Assembly: GCA_963703285.1 (NCBI GenBank)
Contig: OY969807.1
Location: forward strand, 1,760,001 to 1,824,000
Source of the DNA: an uncultured Nitrososphaerota archaeon
Lineage (GTDB): Archaea; Thermoproteota; Nitrososphaeria; Nitrososphaerales; Gagatemarchaeaceae
Direction of reading: 5' to 3'
DNA: 64,000 bases
Position numbers and translations under genes: made by a program. Of the stretch, positions 1-64,000 are shown piece after piece (positions within the stretch are counted from its first letter, which is position 1; each line of letters opens with the position of its first letter). The notes under the pieces were generated by a model, which was given only the letters and a program-made list of their open reading frames with translations, was not told the origin of the DNA and ran no database searches.

Positions 1-2
1 TG

Positions 3-254
3 ACGGGCGAGTACGAATCTTACAAAGGAATCGCGAAGGTGTCAGTGGTGAGGAAGGGCGGAATACTATTCGTGGAGTCGAAAGAAAAGCTGTCTGAACA
101 GAGCCTTGCCTTGATACCTGAAAGCGACAGACTCGAGACCTTAAAGTTCTACACCCTTGCCGGAGGGATAAGGATGCCAGCGGAGTTCGCCGTAGACTCC
201 TCGGGAAAGATAGACCTCTACACAGAAAGAAACCGATTTCACAAAATCAAGTAG
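3..254 (+). CDS. C-terminal end (5'-truncated by window) of a serine hydrolase/beta-lactamase-like peptidase, Pab87-type oligomerisation domain
   Basis: Open frame from the window edge (TGEYESYKGIAKVSVVRKGGIL...AEF...ERNRFHK) resembling the Pab87 C-terminal domain. Confidence 0.55.
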   Translation, partial: TGEYESYKGIAKVSVVRKGGILFVESKEKLSEQSLALIPESDRLETLKFYTLAGGIRMPAEFAVDSSGKIDLYTERNRFHKIK

Positions 255-444
255 TTCTACACCATGCGGGGGTATGTCTTCGTGAGCTCGAAGGGGCAAA
301 CCGTATCCCCCTCCATGACCACTACTTGCAAGCCGGATACAATCAAGGAGGAGGGCACGAAGAGGAGGATTGCAGAAGCGGCCTACGAAGGCGAATATGT
401 CAGCATGGGCCGAGCCCCGCCGGGATTCATCTCAAATGCCCCCG

Positions 445-757
445 TTACTTCTTGCCTTCGAACCCCGCTATGGCGGCGGGAAGCGTGTCGAGCACAACCC
501 CCACCCCACAAACGTGGAGGTTCAGGACCACGGCACCGAGAACTTCATCCCCTTGTCGCGCCCGCTTTCCGCGCCATGGAGGCATGGTACTTCACGCCCC
601 TAAGATTGCGGTTCGTGGTCTAGATTCCGATGTTGATCAGTTGCCTAGTCTTCGCATCTAGTCCCTTCACCGACCGCTGAGCCTCAAGGAGCTCGAGGTA
701 CTTCGAAGCTAATTCTGGAAACTCCTTGTTGAACCGATCCTGTGAGTACTCGGCCAT
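445..757 (-). pseudogene. Carboxymuconolactone decarboxylase/AhpD-family gene with an in-frame TAG and a +1 frameshift
   Basis: MAEYSQ..FPEL...GLDAKTRQLINIGI*TTNRNLRGVKYHASMARKAGAT/RDEVLGAVVLNLHVCG; TAG at 620-622 and an extra G in the GGGG run near 550. Confidence 0.75.
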
Positions 758-914
758 GGGGCGCGACGCAGGTTGTCTTCCCATAAGCTTGTCGCGTTTG
801 GCAAGATTGTAGCATAATTCCTGATACGTCCATTCCTGTATGGTCAGGTCGAAAGGGCCGTGAGTCACGGCGGTTTCCTGAGAAAAACGTTCATGGGAAA
901 GGGAGAGGCGCATC

Positions 915-1082
915 GTCCCGTCCATCGTTCCGACGCTCGGTATCTGAATCAAGTGGTCCATCACCCAGAAGCTGTCGAAACCACCCTCCTCGACACCGCG
1001 CGCCCTGGCGCTCAGCGTGTCGAAGACACCCCCTTCCCTCCCGTCGAAGGTGTAGTTCGGATGCTGTAACCCCGAATTTCAT
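915..1082 (-). pseudogene. N-terminal fragment of an LLM-class F420-dependent oxidoreductase (frameshifted, truncated)
   Basis: Removing one G near 1072 gives MKFGLQHPNYTFDG...GFDSFWVMDHLIQIPSVG; similarity ends near 915. Confidence 0.7.
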
Positions 1083-1136
1083 GCGCGGGCGCGCAGGTCA
1101 CTTTCTATAAGAGAGTGAAGATCGCCGAAGGTACCT

Positions 1137-1925
1137 ATGCCGATTCTGAGCGGAGTCACGGCCCTCGTGACAGGCGGTTCGAGCGGGCTCGGACGGGCGA
1201 TGTCGGACGCTCTGCTCCGCGCCGGCGCAGAGGTCGTTGTCACCGCCAGAGAGACCCCAAAGCTGGCAGGCGCATGCGAAGCTTGGCGCGACGAGGGCCT
1301 GAAGGTTCATCGCGTCGTGATGGATGTCAGACAACCCCAGTCCGTCGAGAGCGCTGTGAAGTGGGTCGAGGAGAACCTGCACAGGCTAGACATCCTCGTC
1401 AACAACGCCGGGATAGGGATGAGAACCGTCAACATCGAGTTCTTTACCAAGCCGAAGCCATTCTTCGAGGTACCTTTGGAGAAGTTTGAGGACCTCATCA
1501 GCACGAACCTTACGGGCTACTTCCTAGTCTCAAGCCGCTTCATGCGCATCTTCCTGAAGCAAGGACGAGGGCGCTTCGTCAACGTTTCGGTGAACCGCGA
1601 AACGATGGCAAGGAGGGGTTTTGTTCCGTATGGGCCGTCCCGGGCGGCATCGGAGGCGCTGAGCTACGTAATGGCGGAGGACCTGAGGCAGTACGGAATA
1701 ACCGTCAACATACTTTTGCCCGGAGGGAGCACTCTAACTGGCATGATTCCGGAACACGAGCGCACCCACGCAGGTCTGCTGAAGCCCGAGGTCATGGGAC
1801 CTCCAATCGTGTTTCTGGCGTCTGAGGAGGCGGAGGGGCTGACGGGACAGCGAATCGTTGCCACAGAGTTTGACCGCTGGCTCTCCACCTTTCGCGCTTC
1901 GCGCCCCAAAGAGTGGTTCCTCTGA
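1137..1925 (+). CDS. SDR family oxidoreductase
   Basis: TGGSSGLG, NNAG, YGPSR (catalytic YxxxK with K->R). Confidence 0.92.
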   Translation: MPILSGVTALVTGGSSGLGRAMSDALLRAGAEVVVTARETPKLAGACEAWRDEGLKVHRVVMDVRQPQSVESAVKWVEENLHRLDILVNNAGIGMRTVNIEFFTKPKPFFEVPLEKFEDLISTNLTGYFLVSSRFMRIFLKQGRGRFVNVSVNRETMARRGFVPYGPSRAASEALSYVMAEDLRQYGITVNILLPGGSTLTGMIPEHERTHAGLLKPEVMGPPIVFLASEEAEGLTGQRIVATEFDRWLSTFRASRPKEWFL

Positions 1926-2119
1926 ACTCTTCGTAGGAACGAAATCGATGACAGAGCGAGGAGCCGCCAATTGCGCTTGCCAACCCCATCTACGGTTCCA
2001 CCCAACAACGCCAACGGCTGACTGTCTGTGGTACGCTGATTCACAAGACCTATATCACCAATCGAATGCAAAACGTCGCCTGCTTGGAACTTGGCGGGTC
2101 ATAATGAGGGTCGAACCTC

Positions 2120-2407
2120 GTGAAGATAGGAACCGCGTCCACACGTAGGGCCATCGACAGGTGGGAGAGCAGAGCGAGGGCCGAGACGGCCAAATTTCGG
2201 TCCAAGGGGCTGGCATCGGCGGCCCGGATCATCGTATCCCGGAGGCGAGGGAGGATTCTACTCGTCTCGCTGCTTATTGTCACCCTTTCGCTGAACTTTG
2301 CTGCGGTCGAGTTGCTCGTGCTGATGGTGACGGGCTTCCTCATTGCGAAGCTCCGTTGCTATCGGTTCATCAATTCCGTGGTGAAGCTCCTGCCGTTCAC
2401 TAGATAG
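2120..2407 (+). CDS. Possible small membrane protein
   Basis: Basic N-terminus followed by a long hydrophobic stretch; no recognised family. Confidence 0.35.
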   Translation: MKIGTASTRRAIDRWESRARAETAKFRSKGLASAARIIVSRRRGRILLVSLLIVTLSLNFAAVELLVLMVTGFLIAKLRCYRFINSVVKLLPFTR

Positions 2408-2499
2408 ATAGGGAGCATCAACGTTCGGAGAAGAAAGGTCTTACCTGGAGGGGCGAAGCACGATCTTTACAGCCGCAGTCTCCCAATGCGCCCGGTAGC

Positions 2500-4206
2500 C
2501 TAGATGGCCCTCAGGGCAGGGGCTTGCAGCCTTTCGTGCTCAGCGCCATACGTAGCCGCCTTCTCCAGGTCCAGTCCTCCCTTTCTGCATACTGCGGAGA
2601 CGGCCTCCAGCATCACTCTCCCACCCAGAGCGATGAGTGCTGCCGTTCCAACTCTTGTCAGAAAGCTACCGCTGCTGTCCTTCACCGCATCCCTCGCCGC
2701 AACCTTGGCGAGATGGCGGTACGAGGCATGATAGACCGCCAATTGGGATGTGTCCATCATCTTCGGGCCGAATTTCCTGCTCTTCATCAGTCCGAGGGGA
2801 ACGTTCTGCATGGGCGTGACGGTGAACTCGAAGGGCCTGCCATCATCTAGCGTAGAGTTGCTCAGCCAGTTTATCAGGGCGACGGTCTCCCAGTTGTCCT
2901 CCGGCGTCTCGCCGGACTGTCCCACCTGGACCGTGAAGGCTGGCCTCCAGTAGTACTTGTTCATCGCATAGACACCCTGCCAGACTATCTCAGGCCAGGA
3001 ACCGTCAGGACCCATCCTTAGTGGAAGCGTCTTGTTCGGCATGTGAAGCCTCGCGAGCCTCTCGCTCCCAGTCTCGATCCCCACCTGCAGCCCTATCCAG
3101 TTGGACGGGCCCGCTCTGGCGATTATCGATAACTTCCTCACGAGGTCAGGGTAGGCCGCGGGTATGGAAATCCTCCCGTGGGTCGGGTTAGTTTGTGAAA
3201 CCCCCTTGACCGACATCACAGCCTCGAAGAGGCCAGTCAGGGCTTCGAAGTTGGGCTCGAATCTCCTGCCGTGCTGATAGGCGAAGACCTCGTCGCTGTG
3301 AAGCCAGGCGTTGGCGAAGCCTCCCTGCTTCACGTTCACCTCGATCTCCTTCTGAATTTTCTCGTAGGGGTAGTACCTGAGAGGTCTCAGAGTCACCTCG
3401 CAGAAGTCGCAGGCTATCCCACACCCCCGCATTATCTCGACCATCGACTTCGTCGTGGGCCTCCTTATCTCGGGGATTTCGTCGAGCGTCGGGGTCTGCT
3501 TGGAGAACCTCGCCCTGGTCAGGAACTTCCCGTGCTCGTTCCATGACTTGTGGAAGCTCGAGTCGAACGTCTGGAAACCAGAGAAGAGTTCCATCCCATG
3601 ACCATCCTTTGGCGACCCCCTGGCCATCTCCTCGAAGAGGTCGCATGCGATGTCATCAGCCTCCCCCTGGAAGGCGTAGTCCACACCCAGCCTGTCCAGC
3701 TCATCGGGCAGGACCGTGAACTCCCAGACTCCTGAGCCGCCTATGACAACCTTCGCCTTGGACCCGACCCTCGCTCTCGCCCTGTTTATCCTGAACATCA
3801 GTTCCTCGAACTCCCTCTTAGCCCAAGCCGTGTAGTCAGAGAAGTGGAAGAGCGTGGTGTACGACATGGTCAGGGGCCCGAGGCCAAGCGGGTCCATCGT
3901 GCTGACGGCGATGACCTCGGTTTCAGGTGTGATGAATCTCTCAATGTAGTTCTCGTGGGGCACTGCCACCTCTGTCTCTGAGAACTCTCTGAGCAAGGCG
4001 GCCTCCAGCTTCCTGACCGAATAGGGTGCGATGGCCGACTGGCCATCCTGAAGTGCAGGAGGGGGCTTCCCCTTCAAGAAGGAGTAGATGGGTCTCGGTA
4101 TCGCGATTGCAGGTGCGCAGGGCAGGAAGTCTAGCAGCGGGAAGTTCCTGTACTCGTGCGTCAGCGTCGTATCCGGCACTAGAACGTATCTCGGTCTCGT
4201 CGGCAA
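2500..4206 (-). CDS. B12-binding radical SAM protein, GDGT ring synthase (Grs)-like
   Basis: APYSVRKLEAAL, MDPLGLGP and IGGSGVW N-terminal motifs typical of Grs homologues; CxxxCxxC (RGCGIACDFC); GIETGS. Confidence 0.75.
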   Translation of the reverse strand: MPTRPRYVLVPDTTLTHEYRNFPLLDFLPCAPAIAIPRPIYSFLKGKPPPALQDGQSAIAPYSVRKLEAALLREFSETEVAVPHENYIERFITPETEVIAVSTMDPLGLGPLTMSYTTLFHFSDYTAWAKREFEELMFRINRARARVGSKAKVVIGGSGVWEFTVLPDELDRLGVDYAFQGEADDIACDLFEEMARGSPKDGHGMELFSGFQTFDSSFHKSWNEHGKFLTRARFSKQTPTLDEIPEIRRPTTKSMVEIMRGCGIACDFCEVTLRPLRYYPYEKIQKEIEVNVKQGGFANAWLHSDEVFAYQHGRRFEPNFEALTGLFEAVMSVKGVSQTNPTHGRISIPAAYPDLVRKLSIIARAGPSNWIGLQVGIETGSERLARLHMPNKTLPLRMGPDGSWPEIVWQGVYAMNKYYWRPAFTVQVGQSGETPEDNWETVALINWLSNSTLDDGRPFEFTVTPMQNVPLGLMKSRKFGPKMMDTSQLAVYHASYRHLAKVAARDAVKDSSGSFLTRVGTAALIALGGRVMLEAVSAVCRKGGLDLEKAATYGAEHERLQAPALRAI

Positions 4207-4221
4207 GCGTCTGATCGCCCT

Positions 4222-5853
4222 CTACTCCCTGTCCATCGCTTCCCTGATCAGGAAGTACGGGTTCCTTCCTCCGGTCTCCTGATAGATCACCTTGCTTGAC
4301 AGCTCCCCGAGCTCCTCTATCTCTTCCTTGGAGACCCCAGCCATGCCACCGGGGGAGGAGTACAGCCTGCGCGTCCTGGCAACCTGCTCCGGGAACCCCA
4401 GTACGTCCCTCAGGTACTCCGGGATCATCTTGAAGGTGAATTCCTGCGCGTTCAGCATCAGTTCCCGCTTCGGTCCCTTGGGCTTCCCCTCAGTGTCCCC
4501 CCTGAGCTTGCCCTTGAGCCAGTTCAGGACGTAGAACGAGTAGGTGCCGTAGAACTGGACGAGCTGTATGAGGGCGGGGTTGACCTTCGTCCTTACGACG
4601 GGCGTCGTTACGTCGTACTTGCTCCAGTCGAGCGTGAAGAGCTGGTCGTTCCGAAGAGCCTCGTTGAATATCCTCGTGCCAGGGAGGGGCGTGTATATCG
4701 TGAACTGTACCCCGTTCGCGCCCGCGTCCGCCAGGCGGTGGGAGAAGCGCACCGTCGCGATCATATCGCCGAGGCTCTCGTAGGGCGCGCCGAGCATCAT
4801 CCCGACGAGGACGATGACCCCGTTTTGGCTAAGGATTCTGACGGCCCTGACCGATTGGGGCATGAGGATCCCCTTGTGCATCCTCCTGAGCGTCTCCGGG
4901 CTCCCTGACTCGACGCCAAGGAAGGCGAGGCGCATCCCCGCCTCCGCTCCCCTCCTAATCAGCCGAGGATTCCTGGCGGTTACGTCCGCCCTCATCTGGA
5001 CGAGCCACTTGAACCTGTCGTAGCCGTTCTCTATCATGGCGTCGAAGAGGGCCATCCTCTGGTCGACGTTCGGGTAGACAACGAAGATGTCGTCGGTGAA
5101 GAATATCCAGTCGTAGCCGAGCCTTTTCGCGAGCTCAAGTTCCATGAGGATCCTCTTGTTCGACTTGTTCCTCCACCTGTGCCCCCACGTGGGAGTTACG
5201 GAGCAGAAGTCGCAGGCGTAGGGGCACCCCCTGGACGTCTCGAGGCAGACGACGCTTCCCCTGCCGAACAGCCTGGCCGTGTAGGGTTCCTTCCCGACCA
5301 GGTGGAGCGCCGGGAGCGCCAGGGAGTCAAGGTTCGGGATGAGGGCCCTGGGAGCTGTCCGGACGATGGTGGACCGTCCGTCTTCGTTCCTGTTGAAGAG
5401 GATACCGGGGATGTCTTCGAACCTGCTTCTGTCTCGCAGGGTGGTGGCTAGGTCGACTATCGTCCTGTCGCCCTCACCGAGCGCGACCACATCGAAGCCG
5501 TTCCGCAGGAGTTCGTAGGGGACGAAGGTCGCGTGGTGCCCTCCCGCGACGAGGAGGGTGTCAGGCCTTTCCTCCTTCACTCTCTTCGCAATCTCCGTCG
5601 CGGTCCCGTGGGAGGCGGTCGCGTGAATGGTGAGCCCGACGATGTCTGGGTCGTAGGTCGCCGCCTCCTTCACCACGTCCTCGACCGTCCTCTGGGAGTC
5701 AGCCTCCATGTCCAGGACCCTCACCTCAGAATCATCGAGGGTGAGCAGAGAGCCGGCGAGCTGGAGGAGGCCTAGAGGAACCGGCAGGAACCCGAACCTG
5801 GTTAGATAGGCGCTGCCCCCGGGGTTCGAGGGACGGATTAAGAGTGTCCTCAC
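4222..5853 (-). CDS. Cobalamin-dependent (class B) radical SAM protein, BchE/methyltransferase-like
   Basis: PLGLLQLAG, GGHHAT, GEGD, ETSRGCPYACDFC, FTDD, GVESGS, YTPLPGT. Confidence 0.9.
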   Translation of the reverse strand: MRTLLIRPSNPGGSAYLTRFGFLPVPLGLLQLAGSLLTLDDSEVRVLDMEADSQRTVEDVVKEAATYDPDIVGLTIHATASHGTATEIAKRVKEERPDTLLVAGGHHATFVPYELLRNGFDVVALGEGDRTIVDLATTLRDRSRFEDIPGILFNRNEDGRSTIVRTAPRALIPNLDSLALPALHLVGKEPYTARLFGRGSVVCLETSRGCPYACDFCSVTPTWGHRWRNKSNKRILMELELAKRLGYDWIFFTDDIFVVYPNVDQRMALFDAMIENGYDRFKWLVQMRADVTARNPRLIRRGAEAGMRLAFLGVESGSPETLRRMHKGILMPQSVRAVRILSQNGVIVLVGMMLGAPYESLGDMIATVRFSHRLADAGANGVQFTIYTPLPGTRIFNEALRNDQLFTLDWSKYDVTTPVVRTKVNPALIQLVQFYGTYSFYVLNWLKGKLRGDTEGKPKGPKRELMLNAQEFTFKMIPEYLRDVLGFPEQVARTRRLYSSPGGMAGVSKEEIEELGELSSKVIYQETGGRNPYFLIREAMDRE

Positions 5854-5871
5854 GCGCGGAACACCATGCCC

Positions 5872-6315
5872 TCACTCGACTGACTTGGACATTCCCTCTT
5901 GGAGCTTCGCGAGAACTCTGCGGAGCGTCTCCTTTTCGTCCTCGCTCAGTGCGCTCAAGGAGTCGTGCATGAACTTCACGTACTTCGATGACACCCTGTC
6001 TTGAACAGATTTTCCCTTTGGGGTTAGCTCTATTAGCGTCGTCCTCCGGTCCTGGTCTTGTCCGGTCCTCTTCACGAGGCCCTTTGACTCGAGCTTGTCG
6101 ACGAGCCCGGTGATGTTGGCCCGGCTGACGAACATCTTCTCGCTTATGTCCTTCATCGCGATAGGGCCGTTGGCCACGCATCTCAGGGCCTGGAACTGAG
6201 CCCGCGTTACGCCCTCGTCGCAGAGTAGTTTCTCCGACTCGCGGAGAAGCGTCTTGTAGGTCGACGTGATGGCGTCGGTCACCCCGTTAGAATTCCGAGT
6301 CTCTTCCTTCGCCAT
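5872..6315 (-). CDS. MarR family transcriptional regulator
   Basis: AQFQAL, SRANITGLVDKLESKGLVKR, DRR..IELTPKG; ATG at 6315 preferred as start. Confidence 0.92.
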   Translation of the reverse strand: MAKEETRNSNGVTDAITSTYKTLLRESEKLLCDEGVTRAQFQALRCVANGPIAMKDISEKMFVSRANITGLVDKLESKGLVKRTGQDQDRRTTLIELTPKGKSVQDRVSSKYVKFMHDSLSALSEDEKETLRRVLAKLQEGMSKSVE

Positions 6316-6331
6316 GGTATGAGAGGAACTG

Positions 6332-6360
6332 GTTAACGTATAAATACTTAACTTCTTAAC
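6332..6360. promoter_or_regulatory. Divergent marR/MFS promoter with a near-palindromic putative MarR operator overlapping the TATA box
   Basis: GTTAAcGTATAAATACTTAAC plus a further TTAAC copy. Confidence 0.55.
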
Positions 6361-6431
6361 TGCATCGGCGCGATACGATGGTCTGCTGCCGAAGGTCACG
6401 GGCCCTTTCGAAGAACAGACGGCGAGCCTGA

Positions 6432-8261
6432 ATGGTTCGGTACAAGTGGGTCGCGCTCTCCAACACCACCCTCGGGGTGCTGATGGCCTCGATCAACTCG
6501 AGCATAGTTCTGATATCTCTGCCGGCCATCTTCCGGGGCATCGACATAGATCCCCTCACCTCGTTCCAGTATCTCCTCTGGGTCCTCTTCGGCTACATGG
6601 TTGTGACGGCCTCGCTCCTTGTGATGTTCGGAAGGATTTCGGACATGTATGGCAGGGTGAGGCTCTACAACCTCGGCTTCGCCATCTTCACGGCCGGCTC
6701 CATACTGCTTTACCTGACCCCCAACACCGGGGACCTCGGCGCCCAGGAGCTCATCGTATTCAGGATCATCCAGGGATTGGGAGCCGCTTTCCTCTTCGCG
6801 AACAGCGCGGCCATAATTACGGACGCGTTCCCATACAACGAACGCGGGAAGGCCCTGGGGATCAACCAGGTTGCTGCGCTCGTCGGCTCCCTCGGGGGGC
6901 TCATCCTGGGAGGGGTGCTTTCTGTGTTTGCCTGGCGGGACGTCTTCCTGGTCAGCGTGCCGGTCGGGATCTTCGGCACCGCTTGGTCCTACTGGAAGCT
7001 CAAGGAGATAGCGACGATAAGGAAAGGACAGAAGCTGGACATCTGGGGCAACGTCACCTGGGGCGCTGGGCTCACCATTTTGCTCATTGCCGCCACCTAT
7101 GGCCTCCTGCCATACGGAAGCTCGACCATGGGTTGGGGCAATCCCTGGGTCATAGCCGCGCTCGTCGCCGGGGTCGCTCTGCTGGCCGCCTTTCCATTCA
7201 TAGAGACCAGGGTCGAGGAGCCGATGTTCAGGCTCGGCCTGTTCAAGAACAGGATGTTCTCGGCCGCCAACTTCGCGGGCTTTCTGGCCTCCGTAGGGAG
7301 GGGAGGGGTCATGCTGATGCTGATCATACTCCTGCAGGGGATCTGGCTGCCGCTTCACGGGATCAGCTATCAGAACACTCCGTTCTGGGCCGGGATCTAC
7401 ATGATTCCGATGCTCGCGGGATTCGCGGTGATGGGCCCTATAAGCGGCTGGCTCTCTGACAGGTACGGTGCACGGGGCTTTTCGACCCTCGGCATGGTTA
7501 TAGTCGGCGTCATGTTTTACGCCCTTGCGGCTCTCCCGTACGACTTCTCATATCTTCCCTTCGCCGTGATCCTCTTCGTCATGGGGATAGGGAGCGGAAT
7601 GTTCGCTTCTCCGAACACGGCATCGATTATGAACTCCGTCCCCGAGGAACACCGGGGCGCCGCTTCGGGGATGCGCGCCACGCTGCAGAACACAGGCTCC
7701 ATCGCCAGCATGATGCTGTTCTTTACAATAGTCATCAGCTCGCTCGCCGGCAGCCTCCCCACTGCGTTCGTCTCCGCCTTCACGAGCGCCGGGTTGCCGC
7801 AGCTGGGGGCCGCGTTCGCCCAGGTCCCGCCCACGGGGGCTCTTTTCTCGGCCTTCCTTGGCTACAACCCCGTCGCGAGCATCATCACCCAGCTCCAGAA
7901 CAGCCCCCAGACGGCGCAACTGGTGGCGTCCATACCGGAGCAGACGATGAGCTACATCACCGGGACCTCGTTCTTCCCCCACGCAATTGCACCCGCGTTC
8001 ATGACTTCGCTCGCACTTGCATTCTACATAGGGCTCGGCCTTTCCTTGGCCGCCGCAGTTTCTTCACTGCTTCGCGGGAAGGTGTACATCTACGAGAAGG
8101 AGGCCGCGATCGCGGCGGCTTCTGGAACTCCCGTGCCGGTCACGGCTCCGGCGAGGGACGGGCCCAGCCCAACTTCCCAAGCAACAAACGCGGAACAGTC
8201 AGATCCGCTGGTGGGAAGCCTCGGCATTGTTTCTCAAGAAGAGAAGGAAGAAGGCAAATAG
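6432..8261 (+). CDS. MFS drug/H+ antiporter (DHA2, EmrB/QacA-like)
   Basis: About 14 TM segments; GRISDMYGR motif A; RIIQGLGAA; ERGKALG. Confidence 0.93.
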
Positions 8262-8548
8262 GCGGCTAGTAGTGTACCGTCGGGTAAATTCGCGACTTCC
8301 TATGAATGAATCCACCGCGTACGATGGCGTATCCCGACTGATTGTCCGTGGCTTGGAACTCGTGTCCGAGCGGGCATTGCATTTGCATTGATTTCTATCC
8401 AGAGCAGGGGTTGGACCTGTTAAAGTGAGTGCAGATCGATTGCGACAAAGAGTACTCTATCGTTCATGCCCTTTGAATTGACGTGTTTCTTCATTAATCT
8501 CGGTCATGGTGTCAGTTCAGTTAACAGCCTTGAGCGCGACCCTTTAAG

Positions 8549-8986
8549 TTACCAGAACCGCAAGGGGCCTTGCAGCCTTGCTATCTGGGTGGATACAGTG
8601 TCCACGTATTCTTTCAGGGTGGCAATCACCGTCTTGGACGTTATCACACCGATCACCTTTCCATCCCGAAGAACGAGAACCCTCCTGATTCCCCTCTCTG
8701 CCATGAACTGAGACACCTGCTCGATCCCCCAGTCGGCGTCCACGGTTACCAAGTTCACGCTCATCACTTCCTTCAGCTTCACATTCGCTGGATCTTTGCC
8801 TTCAGCGGCTATCTTCGAGATGTAGTCCCACTCTGTCACTATTCCAATCGGTTTGCCTTCCCCCGAGGCTATGACGACAAACCCATGCTTCCTCTCTCTC
8901 ATGAGCTTCGCGGCTTCGAACGCATTCACGTCTTCACTCACCGAGATGAAATCCTTCTCTACGATGTCCCTGGCGAAGAGCACCAT
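8549..8986 (-). CDS. CBS domain-containing protein
   Basis: Tandem CBS motifs (PIGIVTEWD, VIGVITSK); start ATG at 8986. Confidence 0.85.
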   Translation of the reverse strand: MVLFARDIVEKDFISVSEDVNAFEAAKLMRERKHGFVVIASGEGKPIGIVTEWDYISKIAAEGKDPANVKLKEVMSVNLVTVDADWGIEQVSQFMAERGIRRVLVLRDGKVIGVITSKTVIATLKEYVDTVSTQIARLQGPLRFW

Positions 8987-9657
8987 GAAATCATCCCTCC
9001 CGCCCTGGTACCTTCCAGGGAGATTATAATCTCGAGCCTGATCACCCTCTTCAGCTTTGCAAGTTTGACGATCGGTGTCCTGAGCTCCATCCAGAGTGTG
9101 ATTGCCAGCATGATGTTGGCTAGAACCCACATGCTGTACTGGATGACGGACAGCATCGGGTAGAACAGTCGGACCGTATAGTTCGTGCTCGTGGTCTTCG
9201 CTTTGACCTGGTTCTGCACCGCGTATCCGGTCTCGATTCCCCATCTTCTCCTGTACTCGTCGGGTATCTGAGGGAAGAGCCTGAACGCCTCCCGGTACCA
9301 CGTGTTCGTGGCGAAGACGATGTACCTCTCGTGGACTGGGTCCATCTCCTTGGCTCCCTTCCCGGGATAAATCTTCGGCCCGAAGAACGCCTGCTGCTCG
9401 AATGCGTTCCTGATGGAGAACTTGACCATGCTCGGGATCATGCCGTTGTGATGCTCCTCTATCGCCCGCTTGATCCGATCGTTCTTTATCGCTGGCCTCA
9501 GATACCTCACCCCGAGCTCGTCCGGCTTGTTCATCACGTCCACGGAGTAGAATCCTCTGTCGATAAGGAGAACCCATATCCTGACCCCTCTTTCTTTCGC
9601 AGCCCTGACGAGCCCCTCGACTGTCGAGGCGTGGATCAGGATAGTGGTGGGAACGCG
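8959..9657 (-). mobile_element. Truncated ISH3-family (IS4-like DDE) transposase remnant; 3' end overlaps the CBS gene start
   Basis: LLIDRGFYS, VFATN, YRRRWGIETGY, KTTSTNYTVRLFY; N-terminal half missing. Confidence 0.8.
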
Positions 9658-10119
9658 TTACCGCACAATTCTTCCCCTGTTCGCTTCAGCAATTCCCAGA
9701 TGGTCTTTGTTGACCTGCGGACACAGGAGACGCTCACGTTCAACGAATTTTATCAGGCCTGCCGTGAACTGAGTTCTCTTGTAATCGCATTTGGGGTCAT
9801 TAGGGCTCATTTCGAATTGGTGCTGTGGAGAAGGAGATTGGCCTATTACGGGCGGCTCACGAATAGCCTCTGAATTACCCACCATGACTAAGAAGGATGA
9901 GGTCATGTGTCACGCAGCGCGGCCCGAGAAAGCATCGTAGTCGCGGATCGGTCGGATTGAAGCATTTCGTATCCCCTCCCAGCAGCATTAACGCAACTTA
10001 TACCCCCGGTCCCTAAATCGCCTAATATGAGTCTTTTAGGGATAAAATAGGGTCAATATAAGGTTAATTGGGCTAAAGACAGCAAGAAGGAAGCCGGATG
10101 ACCAAGACGAATCTGAGGA

Positions 10120-11415
10120 CTACGGGCTCGACGGGGCTCGTCCTCGTGCAGTTTCCAAAACGGATTTGGTCGAATTGCCATTCCTCATGCTTAGGAGAAG
10201 AAAGAGCGAAGAGAATGCCGCCAAGATTGCAACGACCGAAAAGCCGAACGCGGGAGAGATAGCTACTATGAGTATCCCGATCAGCGCGCTCGAAGTGAAA
10301 TCACCGACGCCATTCACGGTCTGAAGCACGCCGAATCCGGTGCCTTTGGGCGACTGACCAAGAATCTCAGAGGCGTACGTCTTCTCTACAGTGTCGACTA
10401 TGGCGGATTGCAAACCCGCTAGCACAAAAATCGCTCCAAGAATCAGATAGTTGGCCGACTCGAATATCGAAGCAACGCAGGCCAACGCGAACACAAAGTA
10501 GCCGAGGGCCAGCAGGTTCCTCTTCGACACCTTATCAGCGAAGTAGCCGGCCGGATAGCATCCGACGGCATAGATTACGTTCAGCACGACGTACAAGAGA
10601 ACGGCGAGCTCGGTCGCTTGTGATTGTCCGAGAGAGGGCTGAAGGACTTGTTCTGCCCGCAATGTGAAAAATACGTTAGAGAAATTTGCGATGCCGAACA
10701 GACCTACGCTTATGAGAAGCAGCCTGAAGTTCTTGGGCAGGGCCCTTACCATCAGTGAGAAGGACGGTGTACCACCTTTGTTCAAATCCGACCCCTTCTT
10801 CAGCACCTCTCTGACGAGCAGGAAGAGCACTGCGACGCAGACCGCAGCCGGAATGGCCGAAACAAAGAAGATCTTAGAAAATGGAAGGTACGGTATCAAC
10901 AGGAGGACTATCGCCGGTCCGACCACCGCTCCGAGAGAATCGAGCGCCCTTTCGAAACCAAACGCCTTCCCGATTGAAGACGGACTGACAGAATCGGTCA
11001 TGAGCGCGTCTCTCGGCGGCCCCCTGGCACCCCTTCCTGTCCACGCTCCCACCCTCAACAGGAAGACCTCTGCGAGATTCGTGGCAAAGCCGATGGCGGG
11101 AATCAGGATTCCGGTCGCGAGATAGCCCAGATACATGATTGGCAATCGCTTTCCTGATTTATCGGAATGATAGCCGGAATACGATTTGAACAGACTCGCA
11201 AGTCCATCTGCCGACCCTTCGATAAGTCCCACAGCTGCCGCGTTCCCGCCAAGGGTGAATATCACAAAGAAGGGCAGAATCGCGGTAGCCATCTCATGGC
11301 TCATGTCCGAGAACAAGCTGGTAAGGCCGATGCCCAGTACGTTACCATTCAGCCAGGCGCGGTCGGGTGTCGATGAAGGAGTGGATGGGACCTTTCTGTC
11401 TTCGGTATCGGCCAC
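10120..11415 (-). CDS. MFS transporter
   Basis: 12-TM pattern; SLFSDMSHEM, GYHSDKSGKR, GRGARGPPRDAL; GTG start inferred. Confidence 0.9.
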   Translation of the reverse strand: MADTEDRKVPSTPSSTPDRAWLNGNVLGIGLTSLFSDMSHEMATAILPFFVIFTLGGNAAAVGLIEGSADGLASLFKSYSGYHSDKSGKRLPIMYLGYLATGILIPAIGFATNLAEVFLLRVGAWTGRGARGPPRDALMTDSVSPSSIGKAFGFERALDSLGAVVGPAIVLLLIPYLPFSKIFFVSAIPAAVCVAVLFLLVREVLKKGSDLNKGGTPSFSLMVRALPKNFRLLLISVGLFGIANFSNVFFTLRAEQVLQPSLGQSQATELAVLLYVVLNVIYAVGCYPAGYFADKVSKRNLLALGYFVFALACVASIFESANYLILGAIFVLAGLQSAIVDTVEKTYASEILGQSPKGTGFGVLQTVNGVGDFTSSALIGILIVAISPAFGFSVVAILAAFSSLFLLLSMRNGNSTKSVLETARGRAPSSP

Positions 11416-11562
11416 GTTGGGGCGTTCGCGTCGCCGAGTCTTAGAGGTTTGGATGAGAAACGGACGAGACAATCGCATAGCATCACACCAGTTCACCGCG
11501 CAAATCCAGACCTAGCTCTTGAAGCGATACAGTTTTGTCCGAACGTTAGAATCTCCACGGAT

Positions 11563-11877
11563 TCACGATTCTGGAACCGATCTGAGTAGTCTTTTCGCAG
11601 CGTATACCCCCCGGTCCACTTTTTGCACATCGTCCTCCTCGTATTCACAAATTTTATCGCAAGTTTCCTTCAGGGCAGTGACAGCCGATTCAATCGCTCG
11701 AAGCTTAGATTCTATCTCAAGGTCTCTTGCATCTATTCGTGCGCAGAGGCGGAACAGCACGATATGGTCGACCTGTTCGTATACCAATTCCAACGGCACT
11801 CCTATCGGTCGGCTTCGTCGGACTCGGTACTTTGTAGACGCACGAGCTATTGTGAAGAAGACTTTCTGCTTCGCCAC
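11563..11877 (-). CDS. Hypothetical protein
   Basis: ORF with helical, charged C-terminal half; no family recognised. Confidence 0.3.
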   Translation of the reverse strand: MAKQKVFFTIARASTKYRVRRSRPIGVPLELVYEQVDHIVLFRLCARIDARDLEIESKLRAIESAVTALKETCDKICEYEEDDVQKVDRGVYAAKRLLRSVPES

Positions 11878-12060
11878 CAGCGTAGCAGTAGTTCATGAGG
11901 GGTGGTGTGACGTGTGTAGTGGTCAGACGGGAGCCTCCTCCCGATTACGTTTGCGATGACTGCGAGCGCGACGACGACGGTGGAGAAGTAGTTGCGTGCG
12001 GAGCTGCAAGCCGCGCCGAAGGAAAGACTCATGATGGGCGCACCAGGGGTCGAATGAGTC

Positions 12061-13098
12061 ATGACTGTGTTGAGTAGGACCGTCGTAATCGTCGTGCTGC
12101 TCCTCATTGTCGCGCTCGCTTCTGTAGTCGTCTTGTCTGGGCCTCTGACGGGGACGCAATCGTCCACAGAGACATCGACCCAAAGCTCCTCCGAATCGGC
12201 TACCGGGACAGTGACACAGACGTCGACGGCATCGAGTAGCCAGTCCTCCGGGGCGAGCCCGATACAGCACGTCATAATCATCCTGATGGAGAACGAGGAG
12301 TACAGCAGCGTGATAGGGAATCCCTCAGCTCCCTACGAGAACCTCCTGGCCTCTCGCTACGCGCTCGCAGGGGAGTATTTCGCGGTCTCCCATCCATCGC
12401 TCCCCAACTACATCGCGCTGATTGCTGGGAGCACGTTCGGTGTCACGAGCGACTGCCTTCCCGCCCAGTGCAGCGTGAACTCATCGAGCATAGTCACCCT
12501 CCTGCAGAGCCACAATCTGACCTGGGAGGAGTACGCGGAGTCCATGCCGACGAACTGCTCACAGTCGGTCAGCCCCGACGGCCTGTATCAGCCGAAGCAC
12601 AACCCGTTCGTGTACTTCTCTAGTATCACAGGAAACAACGGCACGGGACAGACCTCAGAGTACTGCGACTCGCACGTAGTTCCCATGTCTCAGTTCTGGA
12701 CCGATTTAGCGGAGAACGCTCTTCCAAACTATGCGTTCATAACCCCGAACAATTGCGACGACGCGCACAGCTGCCCCCTCTCAACGGGAGACCAATGGCT
12801 CTCAACCGTCGTCCCGAGGATAATCAACTCGAGCTCCTTCTCATCGACCGCCCTCTTCATTACGTACGACGAGGGGAGCACGAACTCGGGCTTCGGATCC
12901 AACGCGGGCGGCCAGGTGACGTGCATCCTCATCTCTCCCTTTGCGAAGCAGGGATACACTTCGGATGTGCAGTACTCCCACTACTCGCTGCTAGCGACGG
13001 TGGAGGCCATATTCAAGCTCGGGAGCCTAGGGAGGAACGACGCCGAAGCCCCACCCATGACCGACCTCTTCTCCCAGCAGGTCTTCCCGCTCGGATAA
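12061..13098 (+). CDS. Secreted/membrane-anchored acid phosphatase (phosphoesterase family, SapM-like)
   Basis: N-terminal TM, Ser/Thr linker, HVIIILMEN, HPSLPNY, KHNPF, ITYDEG, SHYSLLATVE. Confidence 0.88.
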   Translation: MTVLSRTVVIVVLLLIVALASVVVLSGPLTGTQSSTETSTQSSSESATGTVTQTSTASSSQSSGASPIQHVIIILMENEEYSSVIGNPSAPYENLLASRYALAGEYFAVSHPSLPNYIALIAGSTFGVTSDCLPAQCSVNSSSIVTLLQSHNLTWEEYAESMPTNCSQSVSPDGLYQPKHNPFVYFSSITGNNGTGQTSEYCDSHVVPMSQFWTDLAENALPNYAFITPNNCDDAHSCPLSTGDQWLSTVVPRIINSSSFSSTALFITYDEGSTNSGFGSNAGGQVTCILISPFAKQGYTSDVQYSHYSLLATVEAIFKLGSLGRNDAEAPPMTDLFSQQVFPLG

Positions 13099-13228
13099 GA
13101 CATCCAATCTCCAAGTCCGGCGAGACCCAAGGGATTTCATATCCCTTTCCAGCAGCGTTGACGCAGCGTATACCGCTGGTCGACTCCATTTTCGCTGCTA
13201 AACTTGGCCTTTAGATACAACGTGAAAG

Positions 13229-13978
13229 TCAGAACCCTCCCAGCCCATAGAGAACCAGGAATGAGGAGAGATTCAGCACATAGAAGACGACGACCATCAC
13301 CATGGCGGTTACGATTACGCACGCGAAGACCCTGCTCGCCGGGGCCCTGAGAACAATCCCGAGGCCCACGTACAATATGTAGAGTCCATAGAGGGACCCT
13401 AGCAGGAGGAATGCCAGGACGAGGATGCCCGCAAAGAGGCTAACAACGTTTACTATCGCAACGAGGAATACAGGGGTGTAAACATAGGACACGAGCATCA
13501 TCGCCTTGTTCGGATCCGCTATCGATGCGAACCTGGGAGCAAGCCTCCACAGAGTCAAACCCACAATTGCTACGCTTACGATATCAAAGACGTAGGCCAG
13601 CACGAGACTCTCGACGAAGTGTGCATAAGCGCTCGAAGTTGCGCTGACGAACAACAAGTCTCCGATGAGCGCGGAAGCCACGGGAATGAGGGCGAGAACC
13701 GCGACGTAGCCAACGATTGTCGACCTGAGAGAAGGAGCTATGTCCGCTCGCAGTTCCATGAAGGCCCTCGGATTCCTTACAAGGGCGATAGCGTCTCGGA
13801 ACGTCTCCGCTATGCCTGTCCTTGATGGTGCGCCGCCTTGTGCACCCGGCTTGGCGAGCAATCCCGGTGACCTCGCCAGTCCGGGAAAGGAAGAAGGATC
13901 AGGTTCAATATTGGTCCCGCAAGGAGCGCAGAATGCGGCGTTCTCGCCATTCACCGTCCCACTCTTGGGACAGAACAA
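13229..13978 (-). CDS. Zinc-ribbon/Yip1-domain membrane protein (first Cys pair degenerate, CPKS)
   Basis: 5 TM Yip1 pattern (SYVYTP, LYGLYILYVGL); paralogue of 33123-33824. Confidence 0.8.
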   Translation of the reverse strand: MFCPKSGTVNGENAAFCAPCGTNIEPDPSSFPGLARSPGLLAKPGAQGGAPSRTGIAETFRDAIALVRNPRAFMELRADIAPSLRSTIVGYVAVLALIPVASALIGDLLFVSATSSAYAHFVESLVLAYVFDIVSVAIVGLTLWRLAPRFASIADPNKAMMLVSYVYTPVFLVAIVNVVSLFAGILVLAFLLLGSLYGLYILYVGLGIVLRAPASRVFACVIVTAMVMVVVFYVLNLSSFLVLYGLGGF

Positions 13979-14173
13979 GGCCCTTTTTCTAGGAGGGCTG
14001 TCTAATTAATGATTGTAGGACCCCGGCACTCTGGATAGTCCTCAATCCCGTGATTAAGCTGAAGGGCTATCCCGAGCAGGCGCGCGACCACCTTGACGAG
14101 CCGGCAGGCGCGGAAGCGCGGTGAGTCGCTCCAGATGAGCCAGCCGATAACACGACCGTCTGGACTTGCGCAG

Positions 14174-14947
14174 CTATCCGACGAAGCAGATCTCGGGCGT
14201 CCTCTTCTTGTGGAATGAGGAATCGAAGCGGGCTATGACGCCTTCGACCTTCGCCTGATTCCTCTTCACCATCACCGAGATGGAAGCCGCATCGAGACCG
14301 CGGTCGAACCTCAGCTTGAGTATCTGGTCCGTCGTGTCGTAGTCCATGCCTGCCTCCAACTTGGAGCGCGTCGCCCACACCCTCGCCGTTCTCTTCTTCG
14401 CGACTATCCTCCTGTTAATCCCCAGGACCTCGCCGAGTTTCCTCACCTCCGTCTTGTAGAGGTCGCCTATCGGCAGTATGTCCACTCCCCCGTTGCCGTA
14501 CTTGGTGAAGTGCCCCGGCAGAATCTCCGATTTGTCCAAAGACCCCGCCACGAGCCTGTTCGAGAGGTTCGCCTCGTAGTAGAGTATCGACATCCTGATC
14601 CTCGCCGCGAGGTTCTCTTCGGCCACCCTGTTGCCCTCCAGGACCCTTGCGAACGCTTTGTGGATGGGCGCGATGTCGAACCGCCCGACGTCGAGGCAGA
14701 GCTCGTTAGCCACTATCTTCGCGTCGGGCACGTCCTACTCCGCGGCCGTCCGAAGGTCCGACATTATCAGCCCCATCACCCTCCTACTTCCCAGGGCCTC
14801 CACGCAGAGATGTGCCGTCACAGCGGAGTCAACCTCGCCGTCGAGCGCGACCAGCACGCCATCGGTCTGCGACTCCTCTACCTCCGACCTGATGAAGTGG
14901 GTGATTTTCCGCTTGACGTCGGAGAGGTCCAGCTCGGCTCTTTGCAA
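14174..14947 (-). pseudogene. nadE: NH3-dependent NAD+ synthetase, interrupted by an in-frame TAG and with degenerate motifs
   Basis: NLAARIRM, FTKYGNGGVD, PIGDLYKTEV; TAG at 14735-14737; PP-loop SGGxDS altered to DGEVDS. Confidence 0.85.
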
Positions 14948-14986
14948 TGCCGTGGAGTGGTTCTCTCATTCGAGAAATACTTTTTC

Positions 14987-16260
14987 GGTTCCGTCAAGTC
15001 TTAGTTTGGTGACTTGGCTTCGAGGCATCGACTCTGAGGATTACCTGCTGTCTCCCGCCTTCAGGGTTCCCCTTCACAGCTTCACCTACCTCGCCTTTGC
15101 TTGACTGGTCGAACCTCAACCAGCCCCTGCGCGAGATGTTGAGAACCGCAACCAGATCACGGTCCATCCACCTCTGGCATTTCTGGCACCATAGTTGTCG
15201 ATGATGTGCTGAATCACCGAGGACTGGCTCTTGGAGTCTCTCCCCGCATCGAGCGCAATCCATTGTAGTGCCTCTTGTCTCGCCTTTGCTCAGGGTGATT
15301 ACAGGTACACCCTCCCACGCTGCCTTGTACTCCACCTGACGCTTCAGCTCGCCGAACGGCCATCGGTTCATCCGTCCTCTGAAGTTTCGACCTTGGCCAT
15401 TCCCCTTGCGATACAACTTTCTGATGTCCTTGATGTTTTCGAAGATGATACACTGTCTGTTCTTCCTGGCGCCTCTGACCACGTTAGTCGAGACGCGATG
15501 AAGTATCTGTCTGACTCGTTCTTGCTTCCTCTGCCCATATTTCATGGCTAGCTTCTTCCTGATTCTGATGTCGCTCCTCTTGAAAGAGCGAATTACACTC
15601 CTCGTATTCTCACCTATCTCAACCACCTTGGATACGTCGTAGTACGTGACCTGTGCTTCGTTTCCCACAGTTACGTTTCGAAGGTTCCTGTCAACTCCCA
15701 CCGCACTTTTCACGCGCTCCATTAACTCTACCGTCTTTGCGATGCAGAGTGAGAGATAACCCTCTGTTATTGTGAAGGAGCGCACATTGATTCCCGATTC
15801 CGACGATAGGATAGCCAGAGTGTGAGAGTTCAACGACACTTCTTGGAAACGACGTTCGCCAAGAGGCAGGAAGAGAGATTCATCCCTGATTTTGAAGCCG
15901 TAACAGGATAAGAGGAGTTGCTTAGAGACATAAGGTCGCTTGGTGGGGAAGCCGCGCTTCATGGATTTCCTTCTTGAAGAGAGTACGCCGGCTGCCTTTG
16001 ATATGGCGCAGAGACGATAATAAGAAGGAACCTCATCATATCGATCTCTCAGCTCTCGGTAAGCAAGGAAAGAGAGTCGTTTCATGGTATGTACGTCGTT
16101 CGCTAGTCCCAACCTGATACAGTCGTTAGTCATCAGTCTGAATTTCTCCATGAGTTCGAGAAGATCGGGAGTCGGCTGGAACCGCTGCTTGACCGACTTC
16201 CGCGCGAGAATGTTTGGCACAGCATCATAGGACGAAGAGTCGATTTAAGCCCCAATGCTG
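14987..16260 (-). mobile_element. Solo tnpB element (IS200/IS605 family, IS1341-like, no tnpA) with putative omega-RNA at its 3' end
   Basis: tnpB with its own TATA (cttaaat near 16244-16250) and a likely right end ...GACTTGACGGAACC at 14987; boundaries approximate. Confidence 0.7.
14994..16220 (-). CDS. tnpB: RNA-guided endonuclease TnpB
   Basis: RuvC D (GVDRN), E (IIFENI), D (DRD); Zn finger CARC...CQKC; QVEYKAAWEG; AVLNI. Confidence 0.93.
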   Translation of the reverse strand: MPNILARKSVKQRFQPTPDLLELMEKFRLMTNDCIRLGLANDVHTMKRLSFLAYRELRDRYDEVPSYYRLCAISKAAGVLSSRRKSMKRGFPTKRPYVSKQLLLSCYGFKIRDESLFLPLGERRFQEVSLNSHTLAILSSESGINVRSFTITEGYLSLCIAKTVELMERVKSAVGVDRNLRNVTVGNEAQVTYYDVSKVVEIGENTRSVIRSFKRSDIRIRKKLAMKYGQRKQERVRQILHRVSTNVVRGARKNRQCIIFENIKDIRKLYRKGNGQGRNFRGRMNRWPFGELKRQVEYKAAWEGVPVITLSKGETRGTTMDCARCGERLQEPVLGDSAHHRQLWCQKCQRWMDRDLVAVLNISRRGWLRFDQSSKGEVGEAVKGNPEGGRQQVILRVDASKPSHQTKT

Positions 16261-16327
16261 AAGAAGGTATCTAACCCGACGAAGAACTCAGCAACTTTTT
16301 CTATGGGACGAATCTGTCACGGCGACA

Positions 16328-17548
16328 ATGAAGCGTCGCGACCTCCCTGACCGTCTCTTCTGGATGGCTGATGAGGACGAGATCAAGAGCGCCGAGACTA
16401 CCGACGTCTACTTCAACAACACGAAGGAGGTCTTGGCCAAGAACGGAATCGACTCCGAGGTGGTCATGGAGGTCTTCGCGAGGGACCTTCCGTACCCCGG
16501 AATCTGGGGTGTCCTCACCGGGGTCTACGAGGTCGCCAAGCTCCTGGAGGGTGTCCCGGTCGACCTCTGGTCCTTCGACGAGGGTTCGATATTCCTCGCG
16601 GACGCGAGGACGACCTTCTACGAGCCGGTCATGACGATAACTGGCAGGTACCGCGACTTCGTCGAGTACGAGAACCCGCTGCTGGGCCTGCTCTCCTCAT
16701 CGACGAGCATCTCGTCCAAGGCCGCACGCTTCAGGGCCGCCGCGGGGGAGAAGACTCTGATCAGCTTCGGGACCCGGAGGGTCCACCCTGCACTGGCTCC
16801 CCTCGTCGAGCGGAGCTGCTACGTGGCCGGCTTCGACAGCGTCTCGAACGTGCTGGGCGCGAAGCTGCTGGGCCTCGAGCCAGCGGGGACAATGCCGCAT
16901 GCGCTCGTGCAGGTCCTGGGAGACCAGGCGGAGGCGTGGCTCCTCTTCGACAGGACGATTCCCAAACGGGTCCCGAGGATAGCGCTAATCGACACCTTCT
17001 GGGACGAGAAGTCGGAGGCCATAAAGGCGTTCGAGACCCTCGGCAGCGACCTGTGGGGCGTCAGGATAGACACCCCGAGTTCGCGCAGGGGAGACCTTCG
17101 GAAGATAATCGAGGAGGTCAGGTGGGAGCTGAACATCAGGGGAGGGAAGGACGTCAAGATAATCGTCTCCGGGAGGCTGAGCGAGGAGAACATTGTACAG
17201 CTGCGCGACCTCGCCGATGGCTTCGGGGTCGGGACGGCCGTGGCATACCCTCCCGTCATCGACTTCAGCGCGAAGATTGTGGAGGTGTTCGATAAGGGGA
17301 AGCGCAGCTTCAGGGCAAAGCGCGGGGGCCTCGGCGGACGCAAGGTCGTCTTCAGGACGAAGGGATTCAGAGATACGGTAGCGCTCGAAGGGACCCCGCC
17401 CCCCAAGAAATCCGAGATGCTACTGAGACAGGTCATGAGCAAGGGAAAGATCATCTCGGAATTCAAGCCGCTCGCCGCAATCCGCGCTCAGACCCTGTCG
17501 GACATCAAGGCCATCGGCGAATCAGAGCCTCAGCTCGGCTGGATGTAG
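16328..17548 (+). CDS. pncB: Nicotinate phosphoribosyltransferase
   Basis: TDVYF, FGTRRVHP, GTMPHA, LIDTF, VRIDTPSSRRG, FGVGT. Confidence 0.93.
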   Translation: MKRRDLPDRLFWMADEDEIKSAETTDVYFNNTKEVLAKNGIDSEVVMEVFARDLPYPGIWGVLTGVYEVAKLLEGVPVDLWSFDEGSIFLADARTTFYEPVMTITGRYRDFVEYENPLLGLLSSSTSISSKAARFRAAAGEKTLISFGTRRVHPALAPLVERSCYVAGFDSVSNVLGAKLLGLEPAGTMPHALVQVLGDQAEAWLLFDRTIPKRVPRIALIDTFWDEKSEAIKAFETLGSDLWGVRIDTPSSRRGDLRKIIEEVRWELNIRGGKDVKIIVSGRLSEENIVQLRDLADGFGVGTAVAYPPVIDFSAKIVEVFDKGKRSFRAKRGGLGGRKVVFRTKGFRDTVALEGTPPPKKSEMLLRQVMSKGKIISEFKPLAAIRAQTLSDIKAIGESEPQLGWM

Positions 17549-17551
17549 ACC

Positions 17552-18121
17552 TTGCCTAAGGCGCTCATCGTCGTAGACCTCCAGAGAGACTTCCTACCGG
17601 GCGGTGCCCTGCCCGTGAGGGGAGGGAACGAGGTGATAGAGCCGGTCAACGCGCTGATTGAACGCTTCAGCGCGGAGCGCGCCCCCATCTTCTTCACGCG
17701 GGACTGGCACCCGGACGACCACGGCTCGTTCAGGTCGCAGGGGGGGACCTGGCCGCCCCACTGCGTGAAGGGCACCCCGGGAGCCGAGTTCCCCTCCTCC
17801 CTCCACGTCCCCAGGGGAGCGGCGATAATCAGCAAGGGGACACGCAGCGACGTCGAGGCGTACTCGGGCTTCGAGGGGACCGACCTGGCGCACCGCTTGA
17901 CGGGCGTGGGCGCGAAGGAACTCTACGTAGTCGGGGTGGCGACCGACTACTGCGTCAAGAACACCGTGATTGACGGGCTGAGGGAAGGGTTCAGCGTCAC
18001 CCTCGTGAGGGACTGCGTGAGAGGCGTCAACCTCAGGCGCACAGACTCGGCCTCGGCGTTCAGGTCCATGATGGCGCACGGAGCAAGGACGACGACCAGC
18101 GGGCGACTCCTCGGGTCATGA
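17552..18121 (+). CDS. pncA: Nicotinamidase/pyrazinamidase
   Basis: VVDLQRDF, DWHP, WPPHCV, KG, YSGF, ATDYCV. Confidence 0.93.
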   Translation: MPKALIVVDLQRDFLPGGALPVRGGNEVIEPVNALIERFSAERAPIFFTRDWHPDDHGSFRSQGGTWPPHCVKGTPGAEFPSSLHVPRGAAIISKGTRSDVEAYSGFEGTDLAHRLTGVGAKELYVVGVATDYCVKNTVIDGLREGFSVTLVRDCVRGVNLRRTDSASAFRSMMAHGARTTTSGRLLGS

Positions 18122-18123
18122 GA

Positions 18124-18196
18124 GGACGCGTGGCGGTTTGGTCTTCATCCTGACTCGCGTCAGTCCAGATCGCCCGTCGAAGCACGCCACGCGTCC
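18124..18196 (-). ncRNA. Candidate kink-turn small RNA (H/ACA-like guide architecture without an ACA box)
   Basis: 12-bp perfect basal stem, internal loop, K-turn (GA/CTGAC-GCGA-GTCAG-GAT-GA) capped by a GNRA loop; TATA-like taagtaaaa about 25 nt upstream. Confidence 0.6.
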
Positions 18197-18343
18197 GGCG
18201 GCCCGAGGGTTCCAGAGCGCTCTTTTACTTATCGGGATGAAGCGCTCTCGCGGCCGTGCCGCGCCTTCAACGCGCGCTATGGTTCGCCCGGCTGAGCCGG
18301 ATAACCGTTAATTACCCGTTCCAAGGTTTGGACGGAGAAAAAC

Positions 18344-18787
18344 TTGCAGCGAGACGACGAGCCCCTCGGCTGGCAGGACGCCCTCGCCCGAGACCCAGAG
18401 TACTACATGAACACCAAGCAGGGCCAGGAGGAGCTCGCCCAGATGATAAGGCGCGAGTCGGAGAGGCTCCTCGAAGAGATCGGCAAGTCCGTCAAGAAGA
18501 CCAAGGAGATCATCTGGCTCTCTCGGTACTGCACCTCCTGCAAGTTCTACTCGAAGGAAGGGTCAAGGATGACCTGCCAGAGGTGGCACGTGAGGATAGT
18601 GAAGCCGTTCTACGGACGTCCGGTATGGGAGTCGAGGCCGGTCAAGGGAAGAGAGAGCGAGAAGGAGAGGGTCGTGGCGAACATAGACTGGACGAAGAAG
18701 TGGAAGGAGATATCAAACAAGATAGTCGAGTGGGCCGTGGACAAGGTCAACGGCGGCTTCCCTTACTTCTGCTACACGCGAGACTAG
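18344..18787 (+). CDS. Hypothetical Cys-containing protein
   Basis: Genome-typical codon usage; CxxC...C...C. Confidence 0.65.
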   Translation: MQRDDEPLGWQDALARDPEYYMNTKQGQEELAQMIRRESERLLEEIGKSVKKTKEIIWLSRYCTSCKFYSKEGSRMTCQRWHVRIVKPFYGRPVWESRPVKGRESEKERVVANIDWTKKWKEISNKIVEWAVDKVNGGFPYFCYTRD

Positions 18788-18822
18788 GAGACCACCTGCT
18801 TCGACCAAGCCGAGTTTGCGAT

Positions 18823-19731
18823 TCAGACCCTGACGACCACACGCTCTCTGGTGTGATCGTACCAGGCCCTGCCCATAGCCTCCGTGTTGAAGGCGGACCC
18901 TACCCTTCCCTTCAGGTCTACTGTAACTATTCCGGCGCTCCTCCTCCCGCTACGCCTGCCGATGAACGCGATCGAGCTCTCGGCCGCCCTAGCAGCGTCG
19001 ACCTCCTTCAGGAACTCGCATGCATTCCAGCAGAGCGCGCACTTGATGATGTCCTCGCCAGTCCCCGTGGCGCAAGCGGCACCCGCTTTTCCGTCGGCGT
19101 AGAGGCCGGCACCGAGCACGGCCGAGTCACCAACCCTGCCTGGCAGCTTCATCCACATTCCTCCGGTGCTCACGGCCGCGGCTGGGACACCATCAGAATC
19201 GATTGCTACTGCGCCAACGGTGTTTCCCTCCTGGATCGACCTGAGCATGGCGAAGTTGAGCTTGTGCTCTCTCCGCATCACGGCCTTCATCGCCGCGAAG
19301 CGTTCCGTTGCCCTCGATGAAGGCTGGAGACGACATGTCCGCAAGCCAGCGGCCTTGGCGAACCGCAGACAGTCTGGCCCGGCGATGAGCACGTGCTCCG
19401 TCTTCTCCATGACGGCCCGCGCCAGCGAGACGGGGTTGAACGTGCACTCGCAGACTCCTATCCCCGCCCCCCTCAGGCCCTTGCCCTCCATCACGGCAGC
19501 GTCGAGCTGGACCGTGCCTTCGGCCGTGAGACAGGCGCCCCTTCCAGCGTTGAACTCGCCGCAGTTTTCCATGTGCCTTACGGCTGCCTCAACGCCATCG
19601 AGAGACGAGCCCTTCTTCAAGGCTACCATCCCCTCCTCGACGGCTACCCGTAGTTCCACGAACCTTCTGTCGCCTTTCGGGAAACGTCCGCTTCCCGCAC
19701 CCCCGTGGATGATCATGGCGCGACGCGACAT
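18823..19731 (-). CDS. Isoaspartyl peptidase/L-asparaginase (Ntn hydrolase)
   Basis: IIHGGAG, FNAGRG, NTVGAVA, STGG, GRVGDS, TGTGE. Confidence 0.93.
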   Translation of the reverse strand: MSRRAMIIHGGAGSGRFPKGDRRFVELRVAVEEGMVALKKGSSLDGVEAAVRHMENCGEFNAGRGACLTAEGTVQLDAAVMEGKGLRGAGIGVCECTFNPVSLARAVMEKTEHVLIAGPDCLRFAKAAGLRTCRLQPSSRATERFAAMKAVMRREHKLNFAMLRSIQEGNTVGAVAIDSDGVPAAAVSTGGMWMKLPGRVGDSAVLGAGLYADGKAGAACATGTGEDIIKCALCWNACEFLKEVDAARAAESSIAFIGRRSGRRSAGIVTVDLKGRVGSAFNTEAMGRAWYDHTRERVVVRV

Positions 19732-19857
19732 AAAGAGAGGACAGAATCATGTCGCCCGGACAGGCTATTTAGCTGGTTTCTTCCACCGACCGTGAACTCT
19801 TCCCGATGACCCCATCTGTGCTCTTCTTGGCCAAGCCCCCTCTTGCCGCAACAGTGA

Positions 19858-22158
19858 TTAGTAGAATGAGACTATCCATCCCTGCTGCCCGTCGTAGGTC
19901 CCGTACACCCCACCCCATCCCTGTAGCATCGGAGGCGGCACCTCACTCTGCGGGCCCGCGAAGAAATAGCTGGTGTAGGGAACGCCATAGATGGTACCGC
20001 CCGGCGCTAGCCAGGTGTTCCCGAACGCATCCGTGTAGCTAGCGCCCACTGGCACGAAGACTCCTCCGGCCGTGCCAGGGAGAGGAGGGACTACTGTCAC
20101 GGTATCGCCGGGCGAGCAAGCGCTGCCCGGGGAGTGCGCAGAGTCCGTCACCTTGTAATAGTAGGTGTTGTCAAATGTCAGGGCGCCTGTGTCGTAGGTG
20201 GAGGATGTCGCTCCCGATACCGGAGAGGTGCTGCAGTCGGATGACGTGTACCACTGATAGCTGTATGAGCCGGTGCCGCCCGAAGGGTTGGCGGTCAGGG
20301 TCACCGACGCCCCACTCTGAATCACTGGAGACGAGGGCGTGGTTGGTCCCGCCTCTAGGGCAGTGTTGACCGCTACGCTGCCAGAGGAAGAGGTTACCGT
20401 GTTCGAAGCGCCGTCCGTGACCTGCAATTCAAACAGCCAGGTTCCAGCCGTGGTAGATCCGGTGGTCACGAACGAGGCCGACGCCGGCGAGCTGCAGGAG
20501 GAGGCGCCGCCGAGGGCGCTGAAGGAGCCCGCGCCGGGTGCCTCCATTAGCCACTGGCAGGTGTAGGGCGAGGTGCCCCCGCTGAACGCGGCCGAGAGGG
20601 AGGACGTCTGGCCTTGGTCGACCGTCGGCGGCGTGCCGGAGGGCGCGCTCACGAGAAGCGCAGGGTCGACCGTGAGGGCCGCGGTATTGGAGCTCGCCAG
20701 GTTGTTCGCGTCACCGGGATAAGAGGCCTGTATCGTGGCACTGCCCACGGTAGAGCCTGTAGCGGTGACCGAACAGCTCTCGGGCGATCCCGACAGGTCG
20801 CACGAGGCGAGAGAGAAGGAGACGCCCCCCGTACCTCCCGTCTGCGACCAGGTAATCGCCTCTCCAGTTATCGAACCGCTCTCACCCGTCAGGGTGGCCG
20901 TGCAGGTGGAGGAGGAGCCGACATCAACTGTATTGGAGGGAGAACAGGTGACAGCCACACCGGGAGTGGCGGGAGGAACTACTCCATACTCGACGATCCG
21001 GTTGTTCCCGTACTCTGTGACCCAGAGGTTCCCTGAGGAATCGAAGGTCACGCCATCAGCCCAACAATCACCAGTCCTAGTGGTCGTGCACGCAGTGCCG
21101 CTTAGGCTACTCTGGCCCAGCGCAGTCGTGAATGACTCCCCGCTCGAGAACGGCGTGGTATATTCCACAACCTCGCTGTTTGAGAAGACAGCGACCCAAA
21201 GATTGCCGCTGGAATCGAACGCGAGGTTGACGGGACAGCAGTACAGCGACGTGCCACTGCCACCCAACGTCAGCGCGATGTTTTGACCGTTCGGGGGGGA
21301 CCCTATGGAGTAATGAGAGGTGCTGTCGGGAGTTGTGACCCACGCAGAGCTCACCGTAAGCGTGTTGACCGTGTTCGAGCTGACGGTTCTGGACTGGCCA
21401 GCGCCTGTCCCAGAGGTTATCGTGACGACGAAATTGTGCCACTGGTTCGCGGTCCACGTCTTCGTCGTGTCCTGCAGAGTCGAACCGGTCTGCGAGCCGG
21501 TCGCTGTCCCGCTCGCAGCAAACTGGTACTCGTAGACCAGCGCGTTGTTTTGGTCAGCGACCCACAGGTCTCCTGAGGCGTCAAACGCAAGCCCTGAAGC
21601 GCCGCTGAACGGGGAGTGCGAATTGGTGACGAAGTTGCTCTCCCCAATGACAAAGCTGGCCGATTCGCTGCAGGTGAATCCGCTGCCCTTCAGATACTCG
21701 AGCACCCTGTTGTTGCCGTAGTCGGCTACCCACAGGTTGCCCGACGAGTCGAACGCAAGCCAGTGGGGATGAGTGAGGCTGGACGCGGTCGGCGGACTCG
21801 GGCCCGCGGCTGTATTGTACGCGCAGCTGCTCTGTCCTATCTCGAGGCTGGCGGACATCCCGTCACAGAACTGACCGGCAGGGCATCCGCTGGAGCCTGG
21901 CACGTACTCAAGTACTCTGTTGTTGCTCTGGTCGGCGACCCAAAGGTTGCCGTGGGAATCGAAGATTGCCTGAGTGGGGGTATGCAGCCCGCTCGCTCCC
22001 GAACCGACGGTGTTTGTGGTGTAACCCGGCTGTCCGATGACGATGCCGGCGGCCTCCCCGGTCGTCATCGCGTTAGAAGCGGGTGTGCTGATGGTCAGGA
22101 GAACGAGAATGACGGCCGTGCAGGCCGCAACCCAAAGTCTCCTAGCCCGATTGACCAT
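19858..22158 (-). CDS. Secreted/surface protein with NHL beta-propeller repeats and Ig-like domains
   Basis: Signal peptide; repeated AFDSSGNLWVADxxNNRVLEY; S/T-rich Ig-like repeats (GGTxxYxYQW, YYxxVTD). Confidence 0.85.
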   Translation of the reverse strand: MVNRARRLWVAACTAVILVLLTISTPASNAMTTGEAAGIVIGQPGYTTNTVGSGASGLHTPTQAIFDSHGNLWVADQSNNRVLEYVPGSSGCPAGQFCDGMSASLEIGQSSCAYNTAAGPSPPTASSLTHPHWLAFDSSGNLWVADYGNNRVLEYLKGSGFTCSESASFVIGESNFVTNSHSPFSGASGLAFDASGDLWVADQNNALVYEYQFAASGTATGSQTGSTLQDTTKTWTANQWHNFVVTITSGTGAGQSRTVSSNTVNTLTVSSAWVTTPDSTSHYSIGSPPNGQNIALTLGGSGTSLYCCPVNLAFDSSGNLWVAVFSNSEVVEYTTPFSSGESFTTALGQSSLSGTACTTTRTGDCWADGVTFDSSGNLWVTEYGNNRIVEYGVVPPATPGVAVTCSPSNTVDVGSSSTCTATLTGESGSITGEAITWSQTGGTGGVSFSLASCDLSGSPESCSVTATGSTVGSATIQASYPGDANNLASSNTAALTVDPALLVSAPSGTPPTVDQGQTSSLSAAFSGGTSPYTCQWLMEAPGAGSFSALGGASSCSSPASASFVTTGSTTAGTWLFELQVTDGASNTVTSSSGSVAVNTALEAGPTTPSSPVIQSGASVTLTANPSGGTGSYSYQWYTSSDCSTSPVSGATSSTYDTGALTFDNTYYYKVTDSAHSPGSACSPGDTVTVVPPLPGTAGGVFVPVGASYTDAFGNTWLAPGGTIYGVPYTSYFFAGPQSEVPPPMLQGWGGVYGTYDGQQGWIVSFY

Positions 22159-22541
22159 ACCAATCCGTCGAGAAGAGATTCAACAAGTGCCTATTTACGG
22201 TACGTGAGAGTTCCCTAGACAAATGGGTCAATTAATGTGTGAAATCTCTAACTCGCGCAGATTCGATGCGAGAAGGACCAGAGGAGCCGAAATTGCACGT
22301 GCATATGACACAGGGTGGAGGACTAGGCTCCGGAAAGGGATTGCACTTGATGTCGCAGAAAGTGCGCTCGTCGGGAATCCGAGGATGTACAGACCCCTCA
22401 CGCGGCACTCCCGATAGTTATGCCACAGCCGGACTCGGCCGTCCTGCTAGGCGGTTCGGCGGAATCAGCCCTCTGCACTTTTCTCGGCCGAAGCCAATAA
22501 CCAATTCTTATATCTTGAGGACAAAGAGGCCCGCAACGATT

Positions 22542-22663
22542 GGCCGCGGTGGTGTAGTCGTCTCTCGAGATGGGTGACGGCACAACTTGGTTAGCATTGG
22601 GCGCTGTGGAGGAATCAGACCTCAGATACGCCTCGACCGTGGGTTCAAATCCCACCCGCGGCC
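22542..22663 (+). tRNA. tRNA-His(GTG) with encoded G-1 and two BHB introns (15/16: 22558-22585; 37/38: 22610-22627)
   Basis: Acceptor GCCGCGG/CCGCGGC with G-1:C73; T-arm GTGGG-TTCAAAT-CCCAC; anticodon GTG at 22606-22608; TATA near 22508 and T-tract downstream. Confidence 0.9.
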
Positions 22664-22811
22664 CCTTTTGCTCAATAGAGGTCTTAACCACCCTTATTTA
22701 GGACAAAAAGACGATACCTGATTTTTGATGTTGTTTAGAATGTAGAACAAAATTCACCCAAAGATTCGATTCGCGGCACTCCCTCTTTGTTAAAAGGGCC
22801 GTCTTGTCTCC

Positions 22812-24593
22812 GTGATTCCCGTAGCGATGAACTTCTGTCAGAGCTGCGGGACTCGCATCAAGCTCCCCAGAGGCGGCAAGCCGGTAAAGTTCTGCCCGAG
22901 GTGCGGCGCCAGCGTGACGGGAGGTGAGGATGGTTTCCCCTTCAAGAACAAGAGACCATCGCAGCAGGAGGTCATGGACCAGATCGGTGCCGCCCTCTCG
23001 CAGTCTAAGAGGTTCATCATACTCGAGGCGCCCGTGGGGTTCGGCAAGTCCGCGATCGCGGCCTGGCTGTGCAACCGCCTGGGGTCTGCCTACCTCCTGA
23101 CGTCCACGAAACAGCTCCAGGACCAGTACTCCCTGGACTTCGGTTTCCCCGTCGTGACGGGCAAATCCAACTTCACGTGCCTGGTCCCCACCTCTTCAGG
23201 AAGGTTCCTCCCGTGCAGCAAGGGAAGGTGCGAGGTTGACTGGAGGCTCTCCGAGTGCCCGCACTACCTCACGTTCGAACAGTACGACGAGCACAAGCGG
23301 GGGCTCTGCGGGAAGTCCTCGAAGTGCCAGGGCCTCAAGGACAAGAAGCTGTGCGCGTACTACGAGCAGAAGTGGGACGCGTTCAGGGCGCCCGTCGCGG
23401 TCGCCAACTACCCATTCTTCCTGACAGAGTTGAGACACACCGACGACATCAAGAGGAGGAGGGTCCTGGTCTGCGACGAGGCTCACGACCTCGAGAGGCA
23501 GATGGTCGACGCGGCCTCCTTCTCGCTCGCGAGGTCGGTGATGGAAAGCTACCGACTGGCGAGCAGCCCCCGATCAGCCATCCCCAACAGCGGCCTCGAA
23601 CGGGCGGCCGCTTGGAAGGAGCCCCTGAGCGCGGAGAAGCGCGCTCTCGAGCTCTTCATCGACGCCAACCTCGGCGACAGGACCATGCAGGACCGCGTGG
23701 CCTCCTGCAGGAACGTCCTCGATTCCCTGGAGCGATTCGTTGAGGACCTCGAAGCCCACTCCGACAACTGGATCGTGAACAGCATCAGGGAGGCGGCCAC
23801 TATAGACGGCGAACCGACTGTCGAGGAGGTGGTCTTCCGGCCGTTGGAGATTGGTGCGTACACGTCGTCGCTCTTCGAGACGGCAGAGACGGTGCTGCTG
23901 ATGTCGGCAACGGTCTTCTCGAGCGAGGCGTTCTGCAGGACCTTGGGGATACCGGAGAAGGAGTGCTGCTTCATCAGGGTGAAACAGTCCTCGTTCCCGG
24001 TGGAGAACAGGCGAATCTACGCGATGAACACGGCTCGCCTCAACAGGGCCTCGATGGGTGCCTCCATGGAAGCGATAGCGCAGGCCGTCGACGAACTCAT
24101 GACGCGCCATTCGGGGGAGAGGGGGGTGATTCACACGACCTCCAACTGGCAGGCGAGCTACATCGTGGACCACGTCTCAGAGCCGAACAAAGCTAGGCTC
24201 TCGAGCACGGAGAATGCTTCATCGCGATCGGCTCTCCTCAGGGCGCACGCCTCGACAGAGGAATCGGTGCTGATATCTCCGAGCATGTTCCTTGGCGTGG
24301 ACCTCAAGGACGAGCTGTCGCGGTTCCAGGTCGTCGTCAAGGTCCCGTATCCCGACCTCTCTGACAGGAGGACCAGCATCAAGAGCAGGAGCGACCCCAC
24401 GTGGTACGACTGGCAGACCGCGCTCAGGCTCGTGCAGACCTATGGTCGGAGCGTGAGGAGCGAGACCGACCACGCCGTGACCTACGTCCTTGACTCGAAC
24501 TTCGCGACGTTCGTCCAGAGGAACCGCAACCTGCTTCCAGACTACTTCATCGAGGCAATAGAAGGAGTGGGGAATAGCCGCCGCGACGGCTAG
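22812..24593 (+). CDS. ATP-dependent DNA helicase, Rad3/XPD/DinG family, with N-terminal zinc ribbon
   Basis: EAPVGFGKS, QLQDQ, Cys-rich Fe-S-type region, DEAH, MSAT, GVD, KVPYP, QTYGRSVRS. Confidence 0.9.
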   Translation: MIPVAMNFCQSCGTRIKLPRGGKPVKFCPRCGASVTGGEDGFPFKNKRPSQQEVMDQIGAALSQSKRFIILEAPVGFGKSAIAAWLCNRLGSAYLLTSTKQLQDQYSLDFGFPVVTGKSNFTCLVPTSSGRFLPCSKGRCEVDWRLSECPHYLTFEQYDEHKRGLCGKSSKCQGLKDKKLCAYYEQKWDAFRAPVAVANYPFFLTELRHTDDIKRRRVLVCDEAHDLERQMVDAASFSLARSVMESYRLASSPRSAIPNSGLERAAAWKEPLSAEKRALELFIDANLGDRTMQDRVASCRNVLDSLERFVEDLEAHSDNWIVNSIREAATIDGEPTVEEVVFRPLEIGAYTSSLFETAETVLLMSATVFSSEAFCRTLGIPEKECCFIRVKQSSFPVENRRIYAMNTARLNRASMGASMEAIAQAVDELMTRHSGERGVIHTTSNWQASYIVDHVSEPNKARLSSTENASSRSALLRAHASTEESVLISPSMFLGVDLKDELSRFQVVVKVPYPDLSDRRTSIKSRSDPTWYDWQTALRLVQTYGRSVRSETDHAVTYVLDSNFATFVQRNRNLLPDYFIEAIEGVGNSRRDG

Positions 24594-24621
24594 CGACGCG
24601 CTGTCTTCCTTATATAATCCG

Positions 24622-25215
24622 GTGAGACTTCTTACACGAGAAGAGTTGCTCGAGACAAGGGTCGGCGAGATCGCCAACAAGAATCTCGTGACCATCGATG
24701 AGGATGAGTTCGTAGTCTCGGCAGTGAAGCTCATGGTCGAGAGGAACATCGGCAGCGTCATCGTCACGCGCAACAAGCTGCCCGCCGGCATAGTCAGCGA
24801 AAGGGACCTCCTCAGGAAGATTCTCGCCACCGGCAGGTCCATCGAATCGACGAAGGTCGGCGAGATAATGACGCCCGACCCTATCATGATCGAAGAGGAC
24901 CGGCCCCTCGGCGAGGCGATCGACCTGATGGGGAGGAAGAAGACTAGGAGGCTCCTCGTAAGCAAGGAGGGGCAGGTGGTAGGGATCCTCACCCACAGGG
25001 ACGTCCTCAACCTGAACAGGCTCTGCCTATACTGCGGCAAGGAGGTCAAGTCCGTGCTGGAGTTCGGGGAGGCAGCCGAACCCTACATCGAGTGCCAGTG
25101 CGGCTCGAGATACCACGGGAGATGCGCGAACAGCATCGTCAACTGCGTCGACTGCTCCAGGACGCTCGTGGCCAACGTGGTCTACCCCGAACCCTCGGAG
25201 ACGCTGAGCGGTTGA
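24622..25215 (+). CDS. CBS domain protein with C-terminal Cys-rich zinc finger
   Basis: CBS pair plus CLYC...CQC..H..C...CVDC. Confidence 0.85.
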   Translation: MRLLTREELLETRVGEIANKNLVTIDEDEFVVSAVKLMVERNIGSVIVTRNKLPAGIVSERDLLRKILATGRSIESTKVGEIMTPDPIMIEEDRPLGEAIDLMGRKKTRRLLVSKEGQVVGILTHRDVLNLNRLCLYCGKEVKSVLEFGEAAEPYIECQCGSRYHGRCANSIVNCVDCSRTLVANVVYPEPSETLSG

Positions 25216-25283
25216 ACGACCCTGCATCGCCTACGGGCGCGATTCAAAGTCCATCATCTATAGCGGTCCGCCCAGGTTCGTCC

Positions 25284-26462
25284 ATGGACAAGGCGACCAT
25301 CGTCACCTACCCCGACGAGTTCTCGAAACGGGAGATCACCGAACTCGCCGCGGCTGCTGGTTACTCTGTCCAGGCGCTCATCACCCAGAAGCGCGTCGTG
25401 AAGTCGGAATTCGGCGTGGGGGTGGGCAAGGCCGAGGAGCTGAGGGAGATAGTCAGGGAGAACGGCTCGAAGACCCTGATAATCGACGAGACCCTCACCT
25501 CGGCCCAGGCGTACAAGCTCGCGACCGTCACGCGAGTCGAGATCGTGGACCGCGACAGGCTCGTCCTGAACATCTTCGCGAAGAGGGCCAAGACCACAGA
25601 GGCAAAGCTCCAGGTCCAGCTCGCCGAGCTCAAGTACGAGATGCCTCGGGCGCGCGACGCAGTGCGCTACTCCGTCAATGGAGAACGGACCGGTTTCATG
25701 GGGCTGGGAGAGACGCTCGTGGACACGAAGTTCAAGGCGCTCAAGCGCCGCATGACCACGATCAAGGAGAAGCTCGCGAGGGCCCAGTCGAGCCGCTCAC
25801 TCCACAGGGTCGAGAGGAGGAAGCTCGGGATGCCCCTCGTCTCCCTCGCCGGGTACACCAGCAGCGGGAAGACGACACTCTTCAACAAGCTCGCCTCCGA
25901 GTCGAGGGAGGAGTCACCGAACCTCTTCACCACGCTGACAACGACCACGAGGGCCGTCAGCTTCTCAGACCCGAGAAGGCGGGTCATGCTCTCCGACACC
26001 GTGGGTTTCGTCTCCAGGCTGCCAACCTACATGGTGGAGTCCTTCAAGTCCACCCTCGAAGAGCTCACCTACGCCGACCTCGTGCTTCTCATGCTAGACG
26101 TGAGCGAGGATGCTGAGAGCGTGAGAATCAAGCTCGGAAGCTGCCGTGAGACGCTCGCCGAGCTCAACGTCGATTCGAGCAAGATACTCCTCGTGTTGAA
26201 CAAGATAGACCTCCTCAAGGACGGCAGCGCGAGGGGGATAGAGTCGCTCCCGCTCTTCGGCGAATTCGCGGCGATCAAAGTCTCAGCCCTGCGGGGAGAC
26301 GGTCTTACACAGCTGAAGAATCGGATAATGCAGACGACTTACTCGAGCGACGGCCTATCGCGGAAGCCCCTGGAGGAGAAGGAACGGGTCCAGTCCCAAG
26401 CGATAAACCCCGTGTCTATCGTCGAGGGCGACCAATCGGGCTCACCAGCGTCGGGAGACTGA
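25284..26462 (+). CDS. hflX: GTPase HflX
   Basis: GVGKAEEL, IFAKRA..EAKLQVQLA, GYTSSGKT, LFTTL, DTVGF, NKID, SAL. Confidence 0.93.
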   Translation: MDKATIVTYPDEFSKREITELAAAAGYSVQALITQKRVVKSEFGVGVGKAEELREIVRENGSKTLIIDETLTSAQAYKLATVTRVEIVDRDRLVLNIFAKRAKTTEAKLQVQLAELKYEMPRARDAVRYSVNGERTGFMGLGETLVDTKFKALKRRMTTIKEKLARAQSSRSLHRVERRKLGMPLVSLAGYTSSGKTTLFNKLASESREESPNLFTTLTTTTRAVSFSDPRRRVMLSDTVGFVSRLPTYMVESFKSTLEELTYADLVLLMLDVSEDAESVRIKLGSCRETLAELNVDSSKILLVLNKIDLLKDGSARGIESLPLFGEFAAIKVSALRGDGLTQLKNRIMQTTYSSDGLSRKPLEEKERVQSQAINPVSIVEGDQSGSPASGD

Positions 26463-26524
26463 CATCAGCACGGCAGATCGCCCCGGTGGTCTTCAAAAAG
26501 ACGCCGGAGATTCAATCTTGCCGA

Positions 26525-26998
26525 ATGAAAGCGGTCACCCACTACCTCTTCTCTGCTGGCGTGTCGCTGGGGCTGTTATCGCTATCGCGCTCCCTGAACC
26601 TCGGGACCGCCATCCTGGCTCTTTGGCTCTCGCTGTCGATCAACTACATCGTCGACGCGTTGGGGCATGTCTCCCGTGACGGCAACCCGACGAGGACGTG
26701 GCTGACACACTCCATCGTCACCGCGCCCCTATGGGGGGCCGCCGTCGCGGTCGCCTCGATCACCGTCCTCTCTCAGGCTTCCGGTTCGTCGACGCCCTGG
26801 AACGCGCTGGCCCCCTGGACGGCCATGGGCGCCCTCATCTCGGCGGGGCACCTCTTCCTAGACAGTCTGACACAGGCGGGAATCTACTCGTTAAGGAGGC
26901 GGATAGCGATCGCACACTTCCGCTACGACAACCTGGCCCTGAACCTGGGATTCTCCCTCCTCGGGGCGCTTCTGCTCGCGCTCACATTGGGACTGTGA
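26525..26998 (+). CDS. Membrane metal-dependent hydrolase-like protein (DUF1286/YdjM-like)
   Basis: THY, DALGH, RTWLTHS, HLFLDSLT motifs with TM segments. Confidence 0.75.
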   Translation: MKAVTHYLFSAGVSLGLLSLSRSLNLGTAILALWLSLSINYIVDALGHVSRDGNPTRTWLTHSIVTAPLWGAAVAVASITVLSQASGSSTPWNALAPWTAMGALISAGHLFLDSLTQAGIYSLRRRIAIAHFRYDNLALNLGFSLLGALLLALTLGL

Positions 26999-27017
26999 TT
27001 CAACGCGGAGACGCTCA

Positions 27018-27557
27018 GTGAATTCACAACAGACTTATCCTGATTCGGCGAACCTCCCGAGCACGTTGAAAGACACGAAGCTGGACGTCGAGATACGGCG
27101 CAACGCCGAAGTCAAGCTCTTCCCCTTCACCGACTACTTCGTGGGCTTCGAGAAGGTCGCAGCGGTGAGGTCGCTGTTCGGCGCGAAGACGGCGAGGGTC
27201 CTGAGGGACCTGAAGGTGGAGTTCTTCTCCCAGCGGTTCGGGTACATGAGCGTCAGCGACGACGACGGACACCTGGTGGTCAGCACCCATCACCTGAAGA
27301 ACGCCGAAGAGAAGGTGCTCTATCTCGACGTAGTCCACGAGCTGTTCCACGTGAAGCAGTTCATGGAAGGCAAGAATCTCTTCCAGAGCGAATTCGAGTA
27401 CGTTGACAGCCCGATAGAGGTCCCTGCCTACAAGTTCACCGTCGAGGAGGCGAGGCGAATCGGGATGAAGTCTGACGAGATTATCGAGTACCTGAAGGTA
27501 GAGTGGGTCACCGAGGAGCAGCACGCCCGCCTTCTGAAGACGCTGGCGCTGTCATAA
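27018..27557 (+). CDS. Hypothetical protein with HExxH zincin-like motif
   Basis: VHELFHVKQ...EVPAY. Confidence 0.75.
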   Translation: MNSQQTYPDSANLPSTLKDTKLDVEIRRNAEVKLFPFTDYFVGFEKVAAVRSLFGAKTARVLRDLKVEFFSQRFGYMSVSDDDGHLVVSTHHLKNAEEKVLYLDVVHELFHVKQFMEGKNLFQSEFEYVDSPIEVPAYKFTVEEARRIGMKSDEIIEYLKVEWVTEEQHARLLKTLALS

Positions 27558-27655
27558 CCACCGCAACCTGTTTGGGTTCCCGCGTCTCGTCGGAGAATCC
27601 GGCACCGGGCGCCTAGCTAAAAAGGAGGGCGCTGGAGGTCTCCGGCGAGCTGAAC

Positions 27656-27877
27656 TTGAAGAACCAGAGGGACGCATACAGAGATGCCATAGACAGGGTC
27701 CGCTCGGCGCACCGCGACTCCGTCGCCTCGGCGCACAGCACCATGGTGTGCCCTCGCTGCAGGACGAAGCAGGTCATCAACGACGTCCCGGGCCAGCGTA
27801 CCTGCCTGAGGTGCGGCTACGAGTTCAGGCCGGCCACGCGGGCGAGCGGGGGACCCTCCTCCGGGCTCCTCAGATAG
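27656..27877 (+). CDS. Small zinc-ribbon protein
   Basis: CPRC...CLRCGYEF. Confidence 0.7.
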   Translation: MKNQRDAYRDAIDRVRSAHRDSVASAHSTMVCPRCRTKQVINDVPGQRTCLRCGYEFRPATRASGGPSSGLLR

Positions 27878-27917
27878 GCTATTAGCCACGGCAGGGACAA
27901 TTCTGCGGAGGCTTCAG

Positions 27918-28241
27918 GTGACTGGGTTGACGAAGTCATGGACATCGGGGGACAAGGGCTCGGAGGCCGTCGACAAGCTCAGGACACAGGTCACAGAGAT
28001 CGAGAGGAAGCTGGAGGAGCTGGTCGAGAAGAACGAGCGGCAGGTGTTCGACTGGGCGTCGTTCGTCCTCGGGTCGCCCACGGCCCCTGCGACTGTGAGG
28101 AACCTGCGCGACCATCAGGCGAGCCAGGAAATCAAGGATGTCATCGCTCTCTACGACCTCCTGAGACAGCAGTTACTTGACAAGGAGGCCATGCTCAACG
28201 AGAAGCTGGACGAACAGGCTCGGTACGATTCTCTCGGCTAG
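27918..28241 (+). CDS. Hypothetical coiled-coil protein
   Basis: Heptad-rich; typical codon usage. Confidence 0.65.
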   Translation: MTGLTKSWTSGDKGSEAVDKLRTQVTEIERKLEELVEKNERQVFDWASFVLGSPTAPATVRNLRDHQASQEIKDVIALYDLLRQQLLDKEAMLNEKLDEQARYDSLG

Positions 28242-28321
28242 CCGACCGAAGAGATTTCGGGGACGCAGCCGTGAATAGCCGCCTGCGTCCGCGCGCTGAA
28301 GCGCCGGGTCAAGCCGCGTGC

Positions 28322-28552
28322 CTAGCGGCCCTTCCAGGCCTTGGCCCTCTGGCAGAAGGCTTGCATCTCATCCTCCGTCCGAGGGCAGCTCTTGTAGTGG
28401 AGGGAGATCTCCCTGATGGCCTCTTCGATGGGCGTCGGCGCGCCCGGACACCAGGCATCCAGTTGCGAACGGATTTCCGTCAGGTATTGCCAGATGTCCG
28501 AAGGTATCACCACAGAGACGCCTGTCTTGCTCGTCTTCATGTTCCTGCTCAC
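28322..28552 (-). CDS. Small hypothetical protein, ribbon-helix-helix-like N-terminus
   Basis: VSVVIPSDIWQYL...IEEAIRE pattern. Confidence 0.5.
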   Translation of the reverse strand: MSRNMKTSKTGVSVVIPSDIWQYLTEIRSQLDAWCPGAPTPIEEAIREISLHYKSCPRTEDEMQAFCQRAKAWKGR

Positions 28553-28614
28553 AACACGGGCTTATTTCTGGCTTTGGTGGGACCCGCCCACCGGTCCCCC
28601 CGTCGCATGCGGCG

Positions 28615-28938
28615 CTAGTGCATCTGCTGAGCCGGTGTCTTGGGTCTCTCGGCGATGGAGGCAAGGACGACGCCGATGATCGAGATGACGACCAATCCGG
28701 CCGTGTACTGGACGGGCAGGATGATGAAGGTGGACAGGACCGCCACTATGATTCCGAATCCGACGTCATAGAGCCTGTCCCTTCTGTTGGCGAAGGCGAC
28801 CCCGAACGCGATGGCCCAGAGGCCACCCAGGAGCAGGACCAGCGAAGCCGACTGCGCGACGTCGACAACACCGAACAGGAGGAGCGCGAGCGGTATCAGC
28901 ACGCAGAGAAGCAGGCCTATCCCAAATCCAACCCTCAA
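28615..28938 (-). CDS. Small 4-TM membrane protein
   Basis: Four hydrophobic segments. Confidence 0.7.
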   Translation of the reverse strand: MRVGFGIGLLLCVLIPLALLLFGVVDVAQSASLVLLLGGLWAIAFGVAFANRRDRLYDVGFGIIVAVLSTFIILPVQYTAGLVVISIIGVVLASIAERPKTPAQQMH

Positions 28939-29017
28939 ACTTTCTCGTCCCTGCCTGCGGAAAAGACTCCTTCCGGTATTTAGGCGATGCGGCTCGGCCT
29001 CCTTGCCGGGGCGGAGG

Positions 29018-29230
29018 TCATCCGGCGACCGCGTAGCGCCTGAACTGGCCCCTGATCCAAGGCCTGCCGAACATGAGCGCCAAACCGATGATTATCAGGA
29101 GGAAGGCTATGACGAGGCCGAGGATGCCGACGAGGGCGACGATCACCTGGACGAGAAGGTGTCTCAGCACGAACAGGAGGAGCAGCCCTGCTATCAGGAA
29201 CACAACCCCGGCCACCTCCGACGCTCGCAC
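29018..29230 (-). CDS. Small 2-TM membrane protein
   Basis: Two hydrophobic helices; TATA-like taaata upstream. Confidence 0.65.
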   Translation of the reverse strand: MRASEVAGVVFLIAGLLLLFVLRHLLVQVIVALVGILGLVIAFLLIIIGLALMFGRPWIRGQFRRYAVAG

Positions 29231-29329
29231 ACGTTTTTCTCGGGCAATCGCTATTTAGTGCTTCTGAGGGCTTAGTCTCCCGGCCGCCTGACAAGGTTAT
29301 CAACAAGTACGGCGCGACAAGCGAAGTCG

Positions 29330-29707
29330 ATGGACCCGACCCGGCGCAAGTTCTACCTCACAACGATAGCCGTCTTCGTGGCCATAGGGCTCTTCGTGGC
29401 CGCCTCATTCGTCTACACCGACTACAGCTTTGTGGGCATCGAGATCACCGGCTCGAGCCGCGCATACTTCGTCCTGTCCTACGATTCGACGAACACCACC
29501 ATCCATTACTCCCAGAACGTCACCGTCGACGTCCTCCCCCACGTGGACGTAACGATAGCTGCGTATCTCAATTCGTCCGTCACGCTCTCCAGCTGGCGGG
29601 TCTCCGGGGCCGAGGTCGTGGGAACGGGCAACGACACCGTCAGCCTCCTGACCGGCCAGGGAGGCGGCACCGTCAAGGTCACGGCCATCCTGACGACTGG
29701 GTCCTGA
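29330..29707 (+). CDS. Membrane-anchored extracellular beta-rich protein
   Basis: N-terminal TM, N-x-S/T sequons. Confidence 0.7.
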   Translation: MDPTRRKFYLTTIAVFVAIGLFVAASFVYTDYSFVGIEITGSSRAYFVLSYDSTNTTIHYSQNVTVDVLPHVDVTIAAYLNSSVTLSSWRVSGAEVVGTGNDTVSLLTGQGGGTVKVTAILTTGS

Positions 29708-29732
29708 CTCCTCGGGCAGACCGATGCCGCGC

Positions 29733-30296
29733 CTAGGGCTCGGCGAGCATGCTCGAGTACTTCTTCCTGAGCTTTGCGACCTTCGGGGCTATAACGAACA
29801 TGCAGTAACCCCGTCCAGGGTTCTTCTCGTAGTACCCCTGATGGTAGTCCTCGGCCTTGTAGAAGGTCGCCAGCGGCTTGAGCTCCGACACGATCGGGGC
29901 TCCCCAGACCTTCTGTGAGTCGAGCTCGCGCATCACGTCCTCGGCGACGGCCTTCTGTCCTTCGTCGAGGTAGAATATCACCGACCGGTACTGGGTCCCC
30001 ACGTCGGCTCCCTGCCGGTTCGGCGTCGTAGGGTCGTGGAAGGCGAAGAAGACCTCGAGTAGCTGCCTGTACGATATCACCTTCGGGTCGTAGGTGACCT
30101 TCACAGTCTCGGCGTGTCCCGTGTCTCCCTCGCAGACCCGCTCGTAGGTCGGATTGGGCACGGTCCCGCCGGAGAAACCCGATTCCACGCTCTTGACACC
30201 CCTGAGCCTCGAGAAGATTGTCTCGAAACACCAGAAGCAGCCGCCGCCGAGGTAGGCCGTCTCCGTGTGAGAGTCGCCTGTCTCTTGCTTCGCCAT
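29733..30296 (-). CDS. msrA: Peptide-methionine (S)-S-oxide reductase
   Basis: GGCFWC, GHAE, HDPT, RQGADVGTQYRS, AEDYHQ. Confidence 0.95.
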   Translation of the reverse strand: MAKQETGDSHTETAYLGGGCFWCFETIFSRLRGVKSVESGFSGGTVPNPTYERVCEGDTGHAETVKVTYDPKVISYRQLLEVFFAFHDPTTPNRQGADVGTQYRSVIFYLDEGQKAVAEDVMRELDSQKVWGAPIVSELKPLATFYKAEDYHQGYYEKNPGRGYCMFVIAPKVAKLRKKYSSMLAEP

Positions 30297-30399
30297 CACG
30301 CTGTCTTCGCGATCCCCCGGAGCCCTATAAACGCTTGGAGGGCCGTGGACGCCCTTTTAGGCGCCCTAGGTTAAGTACGGGACCGGGCTTCTTCTTATC

Positions 30400-31377
30400 G
30401 TGGCAGCCCTAGCGGTGTACATCGTTCTCGTCGTGGCCGCTGTCCTCTCGTTCACATCGGCCCTGGTGGAGGCGACCTACCTCTCGGTGAAACAGGTCTC
30501 CCTCTTCTCGATGCAGCAGGACGGCTCGAGCAAGGCGAGGGCGGCGCTCAGGATAACCAACGAGAAGACCAAGCTCGTCAGCGTCACGACGCTCATCGGC
30601 ACCATCTCCAACGTGGCTCTCGCCACCACGGCGGCAATCATCCTCTCGGAGGCGTTCGGGCCGGTCGGGTGGCTCGTGAGCGTCGTCCTCGGCTCGATCA
30701 TCATAATGATCTTCCTCGACCTGGTTCCCAAGACGATAGGGATCGAGGACCCCGTCGGGAAGGCCATCTCCCTCGCATCAGGTGTTGCCGGCGCAGAGAG
30801 GGCCCTCTCTCCCATAGCCCAGCCCCTCATGAACGCATCCAGAAGGATAGCCACCTCGCTCAGCGGGAAGCCCACATACAGCGTGGAAGACATATCCGAG
30901 GAGCTCGAGAGCAGGATCGAGATGCTGGAGGCGGACGGGCGAATTGAACCCGACGCCGGGCGGATTCTCAGGACGACGCTCGCGTCGTCGAAGTACGACG
31001 TCAAAGACGCGGCCACCCCCATCGAGAAAGTCACCGCGGTGGACTCCGAGACGACCGTGCTGGAGGCGCTCAAGGCCATGGGGTCTTCGCGCCACCCCTG
31101 GATTCCCGTCTTCGGGAGGGACACCGGGGAGTTCGTGGGGGTTGTAACCTTCCGCTCCCTCACCAGGGGGCTGACGGAGGGGAGGCTCGACCAGCCCATC
31201 TCGGGTTCGGTCCACCAGGCCGCGAGGGTCGACGCCGACGAGTCGATAGCCAAGGTAGCCGATAGCATGAGCAGACAGGGCGCGACCATAGCCTTCGTCT
31301 ACCGGCAGGGGAAGATGATAGGAGTGATAACGTTCAGCGACCTCCTGGAGCGGATTCTAGGGTTCAAGGCCGCCTGA
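30400..31377 (+). CDS. CNNM/DUF21 plus CBS domain membrane protein (CorB/hemolysin-like)
   Basis: N-terminal TM DUF21 region (DLVPKTIG), CBS pair, GVITFSDLLE. Confidence 0.85.
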   Translation: MAALAVYIVLVVAAVLSFTSALVEATYLSVKQVSLFSMQQDGSSKARAALRITNEKTKLVSVTTLIGTISNVALATTAAIILSEAFGPVGWLVSVVLGSIIIMIFLDLVPKTIGIEDPVGKAISLASGVAGAERALSPIAQPLMNASRRIATSLSGKPTYSVEDISEELESRIEMLEADGRIEPDAGRILRTTLASSKYDVKDAATPIEKVTAVDSETTVLEALKAMGSSRHPWIPVFGRDTGEFVGVVTFRSLTRGLTEGRLDQPISGSVHQAARVDADESIAKVADSMSRQGATIAFVYRQGKMIGVITFSDLLERILGFKAA

Positions 31378-31447
31378 CCCGCAAGAGGCTCCTGCCGCCA
31401 GGGCCACCGGGAAAACCAATAAAGTGCACATCGTCACGTCAAACCTC

Positions 31448-31579
31448 GTGCCCATCTGTCCGAAGTGCCGGAAGCTGATCAGCCCCAAGAACTACGCGAG
31501 GCACCTCAGACGGTGCGGCGTCACCCACAAGCGCCCGCCGACCAGCCTCGACCAGTCCGAGTTCTTCATGAGGATCTGA
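31448..31579 (+). CDS. 43-aa C2HC zinc-finger microprotein (absent from ORF track)
   Basis: MPICPKCRKLISPKNYARHLRRCGVTHK...; TATA-like aataaa at 31418-31423. Confidence 0.65.
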   Translation: MPICPKCRKLISPKNYARHLRRCGVTHKRPPTSLDQSEFFMRI

Positions 31580-31731
31580 CCCGAGCTTCTCCGAGCCTGC
31601 CGCCGCACGGCGGCGAGCAACGGGCGCCTCCAGGGTTTGCCGACGATATGGCTTCGACCACAACATACCTGTTGGTGAAGGGATTTTCACAAGCGACAAC
31701 ATAACCCCCGGACGACCCAAAGTCGTCGGTC

Positions 31732-32373
31732 ATGTCACAATTCTCCGACAACTGGGACTCGAAGAAGGCTCCCGGGATAGGAAGCAGAATAAGGGGAAGA
31801 TTCAACAATCCGGGACCCCTCAAACCCCGACTGGACGATGCGACCCGTCAGATACAGGGCGTCATGGCGAAGCTAGACGCGACGATATTCAAGCTCAGGG
31901 AGAGGGACACCTTTCTCTTCAACAGGATAGTTTCTTCGGTGCAGAAGAGGGACTCCCAGAGAGCCTCGATGTTCGCAAACGAACTCGCCGAGCTCAGGAA
32001 GATGAGCAAGATGGTGACGCAGTCGAAGCTGGCTCTGGAGCAGATAGTGCTCAGGCTGAACACGGTCACCGAGCTCGGCGACGTGGTCCTCACTCTGGCC
32101 CCCGCAACATCCATAGTCCGCAACCTCCGGGAGGGCCTGTCGGGTGTCATGCCGGAGGCGGAAGGAGAGATGAGCGAGATCTCCGGGCTCCTCAGCGGAA
32201 TCCTCGTTGACGCCGGTTCCGTCACCGGCACTTCGCTGAACTTCGAGACCGCCAACGAGGAAGCCGAACGGGCGCTGGCGGAGGCCGCCGCTGTCGCGGA
32301 AACCAGGATGAGCAAGTTCCCCGACATACCTCAAACGGTGGGGACCTCCGACCGAGAGATGGAGATGACCTAG
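31732..32373 (+). CDS. cdvB: ESCRT-III/Snf7 family cell division protein (CdvB-like)
   Basis: FANELAELRK, KLALEQIVLRLNTVTELGDV, NEEAERALAEAA, C-terminal FPDIP. Confidence 0.9.
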   Translation: MSQFSDNWDSKKAPGIGSRIRGRFNNPGPLKPRLDDATRQIQGVMAKLDATIFKLRERDTFLFNRIVSSVQKRDSQRASMFANELAELRKMSKMVTQSKLALEQIVLRLNTVTELGDVVLTLAPATSIVRNLREGLSGVMPEAEGEMSEISGLLSGILVDAGSVTGTSLNFETANEEAERALAEAAAVAETRMSKFPDIPQTVGTSDREMEMT

Positions 32374-32471
32374 GGAGCGGAAGGACGCCCCTCAGGATCG
32401 ACGACCACGCAGACGCTCGGGCCCGCTAGATGCTATAAACGACCCGCTACTCCTCGTGAACCAGAGGGAGA

Positions 32472-33014
32472 ATGAGTACCCCACCTAGGCAGGGCCACCC
32501 GGTGCGGGACGGCGGATACTTGAGGGTCGCGATTTTCTCGAAGGAGAGGGAGCTTCCCAGGAAGGTCGCCTGGTTGACGGCGGGACGGGACGGAATCTCC
32601 ATCGGCGTCGCCAGGGGCCCGGGGCGGGAGACTAGCTACAGCTATCGCACCAACGGCGGTTTCTACCGTTCCATCCCCTCGCAGACGCCGACCGGTCCCA
32701 AGGCGGGGCAGGAGCTGGTAGCCATGCATCCCCCGCTCTCACAGATCAGAGGGCTGCTCCACCTGCTCTCGGTTGACAGCCCCGCCGGCGACAGGCTCGG
32801 CAGATTCCCCTTCAAGAGGAGGTTCGAGTCGGTGTACGTCAGACCTCTCAACGGCAGGGCCGCCTTCAAGCTGGGGTTGCTCGAGCCCGGAGTCCCTCAG
32901 GCCCTCGACACGATCAGGAAGGAAGAGCGCCACTTCCGGCTGATCACGAGGACAGAACCCTGGATGCTGCTCTGGAACTCGGCGGGGTTCGATACGCCAA
33001 GCGCGGTTCGGTAG
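32472..33014 (+). CDS. Hypothetical protein
   Basis: 180-aa ORF with TATA (tataaa near 32434). Confidence 0.6.
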   Translation: MSTPPRQGHPVRDGGYLRVAIFSKERELPRKVAWLTAGRDGISIGVARGPGRETSYSYRTNGGFYRSIPSQTPTGPKAGQELVAMHPPLSQIRGLLHLLSVDSPAGDRLGRFPFKRRFESVYVRPLNGRAAFKLGLLEPGVPQALDTIRKEERHFRLITRTEPWMLLWNSAGFDTPSAVR

Positions 33015-33122
33015 GTTGTCGCGGCGCGCCCCCGGATATCCATCGAGTTCCGGAGAAAACATGAAACATTTACATGAAAACACCTGGAATCATTAAATAG
33101 GCATCCGTACTCAGACCATCCA

Positions 33123-33824
33123 TTGTTCTGTCCCAAGTGCGGTGCTAAGAACGACGATAATGCTGCATTCTGCGCTTCTTGCGGGGCCAATCTCAAAACC
33201 AGCTCGAGTCCCACGGGCGCTTCCCCCCCGATGGCGCAGACGGGTCCCCAGGCTGGTGGCACATCCGGCAAGATCATGGGCGCACTCCAGGACGCCATCG
33301 CGCTCGTCAGGGACCCCAGGGCCTTCATGACCTCGAGGGCGACCGCGGCGCCCCCGATGCAATCGACGGTCATCAACTACGTGGCGATACTCGCGGCTAT
33401 ACCATTCTTCTTCACGCTCATCGGCAACCTGATCTTCCACAAGGGCCACGTCATCGTCTACTCCATCGTCTCCGGCATAGTGGCGTACATCTTCGCCCTC
33501 GCCAGCGTCCTGATAGTCTCATACGTTCTCTTCATGCTCGCTCCCAGATTCGCGTCGGCGGCCGACCTGAACAAGGCGACGAAGATGGTATCCTACGTCT
33601 ACACCCCGACCTTCCTGATAGCGGTACTCAACATCTACCCCCCGCTCCAGATCCTCTCCTTCCTCGCCCTCCTCTACGGGCTCTACATCCTGTGGATAGG
33701 CCTGCCCATCGTCCTCAACACCCCACCGGAGAAGAAGCTGATGTACGTGATAGCGACCCTCGTGGTCACCTTCATAGTGTACTTCATCTTGGCGCTCATC
33801 GCCGCGGGCCTCGCAAGGGCGTAG
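33123..33824 (+). CDS. Zinc-ribbon/Yip1-domain membrane protein
   Basis: CPKC...CASC plus 5-TM Yip1 pattern. Confidence 0.85.
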   Translation: MFCPKCGAKNDDNAAFCASCGANLKTSSSPTGASPPMAQTGPQAGGTSGKIMGALQDAIALVRDPRAFMTSRATAAPPMQSTVINYVAILAAIPFFFTLIGNLIFHKGHVIVYSIVSGIVAYIFALASVLIVSYVLFMLAPRFASAADLNKATKMVSYVYTPTFLIAVLNIYPPLQILSFLALLYGLYILWIGLPIVLNTPPEKKLMYVIATLVVTFIVYFILALIAAGLARA

Positions 33825-33851
33825 CCGCAACGCTAATCTGAGACCCGGGCG

Positions 33852-34388
33852 ATGTCTCGCGTCGCATTGGACGCGTACGAAGCGATAGCCACCAAGCTCG
33901 ACGTGCGGGAGTTCGCGCAGAAGCACGTCCCGGGCGAGACGAAGACGAAGATACTCGAGGCCGCCCGGCTCACGGGCTCCTCGATGAACACGCAGCACTG
34001 GCGTTTCATCCTAGTGCAGGACAGCTCGAACATCGCGAGGCTGGCATCCGGCAGCACAACGGGAGCGTGGATTGCGAAGGCAGACTTCGCGATTATCATC
34101 CTGACCGACCCGAAGGTGCCCGGTTACAAGATCGACGCAGGCCGGGTCCTGCAGGACATGGAGCTCGCGGCCTGGGACTTCGGGGTCGCATCCCGCCTCT
34201 TCACGGGGTTTAGGCAGGACGAGATTCGTAGGGACTTCGCGATACCACAGGAGCTCGAGATATCGGCGGCTCTGGGCTTCGGATACCCCGTCCGCAGAAT
34301 CAGGGGAAGGAAGAACAGGAAGCCCCTCGAGGAGCTCGTCTTCGCGGAGAGGTACGGGATCCGCTTCGCCCCCGCGGGGGTCGCCTAG
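33852..34388 (+). CDS. Nitroreductase family protein
   Basis: ILEAARLTGSSMNTQHWRF, DAG...LAAWDFG, LGFGYP, RKPLEE. Confidence 0.9.
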   Translation: MSRVALDAYEAIATKLDVREFAQKHVPGETKTKILEAARLTGSSMNTQHWRFILVQDSSNIARLASGSTTGAWIAKADFAIIILTDPKVPGYKIDAGRVLQDMELAAWDFGVASRLFTGFRQDEIRRDFAIPQELEISAALGFGYPVRRIRGRKNRKPLEELVFAERYGIRFAPAGVA

Positions 34389-34456
34389 CCCCATAAGATT
34401 CCCGGCGCTCTCGAGAAATCCAAATACGAGGTCGTGGAACGCCCGGAGCGGTTGAT

Positions 34457-35209
34457 ATGGAGCTTTCCGGAAAGACGGCGGTGGTGACCGGAGGAGGGTC
34501 GGGGATCGGAAGGGCGATATCGGAGCTCTTCGCAGCGGAGGGTGCCAGCGTCGTGGTCGCCGACGTCCACGACGGCGGGACGGCCGCCTCGATAACGAAG
34601 AACGGAGGGAAGGTGGCGTACGTCAAGACGGACGTGCGCGCCGAAGCCCAGGTGAAGAGGCTCGTAGCGCAGGCTCGGAAGAGGTTCGGCGGGATAGACA
34701 TCCTCTGCAACAGCGCCGGAATCGAGCTCCTCAAGCCGCTCAGCGAGACCTCCGAGGAGGAGTGGGACAGGGTCCTCGACACCAACCTGAAGGGGGTATT
34801 TCTGACCTCCAAACACGCCGTCCCGGAGATGCTCAAGAGGCGCGGAGGCGCGATAGTGAACATCGCGTCGCAGCTTGGCCTCGTGGGCCTCGAGAACTTC
34901 ACGGCCTACTGTGCGTCGAAGGGAGGCGTCGTGCTTCTGACGAGGGCGATGGCCCTCGAATATGCCAGCCGGAACATCAGGGTCAACTGCATCTGCCCAG
35001 GCCCCGTCCAGACGCCCATGCTCGAGAGGGAGATCAGGACCGAGGCCGACCCGGACGCCGCGAGGAAGGCGTGGGCTCGGAGGCAGCCGGTCGGCAGGCT
35101 GGGCCTCCCCCAAGAGATAGCGCAGGCCGCTCTCTACCTGGCCTCCGAGAGGTCTTCCTTTGTGGTCGGACACGCGCTCGTGGTCGACGGTGGGTACACC
35201 CTGGGCTGA
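34457..35209 (+). CDS. SDR family oxidoreductase
   Basis: TGGGSGIG, YCASK, RVNCICPG, VDGG. Confidence 0.94.
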   Translation: MELSGKTAVVTGGGSGIGRAISELFAAEGASVVVADVHDGGTAASITKNGGKVAYVKTDVRAEAQVKRLVAQARKRFGGIDILCNSAGIELLKPLSETSEEEWDRVLDTNLKGVFLTSKHAVPEMLKRRGGAIVNIASQLGLVGLENFTAYCASKGGVVLLTRAMALEYASRNIRVNCICPGPVQTPMLEREIRTEADPDAARKAWARRQPVGRLGLPQEIAQAALYLASERSSFVVGHALVVDGGYTLG

Positions 35210-35221
35210 ACGAGAGATTCG

Positions 35222-36079
35222 CTATCTCGGGCTTCCGGCGTCCAGCAGCGCCTGACCCGCCCCCGAGGACTGGCCCAGCCTCTGGTCGATGGCCCTCGTC
35301 ACGCGCGACTGCAGCGACCTCTGCTCCTCGCTCGCGATTCCGAGGAGCTCCATCTCTTTGAGCGCGCTCTCGACAGCGTGGCCGAACGGGTGGTTGTTGT
35401 GGTACCCGTAGACCTTCTTGACCTTCGCGGCCACCTGCTTCACCTTGGGCACCCACGCCTCGAGCTCGCCGTCGGTGTACCTGTAGTTGTACCAAGGCCG
35501 GGCCCCCCGGCCGTGCCAGCGGATGAACGAGAAGTCGGCCGTCACGACGGGGTCAGGGGGGAGCAGGGGCTCGTCGACCACCGTGTACGCGACGTTGTGC
35601 CCCCTCAAGAGGTCCCAGGTCTCGGGGCGGAACCAGGACAGGTTCCTGAACTCCACGGCGAACCTGAGGTCGGACGGCAGGACCCCGAGGAACCCGGTCA
35701 GGGACCCCAGGTCCCTCTCGTAGGAGAAGCTGGGGGGCAGCTGGATGAGAAGGGCCCCGAGCTTGCCTGCGTCCTCCAGCGGCCTCATCACGTGCAGGAA
35801 CCGCATCAGGTCCTGCTGGACCCCCTTCCCGACGTCCAGCTTCTTGTCGTGGGTGATGAGCTTCGGGAGCTTCGCAGAGAATACGAAGTCCTCGGGCGTG
35901 ACGCTCGCAAATCCCTCGACCATCGCCTTCGCGGGGTAGGCGTAGTACGTCGAGTCTATCTCGACGGTCTTGAAGTACCTCGAGTAGTAGGTGAGCTTCC
36001 GCTTCTCGCCCTTGGGATAGAGGACGCCCTCCCACTCCTTGTAGGACCACCCCGAGGTCCCCACGTCGACGTTGGACAA
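35222..36079 (-). CDS. DUF72 (YecE-like) protein, copy 1
   Basis: GTSGWSY, VEIDSTYY, LIQLPPSF, AVEFRN, YIRWHG-like FIRWHGR, Y..NNH; TTG start inferred from TATA at 36106-36111. Confidence 0.92.
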   Translation of the reverse strand: MSNVDVGTSGWSYKEWEGVLYPKGEKRKLTYYSRYFKTVEIDSTYYAYPAKAMVEGFASVTPEDFVFSAKLPKLITHDKKLDVGKGVQQDLMRFLHVMRPLEDAGKLGALLIQLPPSFSYERDLGSLTGFLGVLPSDLRFAVEFRNLSWFRPETWDLLRGHNVAYTVVDEPLLPPDPVVTADFSFIRWHGRGARPWYNYRYTDGELEAWVPKVKQVAAKVKKVYGYHNNHPFGHAVESALKEMELLGIASEEQRSLQSRVTRAIDQRLGQSSGAGQALLDAGSPR

Positions 36080-36120
36080 CCTTCGGGTCGGGACGCCCCG
36101 CTGCGATTTAAGCCGTTGGG

Positions 36121-36131
36121 GTTCACTTTCA
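36121..36131 (+). promoter_or_regulatory. Putative archaeal DNA-damage-response box (GTTCACTTTCA)
   Basis: 10/11 match to the Halobacterium UV motif TTTCACTTTCA and contains the Sulfolobus ANTTTC element; lies between the divergent DUF72 and PolB2 operon. Confidence 0.45.
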
Positions 36132-36204
36132 GCCACCCCTCCCGAGAGACCCGCGGAGGCTCTAGCGCCCTCGTTATTAGCCCGGAGCGGCAGCGAACGG
36201 ACAG

Positions 36205-36939
36205 ATGCCAGCGAGCACCCTCCAGCTTCCCAGCAGACCGACCTTCGCCACGGCCCGCTCTCTCATGGGCCTGACCTCCGGGGTCGCTCCGGTCGACTCC
36301 CTCGTCGGCGGGCTCAAACCTGACACGGTGGCGCTGATCACGGGTTCGGGCATCCGACTTCGGGCCGCGGAGTCTTACTGCGTCCGAGCACAACTCCCGC
36401 CCGCCAGGGGCGGCCTCGACGGGAGCGCATTCTTCATCGATGGAGGGAACAGCTTCGACATCTACCTCTTCGCCGAACTGGTGCACAGATGCAAGCTCGC
36501 TTACTCCATGGCGCTCGACCGCCAGCTGCTCTCGCGCGCCTTCACGATCTACGAGCTCCGCTCCCTGATCGAGGACTCGGCGGCCGTCTTCGCGACGCGG
36601 AAGCCGAAGCTCCTCGTAGTCTCAGAGGTCTTCTCGCTCTTCAACGAGGACGTGGAGAAGGCCGAGGCCAGGAGGGTCGTCCAGGAGATTGCGTCGTCGG
36701 TCACGGAGGTCAGCAAGCGCGAAGAGGTCCCGATACTCATGACGTCGGCTACCCGGCCCGAGCCCCTCGCCTCCATCCTCGAAGAGCGCTGCAACACCTC
36801 TGCCGAGATAACCGAAGATGGGCGCAGCGTCAGGTCGCGCCTGTTCAAGCACCCCTGGAAGGGTCCGACGGAGGCGCTGGGAGAGGCCGGTCCCGGCAGC
36901 TACAACCAGGCCACCCTCGAGGCGGAGCTCGATGGGTAG
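36205..36939 (+). CDS. Inactivated RadA/RecA-family protein of the PolB2 operon
   Basis: VRAQLPPARGGLDG..FIDGGNSFD, SRAFTIYEL; Walker A absent. Confidence 0.85.
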   Translation: MPASTLQLPSRPTFATARSLMGLTSGVAPVDSLVGGLKPDTVALITGSGIRLRAAESYCVRAQLPPARGGLDGSAFFIDGGNSFDIYLFAELVHRCKLAYSMALDRQLLSRAFTIYELRSLIEDSAAVFATRKPKLLVVSEVFSLFNEDVEKAEARRVVQEIASSVTEVSKREEVPILMTSATRPEPLASILEERCNTSAEITEDGRSVRSRLFKHPWKGPTEALGEAGPGSYNQATLEAELDG

Positions 36940-37204
36940 GACCATCCCGTCTTTCCGGATAGCCCTGGAACAGGAGGTGGCCAGCTGGTCGCGGTACAGG
37001 CTCTCCCTGGGGGCGGGGTCGAAGAAGGCGCTCGATGCGATGCTCAACGGGGCGAGGACGTATTGCTCCGCGTCGTCGAACGCCGTCCGCCCGGTGAGGT
37101 TCGAGGGGATGTTCATGGCGGTGGCGTTCGACCACGCTAGGCGGCTCGAGGACCTCTCGGCCGAGATGGAGAAGCTCAGGCTGGAGATGCGCGATGGCGG
37201 CTGA
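36932..37204 (+). CDS. Small PolB2-associated helical protein (arCOG07300-like), copy 1
   Basis: MGRTIPSFR..LE.E...W..YR..L...A..Y..A signature; overlaps its neighbours. Confidence 0.8.
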   Translation: MGRTIPSFRIALEQEVASWSRYRLSLGAGSKKALDAMLNGARTYCSASSNAVRPVRFEGMFMAVAFDHARRLEDLSAEMEKLRLEMRDGG

Positions 37205-37481
37205 AGAGAGGGTCAGCGTCAGGCTCCTCAGGGAGGAGCTGGAGAGCTGGAGGCCGTTCATCGAGGCGCTGAGGCTCGAGGACAGGAAGGTCGCCCGGGA
37301 GATGATGGAGTCCTGCTGGAGGTACGCCGAGGCCATCGAGCAGTCCGGCAAGGACTACCTGACCGAGCCGTTCTTCCTCACGCTCCTCCTCGCGCAGGAG
37401 AGGCGCCTCCGGGGGTTCGAGGCCGAGCTCGAGAGGCTGAGGGGCGAGGTCGAGGCGTGGAAGTCGAAGGCTGGCTCCTAG
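37194..37481 (+). CDS. Small PolB2-associated helical protein, divergent copy 2
   Basis: EELESWRPFIEALRLEDR...YAEAI...EPFFLTLL aligns with copy 1. Confidence 0.7.
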   Translation: MAAEERVSVRLLREELESWRPFIEALRLEDRKVAREMMESCWRYAEAIEQSGKDYLTEPFFLTLLLAQERRLRGFEAELERLRGEVEAWKSKAGS

Positions 37482-39734
37482 ACCTCTATCCCGGCAGGGA
37501 CGGGGAGATGGTCGCGTGGATCAAGAAGGACGACGGTACGGTGGTCCGCCTTACGGACAGATGGCGCAACGCGATATACGTCTCCTCCTCCGCCGAGGGG
37601 CTGGAGACCCTCGCCGAGTGGGCCGTCCACCAGTACCCGGTCCACTCCTGCGAGTACGTGAACAGGCGCGTCAACGTCTACGATTACGCGAAGCGCCCGG
37701 TCCTCAAGCTCACGCTCAGGAACGCCGACCGGGCGGAGAGGCTCGCGAAGGAGATCGAGCAGCTCGACGCACCGTCCCCCCTGCGCATCTTCAACGCCGA
37801 CCTCATGCCCGCGCAGACCTACTTCTTCGAGAAGGAGCTGTTCCCTCTCGCCAGGGTCGCGGCGGGGCAGGAGGGCGCCTGCATCAGGTGGAGGCTGCTC
37901 GACTCGGTGATGTCGGAGGACTACCGGGTCCCTCCGCTGAGGAAGGCCTCGATTGAGGTCAACGTGGACGCGTCGGGCCGCATCCCGAAGCTCTCGGACC
38001 CGATCGGGTCCATAACGGTGAAGAGCGGCGAGACCACCGTTGAGATAGGGGAGGGGGACGAGCGTGCCAAGATCCTCTCGCTCGTGGACACCGTTCGGTC
38101 GCTGGACCCGGACATAATCTTCTTCGACCGCGGCGACGACTTCACCACGCACTACCTCGCCGAGAGGGCCTGGGCCAACGGCGTCTCCGACAAGCTCGTC
38201 CTCTCCCGGGACAGGGAGCCGCTGAGGAGACTCACGAAGAGGGGCACGTCGTACATGGCCTACGGCAGGGTCCTCCACACGCCCACCTCCCACAAGCTCT
38301 ACGGGCGGATCAACCTCGACGCCGAGAACTACTTCGTCTTCTCCGAGTGCGGCCTGGACGGCCTCTTCGAGATAGCCAGGCTGTGCCGGATGCCGCTCCA
38401 CAAGGGGAGCCGCGCGTCCATAGGCAAGTGCCTCAGCAGCCTCCAGGCGTACGTCGCCTTCAAGGACGAGCTGCTGATTCCTTGGAAGCCGAACCGGGCG
38501 GAGATACCGAAGACCGCGGCGACGCTCCTGGTCGGGGACCGCGGCGGTTTCATCTACGAGCCGAGGGTCGGGATTCACGAGAACGTCGGGGAAATTGACT
38601 TTACCTCGCTGTTCCCCTTCATCATGACCAAGTACAACATCAGCGCCGAGACCGTCCTCTGCTGGTGCTGCCCGGACTCGAAGACGAGGGTGCCCGACGT
38701 CGGCTACCACACGTGCGAGAAGAGGAGGGGCGTCATACCGCAGAGCCTCGAGCCCATCCTGACCAAAAGGGTCAGCTACAAGCTTAAATGGAAGAAAGAG
38801 AAGGATTCCGAGCTCAAAAGAGTCTATACGTCAAGGGTGGACGCTTTGAAGGGCATCCTAGTTTGTAGTTTTGGTTATCTAAGTTTTAGAAACGCAAAGT
38901 TCGGTCTGATTGACTGTCACATCGCAGTCTGCGCCTACGCACGGCAAATCCTCCTTGAAACGGCCAGGATAGCAGAGATGAGAGGCTTCGAGGTCGTCCA
39001 TGGCATAGTCGACTCGCTCTGGCTGAAGAAGGATGGGGCCACCCAGGACGACTTCGAGGAGCTGCGCCGGGAGATCCAGTCCGCGACGGGCCTCCCGATC
39101 TCGTTCGACGGCATCTACAGGTGGGTCGCCTTCCTCCCGAGCAGGATGCACGAGGACGTCCCGGTCCTCAACCGCTACTTCGGGATATTCGAGGACGGGT
39201 CGATGAAGGTTAGGGGCATCGAGCTCAGGAGGAGGGACGCGATAAAGGTCGTCACAGACTGCCAGGACGAGATGCTGCAGCTGCTCGCGCAGGCCAAGAC
39301 GCTCGCCGAGGCGAGGCTGCTGGTCCCCGACGCGATCCAGGTGGTGAAGGGCTACGCCGGGAGGATACGGCGCAGGGAGGTAGCGGTCACCGACCTCGTG
39401 ATACTGAACTCTCTCTCGAAGGACCACGACCAGTACGACAGCAGCCTGGTCCAGGTCTCCGCCATCAGGCAGCTGGCCGACGAGGGACTGGAGCTGATGG
39501 CCGGGCAGTCGGTCTCCTACGTCATCACGGACTACAGGTCAAGGTTCCAGAGCGAGAGGGTGCGCCCCGTCGAGCTGCTCGACCCCAACACAAGATACGA
39601 CGCCGACCGCTACGTCGAGCTGCTGCTGCGGGGAGCCTCGGCTATCCTGCAACCGTTCGGCATCGACGAAGAGTCGCTAAGGGACGCGGTCGCCGGCACG
39701 GGTTCCCAGGCGAGGCTCTTCGAGACCACCCTAG
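37457..39734 (+). CDS. polB2: Family B DNA polymerase, PolB2 subfamily (true stop probably TAG 39732-39734; a +1 C extends the called ORF to 40261)
   Basis: Motif A DFTSLFP, motif B KGILVCSFGY, motif C HGIVDS, KVRGIELRRRD; degenerate exonuclease; C-terminal SQARLF. Confidence 0.9.
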
Positions 39735-39781
39735 GACCGGCGGGCACCGAAACTCCGGAGGGGCCGGACGCGCCAACCAGC

Positions 39782-40806
39782 TCAGGTACGAGGAAGCACC
39801 TCGCGGCCGAAGTAGTCGATGACCTGCAGTTGGTTCGGCGACGCCACGTGCACCACGACGCGGGTCGCACCCAGCCTGCCGAGTTCCCGGATCGCGCTCC
39901 TGTGGACCTCGGCGTCCCTGCTCACCGTCCATTCGGCGAGGACCCTCTCCAAGGGGACCTCCCTCTCTGCGCGCGCCTGTATCTCCACCGGGCTGACGTT
40001 GTCGACGTAGCCCGACTCCCACCCCTTCGGGGAGAACCTCCACTTGTTCGCCCCATCGCGGGCCTCCTCCTCCCCCCGACGATCGCCCAGTGCTCCACCA
40101 CGACCTGCAGCGCGGACGGGTCCCTCCCCGACTCGCGCACCCCCTCTTCCCAGGCGGCCTTGAGCCCCGGGTTGGACCTCAGGGAGCCGGCTCCCATGAT
40201 AAGGCCATCGCCGTGGAGCCCGGCCAGGCGGGCGCTCCTCGGTCCCCCGGCAGCGATGTAGAGGGGTATCGGGGAGGCGGGAGGGTCGTACAGCTTCCCT
40301 TCCACGTTCCAGAACTGCCCCTGGATCCGGACGTGCTCCCCCGTCCAAAGGGCGCGGATTATCTTCACAGCCTCGACCAGCCTGGCGGCCCGTTCCTCGT
40401 ACGCCGCCCATCCACCACCCGCCGCTCCTTCGTTCAACCTCTCCCCGGAGCCAAGGCCCAGGAAAATCCGGCCCGGCGCCAGCTGGCTGAGGGAGGCCCA
40501 GGCCTGGGCGACGACCGCCGGCCGGTACCTGAAGGTCGGACACGTCACGCCCGTCCCCAGAACCACGCGGGAGGTGCGCTGCGTCAGCGCCGCAAGGGTC
40601 ACCCAGGCCGACCCGGAATGCCCCTCGTTGGCCTGCCACGGCTGGAAGTGGTCGCTCGACCAGACACCTTGGAACCCGGCCAGCTCGGCGGCGTGCCCGT
40701 ACTCCACGAGCTCCGCGACGGGAAACTGCTCGCTCGAGAGCACGTAGTAGACCTCCGGCCCGGGTCCCCCCGATTCCATCTCAGGCCTGCTCGTCTCTAC
40801 CATCAT
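39782..40806 (-). pseudogene. LLM-class F420-dependent oxidoreductase (FGD/G6PDH-like) with a single-base frameshift (possibly a sequencing error)
   Basis: SSEQF, SDHFQPW, GTGVTCP, LGSGERLNE; frame changes at the G6 run 40072-40077. Confidence 0.8.
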
Positions 40807-40883
40807 GCGCTGCTTCTTCTCTGAATATCCTCCCGGCGCTTAAAAAGCAGACTGGAGAATTTTACCGTCGAGTCGGCCGAAGG

Positions 40884-43583
40884 TCACAGTGGCTGGAACG
40901 TCCTCGGCGGCTGCGTGAAGTCGAACGCCTCCGACATGTCGTTCGCAGCGGCGTCCCTCGTGCTCAGGGGCGCGAGGCCGTAGCGCGTCTCGATGAACTT
41001 CAAGATCGACGTGTGGTCGTTGACGACGCTGTCGACGAAGCCCTTCTTTGCATAGGGGGAGACGACCAGGCAGCCGACGCGGAAGCCGTACCCGTATTTG
41101 TCGACCTGCGGCGGCGGGACGTGGTCGAAGAATCCCCCGAAGCAGTCCCAGGTCACGAAGGCCGCGACAGAGTTCCAGTACCTGCTGCTTCCGAGGCCGT
41201 TCAGGATCTCCTCTGCGACGTAGTTCTCTCCAGTCTGTATGTCAGCCGGAGGGTGCTCGTCCGAAGCCGCCGCGCCTATCACCCACGACACCTGCGGCAG
41301 CGTCCCGTTCTGGATGTCGGTGACTATCTGCTGAGGGGGGACGAACTTGGCCTTGGCGCCTGGCGTCTTCTGAACGTACTCGAAGTTCTGGAACCACGTC
41401 GTGGTACTGTACACCTTCCAGGAGACGCCGGCGCCGTCGAGCTCCTCGAATATGGGCGGGAAGGTGATCGTGGCCGGGGGGTTGTCGTCTATGATGCCCC
41501 CGCACGTACCTGCGACGAGGGAGAGGTGGTTGGGGAGGCTCTCGCTCATCACGGAAGTGAAGTAGGAGTCGCAGAGGACGTACTGCTCCGCCGCGTTCCA
41601 GTAGTGGGGTATGTCGCCCGAGTCGTAATAGCCCATCGTCTCCTTGCTGCCCTCCGAGTAGATGAAGCCGTCCATGCTGCCGCCGTCGTAGTCCTTGTGC
41701 GCCGAGCTCCAGGTGTGGTTCATGTCGACCGGGGTGAGGTTCGTGTCGTGGAACGGCGCGACGCAGCTCTTTGACCCGGCCTTCGTCGGAAGGCAGTAGG
41801 TCTTCCCGCGGGTCCCGTTGCCGCCGGGGAACGTCCCGAAGTAGTTGTCGAAGGTGTGGTTCTCCTGAAAGACGACAACGATGTTCTCTATGGGAGACGT
41901 CGCACCGCCCGCGGCCAGGGAGAGGCGCTGGGCGGCGCCCGGTTTGAATATCGGGGCCTCCGACCTGGGTCTGGACCGCGCCGCCCCGCCCCCGATGAGG
42001 GCGAGCAGCTTCACCCCGTCGGGGCTCCCGAAACCGGTGCAGGCGTCCCAGCCTGGCCGCGCACTGTAGGCGCCGTTGCTACCTGAGACGATGTCGCGAC
42101 AGTCGCCCGCCGGGTCGAGGGGCTGGGAGTAGAGGAGAGGGTTCAGGTAGCCCGCCACCTTGCCGCCCGTGGCGCTCGCCTGCTGGTTGATCAAGCCGAC
42201 GAGACCGCTCCACAACGGAGCCACCGCGCTGGTGCCGCCCACGTGAATCTGCTTCCCGTCGGCGCGCACGACGTAGCCTGTATCGGGGTCGGCGTCCCCG
42301 GCCACATCCGGTACCCCGCGCCCGGTCCGCCCTCCCGGGTTTGCAGAGGGCGGGACGTTCACGCCGCTCTGCCAGGTGGGGAGGGGAAAGACGTCGCTCA
42401 CACCTCCGCCCGTGGCGCCCCCCGATGGGAGGTCGTTCCATACCACCTCGCTCGCGATGGCGGTGCCGCTCTTCGCTTCCTGCATCTTCGTCCCACCGCA
42501 GCCGAGCACGTACTGGGAGGAGGCGGGATAGTCCACGTGAGCGAGGCCGTCGCTCACACCGTCGGATGAGCCGTCGTCACCTGATGCGGCCAGCACCGTC
42601 ACGCCGAGCATCGCCGCCTCCTGGAACACCTGGTCGAGGGCCTGGATGCCCTGCTGCGTCCAGGTCGACTCGGCGTCGCCCCAGCTTATCGATATGACCG
42701 AGGGTCTGTGCAGAGTGTCATGGATGGCGGCGCTCACGGCGTCGACGAACCCCGCGTCGGTGTTCGGGGCGAAATAGACGTAGATCTGCGCCTTGGGAGC
42801 GACGCTACCGATGACCTCGATGTCGAGCATCACCTCCGTGTCGGGACCGTTGGGGTCCCCCGTCGGGGCGTTTAGCGCCCCATCAACCGAGATTGCGAGG
42901 ACGCTCGGCGCCGTGATCCCGAGCTTCGAGAAGTAGGTCTGGAGGTCGCTGGCGACATACCCTCCTCCGAGCTCGACGACGGCTATCGACTGTCCGCTCC
43001 CATCCAGGTTCGAGGGGAAGCTGTAGAGGCCTGCGACCTTCGGAGGAGTATACGCCGTCCCCCCGGGGGCCTGCCTGATTCGCACGTGGGACCGCCCCTG
43101 CGGCCGGTTGTCCAGACCCAGGACGGCCAGCACCAGGGGGGCGACGTCGGCTGGCAGGTATATCGGCCCCGTCCGTCCACGGAAGACCCCCTTCGGGTGT
43201 CGGTAGCGCTCCAGCTTGACGCCGAAGGCCCTTCCCAACTGCGCCAGCGTCCCCGACAGGACGACGGACCGCCTCGCGGCGCTCTCTTCCACCATCACCA
43301 ATCCATATTCGCGCGCGAATGACTCCACCTTCGCGAGGTCTTCTTGAGTGGCCCCGTGCTGCACCGCGAACTCCCCGCGCGTCGGATAGTTGCGGTCTCT
43401 GGGGAGGCGGATGCTCATCTCCTCCAGCGCCGCCGCCCTCGCGCGCGAGGACGAGGAGCGGGGTCGAAGTACCACCGTCACCCGCGCAATCTCGTCGGGG
43501 TCAATCTTGCCCGAGACTCGCGCTCCAGGGAGGGGCGCACGATCGCTTCCAGCAAGGGGTGTTCTCTGTCCGTGTGGAGCCAT
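40884..43583 (-). CDS. Fusion of a sedolisin/kumamolisin (S53) peptidase and a phosphoesterase/phospholipase-C domain
   Basis: Pro-domain, EVMLD, SISWG, SGDDG, RGVPDV, GGTSAVAP; then ENHTFDNYFG, DEHP, GGFFDHV, DHTSILKFIE. Confidence 0.9.
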   Translation of the reverse strand: MAPHGQRTPLAGSDRAPLPGARVSGKIDPDEIARVTVVLRPRSSSSRARAAALEEMSIRLPRDRNYPTRGEFAVQHGATQEDLAKVESFAREYGLVMVEESAARRSVVLSGTLAQLGRAFGVKLERYRHPKGVFRGRTGPIYLPADVAPLVLAVLGLDNRPQGRSHVRIRQAPGGTAYTPPKVAGLYSFPSNLDGSGQSIAVVELGGGYVASDLQTYFSKLGITAPSVLAISVDGALNAPTGDPNGPDTEVMLDIEVIGSVAPKAQIYVYFAPNTDAGFVDAVSAAIHDTLHRPSVISISWGDAESTWTQQGIQALDQVFQEAAMLGVTVLAASGDDGSSDGVSDGLAHVDYPASSQYVLGCGGTKMQEAKSGTAIASEVVWNDLPSGGATGGGVSDVFPLPTWQSGVNVPPSANPGGRTGRGVPDVAGDADPDTGYVVRADGKQIHVGGTSAVAPLWSGLVGLINQQASATGGKVAGYLNPLLYSQPLDPAGDCRDIVSGSNGAYSARPGWDACTGFGSPDGVKLLALIGGGAARSRPRSEAPIFKPGAAQRLSLAAGGATSPIENIVVVFQENHTFDNYFGTFPGGNGTRGKTYCLPTKAGSKSCVAPFHDTNLTPVDMNHTWSSAHKDYDGGSMDGFIYSEGSKETMGYYDSGDIPHYWNAAEQYVLCDSYFTSVMSESLPNHLSLVAGTCGGIIDDNPPATITFPPIFEELDGAGVSWKVYSTTTWFQNFEYVQKTPGAKAKFVPPQQIVTDIQNGTLPQVSWVIGAAASDEHPPADIQTGENYVAEEILNGLGSSRYWNSVAAFVTWDCFGGFFDHVPPPQVDKYGYGFRVGCLVVSPYAKKGFVDSVVNDHTSILKFIETRYGLAPLSTRDAAANDMSEAFDFTQPPRTFQPL

Positions 43584-43685
43584 GCGTTCCCGGATTGCTC
43601 TCATACGTTATGAAGGTGTCCCCCTTACTTCCCCACTCTAGCCAAGTGCTTCAAGGGACGCGCCCACGTTCAACAAGATTGAGGG

Positions 43686-43731
43686 GCGATTCTCTAGAGA
43701 TTATGGAATAATCTCGGAAATTCACTAAATA
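43686..43731 (+). promoter_or_regulatory. Operator/promoter copy A (GAGATTA-N5-TAATCTC inverted repeat plus TATA-like ctaaata)
   Basis: 40/46 identical to 49807-49852. Confidence 0.7.
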
Positions 43732-43753
43732 GATTCCAACCGAACTCGGTGAC

Positions 43754-43996
43754 ATGTCGAGGAAGCACTCCAGCAAATTCTTCAGGGCCTACATAATCGC
43801 ACCAGCGACGTCCGGGCAGCAACCCTCAAACCAGCCTCCAAGACTCGTCCGAGAACCGGAAGGTCCGAGACCAATCACTACGCCCATAGAAGGGCCAGGG
43901 CAAGACCGGGGGAACGACCTGTCATTTGAGGTCTTGGAGCTTGCTCTCCCCGATGCCGAGCCGAGGCCCTCAGACCTAGAGGTCGAGACTCCGTGA
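43754..43996 (+). CDS. Small Pro-rich hypothetical protein
   Basis: ATG about 23 nt after the conserved promoter element. Confidence 0.5.
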   Translation: MSRKHSSKFFRAYIIAPATSGQQPSNQPPRLVREPEGPRPITTPIEGPGQDRGNDLSFEVLELALPDAEPRPSDLEVETP

Positions 43997-44178
43997 CGCC
44001 GTCCCCCCAAAGAGGAGGGGAAACGACCCGTGAAGAGAGTGCCGGCTCGGCGGGATAGGCTAGTCCTGGAATGGGATCCAAAGTGGACCGAGAACGTAGT
44101 CGTCGCGCCCTTACGGTTTCGGAATCGCGTCTTCACGTCCGACAGGATTATCGGTAGGGCTTTCATCCACCCCCGGCC

Positions 44179-44487
44179 TTGGACTCCTTCGAGCGGCTCC
44201 TGTGGTGGCTGTTCGCAGGGAGCGCGGGCGCTGCAACGAGGAAGCTGGTCATCTTCAGCATCAAGGAGGAGCCAAGGAACGCGCAGCAGCTCTCCATCGC
44301 GCTCAATCTCGATTATACGACCATCAGGCATCATCTCAAGGTGCTCGAATCGAACAGGCTCGTGCTCACCGAGGGTGACAAGTACGGAAAGGTGTACTTC
44401 ATCTCGGACTCCATGGAGGCCCACTGGGACAAGCTCCAAGAGATCGTTCAGAAGAATCGCCCCGCGAGGGGCGGAGGGAAGAGGTAG
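44179..44487 (+). CDS. ArsR-like winged helix-turn-helix regulator
   Basis: LLWWLFAGSAG..TR, PRNAQQL, LDYTTIRHHLKVL, YGKVYF. Confidence 0.88.
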   Translation: MDSFERLLWWLFAGSAGAATRKLVIFSIKEEPRNAQQLSIALNLDYTTIRHHLKVLESNRLVLTEGDKYGKVYFISDSMEAHWDKLQEIVQKNRPARGGGKR

Positions 44488-44490
44488 CGC

Positions 44491-44950
44491 TTGACGACTT
44501 CAGAGGAACCGGTAAGGAAGGGGGGTAGAAGCTACCTCCAGAAGCTATGGGTGCCCGTCGTTCTGGTCATCGGCTTCGCCGCCGGCGAGGCGATGTCGTA
44601 CGGCACACAGGTACAGCAGCCGCAGGGCGGTTTCATGTTCGGCAACCACTTCCATCCCTTCCCCACCAACCCCGTCTTCGGCTACCACGTGCTCTTCTCG
44701 ACGATGGAGGTAGCGTTGCTCGTCGCGCTCGTGGTAATCTACGGGAGGATGTTCGTGGAGACCAAAGCCAACTTCGCGCTGGGGCTCATCTTCGTCCTCT
44801 TCGCCCTCCTCGTGGAGGCCCTTCTCTCGAATCCGATACTGGAGGACCTCATCGGCACGCCGCCCATCGGCCCGGGCTACCTGACCCCAGCCGCCGACAT
44901 ATTCACGATCTGCCGCGTACACAGTCTTCCTCTACCTCAGCCTGGACTGA
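44491..44950 (+). CDS. Membrane protein partnered with the wHTH regulator (+1 indel near 44913 affects the last TM)
   Basis: 4 TM; restoring the frame gives ...FTICAYTVFLYLSLD*. Confidence 0.7.
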
Positions 44951-44951
44951 C

Positions 44952-45485
44952 CTAGTAGAAGACGGGCTCCTTCTTGGCCGCCTTCCCGCGTTCCCCGGGT
45001 GGTTTGTACTTCCAGTCCAGTATGCGGCCCACATCCCTCTCCGTCCTCGCGGGGATCAGCCGCGGGGGTTCGTCCCGCGTCCAGATCCCCTGAGAGTTTA
45101 TGATCAGCCCCTTGCTCCGCGCCTTGATGGTCATGCCGATGGTGTGACCCTTTGGACCTGTGGCCCACATCAGCGTCACGCCCCAGGAGTCCACGCTCGG
45201 GCAGATGAAGAGGTTGACCTGGACGCCCCTGTAGGCGAAGTTGGAGATGACCTCGCCAAAGGATACCACCTCTCCACCCATCTTCCCGACGCGCTCCTTG
45301 ACCGCCTCGCGCCACGAACCGAAGTCGCGTCCCTTCGGGACGACGGCGAAGTCGACGTCGTGGACCACTGGCTCGTTCCTCCGGAGGCTGCCGGCAATCT
45401 CGGCTCTCGAGTAGAGGTCCTTCGTGCGCTCGAGGAAGTCCTCCGCGACCTCCCGAGCGACCTTCGGGTCGAGGTCCTTCTTCAT
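44952..45485 (-). CDS. Minimal DNA polymerase X (palm and thumb only)
   Basis: AGSLRR, HDVDF, QVNLF (third Asp is Asn), WATGP, ARSKGL, TERDV..IL...Y.PP.ER. Confidence 0.85.
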   Translation of the reverse strand: MKKDLDPKVAREVAEDFLERTKDLYSRAEIAGSLRRNEPVVHDVDFAVVPKGRDFGSWREAVKERVGKMGGEVVSFGEVISNFAYRGVQVNLFICPSVDSWGVTLMWATGPKGHTIGMTIKARSKGLIINSQGIWTRDEPPRLIPARTERDVGRILDWKYKPPGERGKAAKKEPVFY

Positions 45486-45501
45486 CTTGAAGCATCCGGC
45501 C

Positions 45502-46341
45502 CTATCTTATCTGGGAGAGGAGGCACTCCTGGGGTGTCTTGTCGTGCCTAATCCTCAGGATGAACGGCTCGCGCAGCTTCACGTCCTGGGTGACCTCCTG
45601 GAACCGCACCTCCACCACCGACCCGATTTTGACCTGTCTAGGATCCACGCTCTCGACGAAGGCCCCGACCTTCCCCAGGTCCACGCGCTCCCCGTTCTCC
45701 CCGTAGACGCCGACGTACCAGGACCTCGGCACCCCGGTCCGCTTCATCTCCTGCGTCTCCTCGTAGCCGACTATGAAGCAGTCGACCGTGTCGAACCGCT
45801 TCAGCTTGAGCCACGAGTTGGGCTGTCCGTACCTCGACGCCGGGTTCTTGACGATCAGACCCTCGCCGCCCTCCTTCACGACCTCCTCCATGAAGTCGAG
45901 TATCTCCTTCGAGCTCTTGGCGGTCCTGTATTCGACCTCCAAGTCCGTCCCCCTGAGGATCTCCCTCAGGATCTTCTTCCTCTCCGGGAGGAGCATCTCC
46001 CTGACGTCGCGGTCGTCCACCTGCAGTATGTCGAAGAGAAAGAGGCCCTCATCGGCCACGTACTCTCCGTCTAGGATCATCTGGTACGGGGCGTGGGTGA
46101 ACTCGGGGACGCGGGCGAAGACCTTCGGGCTGCTCTTCGGCGTGAACAGCATCCCGTGCTTGCTGGAGATCACCAGCTTCTCGCCGCTCTTGAAGAGGAA
46201 GATCCTGATCCCGTCCAGCTTCCGCTCGCAGATGGCGGGAAGTGGGTTCTTGAGCAGCCAGGTTGCCAGGTCGAGCTTGACGGCCTTGGCGTAGTTCTCG
46301 AGGACGAAGTTCTGGAGGACGTCGCTCAGGGCACTCGCCAG
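45502..46341 (-). CDS. Minimal ATP-dependent DNA ligase (NTase plus OB domains); CTG start inferred
   Basis: ERKLDGIR (motif I, upstream of the ORF-track start), ILDGEY, FDIL, GEGLIVK, WLKLKR, VEVRF, LREP..RIRHDK. Confidence 0.9.
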   Translation of the reverse strand: MASALSDVLQNFVLENYAKAVKLDLATWLLKNPLPAICERKLDGIRIFLFKSGEKLVISSKHGMLFTPKSSPKVFARVPEFTHAPYQMILDGEYVADEGLFLFDILQVDDRDVREMLLPERKKILREILRGTDLEVEYRTAKSSKEILDFMEEVVKEGGEGLIVKNPASRYGQPNSWLKLKRFDTVDCFIVGYEETQEMKRTGVPRSWYVGVYGENGERVDLGKVGAFVESVDPRQVKIGSVVEVRFQEVTQDVKLREPFILRIRHDKTPQECLLSQIR

Positions 46342-46356
46342 GGCAAGGTTTCCAGC

Positions 46357-47202
46357 CTACTTCGCAATCGCGACCTTGGGCTTCTTCTTGCGGGCGACGG
46401 GCACCGCAGGGAGCTGCTCCGACTCGCGGTCCTCCTGTAGCGCCCAGGCGTCGTCTAGCAGGAGTATCCCCTCGCTGAGCCCCATCAGCAACCAGAGTCT
46501 GCCGTCCTTCCTCTCGTAGGGGTAGACCACGCTGGTGTAGAACTGGTATCCCCTCCCCCAGGAGAAGAAGGAGACGAGGGCGGTGTCCTTCTGGAGCAGG
46601 TAGCGGGCCAGCTGCTTTACCCTCGAGCCCGTCTCCTTCACCTTCTTGTCCGTGTCGGGGCCGAGCTGGTATACCTCCTTGAACTTGTACTCCGAGAGCC
46701 TCTCGAGGGGGACGAAGCCATCGGGCTCGACCTCGATCTTGGTGGTCCTGTCGAAGGGCTCGATCTCCTCCTCTCCCTGCTTGTCCACTATCTGGCCCAG
46801 CGGAACTTCCACCCACTTTCCGGACATCTCCAGTTCGTTCTTGAGGAAGTATCTCTTCTCCGTCTTCACCGTGATCTGGTACTTTCCGTCGTACCTCACG
46901 TGCTTCCTCGCCTCGTCCCTGGAGACCTCCTGCATCTCGAGGCGTTCGCCGTTGGGTCCCTCCTTGTACCTGTAGACCACAGGCACCTCCCGGCTTACGA
47001 CCTCCCTCCCCGACTTCGTGTCTATCTTCACGTAGCTCACGGGCTGGAGGTTGCCGTGCGCCTTGGCTGCCCTTAGGTGGTACTCGACCGCTCCCAGACC
47101 CAGCGTCGGCAGGTTCACGCTAAGAACCCCCCTCCACGAGGCCCTCGGACCCGCGGCGCTGTCGGCCTGCTTCTCTACCTCGGAGAAGATGTTCTTGGCC
47201 AT
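46357..47202 (-). CDS. Divergent Ku (DNA end-binding) protein
   Basis: PRASWRGVLS resembles Ku RAIWKGAIS; KIEV..FVPLERL..YKFKEVYQLGPD resembles IEI..FVP..I...YF...YYL.PD; QLARYLLQKDTALVSFF; basic tail. Confidence 0.75.
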   Translation of the reverse strand: MAKNIFSEVEKQADSAAGPRASWRGVLSVNLPTLGLGAVEYHLRAAKAHGNLQPVSYVKIDTKSGREVVSREVPVVYRYKEGPNGERLEMQEVSRDEARKHVRYDGKYQITVKTEKRYFLKNELEMSGKWVEVPLGQIVDKQGEEEIEPFDRTTKIEVEPDGFVPLERLSEYKFKEVYQLGPDTDKKVKETGSRVKQLARYLLQKDTALVSFFSWGRGYQFYTSVVYPYERKDGRLWLLMGLSEGILLLDDAWALQEDRESEQLPAVPVARKKKPKVAIAK

Positions 47203-47387
47203 CTCGGATTCGTCAAGATAGGCATCAGCCCTTTATAATCGTGCTCGTATCTAGGAGGCTGAAGAAGCCACCACTAGAATACTCTGATGGGGCCCGGCGA
47301 CGCGGGCGCCGGGCGCGGTGGCCGAGGGTGGTCTATCTCCTCAACCCGTTCTCGATTTATAAGAGACCACGTGGCTCCATCCGCCCG

Positions 47388-47537
47388 TTGAGCAACTCCT
47401 ACAAGGAAGCCCGGAAGAAGGAGGAGAGCAAGGGTCACAATCATCCCGTGAGCCAGAAGTGCGGCCCCTACTGTCCGCGAAACGAGAAGTACAAGGGTCG
47501 TCAGAAGAAGATCGACCCGTTCCACAGGGACAAGTAG
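47388..47537 (+). CDS. 49-aa basic microprotein with HxH-x4-C-x3-C motif
   Basis: TTG about 25 nt after TATA (tttataa near 47356). Confidence 0.5.
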   Translation: MSNSYKEARKKEESKGHNHPVSQKCGPYCPRNEKYKGRQKKIDPFHRDK

Positions 47538-47592
47538 CCACGCAGCGGTGCCGTCCCAAGCCCTGAGCCCCCGGCGCGACCTGGTCCCCCAC

Positions 47593-48342
47593 ATGACGAG
47601 CCCCCCCGAGAGGCGGTTCCACGTCCGCAGCGTGGTCTTCGACCTCTTCCACACCCTGGTCGACCCTGACGCGCACAGGCCGGAGGGTTTCGTCCGCGCC
47701 TACAAGATAGCCGAGGTCCTCGGTCTCGCCCGGCCAGAGGAGTTCGCGGACTGGTGGAGGGAGATGGAGGCGGAGAGACATGTCAACGGGTCCAAGAGGG
47801 TGGCGCTCTACGCAGACGAGTATCTCCTTCGGCACGTCGGCCGTCGATGCACTGCGGAACAGCTGGCGGAGACCGATCGCATCTGGGGTCAGATGCACGA
47901 CCAGGCTCTCCTGAACCCGGAGGTAGAGGTCCTGTCCACCCTCAGGAGGCTGCGCGAGAGGGGGGTGAGGCTCGGCCTGCTGTCCAACATCGACGAGAGG
48001 GAGGCGGCAAGCTGGCCGAAGTCCCCGCTCTCCTCACTCTTCGACGCGATCTGCCTCTCCTTCGAGATTGGTCACAGCAAACCCTCCAGAGAGGCCTACT
48101 CGATCGTACTCTCGAGGCTGGGAACCGACGCGCCGTCGTCAATCTACGTCGGTGACGGAAGCCACAGCGAGCTGAGGGGTGCGAAGGAGGCCGGGTTCGG
48201 CCTCGTGGTCTTCATGAAGGGCTTCATCTCGAGGAGCGGGACTCGCCGTCCCGAGACGATCAAGAAGCGGGAAGACGAATCAGACACCATCATTGCGAAC
48301 CTGAAAGAGCTCCCGGCGCTAATCGACGAGTTGGAGAGCTGA
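47593..48342 (+). CDS. HAD-superfamily hydrolase
   Basis: FDLFHTL, LLSN, KP, YVGDG..EL.GA..AG. Confidence 0.9.
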   Translation: MTSPPERRFHVRSVVFDLFHTLVDPDAHRPEGFVRAYKIAEVLGLARPEEFADWWREMEAERHVNGSKRVALYADEYLLRHVGRRCTAEQLAETDRIWGQMHDQALLNPEVEVLSTLRRLRERGVRLGLLSNIDEREAASWPKSPLSSLFDAICLSFEIGHSKPSREAYSIVLSRLGTDAPSSIYVGDGSHSELRGAKEAGFGLVVFMKGFISRSGTRRPETIKKREDESDTIIANLKELPALIDELES

Positions 48343-48394
48343 CCTCGGCGAACCGTCGGAATCCTAATTATTCCTCCCCTCCGCGCCTGCCGGC

Positions 48395-49063
48395 ATGTCT
48401 CAGTACAAGTGGACGGCGGTCGACCGCTACATCGTAGACCTCTTCGTGCCCCCGGACCCGGCGCTGGATTCCATCCTGCGATCGAGCGCCGAGGCCTCCC
48501 TGCCCCGGATCCACGTCTCCCCGCCCCAGGGGAAGTTCCTGATGCTGCTCGCGATGATGCAGGGAGCCAGGAGGGTACTAGAGATCGGCACTCTGGGAGG
48601 ATACAGCTCGGTCTGGCTCGCACGGGCCCTGCCTCCGGACGGCCGCCTCGTCACGCTCGAGGTCGACCCCGACCATGCCGCGGTGGCGCGCGCAAACATC
48701 GCCCTAGCAGGGGTGGGGGGCCTCGTCGAGCTGCGTCTGGGGCCCGCCCTGGAGACGCTCCCGCAGCTCCTCGATGAGGGTCGGGGCCCGTTCGATCTCG
48801 TCTTCATCGACGCAGACAAGCCGAGCATCGCCGAGTACTTCAGCTGGGCGATGCGGCTGTCCCGCCCTGGCACCGTGATTATCGTCGACAACGTCGTGAG
48901 GGACGGGAAGGTGGTGAACGCGGCAAGCGAAGACGAGGACGTCCAGGGCGTCCGAAGGTTCAACGAGAAGCTCTCCTCCGACCCTCGCGTCGTCGCCGTC
49001 GAGATTCAGACCGTGGGGAGCAAGGGCTACGACGGGTTCGCCATAGCGCTGGTCAAAGGGTAG
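48395..49063 (+). CDS. O-methyltransferase (caffeoyl-CoA OMT-like)
   Basis: LEIGTLGGYS, FIDADK, IVDNV, YDGF. Confidence 0.93.
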   Translation: MSQYKWTAVDRYIVDLFVPPDPALDSILRSSAEASLPRIHVSPPQGKFLMLLAMMQGARRVLEIGTLGGYSSVWLARALPPDGRLVTLEVDPDHAAVARANIALAGVGGLVELRLGPALETLPQLLDEGRGPFDLVFIDADKPSIAEYFSWAMRLSRPGTVIIVDNVVRDGKVVNAASEDEDVQGVRRFNEKLSSDPRVVAVEIQTVGSKGYDGFAIALVKG

Positions 49064-49154
49064 GATCTCCACGACGGGCAGACTGGGTCCTTGGGAGGCT
49101 CCGCGCTCCTTCAAAGCTTATCCCCTGTGGCAATGCGCCCTAGACTGACGCTAC

Positions 49155-49772
49155 TTGGCGAATTCCGACGGTTCCCTCTCGATGGCCGTCCTCTCTGAAC
49201 GCGGAAGGAGATCGTCGAACGAAGAGCTCAGGTCGATCCTCCTCAGACATGCGACCGACGACTCCCGCGGAGCCCTGCTCGACGTCGGGGGAGGGACGGG
49301 GCTGCTGGGCGAGTCTCTCTCGGACCTCTTCGCGCGCCTGTTGGTCCTCGAGCTAAATCCCGGGAAGCTGAGGTACGGGGCGAAGCGGAGGCGCGAAGTC
49401 TCGTTCATCTGCGGAAGCGCGCAGAACATCCCCCTCGCCGATGACAGCATCGGGACGGTGGTCTCCGTCGCCGCCTTCCACCACTTCCCCAACCAGGACG
49501 CAGCCCTGGAGGAGATGCGGCGTGTCCTGAGACACAACGGGAGGCTGCTGCTCGCCGAGATCGACATCTCGAAGGCCGGGGGTAAGGTGCTGCGCTTCAT
49601 CGAGAACAGGCTCATGCGCGGAGGCTCGAAGTTCCTGGCACAGGACCAGCTTCTGGAGAAGGTCGAGAGGCACGGATTCGCAGACGCCACCCTGGACAGA
49701 ACCTCGAGAGGCTACGTGATCATCGCAACCCGGGACTCTCCCGGAGGGAACGCACCTGCTACGGGCCGGTAG
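49155..49772 (+). CDS. Class I SAM-dependent methyltransferase (UbiE-like)
   Basis: LDVGGGTG, AFHHF, EMRRVL. Confidence 0.88.
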   Translation: MANSDGSLSMAVLSERGRRSSNEELRSILLRHATDDSRGALLDVGGGTGLLGESLSDLFARLLVLELNPGKLRYGAKRRREVSFICGSAQNIPLADDSIGTVVSVAAFHHFPNQDAALEEMRRVLRHNGRLLLAEIDISKAGGKVLRFIENRLMRGGSKFLAQDQLLEKVERHGFADATLDRTSRGYVIIATRDSPGGNAPATGR

Positions 49773-49806
49773 ACCGTCCTTGCGCCGCTGCGAGACATCT
49801 AAGCGC

Positions 49807-49852
49807 GCGATTCTCTAACGATTAGGGAAGAATCTCGGAAATTTCCTAAATA
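49807..49852 (+). promoter_or_regulatory. Operator/promoter copy B upstream of the ABC exporter
   Basis: 40/46 identical to 43686-43731. Confidence 0.7.
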
Positions 49853-49882
49853 TGCTATCGGACGGAGCCCGGACAGCTGCAC

Positions 49883-51178
49883 TTGTCCTCGTGGAGTTTG
49901 GCGGCCCGAAGCCTCCGCCGGCGGAGAACCCGGACGATATTCACGGTCTCAGGGATAGTAGTGGGTGTCGCCATGATACTCGTCCTGCTTTCGCTCGCGG
50001 CGGGGACCTCAACCCAGACCGGCGGGCTCCTCAGGAACCTGGTCGGAGCGCAGATAACCGTCGTGAACGACACGACCCCGACCTTCACTGGGGGCGGCAC
50101 GAGCTTCAGCTTCACTGGGGGCGGCGGCGCCGGAGGGTTCGGGGGTGGCGGGTTCCGGGCCTTCTTCGGTACGGGCACCACCCTCAACGAGTCGCTCACG
50201 GGCACCATAGCGTCGATCTCGGGGGTCTACGCCGTCTCGCCGCAGCTTACCACGACCGGATACATAGACGGTGAATCCACGTTCCTCTATGGAATCGACC
50301 CGAGCACCTACTCGAACGTCACGGACGGGCTCAGCATAGTGAGCGGGGCGATGCTTCCAACGTCCTCTGGAGGAAATCCCATAGTGCTGTCCAGCGCCCT
50401 CGCCAGCGAACTTGGCGTCACAGTAAACTCCGGCGTAACGGTCGGTGCGAACTCCACGGGCGGCGCAAGCTACATCGTGGTCGGAATCTACAATCCCGGG
50501 ACCACGTTTGGTCCCCAGTCAAACACCGCCTACGTCTTGCTCCCCGCCGCCCAGAGCATCGCGGGAGAGGCGGACAAGGTAAGCGAGATCTACGTAAAGA
50601 CCGACAGCTCGAACCTCGTGAGCTCTGTGGCGAGCCTGATTGACTCCACAGTCTCGGGCGTCGTGGCGAACACGGCTTCAACCGTGACGACCGCCGCCTC
50701 AACTCTGACGACCACCCTCTCCTCCTTCTTCACCGTGATAGGGCTGGTGGCGCTCATGGCGGGCGGATTCGGGGTGATCAACACCATGCTGATGTCGATC
50801 AGCGAGCGCACCCGCGAGATCGGGACCCTCAAGGCGATAGGCGCGAGGAAGGGTGACATCATGAGGATGTTCCTCAGCGAGGCGTTCCTCATCGGTCTCA
50901 TAGGCGCGGGGGTGGGTGTCGCCATCGGGATCGTCGTCTCGATAGCGCTACCGTCGCTGAGCGGCGCGGCGTCCGGAGCCGGGCCGGGTGGATTCTCGTT
51001 TCCGGGAGGCGGGGCAGCGGCAAGAGAGGTGATACAAGGAGGCCTGGAGACGGCGCTGACGACGAGGAACCTGTTGATCAGCCTCGGACTCGGAGCGCTC
51101 GTGGGAACGCTGGCTGGCATCTATCCCGCGTGGCGGGCATCAAGGATGGACCCCGTGGAGGCGCTAAGGCATGTCTGA
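49883..51178 (+). CDS. ABC transporter permease, MacB/FtsX family
   Basis: RTIFTVSGIVVGVA, NTMLMSISERTREIGTLKAIGA, YPAWRASRMDPVEALR. Confidence 0.93.
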   Translation: MSSWSLAARSLRRRRTRTIFTVSGIVVGVAMILVLLSLAAGTSTQTGGLLRNLVGAQITVVNDTTPTFTGGGTSFSFTGGGGAGGFGGGGFRAFFGTGTTLNESLTGTIASISGVYAVSPQLTTTGYIDGESTFLYGIDPSTYSNVTDGLSIVSGAMLPTSSGGNPIVLSSALASELGVTVNSGVTVGANSTGGASYIVVGIYNPGTTFGPQSNTAYVLLPAAQSIAGEADKVSEIYVKTDSSNLVSSVASLIDSTVSGVVANTASTVTTAASTLTTTLSSFFTVIGLVALMAGGFGVINTMLMSISERTREIGTLKAIGARKGDIMRMFLSEAFLIGLIGAGVGVAIGIVVSIALPSLSGAASGAGPGGFSFPGGGAAAREVIQGGLETALTTRNLLISLGLGALVGTLAGIYPAWRASRMDPVEALRHV

Positions 51179-51923
51179 GGTGACCATCCAGACGCAGCGC
51201 GTCTCCAAGTCGTACACGCGCGGGAGGCTGTCCGTCTCTGCGCTGAGCGGGGTCGACCTGGAGATCCGAAGGGGCGAGACCATCGCGATAATAGGCCCAT
51301 CGGGGTCCGGCAAGACCTCCCTGCTCAACCTGATCGGCGGCCTCGACGCCCCCAGCGGAGGGAAGGTCATCGTCGACGGGGCCGACCTGAGCGAGCTCGG
51401 CGACGACCAGCTGGCGAAGTACAGGCTGCAGAAGGTCGGCTTCATCTTCCAGTTCTACAACCTGATGAGCACGCTGACGGCGGTCGAGAACGTCGAGGTC
51501 CCCATGACCTTCGCAAAGGTGCCCAAGAACGAGAGGCGCCTCCGGGCCACAGAGCTCCTGAGGGACGTGGGGCTGCAGCTGCGGGCGAACCACATGCCCG
51601 ATGAGATGAGCGGCGGCGAGCAGCAGAGGGTCGCGGTTGCTCGGGCGCTCGCGAACAACCCATCCATCTTGCTGGGCGACGAGCCCACCGGAGACCTGGA
51701 CTCGAAGTCGGCGAAGTCTCTGATGGACCTGCTCAGGTCGCTGAGGAAGGACAGGCAGATGACCCTGGTCTTCGTGACCCACGACCCGCTGGTCGTCGCG
51801 CGGTGCGACAGGGCCTACGCCATCAGGGACGGCAAGATCACACGGCAGCTTTCCAGAAAGGACATCGACAACGCCAAGCTCTCGGACAAATTCGACAACG
51901 CGATGCTCGAGGGTGTCTACTAG
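51171..51923 (+). CDS. ABC transporter ATP-binding protein (LolD/MacB-like)
   Basis: GPSGSGKT, GFIFQFYNL, MSGGEQQR, DEPTG, VTHD. Confidence 0.95.
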   Translation: MSEVTIQTQRVSKSYTRGRLSVSALSGVDLEIRRGETIAIIGPSGSGKTSLLNLIGGLDAPSGGKVIVDGADLSELGDDQLAKYRLQKVGFIFQFYNLMSTLTAVENVEVPMTFAKVPKNERRLRATELLRDVGLQLRANHMPDEMSGGEQQRVAVARALANNPSILLGDEPTGDLDSKSAKSLMDLLRSLRKDRQMTLVFVTHDPLVVARCDRAYAIRDGKITRQLSRKDIDNAKLSDKFDNAMLEGVY

Positions 51924-51940
51924 GCGCAAGAAGGCGCGTC

Positions 51941-52786
51941 TTACGGCCCCGAGGCGGTCTTCTTCGGGCCGGCGTGACGCGCGGCCTTGGACTTCATGGC
52001 CCTGCCCACCCTCGCACCCGTTTCCTTCTGCTCATCGCTGGCCGTCCCGAGCTTCTCCATCATCCTGAGGCTGTCCTCGACGGCGTGTCCCCGGGAGTGA
52101 TTGCAGAAATATCCGTAGACCTCCTTGACTCTTCCTTCGACCTCCCTGACCCTGGGGACCCACGCGTCCAGCTCCGCGTCGTCGTATCTGTAGTCGGTCC
52201 AGGTCTTCTCGCCTCTCCCGTGCCACCTTATCACGGCGAAGTCTGTCGTGACGACGGGCTCGGCGGGGAGCAGCGGCGCGTCGTCTATCACGCTCGCGAT
52301 CTTGCACTGCCTGAGCAGGTCCCACGTCTCCGCCCTGTGCCACGATTTGTTCCGGAACTCGACGGCGAACTTCACGTCGGTGGGCAGGGCTCCGAGGAAG
52401 TCAATCAGCCTCCCCAGACCGTCCTCGTACCCAAAGTCCTGCGGGAGCTGGAACACCAGGGGCCCGAGCTTTCCGGCGTCCTCCAGAGGTCTCAGGTCGA
52501 GCAGGAAGTGCATCAGGTCCCGGCCCGCTCCCTTCTGGACGTCGAGCCTCCTGTCGTGCGTTACAAGCCTCGGCACCCTCGCCGAGAAGACGAAGTCGTC
52601 GGGTGTAACCCTGACGCACGCCTGGATCATCGCCTTCGACGGATACTCGTAGAACGTCGTGTCGATCTCGACCGTCCTGAACGTCTTCGAGTAGTAGGCG
52701 AGCTTGCCCGTGTCGGCCCTGGGATAGAAGACTCCCTCCCATTCTCTATAGGACCAGCCCGAGGTGCCCAGACGCGTGATTGCCAA
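51941..52786 (-). CDS. DUF72 (YecE-like) protein, copy 2
   Basis: GTSGWSY, VEIDTTFY, FQLP, AVEFRN, IRWHGR; close paralogue of copy 1. Confidence 0.92.
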   Translation of the reverse strand: MAITRLGTSGWSYREWEGVFYPRADTGKLAYYSKTFRTVEIDTTFYEYPSKAMIQACVRVTPDDFVFSARVPRLVTHDRRLDVQKGAGRDLMHFLLDLRPLEDAGKLGPLVFQLPQDFGYEDGLGRLIDFLGALPTDVKFAVEFRNKSWHRAETWDLLRQCKIASVIDDAPLLPAEPVVTTDFAVIRWHGRGEKTWTDYRYDDAELDAWVPRVREVEGRVKEVYGYFCNHSRGHAVEDSLRMMEKLGTASDEQKETGARVGRAMKSKAARHAGPKKTASGP

Positions 52787-52864
52787 GGAGCGACCAAGCG
52801 CTCCCTTCTGGGCCGTATTAGGCTTGCTCAGAGTCCTGCGTCTGTAGCGAGGGCACCGGGCGAG

Positions 52865-53212
52865 TCAGGCGGGCTTCGTCTGGGTCGGCTTCTTCGCGTT
52901 TCTCACGACCACAAGGGTGCATTTCGTCGCCATCGCAGCGACGACGCCCGCCGCGGCGAGCCACGGGGCCAGGAGGAACCCGACTACGCCCGCCGTCACG
53001 GGTATCTCAAGGAGCTGCTTCCCGTTCTCGTCCTTCACGATGATCTTCGAGACGTTCCCTTCGTGGAAGAGCTCGCTCACCCTCCGCGTCAGGTCCTCCC
53101 CGGAGACGGAGAACTCCTGTGTCGTTGTCGGGTTGCCGATGTCGGCTCCGCAGACGTGGCAGAACTTCGCGTTTTCCATCAGAGACGCGCCGCACTCGGG
53201 ACACGATTCCAA
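52865..53212 (-). CDS. Zinc-ribbon plus DUF4342 protein
   Basis: CPEC...CHVC; ELFHEGNVSKIIVK...LEIPVTAG. Confidence 0.85.
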   Translation of the reverse strand: MESCPECGASLMENAKFCHVCGADIGNPTTTQEFSVSGEDLTRRVSELFHEGNVSKIIVKDENGKQLLEIPVTAGVVGFLLAPWLAAAGVVAAMATKCTLVVVRNAKKPTQTKPA

Positions 53213-53296
53213 CTTGCTCTCCTCTCACCGTCGCAGCGCGCCGAGCTATAAGCCATGCATCGGGCGCGCGGTCCCCGCCCGCTGCTTGGCAGAATG

Positions 53297-53743
53297 CTAC
53301 TTGATTCCGCCCTCGACGAACTTGGTGCCCGTGTTGGTGAGCACGTAGGCCTTGAGCCCGTCCTTCTCGTCGTTCACCTGCATCATGTGTCCCTTCCAGA
53401 CGTTCTTCAGAATCTTGTCCGCGACGTTGCCCGGCACCTTCTCCCTGGCGTCCACGAATCCCTTCTCGATGTCCTTGGCGTTGAAGGAGGCGAGGCCAGA
53501 CTGCTTCTCGAGGTAGTAGCCTATGACGAGCGACCTCTGGACGTCGTCGGTCGGGCCCTTCTCCATCATGAACTGCCTCACGCTCTGCACCTTGGGAGCG
53601 GGCGCTACGGCCTGCGGGGCAGCTGCAGCGGCGACGGTGACGGCGACCTCGGAACCGCCCACCTTCTGCTCGAGAGCCTTGATTCTCCTCTCGTGTTCTT
53701 GCAGAAGGGCCTCCAGCCTGGACAGCGTGTCTTGGCTACTCAT
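53297..53743 (-). CDS. Hypothetical protein (short coiled coil plus wHTH-like domain)
   Basis: YYLEK, F.AKDI, LTNTG..FV pattern. Confidence 0.7.
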   Translation of the reverse strand: MSSQDTLSRLEALLQEHERRIKALEQKVGGSEVAVTVAAAAAPQAVAPAPKVQSVRQFMMEKGPTDDVQRSLVIGYYLEKQSGLASFNAKDIEKGFVDAREKVPGNVADKILKNVWKGHMMQVNDEKDGLKAYVLTNTGTKFVEGGIK

Positions 53744-53871
53744 ACCATCAATCGCCCGATGCCTGCACTTCTCTCTACTTTAATTCTTGCAGGACGACTC
53801 CCAGACGGCCCTTCTTGTCCTTAACCGCGCCTCGTAAAAGGATAAAATCATGGCGAACTGGCGCTCAATAC

Positions 53872-54015
53872 ATGCCGAGACGCAAGGTGGAAAGACGGGC
53901 TCACAATAAGAACGAGGAGATTTTGGATTCATTCGAGAGCTGGTTGAAGCACCAGAAGCCGAAGCAGGTAAGGGCGAAGACGGGTTTCATAAGCGAGCCC
54001 GCCGAGAAGGCGTAG
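53872..54015 (+). CDS. Small basic hypothetical protein (47 aa)
   Basis: ATG downstream of AT-rich ataaaa. Confidence 0.45.
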   Translation: MPRRKVERRAHNKNEEILDSFESWLKHQKPKQVRAKTGFISEPAEKA

Positions 54016-54116
54016 CGAGCACACCCGTTCCCTCCTCCCCTCTCGCAATCACCCTCGGGGCTGCCCGGGAGTCGCTCGGCTAATTCTTTTAACCGGTCTT
54101 ACACGGACCTCAACGC

Positions 54117-54353
54117 ATGGCTTCAATCAGGGTCCCTGATGACGGCAGCGCCCCAATCGTAGGGAAGGGTCTCGAGACGCCGTTCAAGCAGGGGGAATAC
54201 TACGTCTTCGACACGGCGGACAATCTGGCCCATTACTGGAACAAGCTCCCTCCCGGAAGGAGGGCGGAGCTCGTGAAGCAATCGAGGAAGGAGGGCAGGG
54301 ATCTGCGCCTCATCCTTGACGGCTTCGTGCACAGGCCCGCCAAGACCAAGTAG
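54117..54353 (+). CDS. Small hypothetical protein
   Basis: TATA-like ttttaa about 25 nt upstream; typical codon usage. Confidence 0.65.
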   Translation: MASIRVPDDGSAPIVGKGLETPFKQGEYYVFDTADNLAHYWNKLPPGRRAELVKQSRKEGRDLRLILDGFVHRPAKTK

Positions 54354-54392
54354 AAGCGCGTTCGCCACCGTCGACCGCCTGGAACGGACTCT

Positions 54393-55487
54393 CTAGGCTC
54401 TGCTCTGGCCATCGAAGCTCTCGATTCTCAAGGAGTCTCTCTCCAGCCCCGAAACCCTGACCCCTACGAGCCGAACCCCTTCGCTCCTCGACTCGAACTC
54501 CTTCAGCAGCTCCGCCGCGGTCGTCCTAAGGATCTCCTCGCTGTCCGTGTAACCCGGAAGCGTCCTCTCTCTCGTGTGAGTCTCGAAGTGGCTGAACCTA
54601 ATCTTTATCCCCGCGACCCTGAACCTGACCATGGCGTGCAGGACCCTGCCCCTGAGCTCGTGAGCGGCATCACCGGCCTCCGAGTAGACCTTCTCGAAGT
54701 CGTGGACGTCCTCCCTGAACGTCCGCTCAACCGCCAGCGACTTGGGCATCTCGCGTGCGCGGACGGGAATCCTCTCCTGGGCGTGGACGACGCCCCAGAG
54801 CCAGACACCCGTCTTCCCGAACCAGGCCAGCAGCTGCTTCCCGGGGACCGCCTGCAGCTGGGCTATCGATTCGACGCCCCTCTCCCTGAGGAAGGTCTGC
54901 GTCTTCTTCCCGACGCCCGGTATCACGGAGACGGGCAGGGGAGCGATGAAGGCCGCGGCGGAGTCCAGCGGAACGACGGTCAGCCCATCGGGCTTCCGCA
55001 TGTCCGAGGCTATCTTCGCCGATGACTTGTTCGGGCCTATCCCGATCGAGGACGAGAGCCCATGGACCTGGCGCACCGTCTGCTTGACCACCAGGGCGAG
55101 CTGCTCCGCCTCAGAGGCGTTGCCGGCGCGCCCGCTGACGTCGAGGAAGGCTTCGTCGATGCCCGTCTGCTCGAAAGAGTCGGCGAACCCCCTCAGCGTC
55201 TCCATGACCTCCTCGGAGACCCGCTCGTAGAGCTCGAAGTTGGGGCGCAGATACACCGCCGAGGGGCAGAGCCTCCAAGCGCGTGATATCGGCATCCCGG
55301 ACCGCAGGCCGAACTTTCGGGCCTCATAGGAACACGCGATGACCACGCCCCTCCCCCTCCCCTGCTCGGGGTCGGCCCCCACGACGACGGGAAGCCCCCG
55401 GAGCGACGGTTTCTCCCTGGCCTCGACCGAGACGTAGAACGCATCCAGGTCCACGTGGAAGATTATTCGGCGCGCGTCTTGCTGCAT
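54393..55487 (-). CDS. dinB: Y-family DNA polymerase IV (DinB/Dpo4)
   Basis: HVDLDAFYVSVE, SYEARKFG, GIDEAFLD, AKIASD..KPDG, PGVG, VRLVGV. Confidence 0.95.
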   Translation of the reverse strand: MQQDARRIIFHVDLDAFYVSVEAREKPSLRGLPVVVGADPEQGRGRGVVIACSYEARKFGLRSGMPISRAWRLCPSAVYLRPNFELYERVSEEVMETLRGFADSFEQTGIDEAFLDVSGRAGNASEAEQLALVVKQTVRQVHGLSSSIGIGPNKSSAKIASDMRKPDGLTVVPLDSAAAFIAPLPVSVIPGVGKKTQTFLRERGVESIAQLQAVPGKQLLAWFGKTGVWLWGVVHAQERIPVRAREMPKSLAVERTFREDVHDFEKVYSEAGDAAHELRGRVLHAMVRFRVAGIKIRFSHFETHTRERTLPGYTDSEEILRTTAAELLKEFESRSEGVRLVGVRVSGLERDSLRIESFDGQSRA

Positions 55488-55494
55488 GTCGCTG

Positions 55495-56319
55495 CTAGAA
55501 TCCTGTGAGTGTCCCCTGGGCCGTGTCGGTGGGTCCTAGGTCCTGCTTGTCCTTCCAGTCCAGCTCGATCATCCCGAGGAGCCTTCGGAACTCGTTGACC
55601 GATTCCGGACCGAACCCTGCGAAGTGGTTGTTGAAGAAGACGTAGGCGCTCTCAATCGAGTCGCTCTTCTCCTTGAGGTTCGAGGCCCACCTCTCCAGAT
55701 CCCCGCCGCGTTCCTTCTGCTTGCCCGAGAACTCGGTAATATCCCGCTCGCCGACCATCCGCAGGACCGCGAAGTCGGCCGTGACCTCCGCAGGTGTCTC
55801 CAGATACTGGTTCAGGGACCACGTCATCGCGACGTTGTGCTCCTCGAGCAGCCTGTACACCTCCGGAGTGAACCACGACTTGTGTCTGAACTCGATCGAG
55901 TGCTTGTACTTCGGGTTCAGGAATTCCACGAACTTCTTCATCACCGACATGTGCTTCTCGGCCTTGACCGACGGAGGGAGCTGGGCGACGATGGGTCCCA
56001 GCTTGAATCCGAGTTTGCCCACGACGCCGTAGAAGTAGGTGAGGGTGCTCTCGAAGTTCTCCAGCTTGCTTTCGTGGGTAATCTTCTTGGAGAGCTTCGG
56101 GCTGAAGACGAACCCGTCGGGCGTCGCCCTCTTCCACTGCTCTATCATGAACGGGCTGGGTATCCTGTAGAAGCTGGAATCTATCTCCACGCAGTCGAAG
56201 ACCCGCGAGTAGAACCTGAGGTAGTCCTTGGCGGGCAGGTCCTTTGAGTAGAAGGGCCCGGCCCAGTCCTTGTAGGACCAGCCACTGCATCCCACCTTGA
56301 CCTTCGTTGCGAGCGACAA
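55495..56319 (-). CDS. DUF72 (YecE-like) protein, copy 3, co-oriented upstream of dinB
   Basis: GCSGWSY, VEIDSSFY, QLPPS, IEFRH, FFNNH; C-terminal QGTLTGF. Confidence 0.93.
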   Translation of the reverse strand: MSLATKVKVGCSGWSYKDWAGPFYSKDLPAKDYLRFYSRVFDCVEIDSSFYRIPSPFMIEQWKRATPDGFVFSPKLSKKITHESKLENFESTLTYFYGVVGKLGFKLGPIVAQLPPSVKAEKHMSVMKKFVEFLNPKYKHSIEFRHKSWFTPEVYRLLEEHNVAMTWSLNQYLETPAEVTADFAVLRMVGERDITEFSGKQKERGGDLERWASNLKEKSDSIESAYVFFNNHFAGFGPESVNEFRRLLGMIELDWKDKQDLGPTDTAQGTLTGF

Positions 56320-56433
56320 CGCTTGGAATGTCCCCTTCCTGATAATAAATGTGATTCATGCAGGTCCTCCGGAGACGTGCGACGCCAGGTCGCTCGCAAA
56401 CGTTTATCGGCCGAGGGCGCGACGACGCAGCGA

Positions 56434-56907
56434 ATGATTCGGTGGCCAGAGAGATACCGCCCGGAGACGGCGGCCGTCCACGTCAGGAACGAGATTGAGA
56501 TTCCCGCTACGCCTGAGACGGTCTGGGCCTGGCTCATCAGGGCGACGCTCTGGCCGACCTGGTATGCCAACTCGCAGAACGTCAGGATAGACAGCGGCGG
56601 GAGCGACCTTGCGGCTGGCTCCAAGTTTCGCTGGAAGACGTTCGGCGTCACCCTGAACTCCAGCGTCGAGGAGTTCTCTCCTCCGGAGCGTCTCTCGTGG
56701 AGCGCCCGCTCGACCGGCATAGACGTCTATCACGGCTGGCTGATTGAGAGGACGCCCGCCGGTTGCCACGTCCTGACGGAGGAGAGCCAGAACGGGCTCG
56801 CCGCCCGCCTCTCGAACGCCCTGAGGCCCAACAACATGAGCAGGTATCACCAGCTCTGGCTGGAGCGGCTTCTCTTGAAGGCGAAGACCGGTCTGCCTCC
56901 CACCTGA
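56434..56907 (+). CDS. SRPBCC/polyketide-cyclase-like protein
   Basis: EIEIPATPETVW..L...WP.W, F.W, EESQ.G. Confidence 0.85.
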   Translation: MIRWPERYRPETAAVHVRNEIEIPATPETVWAWLIRATLWPTWYANSQNVRIDSGGSDLAAGSKFRWKTFGVTLNSSVEEFSPPERLSWSARSTGIDVYHGWLIERTPAGCHVLTEESQNGLAARLSNALRPNNMSRYHQLWLERLLLKAKTGLPPT

Positions 56908-56954
56908 CTCAACCTTATATTACCCGGAGGCCTTCGCGGTCTAGGTCCCGTGCG

Positions 56955-57182
56955 ATGCCGACCCTGAACTTTGCCGACGCCAAGAAGAGGGTAGCCGAAC
57001 AGCTCAAGACTGCGGTGGGAGCGGAAGATTTCGACGTGACATCGGCAAAGCTCGAAGAGATTCAAGGAGTCTGGAGGTTCGACGTCGAGTACAGGAAGCC
57101 CAAGGCCATGTTCCCGGACACCGCCTTCCTCATCCTGGACGCCATCACGGGCGAGGTCAAAGAGTTCAGGAAGGGCATGTGA
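56955..57182 (+). CDS. Small PepSY-like hypothetical protein
   Basis: W.F.VEY...LDAITGEV. Confidence 0.7.
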   Translation: MPTLNFADAKKRVAEQLKTAVGAEDFDVTSAKLEEIQGVWRFDVEYRKPKAMFPDTAFLILDAITGEVKEFRKGM

Positions 57183-57199
57183 CGGGACCAGCCGCCCGC

Positions 57200-57553
57200 C
57201 TAGCCCTTCTTTCCCTTGGCCGGCAGGCCGGACGCTCATGACAGGGACCTGGCAACCCACGTACCTGCCTTCTGGCGGTCAGCTCTCCACCCGTCGGGCA
57301 CGACGACGTACCCCGACATGGGCCTGCCCTTCATCGGAGCAAACCTCGATGCTCCCTCCTCCCTGAGGAGGACAGCCTGGTCATGGTCGGAGAGCCGGAC
57401 GAAGAGCTGCTTGCCGAACAGGCCCGCGAAGAGGTTCCCATTCACGAAGGCCGCGTCGTTGCCGAACATCGGTCGCACCGTCACGCGCACGTCCTTGGGC
57501 AGGACCGATTCCAGGAATACCCTGTCTTCCGCCGTCGATCGCGGCAACTTCAT
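57200..57553 (-). CDS. TfoX/Sxy N-terminal domain protein (TGA at 57236-57238 trims about 11 aa)
   Basis: RPMFG, FVNGNLFAG, F.PM.GRPMSGYV; SLS*ASGLPAK. Confidence 0.85.
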
Positions 57554-57554
57554 C

Positions 57555-58537
57555 TCAGACGTACCCCAGGACGGCCTGCGGTATGTAGGGCTCCTCGAGG
57601 TACTTCGCCTCTTCGGGAGAGACCTTCACCTCGAGCAATCCTACGAACTCCTCCAGGTGTTCCACCTTGGTGGTGCCGACGATGGGCGCAGTCACCTCCC
57701 TGTGGAGCAGCCAGGCGATGGCTACCTGCGTGGGAGTGGCACCCTTGTTGGCTGCCACCTCCTTCGTCCTCCTGACTATCTCATCGTTTGCAGGCCTCCC
57801 GACATACCTCGAGTAGGCCATCGACCCCGGCGAGACTCTGCTGTTGTCCCTCTCGGTCGTGACAATCTTGCCGTCCTCGAAGTACTTCCCGGAGAGGATT
57901 CCGGCTGCCGTCGGGCTCCACGGTATCAGCGCGACCTTCTCGGCTGCGCAGAGGGGATTCATCTCCCTCTCCTCCTCGCGGTAAATCAGGTTGTAGAGAT
58001 TCTGCATGCTCACGAAGCGAGCGTATCCCTTCACGTCGCTCGTGTAGAGAGCCCTGCAGAACTGCCAGGCCCACATGCTCGACGCCCCGATATACCTGAC
58101 CTTCCCCGCCCTCACGAGCTCATCGAGGACCGAGAGGGTCTCCTCGATCGGAGTGTCATAATCCCACCGGTGGGTCTGGTAGAGGTCGACATAGCCCGTC
58201 CCCAGCCTGCGGAGAGATTCGCCGAGCGCGTGGTGGACGTGCTTGCTGGAGAGGCCCTTCTGGTTGACGCCTTCCCCCATGGGGCTGTACACCTTTGTCG
58301 CCACGACTGCGTCCTCTCGGGCCCCTTGAGGAACTCGCCCAGGATCTCCTCCGACCTCCCCCTCGAGTAGACGTTGGCGGTGTCGTAGAAGTTTATCCCG
58401 AGGTCCCAGGCTCGCTTCAGGACGGCCTTCGCGCCCTCCCCATCAACCATCCAGGGGGACTGGGTCCCGAAGGTCATGCATCCCAAGCAGATTCGAGAGA
58501 CCTTCAACCCAGTCTGGCCGAATCTCACATACTCCAT
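57555..58537 (-). pseudogene. Aldo/keto reductase with a single-base frameshift near 58322 (possibly a sequencing error)
   Basis: GLKVSRICLGCM, DTANVYS.G.SE / ATKV, DLYQTH, GKVRYIGAS, QNLYNL, PWSP. Confidence 0.85.
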
Positions 58538-58586
58538 GGACGACCTTGGGCCGGGTCGGCTATCAGCCTTTCCCGGGTCGATGGGG

Positions 58587-58973
58587 CTACCTATCGGCGC
58601 GCTTCAGGGAGACCGAGTTGATGCAGTATCTCATCCCGGTGGGCTCGGGCCCGTCGTCGAAGACGTGCCCCAAGTGGGACCCGCAGTTCGAGCACTCGGC
58701 CTCGGTCCTCCGCATGAAGAAGGAGTTGTCCGACTTCTCGGTGACCGATCCCTTCTCCAGCGGCTCCCAGAAGCTCGGCCAACCCGTCCCGGAGTCGAAC
58801 TTCGTCTCCGAGCTGAAGAGGGGGCTGTCGCAGACGACGCAGCGGTAGACGCCTGGCTCGTGGCTGTCCCAGTACTCGCCGGTGAACGGGACCTCGGTGC
58901 CCCTGTCTATGCAGACGTGGTACTGCTCCGCGGTGAGACGCTTCTTGAGACTGGCCTTGTCTTCCTTGAGCAT
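58587..58973 (-). CDS. msrB: Peptide-methionine (R)-S-oxide reductase
   Basis: GTE.PF, KFDSGTGWPSF, HLGHVFDDGP, RYCINS. Confidence 0.95.
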   Translation of the reverse strand: MLKEDKASLKKRLTAEQYHVCIDRGTEVPFTGEYWDSHEPGVYRCVVCDSPLFSSETKFDSGTGWPSFWEPLEKGSVTEKSDNSFFMRRTEAECSNCGSHLGHVFDDGPEPTGMRYCINSVSLKRADR

Positions 58974-59076
58974 GACGAGAAATCCTCCCGGGAACGGTAT
59001 AAATCTTGGCCAGAATCTCTTCCACTTTTCCCGGGCGAAACTCTTTTGGCTCGCCGGGACGCGATACCGGGACAGA

Positions 59077-59970
59077 TTGGTTTCCAGGGTCGGTTTCATC
59101 GGCCTGGGGGTGATGGGCGGCAGCATGTCGAAGAACCTCCTGAAGAGCGGCTACCAGGTCATCGTCTACAACCGGAGCCGGCCGGCCGTCGACGAACTGC
59201 TGAGGAGCGGGGCGGTCCAGGCAGCCTCCCCCGAGGAGATGGCCAGGACTTGCCGGATAGTCGTCCTCTCGCTTTCAGAGTCGAAGGCGGTGGAGGAGGT
59301 GGTGCTGGGAGAGAAGGGGCTGGTCCACGGGCTCGCCCCAGGGAGCGTGGTCATCGATACGAGCACCATCGACCTCGATGTCACGATGAAGGTCTCGGCG
59401 GCCCTTAAGGACCTCGGCATCCACTTCCTTGACGCCCCCGTCAGCGGGGGACCCGAAGGGGCGGCGGCCGGTTCGCTCTCGATCATGGTGGGAGGGGACC
59501 GCTCCGCCTTCTCGGAGTGCGAGGATGTTCTCAACAAGGTGGGAAAGCGCGTCTTCTACCTGGGCGGCTCCGGTTCGGGGCTGAAGATGAAGCTCTTCAA
59601 CCAGGCGCTGGTGGGCGTGTACTTCCTCGCGGCGGCGGAGGCGTACCTCTGGTCAGAGAAGCTCGGCGTAGGTCTCGCGGACATCCAGAGGGTGATATCG
59701 GTGAGCTGGGGCGACTCTCCACCCTTCCGCCACTTCGTCTCGGTGCTCGAGTCGGGGGACTTCAAAGGGGGCGCCAAGATCAAGAACTTCAGAAAGGACC
59801 TCTCGATCATCCTCCGGAGCGCCGAGCGCGAAGGCACTCCGATGTCGCTCGCGGAGCTGGTCTACGGGTATCTGGTCAAGGCGTCCGAAATCGGCCTCGA
59901 CGACTACGACATCTCATCGGTCCTGCAGGTGCTCGACGAGGTCAGGCCGGGGCCTGCGGGGTCGTCCTAG
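59077..59970 (+). CDS. Beta-hydroxyacid dehydrogenase (3-hydroxyisobutyrate/tartronate semialdehyde reductase family)
   Basis: GFIGLGVMG, DAPVSGG, K..NQ, KDL. Confidence 0.92.
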   Translation: MVSRVGFIGLGVMGGSMSKNLLKSGYQVIVYNRSRPAVDELLRSGAVQAASPEEMARTCRIVVLSLSESKAVEEVVLGEKGLVHGLAPGSVVIDTSTIDLDVTMKVSAALKDLGIHFLDAPVSGGPEGAAAGSLSIMVGGDRSAFSECEDVLNKVGKRVFYLGGSGSGLKMKLFNQALVGVYFLAAAEAYLWSEKLGVGLADIQRVISVSWGDSPPFRHFVSVLESGDFKGGAKIKNFRKDLSIILRSAEREGTPMSLAELVYGYLVKASEIGLDDYDISSVLQVLDEVRPGPAGSS

Positions 59971-60301
59971 CGCGGCCCTTGTCCTGGAGGATCTCCCCGA
60001 AGACCCTCTGGAAGTAGTCCATCGACTTGGCGAGGTTCGAGCGTCCGCTGTCCGTGATATCGTATACGATTGTCCGGCCCTCGACGTGACCCTTGATCAG
60101 ACCGCGGTTGACGAGCTCCTTGAGCGCGGGATAGATGGTCCCCGGGTTCGGCTTGTCGCCCTTCTTCTTTCCTATCTCGCCGGCGAGCGTCTGTCCGTTC
60201 ATGGGCTGGTTCGAGAGCATCCACAATATCGTGAAAGAAAGCATCCCCCTCATATCGCACATGCCGGAGTCTGCAGAATCCTCTTTCGACACCTGGAGCA
60301 C
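59942..60301 (-). CDS. PadR family transcriptional regulator
   Basis: PMNG, PNPGTIYPALKEL, Y.IT..G. Confidence 0.9.
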   Translation of the reverse strand: MLQVSKEDSADSGMCDMRGMLSFTILWMLSNQPMNGQTLAGEIGKKKGDKPNPGTIYPALKELVNRGLIKGHVEGRTIVYDITDSGRSNLAKSMDYFQRVFGEILQDKGRARTTPQAPA

Positions 60302-60335
60302 CCATCCTGTTACGAAAGCTCAAAATATAAAAACA

Positions 60336-60373
60336 TATTGGACATACGATAGATTTTTATTGGACCTCCAATA
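60336..60373. promoter_or_regulatory. Tandem putative PadR operators
   Basis: Perfect TATTGGA-CC-TCCAATA (60358-60373) and imperfect TATTGGA-CA-TACGATA (60336-60351), 22 bp apart. Confidence 0.7.
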
Positions 60374-60388
60374 CGAGAGCCCATCAAG

Positions 60389-61330
60389 TTGACCGCCACC
60401 GTTGCCGAGGGTAACGAGACACGAAGGGGCCCGCTCACCGGCCTGAGCCTGGGACCCCCCACCCTGAGGGTTAGAGACCTGGACCGCATCCTCGGCTTCT
60501 ACGTGAAGGACGTGGGCCTTCGTGCGAAGGGAAGGGGCTTGGACCCGAGCGGCCTCGAGATCGTACGCCTTGGCTTCGAGCAGAAGGAGGATACGCTCCT
60601 GGTGATAAGGCACGACCCTTCTGCCATGAGGCCTCCCCACGACGCAGCGGGCCTCTACCACTACGCGGTCCTCCTCCCCAGCAGGAAGGACCTCGCCTCG
60701 ACCTTCCTCGCGGTCGGGGAGGCCGGCGTCTCCTACGAGGGTTACGCCGACCACACCTTCAGCGAGGCTATCTACCTCCACGACACAGAGCAGAACGGCA
60801 TCGAGTTCTACGCGGACAGACCCCGAGAAGCCTGGCCCAAATGGAGCGAGCTGCGGGGCGGTGTCGGCCAGAGGCGGTTCGCGTCCATGAACTGCCCCCT
60901 CGACCTCGATTCGCTGTTGAGAGAGCTCTCCAGCGGGGAGAGGACCAGACCTTCCCCGTTTCCCAACGGGGCGAGGTTGGGGCACATGCACCTCCGCGTC
61001 ACAGACCTGGAGAGGTCTGTCGAGTTCTACCGCTCCAGGCTCGGATTCGACGTCACGATGTACTTCCCGGAGATTGGAGCCGCCTTCCTCTCGGCAGACG
61101 GCTACCACCACCACCTCGGCCTCAACACCTGGCACAGCAGGGGAGGGCCTTCCCGCTCGGACGGAGAGGCCGGGCTCGACGGGTTCACCATCAGGCTCCC
61201 CACGAGGGCGGACGTCAAGGCCATCTCCGAGAGGTTCCCGGAGCTCGCTCCCGGGGAGGACGTCTTCACCGTCGCCGACCCTGATGGAATAACCATCAGG
61301 CTCGAATCCCTAGATTCGCGCACCGGTTAA
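60389..61330 (+). CDS. VOC family protein, catechol 2,3-dioxygenase (CatE)-like
   Basis: GLYHYAVLLP, DH..SEAIY, IEFYADRP, GHMHL, YHHHLGLNTW. Confidence 0.9.
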   Translation: MTATVAEGNETRRGPLTGLSLGPPTLRVRDLDRILGFYVKDVGLRAKGRGLDPSGLEIVRLGFEQKEDTLLVIRHDPSAMRPPHDAAGLYHYAVLLPSRKDLASTFLAVGEAGVSYEGYADHTFSEAIYLHDTEQNGIEFYADRPREAWPKWSELRGGVGQRRFASMNCPLDLDSLLRELSSGERTRPSPFPNGARLGHMHLRVTDLERSVEFYRSRLGFDVTMYFPEIGAAFLSADGYHHHLGLNTWHSRGGPSRSDGEAGLDGFTIRLPTRADVKAISERFPELAPGEDVFTVADPDGITIRLESLDSRTG

Positions 61331-61368
61331 CTTCTTAGGGCAGACCCGGCGCCGGAGCGGAGCGTGTC

Positions 61369-62109
61369 ATGACGAGCGGCATCGGCATAGCGAACCTCAC
61401 GAAGACCTACGGCCAGCTCGTCGCCCTGAACGACGTCTCCCTAGAGGTGCATTCAGGCGAGGTCATAGGGCTGTTGGGACCGAACGGCGCCGGCAAGAGC
61501 ACCCTCATGAAGATCGTCGTAGGAATCCTCAAGCCCACGAGCGGCACCGTTAGCGTGGGCGGCTACGACATCGTGAAGGACCCCGAGAAGGCGAAGAAGG
61601 CCGTGGGGTACCTCCCGGAGAACCCATCCCTCTACACAGGACTCACAGTCAGCGAGTTCCTAAGGTTCATGGGGAAGATCAGGGGTGTGCCCGACGCCTC
61701 CCTGGAGGAGAAGATAGCGGGCTCGCTGAGGACGTTCTCGCTCGAGGACAAGGTCAACGCCCTGCTCGGGTCGCTTTCAAAGGGGATGAAGCAGAAGGTC
61801 GCGCTGACGGCCGCTGCGATCCACGATCCTCAGGTGCTCGTCCTGGACGAGCCTCTCACCGCCCTCGATCCGAAGACGCAGATCTTCGTCAACAACTGGA
61901 TCCTGTCCCAGGGGAAGGAGGGCAAAACGGTGCTACTGTCCACTCACAACCTCGAGATAGTCCAGTACTACGCGACCCAGATTGCCATAATAGACAAGGG
62001 CTCGATAATCGCCGTGGGGGACCTCCAGACGCTGAGGAAGCTGGCCGATGCCGGCAAGGACGCGAGGCTGGACGAGGTCTTCCTGAAGCTGACAGAGGAG
62101 TCGGCCTGA
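61369..62109 (+). CDS. ABC-2 type transporter ATP-binding protein
   Basis: GPNGAGKS, LSKGMKQK, LDEP, LSTH. Confidence 0.94.
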   Translation: MTSGIGIANLTKTYGQLVALNDVSLEVHSGEVIGLLGPNGAGKSTLMKIVVGILKPTSGTVSVGGYDIVKDPEKAKKAVGYLPENPSLYTGLTVSEFLRFMGKIRGVPDASLEEKIAGSLRTFSLEDKVNALLGSLSKGMKQKVALTAAAIHDPQVLVLDEPLTALDPKTQIFVNNWILSQGKEGKTVLLSTHNLEIVQYYATQIAIIDKGSIIAVGDLQTLRKLADAGKDARLDEVFLKLTEESA

Positions 62110-62124
62110 GCGAGGGGGCATGTC

Positions 62125-63726
62125 GTGAAGCTTTCGGGACCGTGGACGACCGTCCACCTCCTGGTCCGGTACTGGATCAAGGGGAGGTTCACGAAGGCGG
62201 CCACCCTCGCAATCCTCCTCGGGGAGGGCTTCTCGGTGATAGCGGTGCTCTTCGTGGGCTCGACCTTCCTCTCCTTCTCGAACAGGTTCGGTCTGGGCGA
62301 AGGCCTCTCCGACGCCGGACTGAGCCTGCTCCTGGCCCTCTTCCTCGTCGGCCTGATACAGAGCGGCTTCAACGGGAGCGGCCTGCCGGTGAGGTCGGCT
62401 GACGTGGACTACGTATTCACCTCTCCCATCAGGCCGCGGGAGGTCTTCGCCGCCAAGGTTCTGATGAACTCCTTGACGACGGTCCTGCTATCCTTCCCGC
62501 CCGTACTGGCGCTGTACTTCAGGTTCGCGCTCTCGTACGGGACCTCTCTCGCTGACGCCGTCCTTGCGGGGATCGTGACGCTGATCTTCCTCGTGCTGGG
62601 ACTTCTCCTCAGCGCGGACATCACCCTCTCGCTCGGGTCCAGCATCGCGCCGCGGATCAGGTTCCTGAGGAACGGGCTCGTGGTCCTCATAGTCGCCATC
62701 AGCCTGATCCCGGTGACGCTCCTGATTCCGGGGGTCCCGCCCGCCTTCGGCGAACTGACGCAGGCGCTCCCCAGCGGGCTCGCGGCCGCCCTCAGCGTCG
62801 GGCTGGTGAGCGGGGCCGCCTTTGGTCCCGTCCAGGTCCTGGACCTGCTCCTGCTCCTCTCGTGGTTCGCCGCGTTCCTCTTCCTCGGCCTCCGGATGTC
62901 GAGGACGCACTTCTACGAGGTCCTCCAGGTCATGGACTCGGAAGGGTCCGCGGGTGAGCTCGGCAAGGCGACCGGCCGACTCGAGACCGTGGGCAGGTCC
63001 GTCTGGGCGGTCGTCAGGATGAAGGAGAGGCTGCTGATGATGAGGACGAAGGAGAGGAGGGCCCTCCTCATCAACGGGCTGTTCCTCTCCGGTTTCATGA
63101 TCATCTACTCGCTCTCCGGGGTGTTCCAGTCCTCGCCGACGTCGTTCCTCTTCATCCTCTTCATAATAGGGTCGTTCGGCGCAGGCAGCGCGACCAGGTG
63201 GCTGGAGAAGGAGAGGCTCTGGATCATAAAGACGTCCAGCCTGGACCTGAGGGGATACATCAAGCAGGTCTACCGGGCGCGGGTGGCTCCCCTCCTGCTC
63301 GTCCTGACGCCCGTCACCGTCGCCGTGGGTGTCCCGCTCATACTCAGCGACGTCGGAAGGGGAACGTTGCTGGGTATCATACTGTCCCTTCCCGGGGCGC
63401 TCGAGGTCGCCGCCATAACGATGGCCGGGGCCATGTACTTCGCCTCGAGGTACGGGCAGAGCTCGACAGACGACATACTCTCCGCCCAGGCGCAGGACCT
63501 CACCGACATCAGGCGCTTCCTCTACCAGACGGCCATCAACCTTGCCCTCGTCGCGCCCGTCATGGCCCTGGTCGTCAGCGCCGAGTTCTGGCTGGACCTG
63601 TTCACCCGGTCTCTCGATTCGCTCGCGGTCGTCCTGGCCGCGGTTTCCGTGGTCTACACGGCCGCGATCCTGCTCTTGGTCCTGAACGCGGCCGGCGACT
63701 CGATCAGGAAGAGGGAGGACCTCTAG
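62125..63726 (+). CDS. ABC-2 type exporter permease
   Basis: Multi-TM; DVDYVFTSPI; follows the ATPase gene. Confidence 0.85.
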   Translation: MKLSGPWTTVHLLVRYWIKGRFTKAATLAILLGEGFSVIAVLFVGSTFLSFSNRFGLGEGLSDAGLSLLLALFLVGLIQSGFNGSGLPVRSADVDYVFTSPIRPREVFAAKVLMNSLTTVLLSFPPVLALYFRFALSYGTSLADAVLAGIVTLIFLVLGLLLSADITLSLGSSIAPRIRFLRNGLVVLIVAISLIPVTLLIPGVPPAFGELTQALPSGLAAALSVGLVSGAAFGPVQVLDLLLLLSWFAAFLFLGLRMSRTHFYEVLQVMDSEGSAGELGKATGRLETVGRSVWAVVRMKERLLMMRTKERRALLINGLFLSGFMIIYSLSGVFQSSPTSFLFILFIIGSFGAGSATRWLEKERLWIIKTSSLDLRGYIKQVYRARVAPLLLVLTPVTVAVGVPLILSDVGRGTLLGIILSLPGALEVAAITMAGAMYFASRYGQSSTDDILSAQAQDLTDIRRFLYQTAINLALVAPVMALVVSAEFWLDLFTRSLDSLAVVLAAVSVVYTAAILLLVLNAAGDSIRKREDL

Positions 63727-63747
63727 GGCGCGGGCCGTACCCCGCCC

Positions 63748-64000
63748 TCAGCGGTAGCGCACCTCGAACAGGCCTCCGCCCTTCCTCTCCACGAACTCGA
63801 GGAAGGGGATGCTGACAAGCGTCTCCTGCCTCGTCATCACGCGGAAGCGGTAGCGCTTGTTGAAGTGCCCGAGCGCTCGTCCCTCCCTCCCCATCCTCTC
63901 GACGAAGACCCGATGGTCGGACACCCTCCGCGCGTTGAAGGAGTTCGAGCTCTCCACCGCGGCCATCACCCGCCTGTCCAGGAGCTCCCCGAGGCGCGGG
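63748..64000 (-). CDS. C-terminal part of a hypothetical protein (5' end outside window)
   Basis: Frame open to the window edge. Confidence 0.55.
   Translation of the reverse strand, partial: PRLGELLDRRVMAAVESSNSFNARRVSDHRVFVERMGREGRALGHFNKRYRFRVMTRQETLVSIPFLEFVERKGGGLFEVRYR

Follow-up and report, generated by a model that had tools for sequence, protein, structure and literature searches.

To our knowledge, all prokaryotic end-joining systems described so far combine Ku with an AEP primase-polymerase. Eukaryotic NHEJ combines Ku with polymerases of family X. Archaea of the Archaeoglobus type have two-gene operons made of a canonical Ku and a small ligase, with no polymerase gene. Among viruses, the Pol X of ASFV works with the viral ligase, and the palm-plus-thumb-only form of PolX is so far known to us from a virus.

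Associations of prokaryotic PolXs with NHEJ genes, both statistical and through shared operons, are reported in the main text of PMC9226535, which calls the PHP domain obligatorily present in these proteins and whose data set is heavily euryarchaeal (288 of 296 archaeal sequences). The main text of PMC7554672 attributes the bacterial-type Ku/LigD of soil ammonia oxidisers to acquisition from bacteria. In our own searches, soil ammonia oxidisers of the same order as the archaeon studied here had, in place of the cassette presented below, a canonical Ku (E-values of 1e-41 to 1e-45), in some cases with adjoining ORFs that read as LigD-type from their sequence.

Here we analysed a window of 64,000 nucleotides (positions 1,760,001 to 1,824,000 of contig OY969807.1, assembly GCA_963703285.1) from an uncultured archaeon of the Gagatemarchaeaceae. 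It contains a cassette of three genes for a divergent Ku, a minimal ligase and a PolX homologue, which probably make up an AEP-less variant of prokaryotic end joining, in roles that we infer below.

A three-gene cassette conserved in Nitrososphaerales

The cassette consists of three co-oriented ORFs on the minus strand at 44952-47202, in the order Ku, ligase, PolX:

47231..47238, minus strand: TATA-like promoter box ttataaag (letters of the sequence), about 33 nt 5' of the Ku ATG
46357..47202, minus strand: divergent Ku homologue, 281 aa, with a TAG stop (Pfam, AF2 model, Foldseek)
45502..46329, minus strand: minimal ATP-dependent DNA ligase, ~275 aa from a CTG (Pfam, NCBIfam, motifs, PDB sequences)
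44952..45485, minus strand: family-X polymerase homologue of minimal type, reduced to palm and thumb, 177 aa (Pfam, family profile, AF2, Foldseek)

This layout agrees with an earlier sequence-only reading of the window, which had placed three co-oriented genes behind a TATA box (ttataaag, at 47238-47231 when read along the minus strand). Boxes of the TTAAATA, TTATAAA or TTAATTA type stand at an equal distance 5' of Ku in almost every one of the related loci listed. The gaps of about 15 nt that had been reported hold between ligase and PolX, where 16 nt separate the stop from the ATG, but not between Ku and ligase, where the ligase CTG is separated from the Ku stop by 27 nt.

The arrangement is kept well beyond this genome. 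We found the order Ku-ligase-PolX in 40 of 47 related loci, all from MAGs of Nitrososphaerales/Thaumarchaeota, so that what had been proposed as the cassette of one TACK archaeon is conserved in a lineage, in which its synteny holds. Each gene has 41-89% amino acid identity across the 47 loci, and the three genes lie far beyond what chance would produce. Within the window's own genus, Ku and ligase are present in 12 of 12 loci and PolX in 11 (one partial), the twelfth locus ending before the PolX position; this set probably overlaps with the 47 loci. The cassette is single-copy in 16 of the 22 genomes of the genus. The flanking genes are not conserved, any neighbour being shared with the window in only 4 of the 47 loci, and the three genes thus travel together. 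At three distant loci (L066, L067 and G312) Ku adjoins the ligase without PolX. In a sample of 401 genomes from the whole phylum, the family profile had matches in two, including the genome of the window itself. In agreement with the earlier impression that the arrangement was undescribed, our literature searches brought up no account of an operon combining Ku, ligase and PolX, nor of this subfamily of Ku, including in the main texts of PMC9226535, PMC11936186, PMC10640624, PMC7554672 and bioRxiv 10.1101/2023.09.30.560322; supplementary neighbourhood tables (Table S3 of PMC9226535, Data Set S1 of PMC7554672) might list such loci.

Two further observations concern particular relatives. Some have a LAGLIDADG-type insert between Ku and ligase, and at the distant loci L067 and L076 the Ku-ligase pair lies beside ORFs that we read as DNA methyltransferases from sequence motifs alone.

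The changing flanks might suggest that the cassette is of viral or plasmid origin and serves the element's own DNA ends, circularising or protecting a linear genome, instead of chromosomal repair. The inserts and the methyltransferase-like neighbours fit this idea. Large DNA viruses, too, typically carry ligases and PolXs of minimal size, and in mycobacteriophages a phage-encoded Ku serves phage DNA ends. Yet, scans of IMG/VR viral contigs, each with two peptide patterns, found no relatives of Ku or PolX, the cassette is mostly single-copy in the genus, and the genes around it in the window, for a HAD hydrolase, an O-methyltransferase and an ArsR regulator, are ordinary ones in a region of flat GC content. 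We find such an origin very improbable.

No detectable AEP in the genome

The sequence-only reading had remarked that the operon encodes neither an AEP polymerase nor a phosphoesterase domain. This is the case, and the first absence extends to the whole genome, a 96%-complete single contig without any match to the LigD-type AEP (PF21686, LigD_Prim-Pol) in searches that detected the positive controls. The description of the system as minimal fits the small size of its proteins but not necessarily the system as a whole, because other candidate partners lie elsewhere in the genome: a stand-alone LigD-type phosphoesterase of 198 aa, ~310 kb away and unfused to a ligase (PF13298, LigD_N, E=2.6e-37), and a canonical PolX-PHP of 580 aa with an intact D-D-D triad. 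Another ATP-dependent ligase gene of the genome looks frameshifted.

A very divergent Ku

Sequence searches barely recognise the first protein. Its match to the Pfam Ku family (PF02735) has E=1.1e-4 and 22.6 bits, for a cut-off of 25, and no match to Pfam Ku came up when the genome as a whole was searched. Alignment with a canonical thaumarchaeal Ku by hhalign is weak (E=5.5e-4, probability 30%). Against PDB sequences, phmmer gave no Ku and only chance-level matches to NUDT5, and the profile of the 17-sequence family gave no Ku and nothing relevant. Pfam Ku is matched by 10 of the 17 family members at E<=0.01, the best reaching 3.4e-8. Most copies are annotated as hypothetical, as had been expected.

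The structural comparisons point to Ku. The AF2 model has a mean pLDDT of 78, and the PDB matches listed by Foldseek are all Ku80 or bacterial Ku chains (E ~1e-7, probability 1.00), in alignments of ~260 columns but with low TM scores (0.33-0.42). These matches, together with a homodimer model, bear out the Ku-like identity first suggested from the sequence. The homodimer scored 0.60 against 0.00 for the best control, a value that may partly reflect memory of solved Ku dimers; in the calibration of this score, the mark was reached by 20 of 30 solved homodimers and by 1 of 23 single chains. The modelled dimer has ~260 contacts, a partner pLDDT of at least 77, and at least 85% of contacts in agreement between runs. 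An insertion of ~20-30 residues in the protein, which the earlier reading had tentatively put in the bridge/ring region, is consistent with the alignments.

The models identify the 281-aa protein as a genuine, if highly divergent, Ku with predicted end binding, and the combination of Ku fold and modelled intertwined dimer points to threading onto free DNA ends. The homodimer would encircle the broken DNA end, and its lysine-rich C-terminal tail (KKKPKVAIAK) may help to hold the DNA and to recruit partners, as in bacterial Ku.

A minimal ligase with an unusual start codon

By its motifs I-VI, the second gene encodes a minimal ATP-dependent DNA ligase, made of nucleotidyltransferase and OB domains, with no DNA-binding domain and no Pfam match to BRCT. 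The suggestion of a minimal ligase with an OB fold and motifs I, III, IIIa, IV and V is strengthened by the invariance of motifs I (E.K.DG), III (ILD.E), IIIa (FD), IV (EG..K), V (WLK.K) and VI (R.DK) in 39 aligned relatives, window included. Its PDB sequence matches are ATP-dependent ligases, from 1.5e-15, and its best NCBIfam match is the NHEJ ligase domain (NHEJ_ligase_lig, TIGR02779, 1.8e-30, under its cut-off). In the end-joining reading that we favour, this ligase would seal the break.

An open frame extends from 46356 to 45502; it begins immediately after the Ku TAG and continues the Ku reading frame. Its 284 codons fit the length of ~280 aa initially given to the protein, but the start is non-canonical in this genome. 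There is no ATG, GTG or TTG in the frame before the motif I lysine, and the first canonical start, an internal GTG at 46173, leaves 223 aa without motif I (Pfam DNA_ligase_A_M matches this shorter ORF at 4.2e-17). At the position where the ligases of relatives start there is a CTG (46329-46327), which would give ~275 aa. Among the 39 aligned relatives the start is canonical in 37 (ATG in 26, TTG in 9, GTG in 2). A sequencing error was considered and set aside, since short-read contigs from two runs have the identical CTG, although both runs come from one study, which may include the source sample, and their agreement is not independent proof. We also rejected a conserved Ku-ligase fusion, or recoding by read-through of the TAG, because the frames of relatives differ and their ligases have their own ATG, TTG or GTG.

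Without a canonical start codon, expression of the ligase in this genome is uncertain. The system might even be decaying here, the ligase start being lost and the protein no longer made: almost all relatives have a canonical start where this genome has a CTG, the short-read contigs contain the CTG too, and the apparent frameshift in another ATP-dependent ligase gene could be seen in the same light. This would, however, leave a 284-codon frame that is fully open and keeps all catalytic motifs, next to intact Ku and PolX genes, and a protein could still arise by CTG initiation, by re-initiation 27 nt past the Ku stop, or by rare read-through of the TAG. We therefore regard decay as improbable.

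A palm-plus-thumb PolX with an altered active site

The third protein was modelled with confidence (pLDDT of 90.7), and Foldseek matched the model to Pol beta, Pol lambda and the PolX of T. thermophilus (TMq 0.72-0.78). Its sole Pfam match is the thumb (DNA_pol_B_thumb, 4.9e-10), with none to BRCT, and the best single-sequence PDB match of this thumb after T. thermophilus PolX is Pol mu. The family profile detects T. thermophilus PolX (1.3e-10) and also ASFV Pol X (1.6e-8), the latter along its full length, with positions 13-166 aligned to residues 22-177 of a 178-residue chain. Alignments to T. thermophilus PolX run from its residue 170-180 to ~315 of 575, and the 177-aa protein has no 8-kDa, fingers or PHP domains. 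In architecture it resembles the ASFV enzyme, a PolX reduced to palm and thumb. A recent duplication of the host PolX was ruled out, because identity to the palm-thumb of the canonical PolX of this genome is only 31%.

The active site is where the protein departs from its homologues. The two DxD aspartates (D43 and D45) and the GS.RR motif are invariant in the aligned relatives, but the third catalytic Asp is replaced by Asn (N91) in three independent alignments, and this Asn is invariant in 15 of 15 aligned relatives. The three-carboxylate triad (DxD ... D) is hence absent from the mini-PolX, whereas the genome's canonical PolX keeps Asp at the aligned position. The earlier description of a minimal PolX is right as to the palm-plus-thumb fold, but an enzyme with a D-D-N site may not fill gaps: the invariant Asn makes polymerase activity doubtful. 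Prokaryotic PolXs with altered triads had no polymerase activity in vitro, according to the main text of PMC9226535.

These data bear on whether PolX stands in for the AEP as a gap-filling polymerase with full activity, as a strict version of the earlier reading would have it, in which case the cassette would be a self-sufficient machine of Ku, ligase and PolX in the eukaryotic style. The confident fold, the invariant DxD and GS.RR residues and the genome without a detected AEP favour it, and its retention in 40 of 47 loci, with 61-83% identity, shows that PolX is under selection. Against these stand the Asn at the third catalytic position in all aligned relatives and the inactivity of the altered-triad enzymes just mentioned. 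Self-sufficiency is not required either, given the phosphoesterase and the PolX-PHP encoded elsewhere. We see this as rather unlikely. In the AEP-less variant of prokaryotic end joining that we prefer, the 177-aa PolX would occupy the place that the AEP primase-polymerase has in LigD systems and, because the site is D-D-N and not D-D-D in every relative, it would more plausibly be a weak or unusual nucleotidyltransferase, or a non-catalytic factor binding and bridging ends, than an efficient gap-filler.

DUF72 neighbours and the possible processing of ends

The window also contains three of the four DUF72 genes of the genome, paralogues outside the operon that are candidate accessory genes:

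35240..36136, minus strand: DUF72 paralogue (Pfam DUF72, 1.2e-65)
51941..52786, minus strand: DUF72 paralogue (Pfam DUF72, 2e-61)
55495..56319, minus strand: DUF72 paralogue (Pfam DUF72, 6.4e-57)

Of the 47 related loci, 16 have DUF72 genes, which in 15 of them lie immediately beside the cassette, on either side and either strand. The relevant passages of PMC3828134 and PMC11791011 describe DUF72 proteins as predicted EndoIV/UVDE-like enzymes. These predicted TIM-barrel nucleases are a possible fourth part of the system. Cleaning of the ends may be provided in trans, by them, by the stand-alone phosphoesterase or by the canonical PolX-PHP.

A cassette of PolX and ligase is also compatible with single-strand-break or base-excision repair. 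It could then act on single-strand breaks or abasic sites, in the manner of ASFV Pol X and its ligase, and not on double-strand breaks, with Ku either sensing nicks or AP sites or acting as a lyase. The mini-PolX matches the ASFV repair enzyme over its whole length, PMC4245934 reports that bacterial Ku proteins process abasic sites, and the EndoIV/UVDE-like prediction for DUF72 would suit such a role. Several results nevertheless speak for double-strand ends: the fold of Ku and the intertwined form of its modelled dimer suggest threading onto free ends, the best profile of the ligase is the NHEJ ligase domain, and distant relatives have Ku and ligase without PolX. The altered PolX site is also unfavourable to base-excision gap filling. 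Repair of single-strand lesions in place of end joining strikes us as a long shot.

Taken to its full extent, the end-joining reading would describe an AEP-independent pathway in Gagatemarchaeaceae-type Thaumarchaeota, in which the divergent Ku recruits the ligase and the D-D-N PolX, the latter either bringing ends into synapsis without catalysis or performing new chemistry as an enzyme, and DUF72 is the end-cleaning nuclease. With all these parts together the scheme is unlikely, in our opinion. If true, it would be the first prokaryotic Ku-PolX partnership and, through end cleaning, the first functional context for DUF72. To the Ku / Pol lambda-mu / ligase arrangement of eukaryotes it would be an independent, or perhaps an ancestral, counterpart.

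Some consequences concern the cassette itself. The presence of Ku, ligase and a PolX homologue in genomes without AEP suggests that a Ku-PolX partnership can arise in prokaryotes, and the trio is small and tractable (281, ~275 and 177 residues) for learning how Ku recruits PolX. It also allows one to ask about the function of a PolX palm whose metal-A position is occupied by Asn. The palm-plus-thumb-only PolX occurs in cells too. The locus marks out a subfamily of Ku that largely escapes standard searches, and for DUF72, a family as yet uncharacterised, it provides a context in DNA repair that can be tested.

Comparison with known systems

Among single proteins, a close parallel is the ASFV repair Pol X (174 aa), which is similar in length to the cassette PolX, likewise consists of palm and thumb only, and works with a viral ligase, as the cassette PolX is encoded next to a small ATP-dependent one. 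It differs in having Asp at the third catalytic position, where the archaeal family has Asn, and in belonging to a virus without a Ku partner, whereas the cassette PolX is cellular and archaeal. A substitution in the palm triad is also found in the noncanonical prokaryotic PolXs presented in the main text of PMC9226535. These, however, keep the PHP exonuclease in which their activity resides, and the mini-PolX has no PHP, 8-kDa or fingers domain.

With the classical NHEJ of eukaryotes (Ku70/80, ligase IV-XRCC4, Pol lambda, Pol mu) the cassette shares the combination of protein families. The components differ: one Ku gene in place of a heterodimer with vWA and SAP domains, a ligase without a DNA-binding domain or a Pfam BRCT match, and a PolX without a BRCT match, 8-kDa domain or fingers and with an altered active site. 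The likeness is probably one of analogy, and the sequence-only reading's term "eukaryote-like" applies to the kind of polymerase only, given the single-gene Ku, the LigD-like size and profile of the ligase and the lack of BRCT matches in ligase and PolX.

Operons of the Archaeoglobus type also have Ku directly beside a minimal ligase, and differ in lacking the divergent Ku and the PolX found here. Bacterial and archaeal AP-NHEJ (Ku with LigD, or the split Ku/Lig/Pol/PE of Methanocella paludicola) resembles the cassette in its single Ku gene, whose product is here modelled as a homodimer, and in a ligase that has the NHEJ ligase domain as best profile, is of LigD-domain size and lies in the same operon as Ku. 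A LigD-type phosphoesterase is present in this genome as well, but unlinked to the cassette. The Ku of the cassette is set apart by a divergence so high that Pfam and PDB sequence searches barely detect or miss it, and the cassette differs from the LigD and Methanocella systems above all in its polymerase, with no AEP found and a PolX homologue in its place.

Organization of the cassette

Our results suggest that the cassette most likely performs a variant form of prokaryotic end joining particular to its lineage, a wholly predicted role that we favor with moderate confidence. A Ku homodimer would bind DNA ends, the minimal ligase would seal them, and the 177-aa mini-PolX would take the niche of AEP, the primase-type polymerase of LigD systems, with end cleaning supplied in trans. 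The window covers bases 1760001-1824000 of a 2.25-Mb single-contig genome that is 96% complete. The sequence-only reading had the gene count and coordinates of the three minus-strand ORFs right, and overlooked both the missing canonical start of the ligase and the Asn that stands for the third catalytic Asp of PolX.

46357-47202, minus strand: Ku ORF, 281 aa
46356 to 45502 (open), minus strand: ligase frame, 284 codons
44952-45485, minus strand: PolX ORF, 177 aa
47238-47231, minus strand: TATA-like box ttataaag, about 33 nt upstream of the Ku ATG

A TATA-like box at a similar distance upstream of Ku recurs in nearly all related loci.

A deeply divergent Ku

We conclude that the 281-aa protein is a true Ku, member of a deeply divergent subfamily. 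It lies at the edge of detection by sequence (Pfam Ku, E=1.1e-4, 22.6 bits for a cut-off of 25): NCBIfam gave no match, the Pfam Ku search over the whole genome gave none, and no Ku was matched among PDB sequences, either by phmmer or by a 17-sequence family profile. Pfam Ku is matched by 10 of these 17 members (best E 3.4e-8), and a whole-library search for the subfamily returned only 61 cluster representatives. As anticipated from sequence alone, most clusters of close homologues are named "hypothetical protein" at NCBI, two being named "Ku protein".

When the AlphaFold2 model (mean pLDDT 78) was compared with the PDB by Foldseek, the matches listed included only Ku80 and bacterial Ku (B. 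subtilis, M. tuberculosis), at E about 1e-7, probability 1.00 and some 260 aligned columns. Their TM was low (0.33-0.42), in our reading the value to be expected of a single Ku monomer, given its extended arms. A two-copy model scored 0.60 against 0.00 for the best control, with about 260 contacts, partner pLDDT of at least 77 and at least 85% contact agreement between runs; on calibration, the mark was reached by 20 of the 30 solved homodimers and by 1 of the 23 single chains. Part of the score may come from the solved Ku dimers. Profile-profile comparison with seven canonical Ku of related ammonia oxidisers was weak (E=5.5e-4, probability 30%) and brought plausible blocks into register, the N-terminal W-x-G-x-[IL]-S strand among them. 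About 20 residues (roughly 125-148) were left unmatched, which agrees with the insertion suspected earlier. At its C-terminus the protein has a conserved tail rich in lysine (KKKPKV.ISK).

One contig of a single MAG holds both a full cassette (L055) and a second Ku paralogue (L061), 55% identical to that of the window. With such a pair, some members might form Ku heterodimers.

The ligase and its start codon

The ligase frame encodes nucleotidyltransferase and OB domains, without an N-terminal DNA-binding domain. Motifs I, III, IIIa, IV, V and VI are all present and invariant in 39 aligned relatives, which bears out the proposed minimal ligase. Of the curated profiles, the NHEJ ligase domain TIGR02779 matches best (1.8e-30, under its cut-off).

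Upstream of the motif I lysine there is no ATG, GTG or TTG, and the only ORF with a canonical start, from an internal GTG at 46173 (223 aa), leaves motif I out. Relatives' ligases begin at a conserved M-S-[DE] motif; the start codon among the 39 is ATG (26), TTG (9), GTG (2) or, in the window alone, CTG (46329-46327), one locus not being resolved by the search pattern. Short-read contigs from two runs of one study cover the CTG without difference, which makes it a real change in that population. The lost start speaks for a system decaying in the window's strain, which we nevertheless hold to be improbable; ligase protein could be made there by CTG initiation, by re-initiation 27 nt past the Ku stop, or by rare read-through. 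In the window the Ku TAG falls in phase with the ligase frame; in most relatives it does not, which excludes a conserved Ku-ligase fusion.

In related loci L009 and L011 (also L046 and L060), an insert of about 500-600 nt separates the Ku stop from the ligase start, which is TTG in all four. The L011 insert encodes a LAGLIDADG-type motif (AYLAGIIDGEG).

A PolX reduced to palm and thumb

PolX matches the Pfam Pol beta thumb domain (4.9e-10) and residues 170-315 of T. thermophilus (Tth) PolX, and its family profile matches ASFV Pol X end to end (positions 13-166 on residues 22-177/178, E=1.6e-8). In superposition, a confident AlphaFold2 model (pLDDT 90.7) reaches TMq 0.72-0.78 with Pol beta, Pol lambda and Tth PolX. 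These matches and the superposition indicate a protein of palm and thumb only, without 8-kDa, fingers or PHP domain. Its build is that of ASFV Pol X, with an altered triad, and we see only a small chance that the cassette is an ASFV-like module for single-strand-break or base-excision repair.

Neither the DxD pair D43 and D45 nor the GS.RR motif varies. The strand carrying the third catalytic residue reads VQVNLF, with Asn91 in place of Asp; this Asn aligns to the third catalytic Asp of Tth PolX, ASFV Pol X and the genome's canonical PolX, and is invariant in 15 of 15 aligned PolX sequences. Such conservation points to selection for something besides efficient polymerisation, and leaves the catalytic competence of the mini-PolX doubtful. 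The stricter claim of the sequence-only reading, an active gap-filling polymerase, is rather unlikely because of Asn91. One published account (PMC9226535) describes altered-triad prokaryotic PolXs as without polymerase activity and working through the PHP exonuclease, and treats the PHP domain as an obligatory part of prokaryotic PolXs.

Distribution and neighbors

Scanning one genome per GTDB species gave 47 related loci, all in records titled Nitrososphaerales, Thaumarchaeota, Nitrososphaerota, Nitrososphaeria, Nitrosopumilales or archaeon, one being Candidatus Gagatemarchaeum. Ku, ligase and PolX follow in that order in 40 of them. Among the others, L051 and L065 run into the end of their contigs, no ligase is seen in the roughly 600 nt of L044 past Ku or in the remaining 1.9 kb of L058, L061 is a solitary Ku in a genome with a full cassette, and L066 and L067 have Ku (55-59% identical) and ligase with no PolX within 4 kb. 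Ku is present in 16 of 22 genomes of the window's genus and in the one genome of a second; the full cassette also occurs in a third genus of the family (L075). The Ku query matched 0 of 16 genomes from other families of the order, and the family profile 2 of 401 sampled across the phylum, the window's own included. A different family of the phylum has the order ligase, Ku and an ORF read from motifs as a methyltransferase. Since distant loci have Ku and ligase but lack PolX, Ku and ligase are the old core, and PolX joined in the lineage that includes the window.

Within the two most distant Ku-ligase loci, the immediate neighbor of the pair is an ORF whose motifs read as a SAM-dependent DNA methyltransferase (L067, 3996-4979; L076, 1739-2680), a hint that the ancestral two-gene module belonged to a mobile-element setting. 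That the present cassette derives from a mobile element and serves the element's own DNA ends seems very improbable to us. Flanks are not conserved, any neighbor being common with the window in 4 of the 47 loci.

Clustering the flanking ORFs of the 47 loci revealed a DUF72 (PF01904) gene in 16. It directly adjoins the cassette in 15 (L024, L025, L027, L030, L031, L036-L039, L043, L048-L050, L055, L057), ahead of Ku or behind PolX, and may lie on either strand. The window's genome has four, three of them in the window within 11 kb of the cassette.

35240-36136, minus strand: DUF72 gene (PF01904)
51941-52786, minus strand: DUF72 gene (PF01904)
55495-56319, minus strand: DUF72 gene (PF01904)

DUF72 proteins have been described as uncharacterised TIM barrels, kin to UV-damage endonuclease (UVDE) and endonuclease IV (PMC11791011, PMC3828134). 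DUF72 is a possible end-cleaning fourth component, and we offer it as a lead.

A 906-aa ORF at 40884-43604 (minus strand) resembles, by eye, a fusion of a sedolisin-type (S53) peptidase with a phosphoesterase/phospholipase C-like domain; the closest relatives (L021, L022) also have homologues of it near the cassette.

Other repair genes of the genome and the order

The operon lacks an AEP, as first noted, and no LigD-type AEP polymerase (PF21686) was found in the 96%-complete genome, with positive controls. A LigD-type phosphoesterase lies about 310 kb from the cassette, unlinked to any Ku, ligase or polymerase gene.

G000:C1 (the genome's single contig) about 2116570-2117166 (L018 1438-2034), plus strand: stand-alone LigD-type 3'-phosphoesterase, 198 aa (PF13298, E=2.6e-37)

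The genome also holds a canonical 580-aa PolX-PHP with its D-D-D triad intact, and two larger ATP-dependent ligases, one frameshifted in appearance. This second large ligase (G000:C1 about 105507-106089; L014 952-2625, minus strand) has normal DNA-binding and adenylation domains followed by Arg/Gly-rich nonsense, the Pfam match continuing in another frame, a pattern suggestive of a frameshift or an assembly indel.

The families of the order to which soil ammonia oxidisers belong have a canonical Ku instead (Pfam E 1e-41 to 1e-45, 7 genomes), in some cases beside ORFs read from sequence as LigD-type ligase or polymerase. The ammonia-oxidiser system has been presented as a complete NHEJ complex acquired from bacteria (PMC7554672). 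Two unrelated-looking Ku systems are thus found within the order.

Comparison with known systems

The arrangement had been thought undescribed, and our literature search, supplements outside its scope, found neither such a Ku-Lig-PolX operon nor this Ku subfamily described in print. In its main text, the Gagatemarchaeaceae genomics paper lacks the terms DNA repair, end joining, ligase and polymerase. Published noncanonical PolXs (PMC9226535) differ from the mini-PolX, which has no PHP domain. The eukaryote-like composition first proposed stands for the polymerase family only: the Ku is not heterodimeric, and a Pfam scan of ligase and PolX gave no BRCT match. The cassette would operate in the manner of Ku-LigD end joining, but without the AEP that defines LigD.
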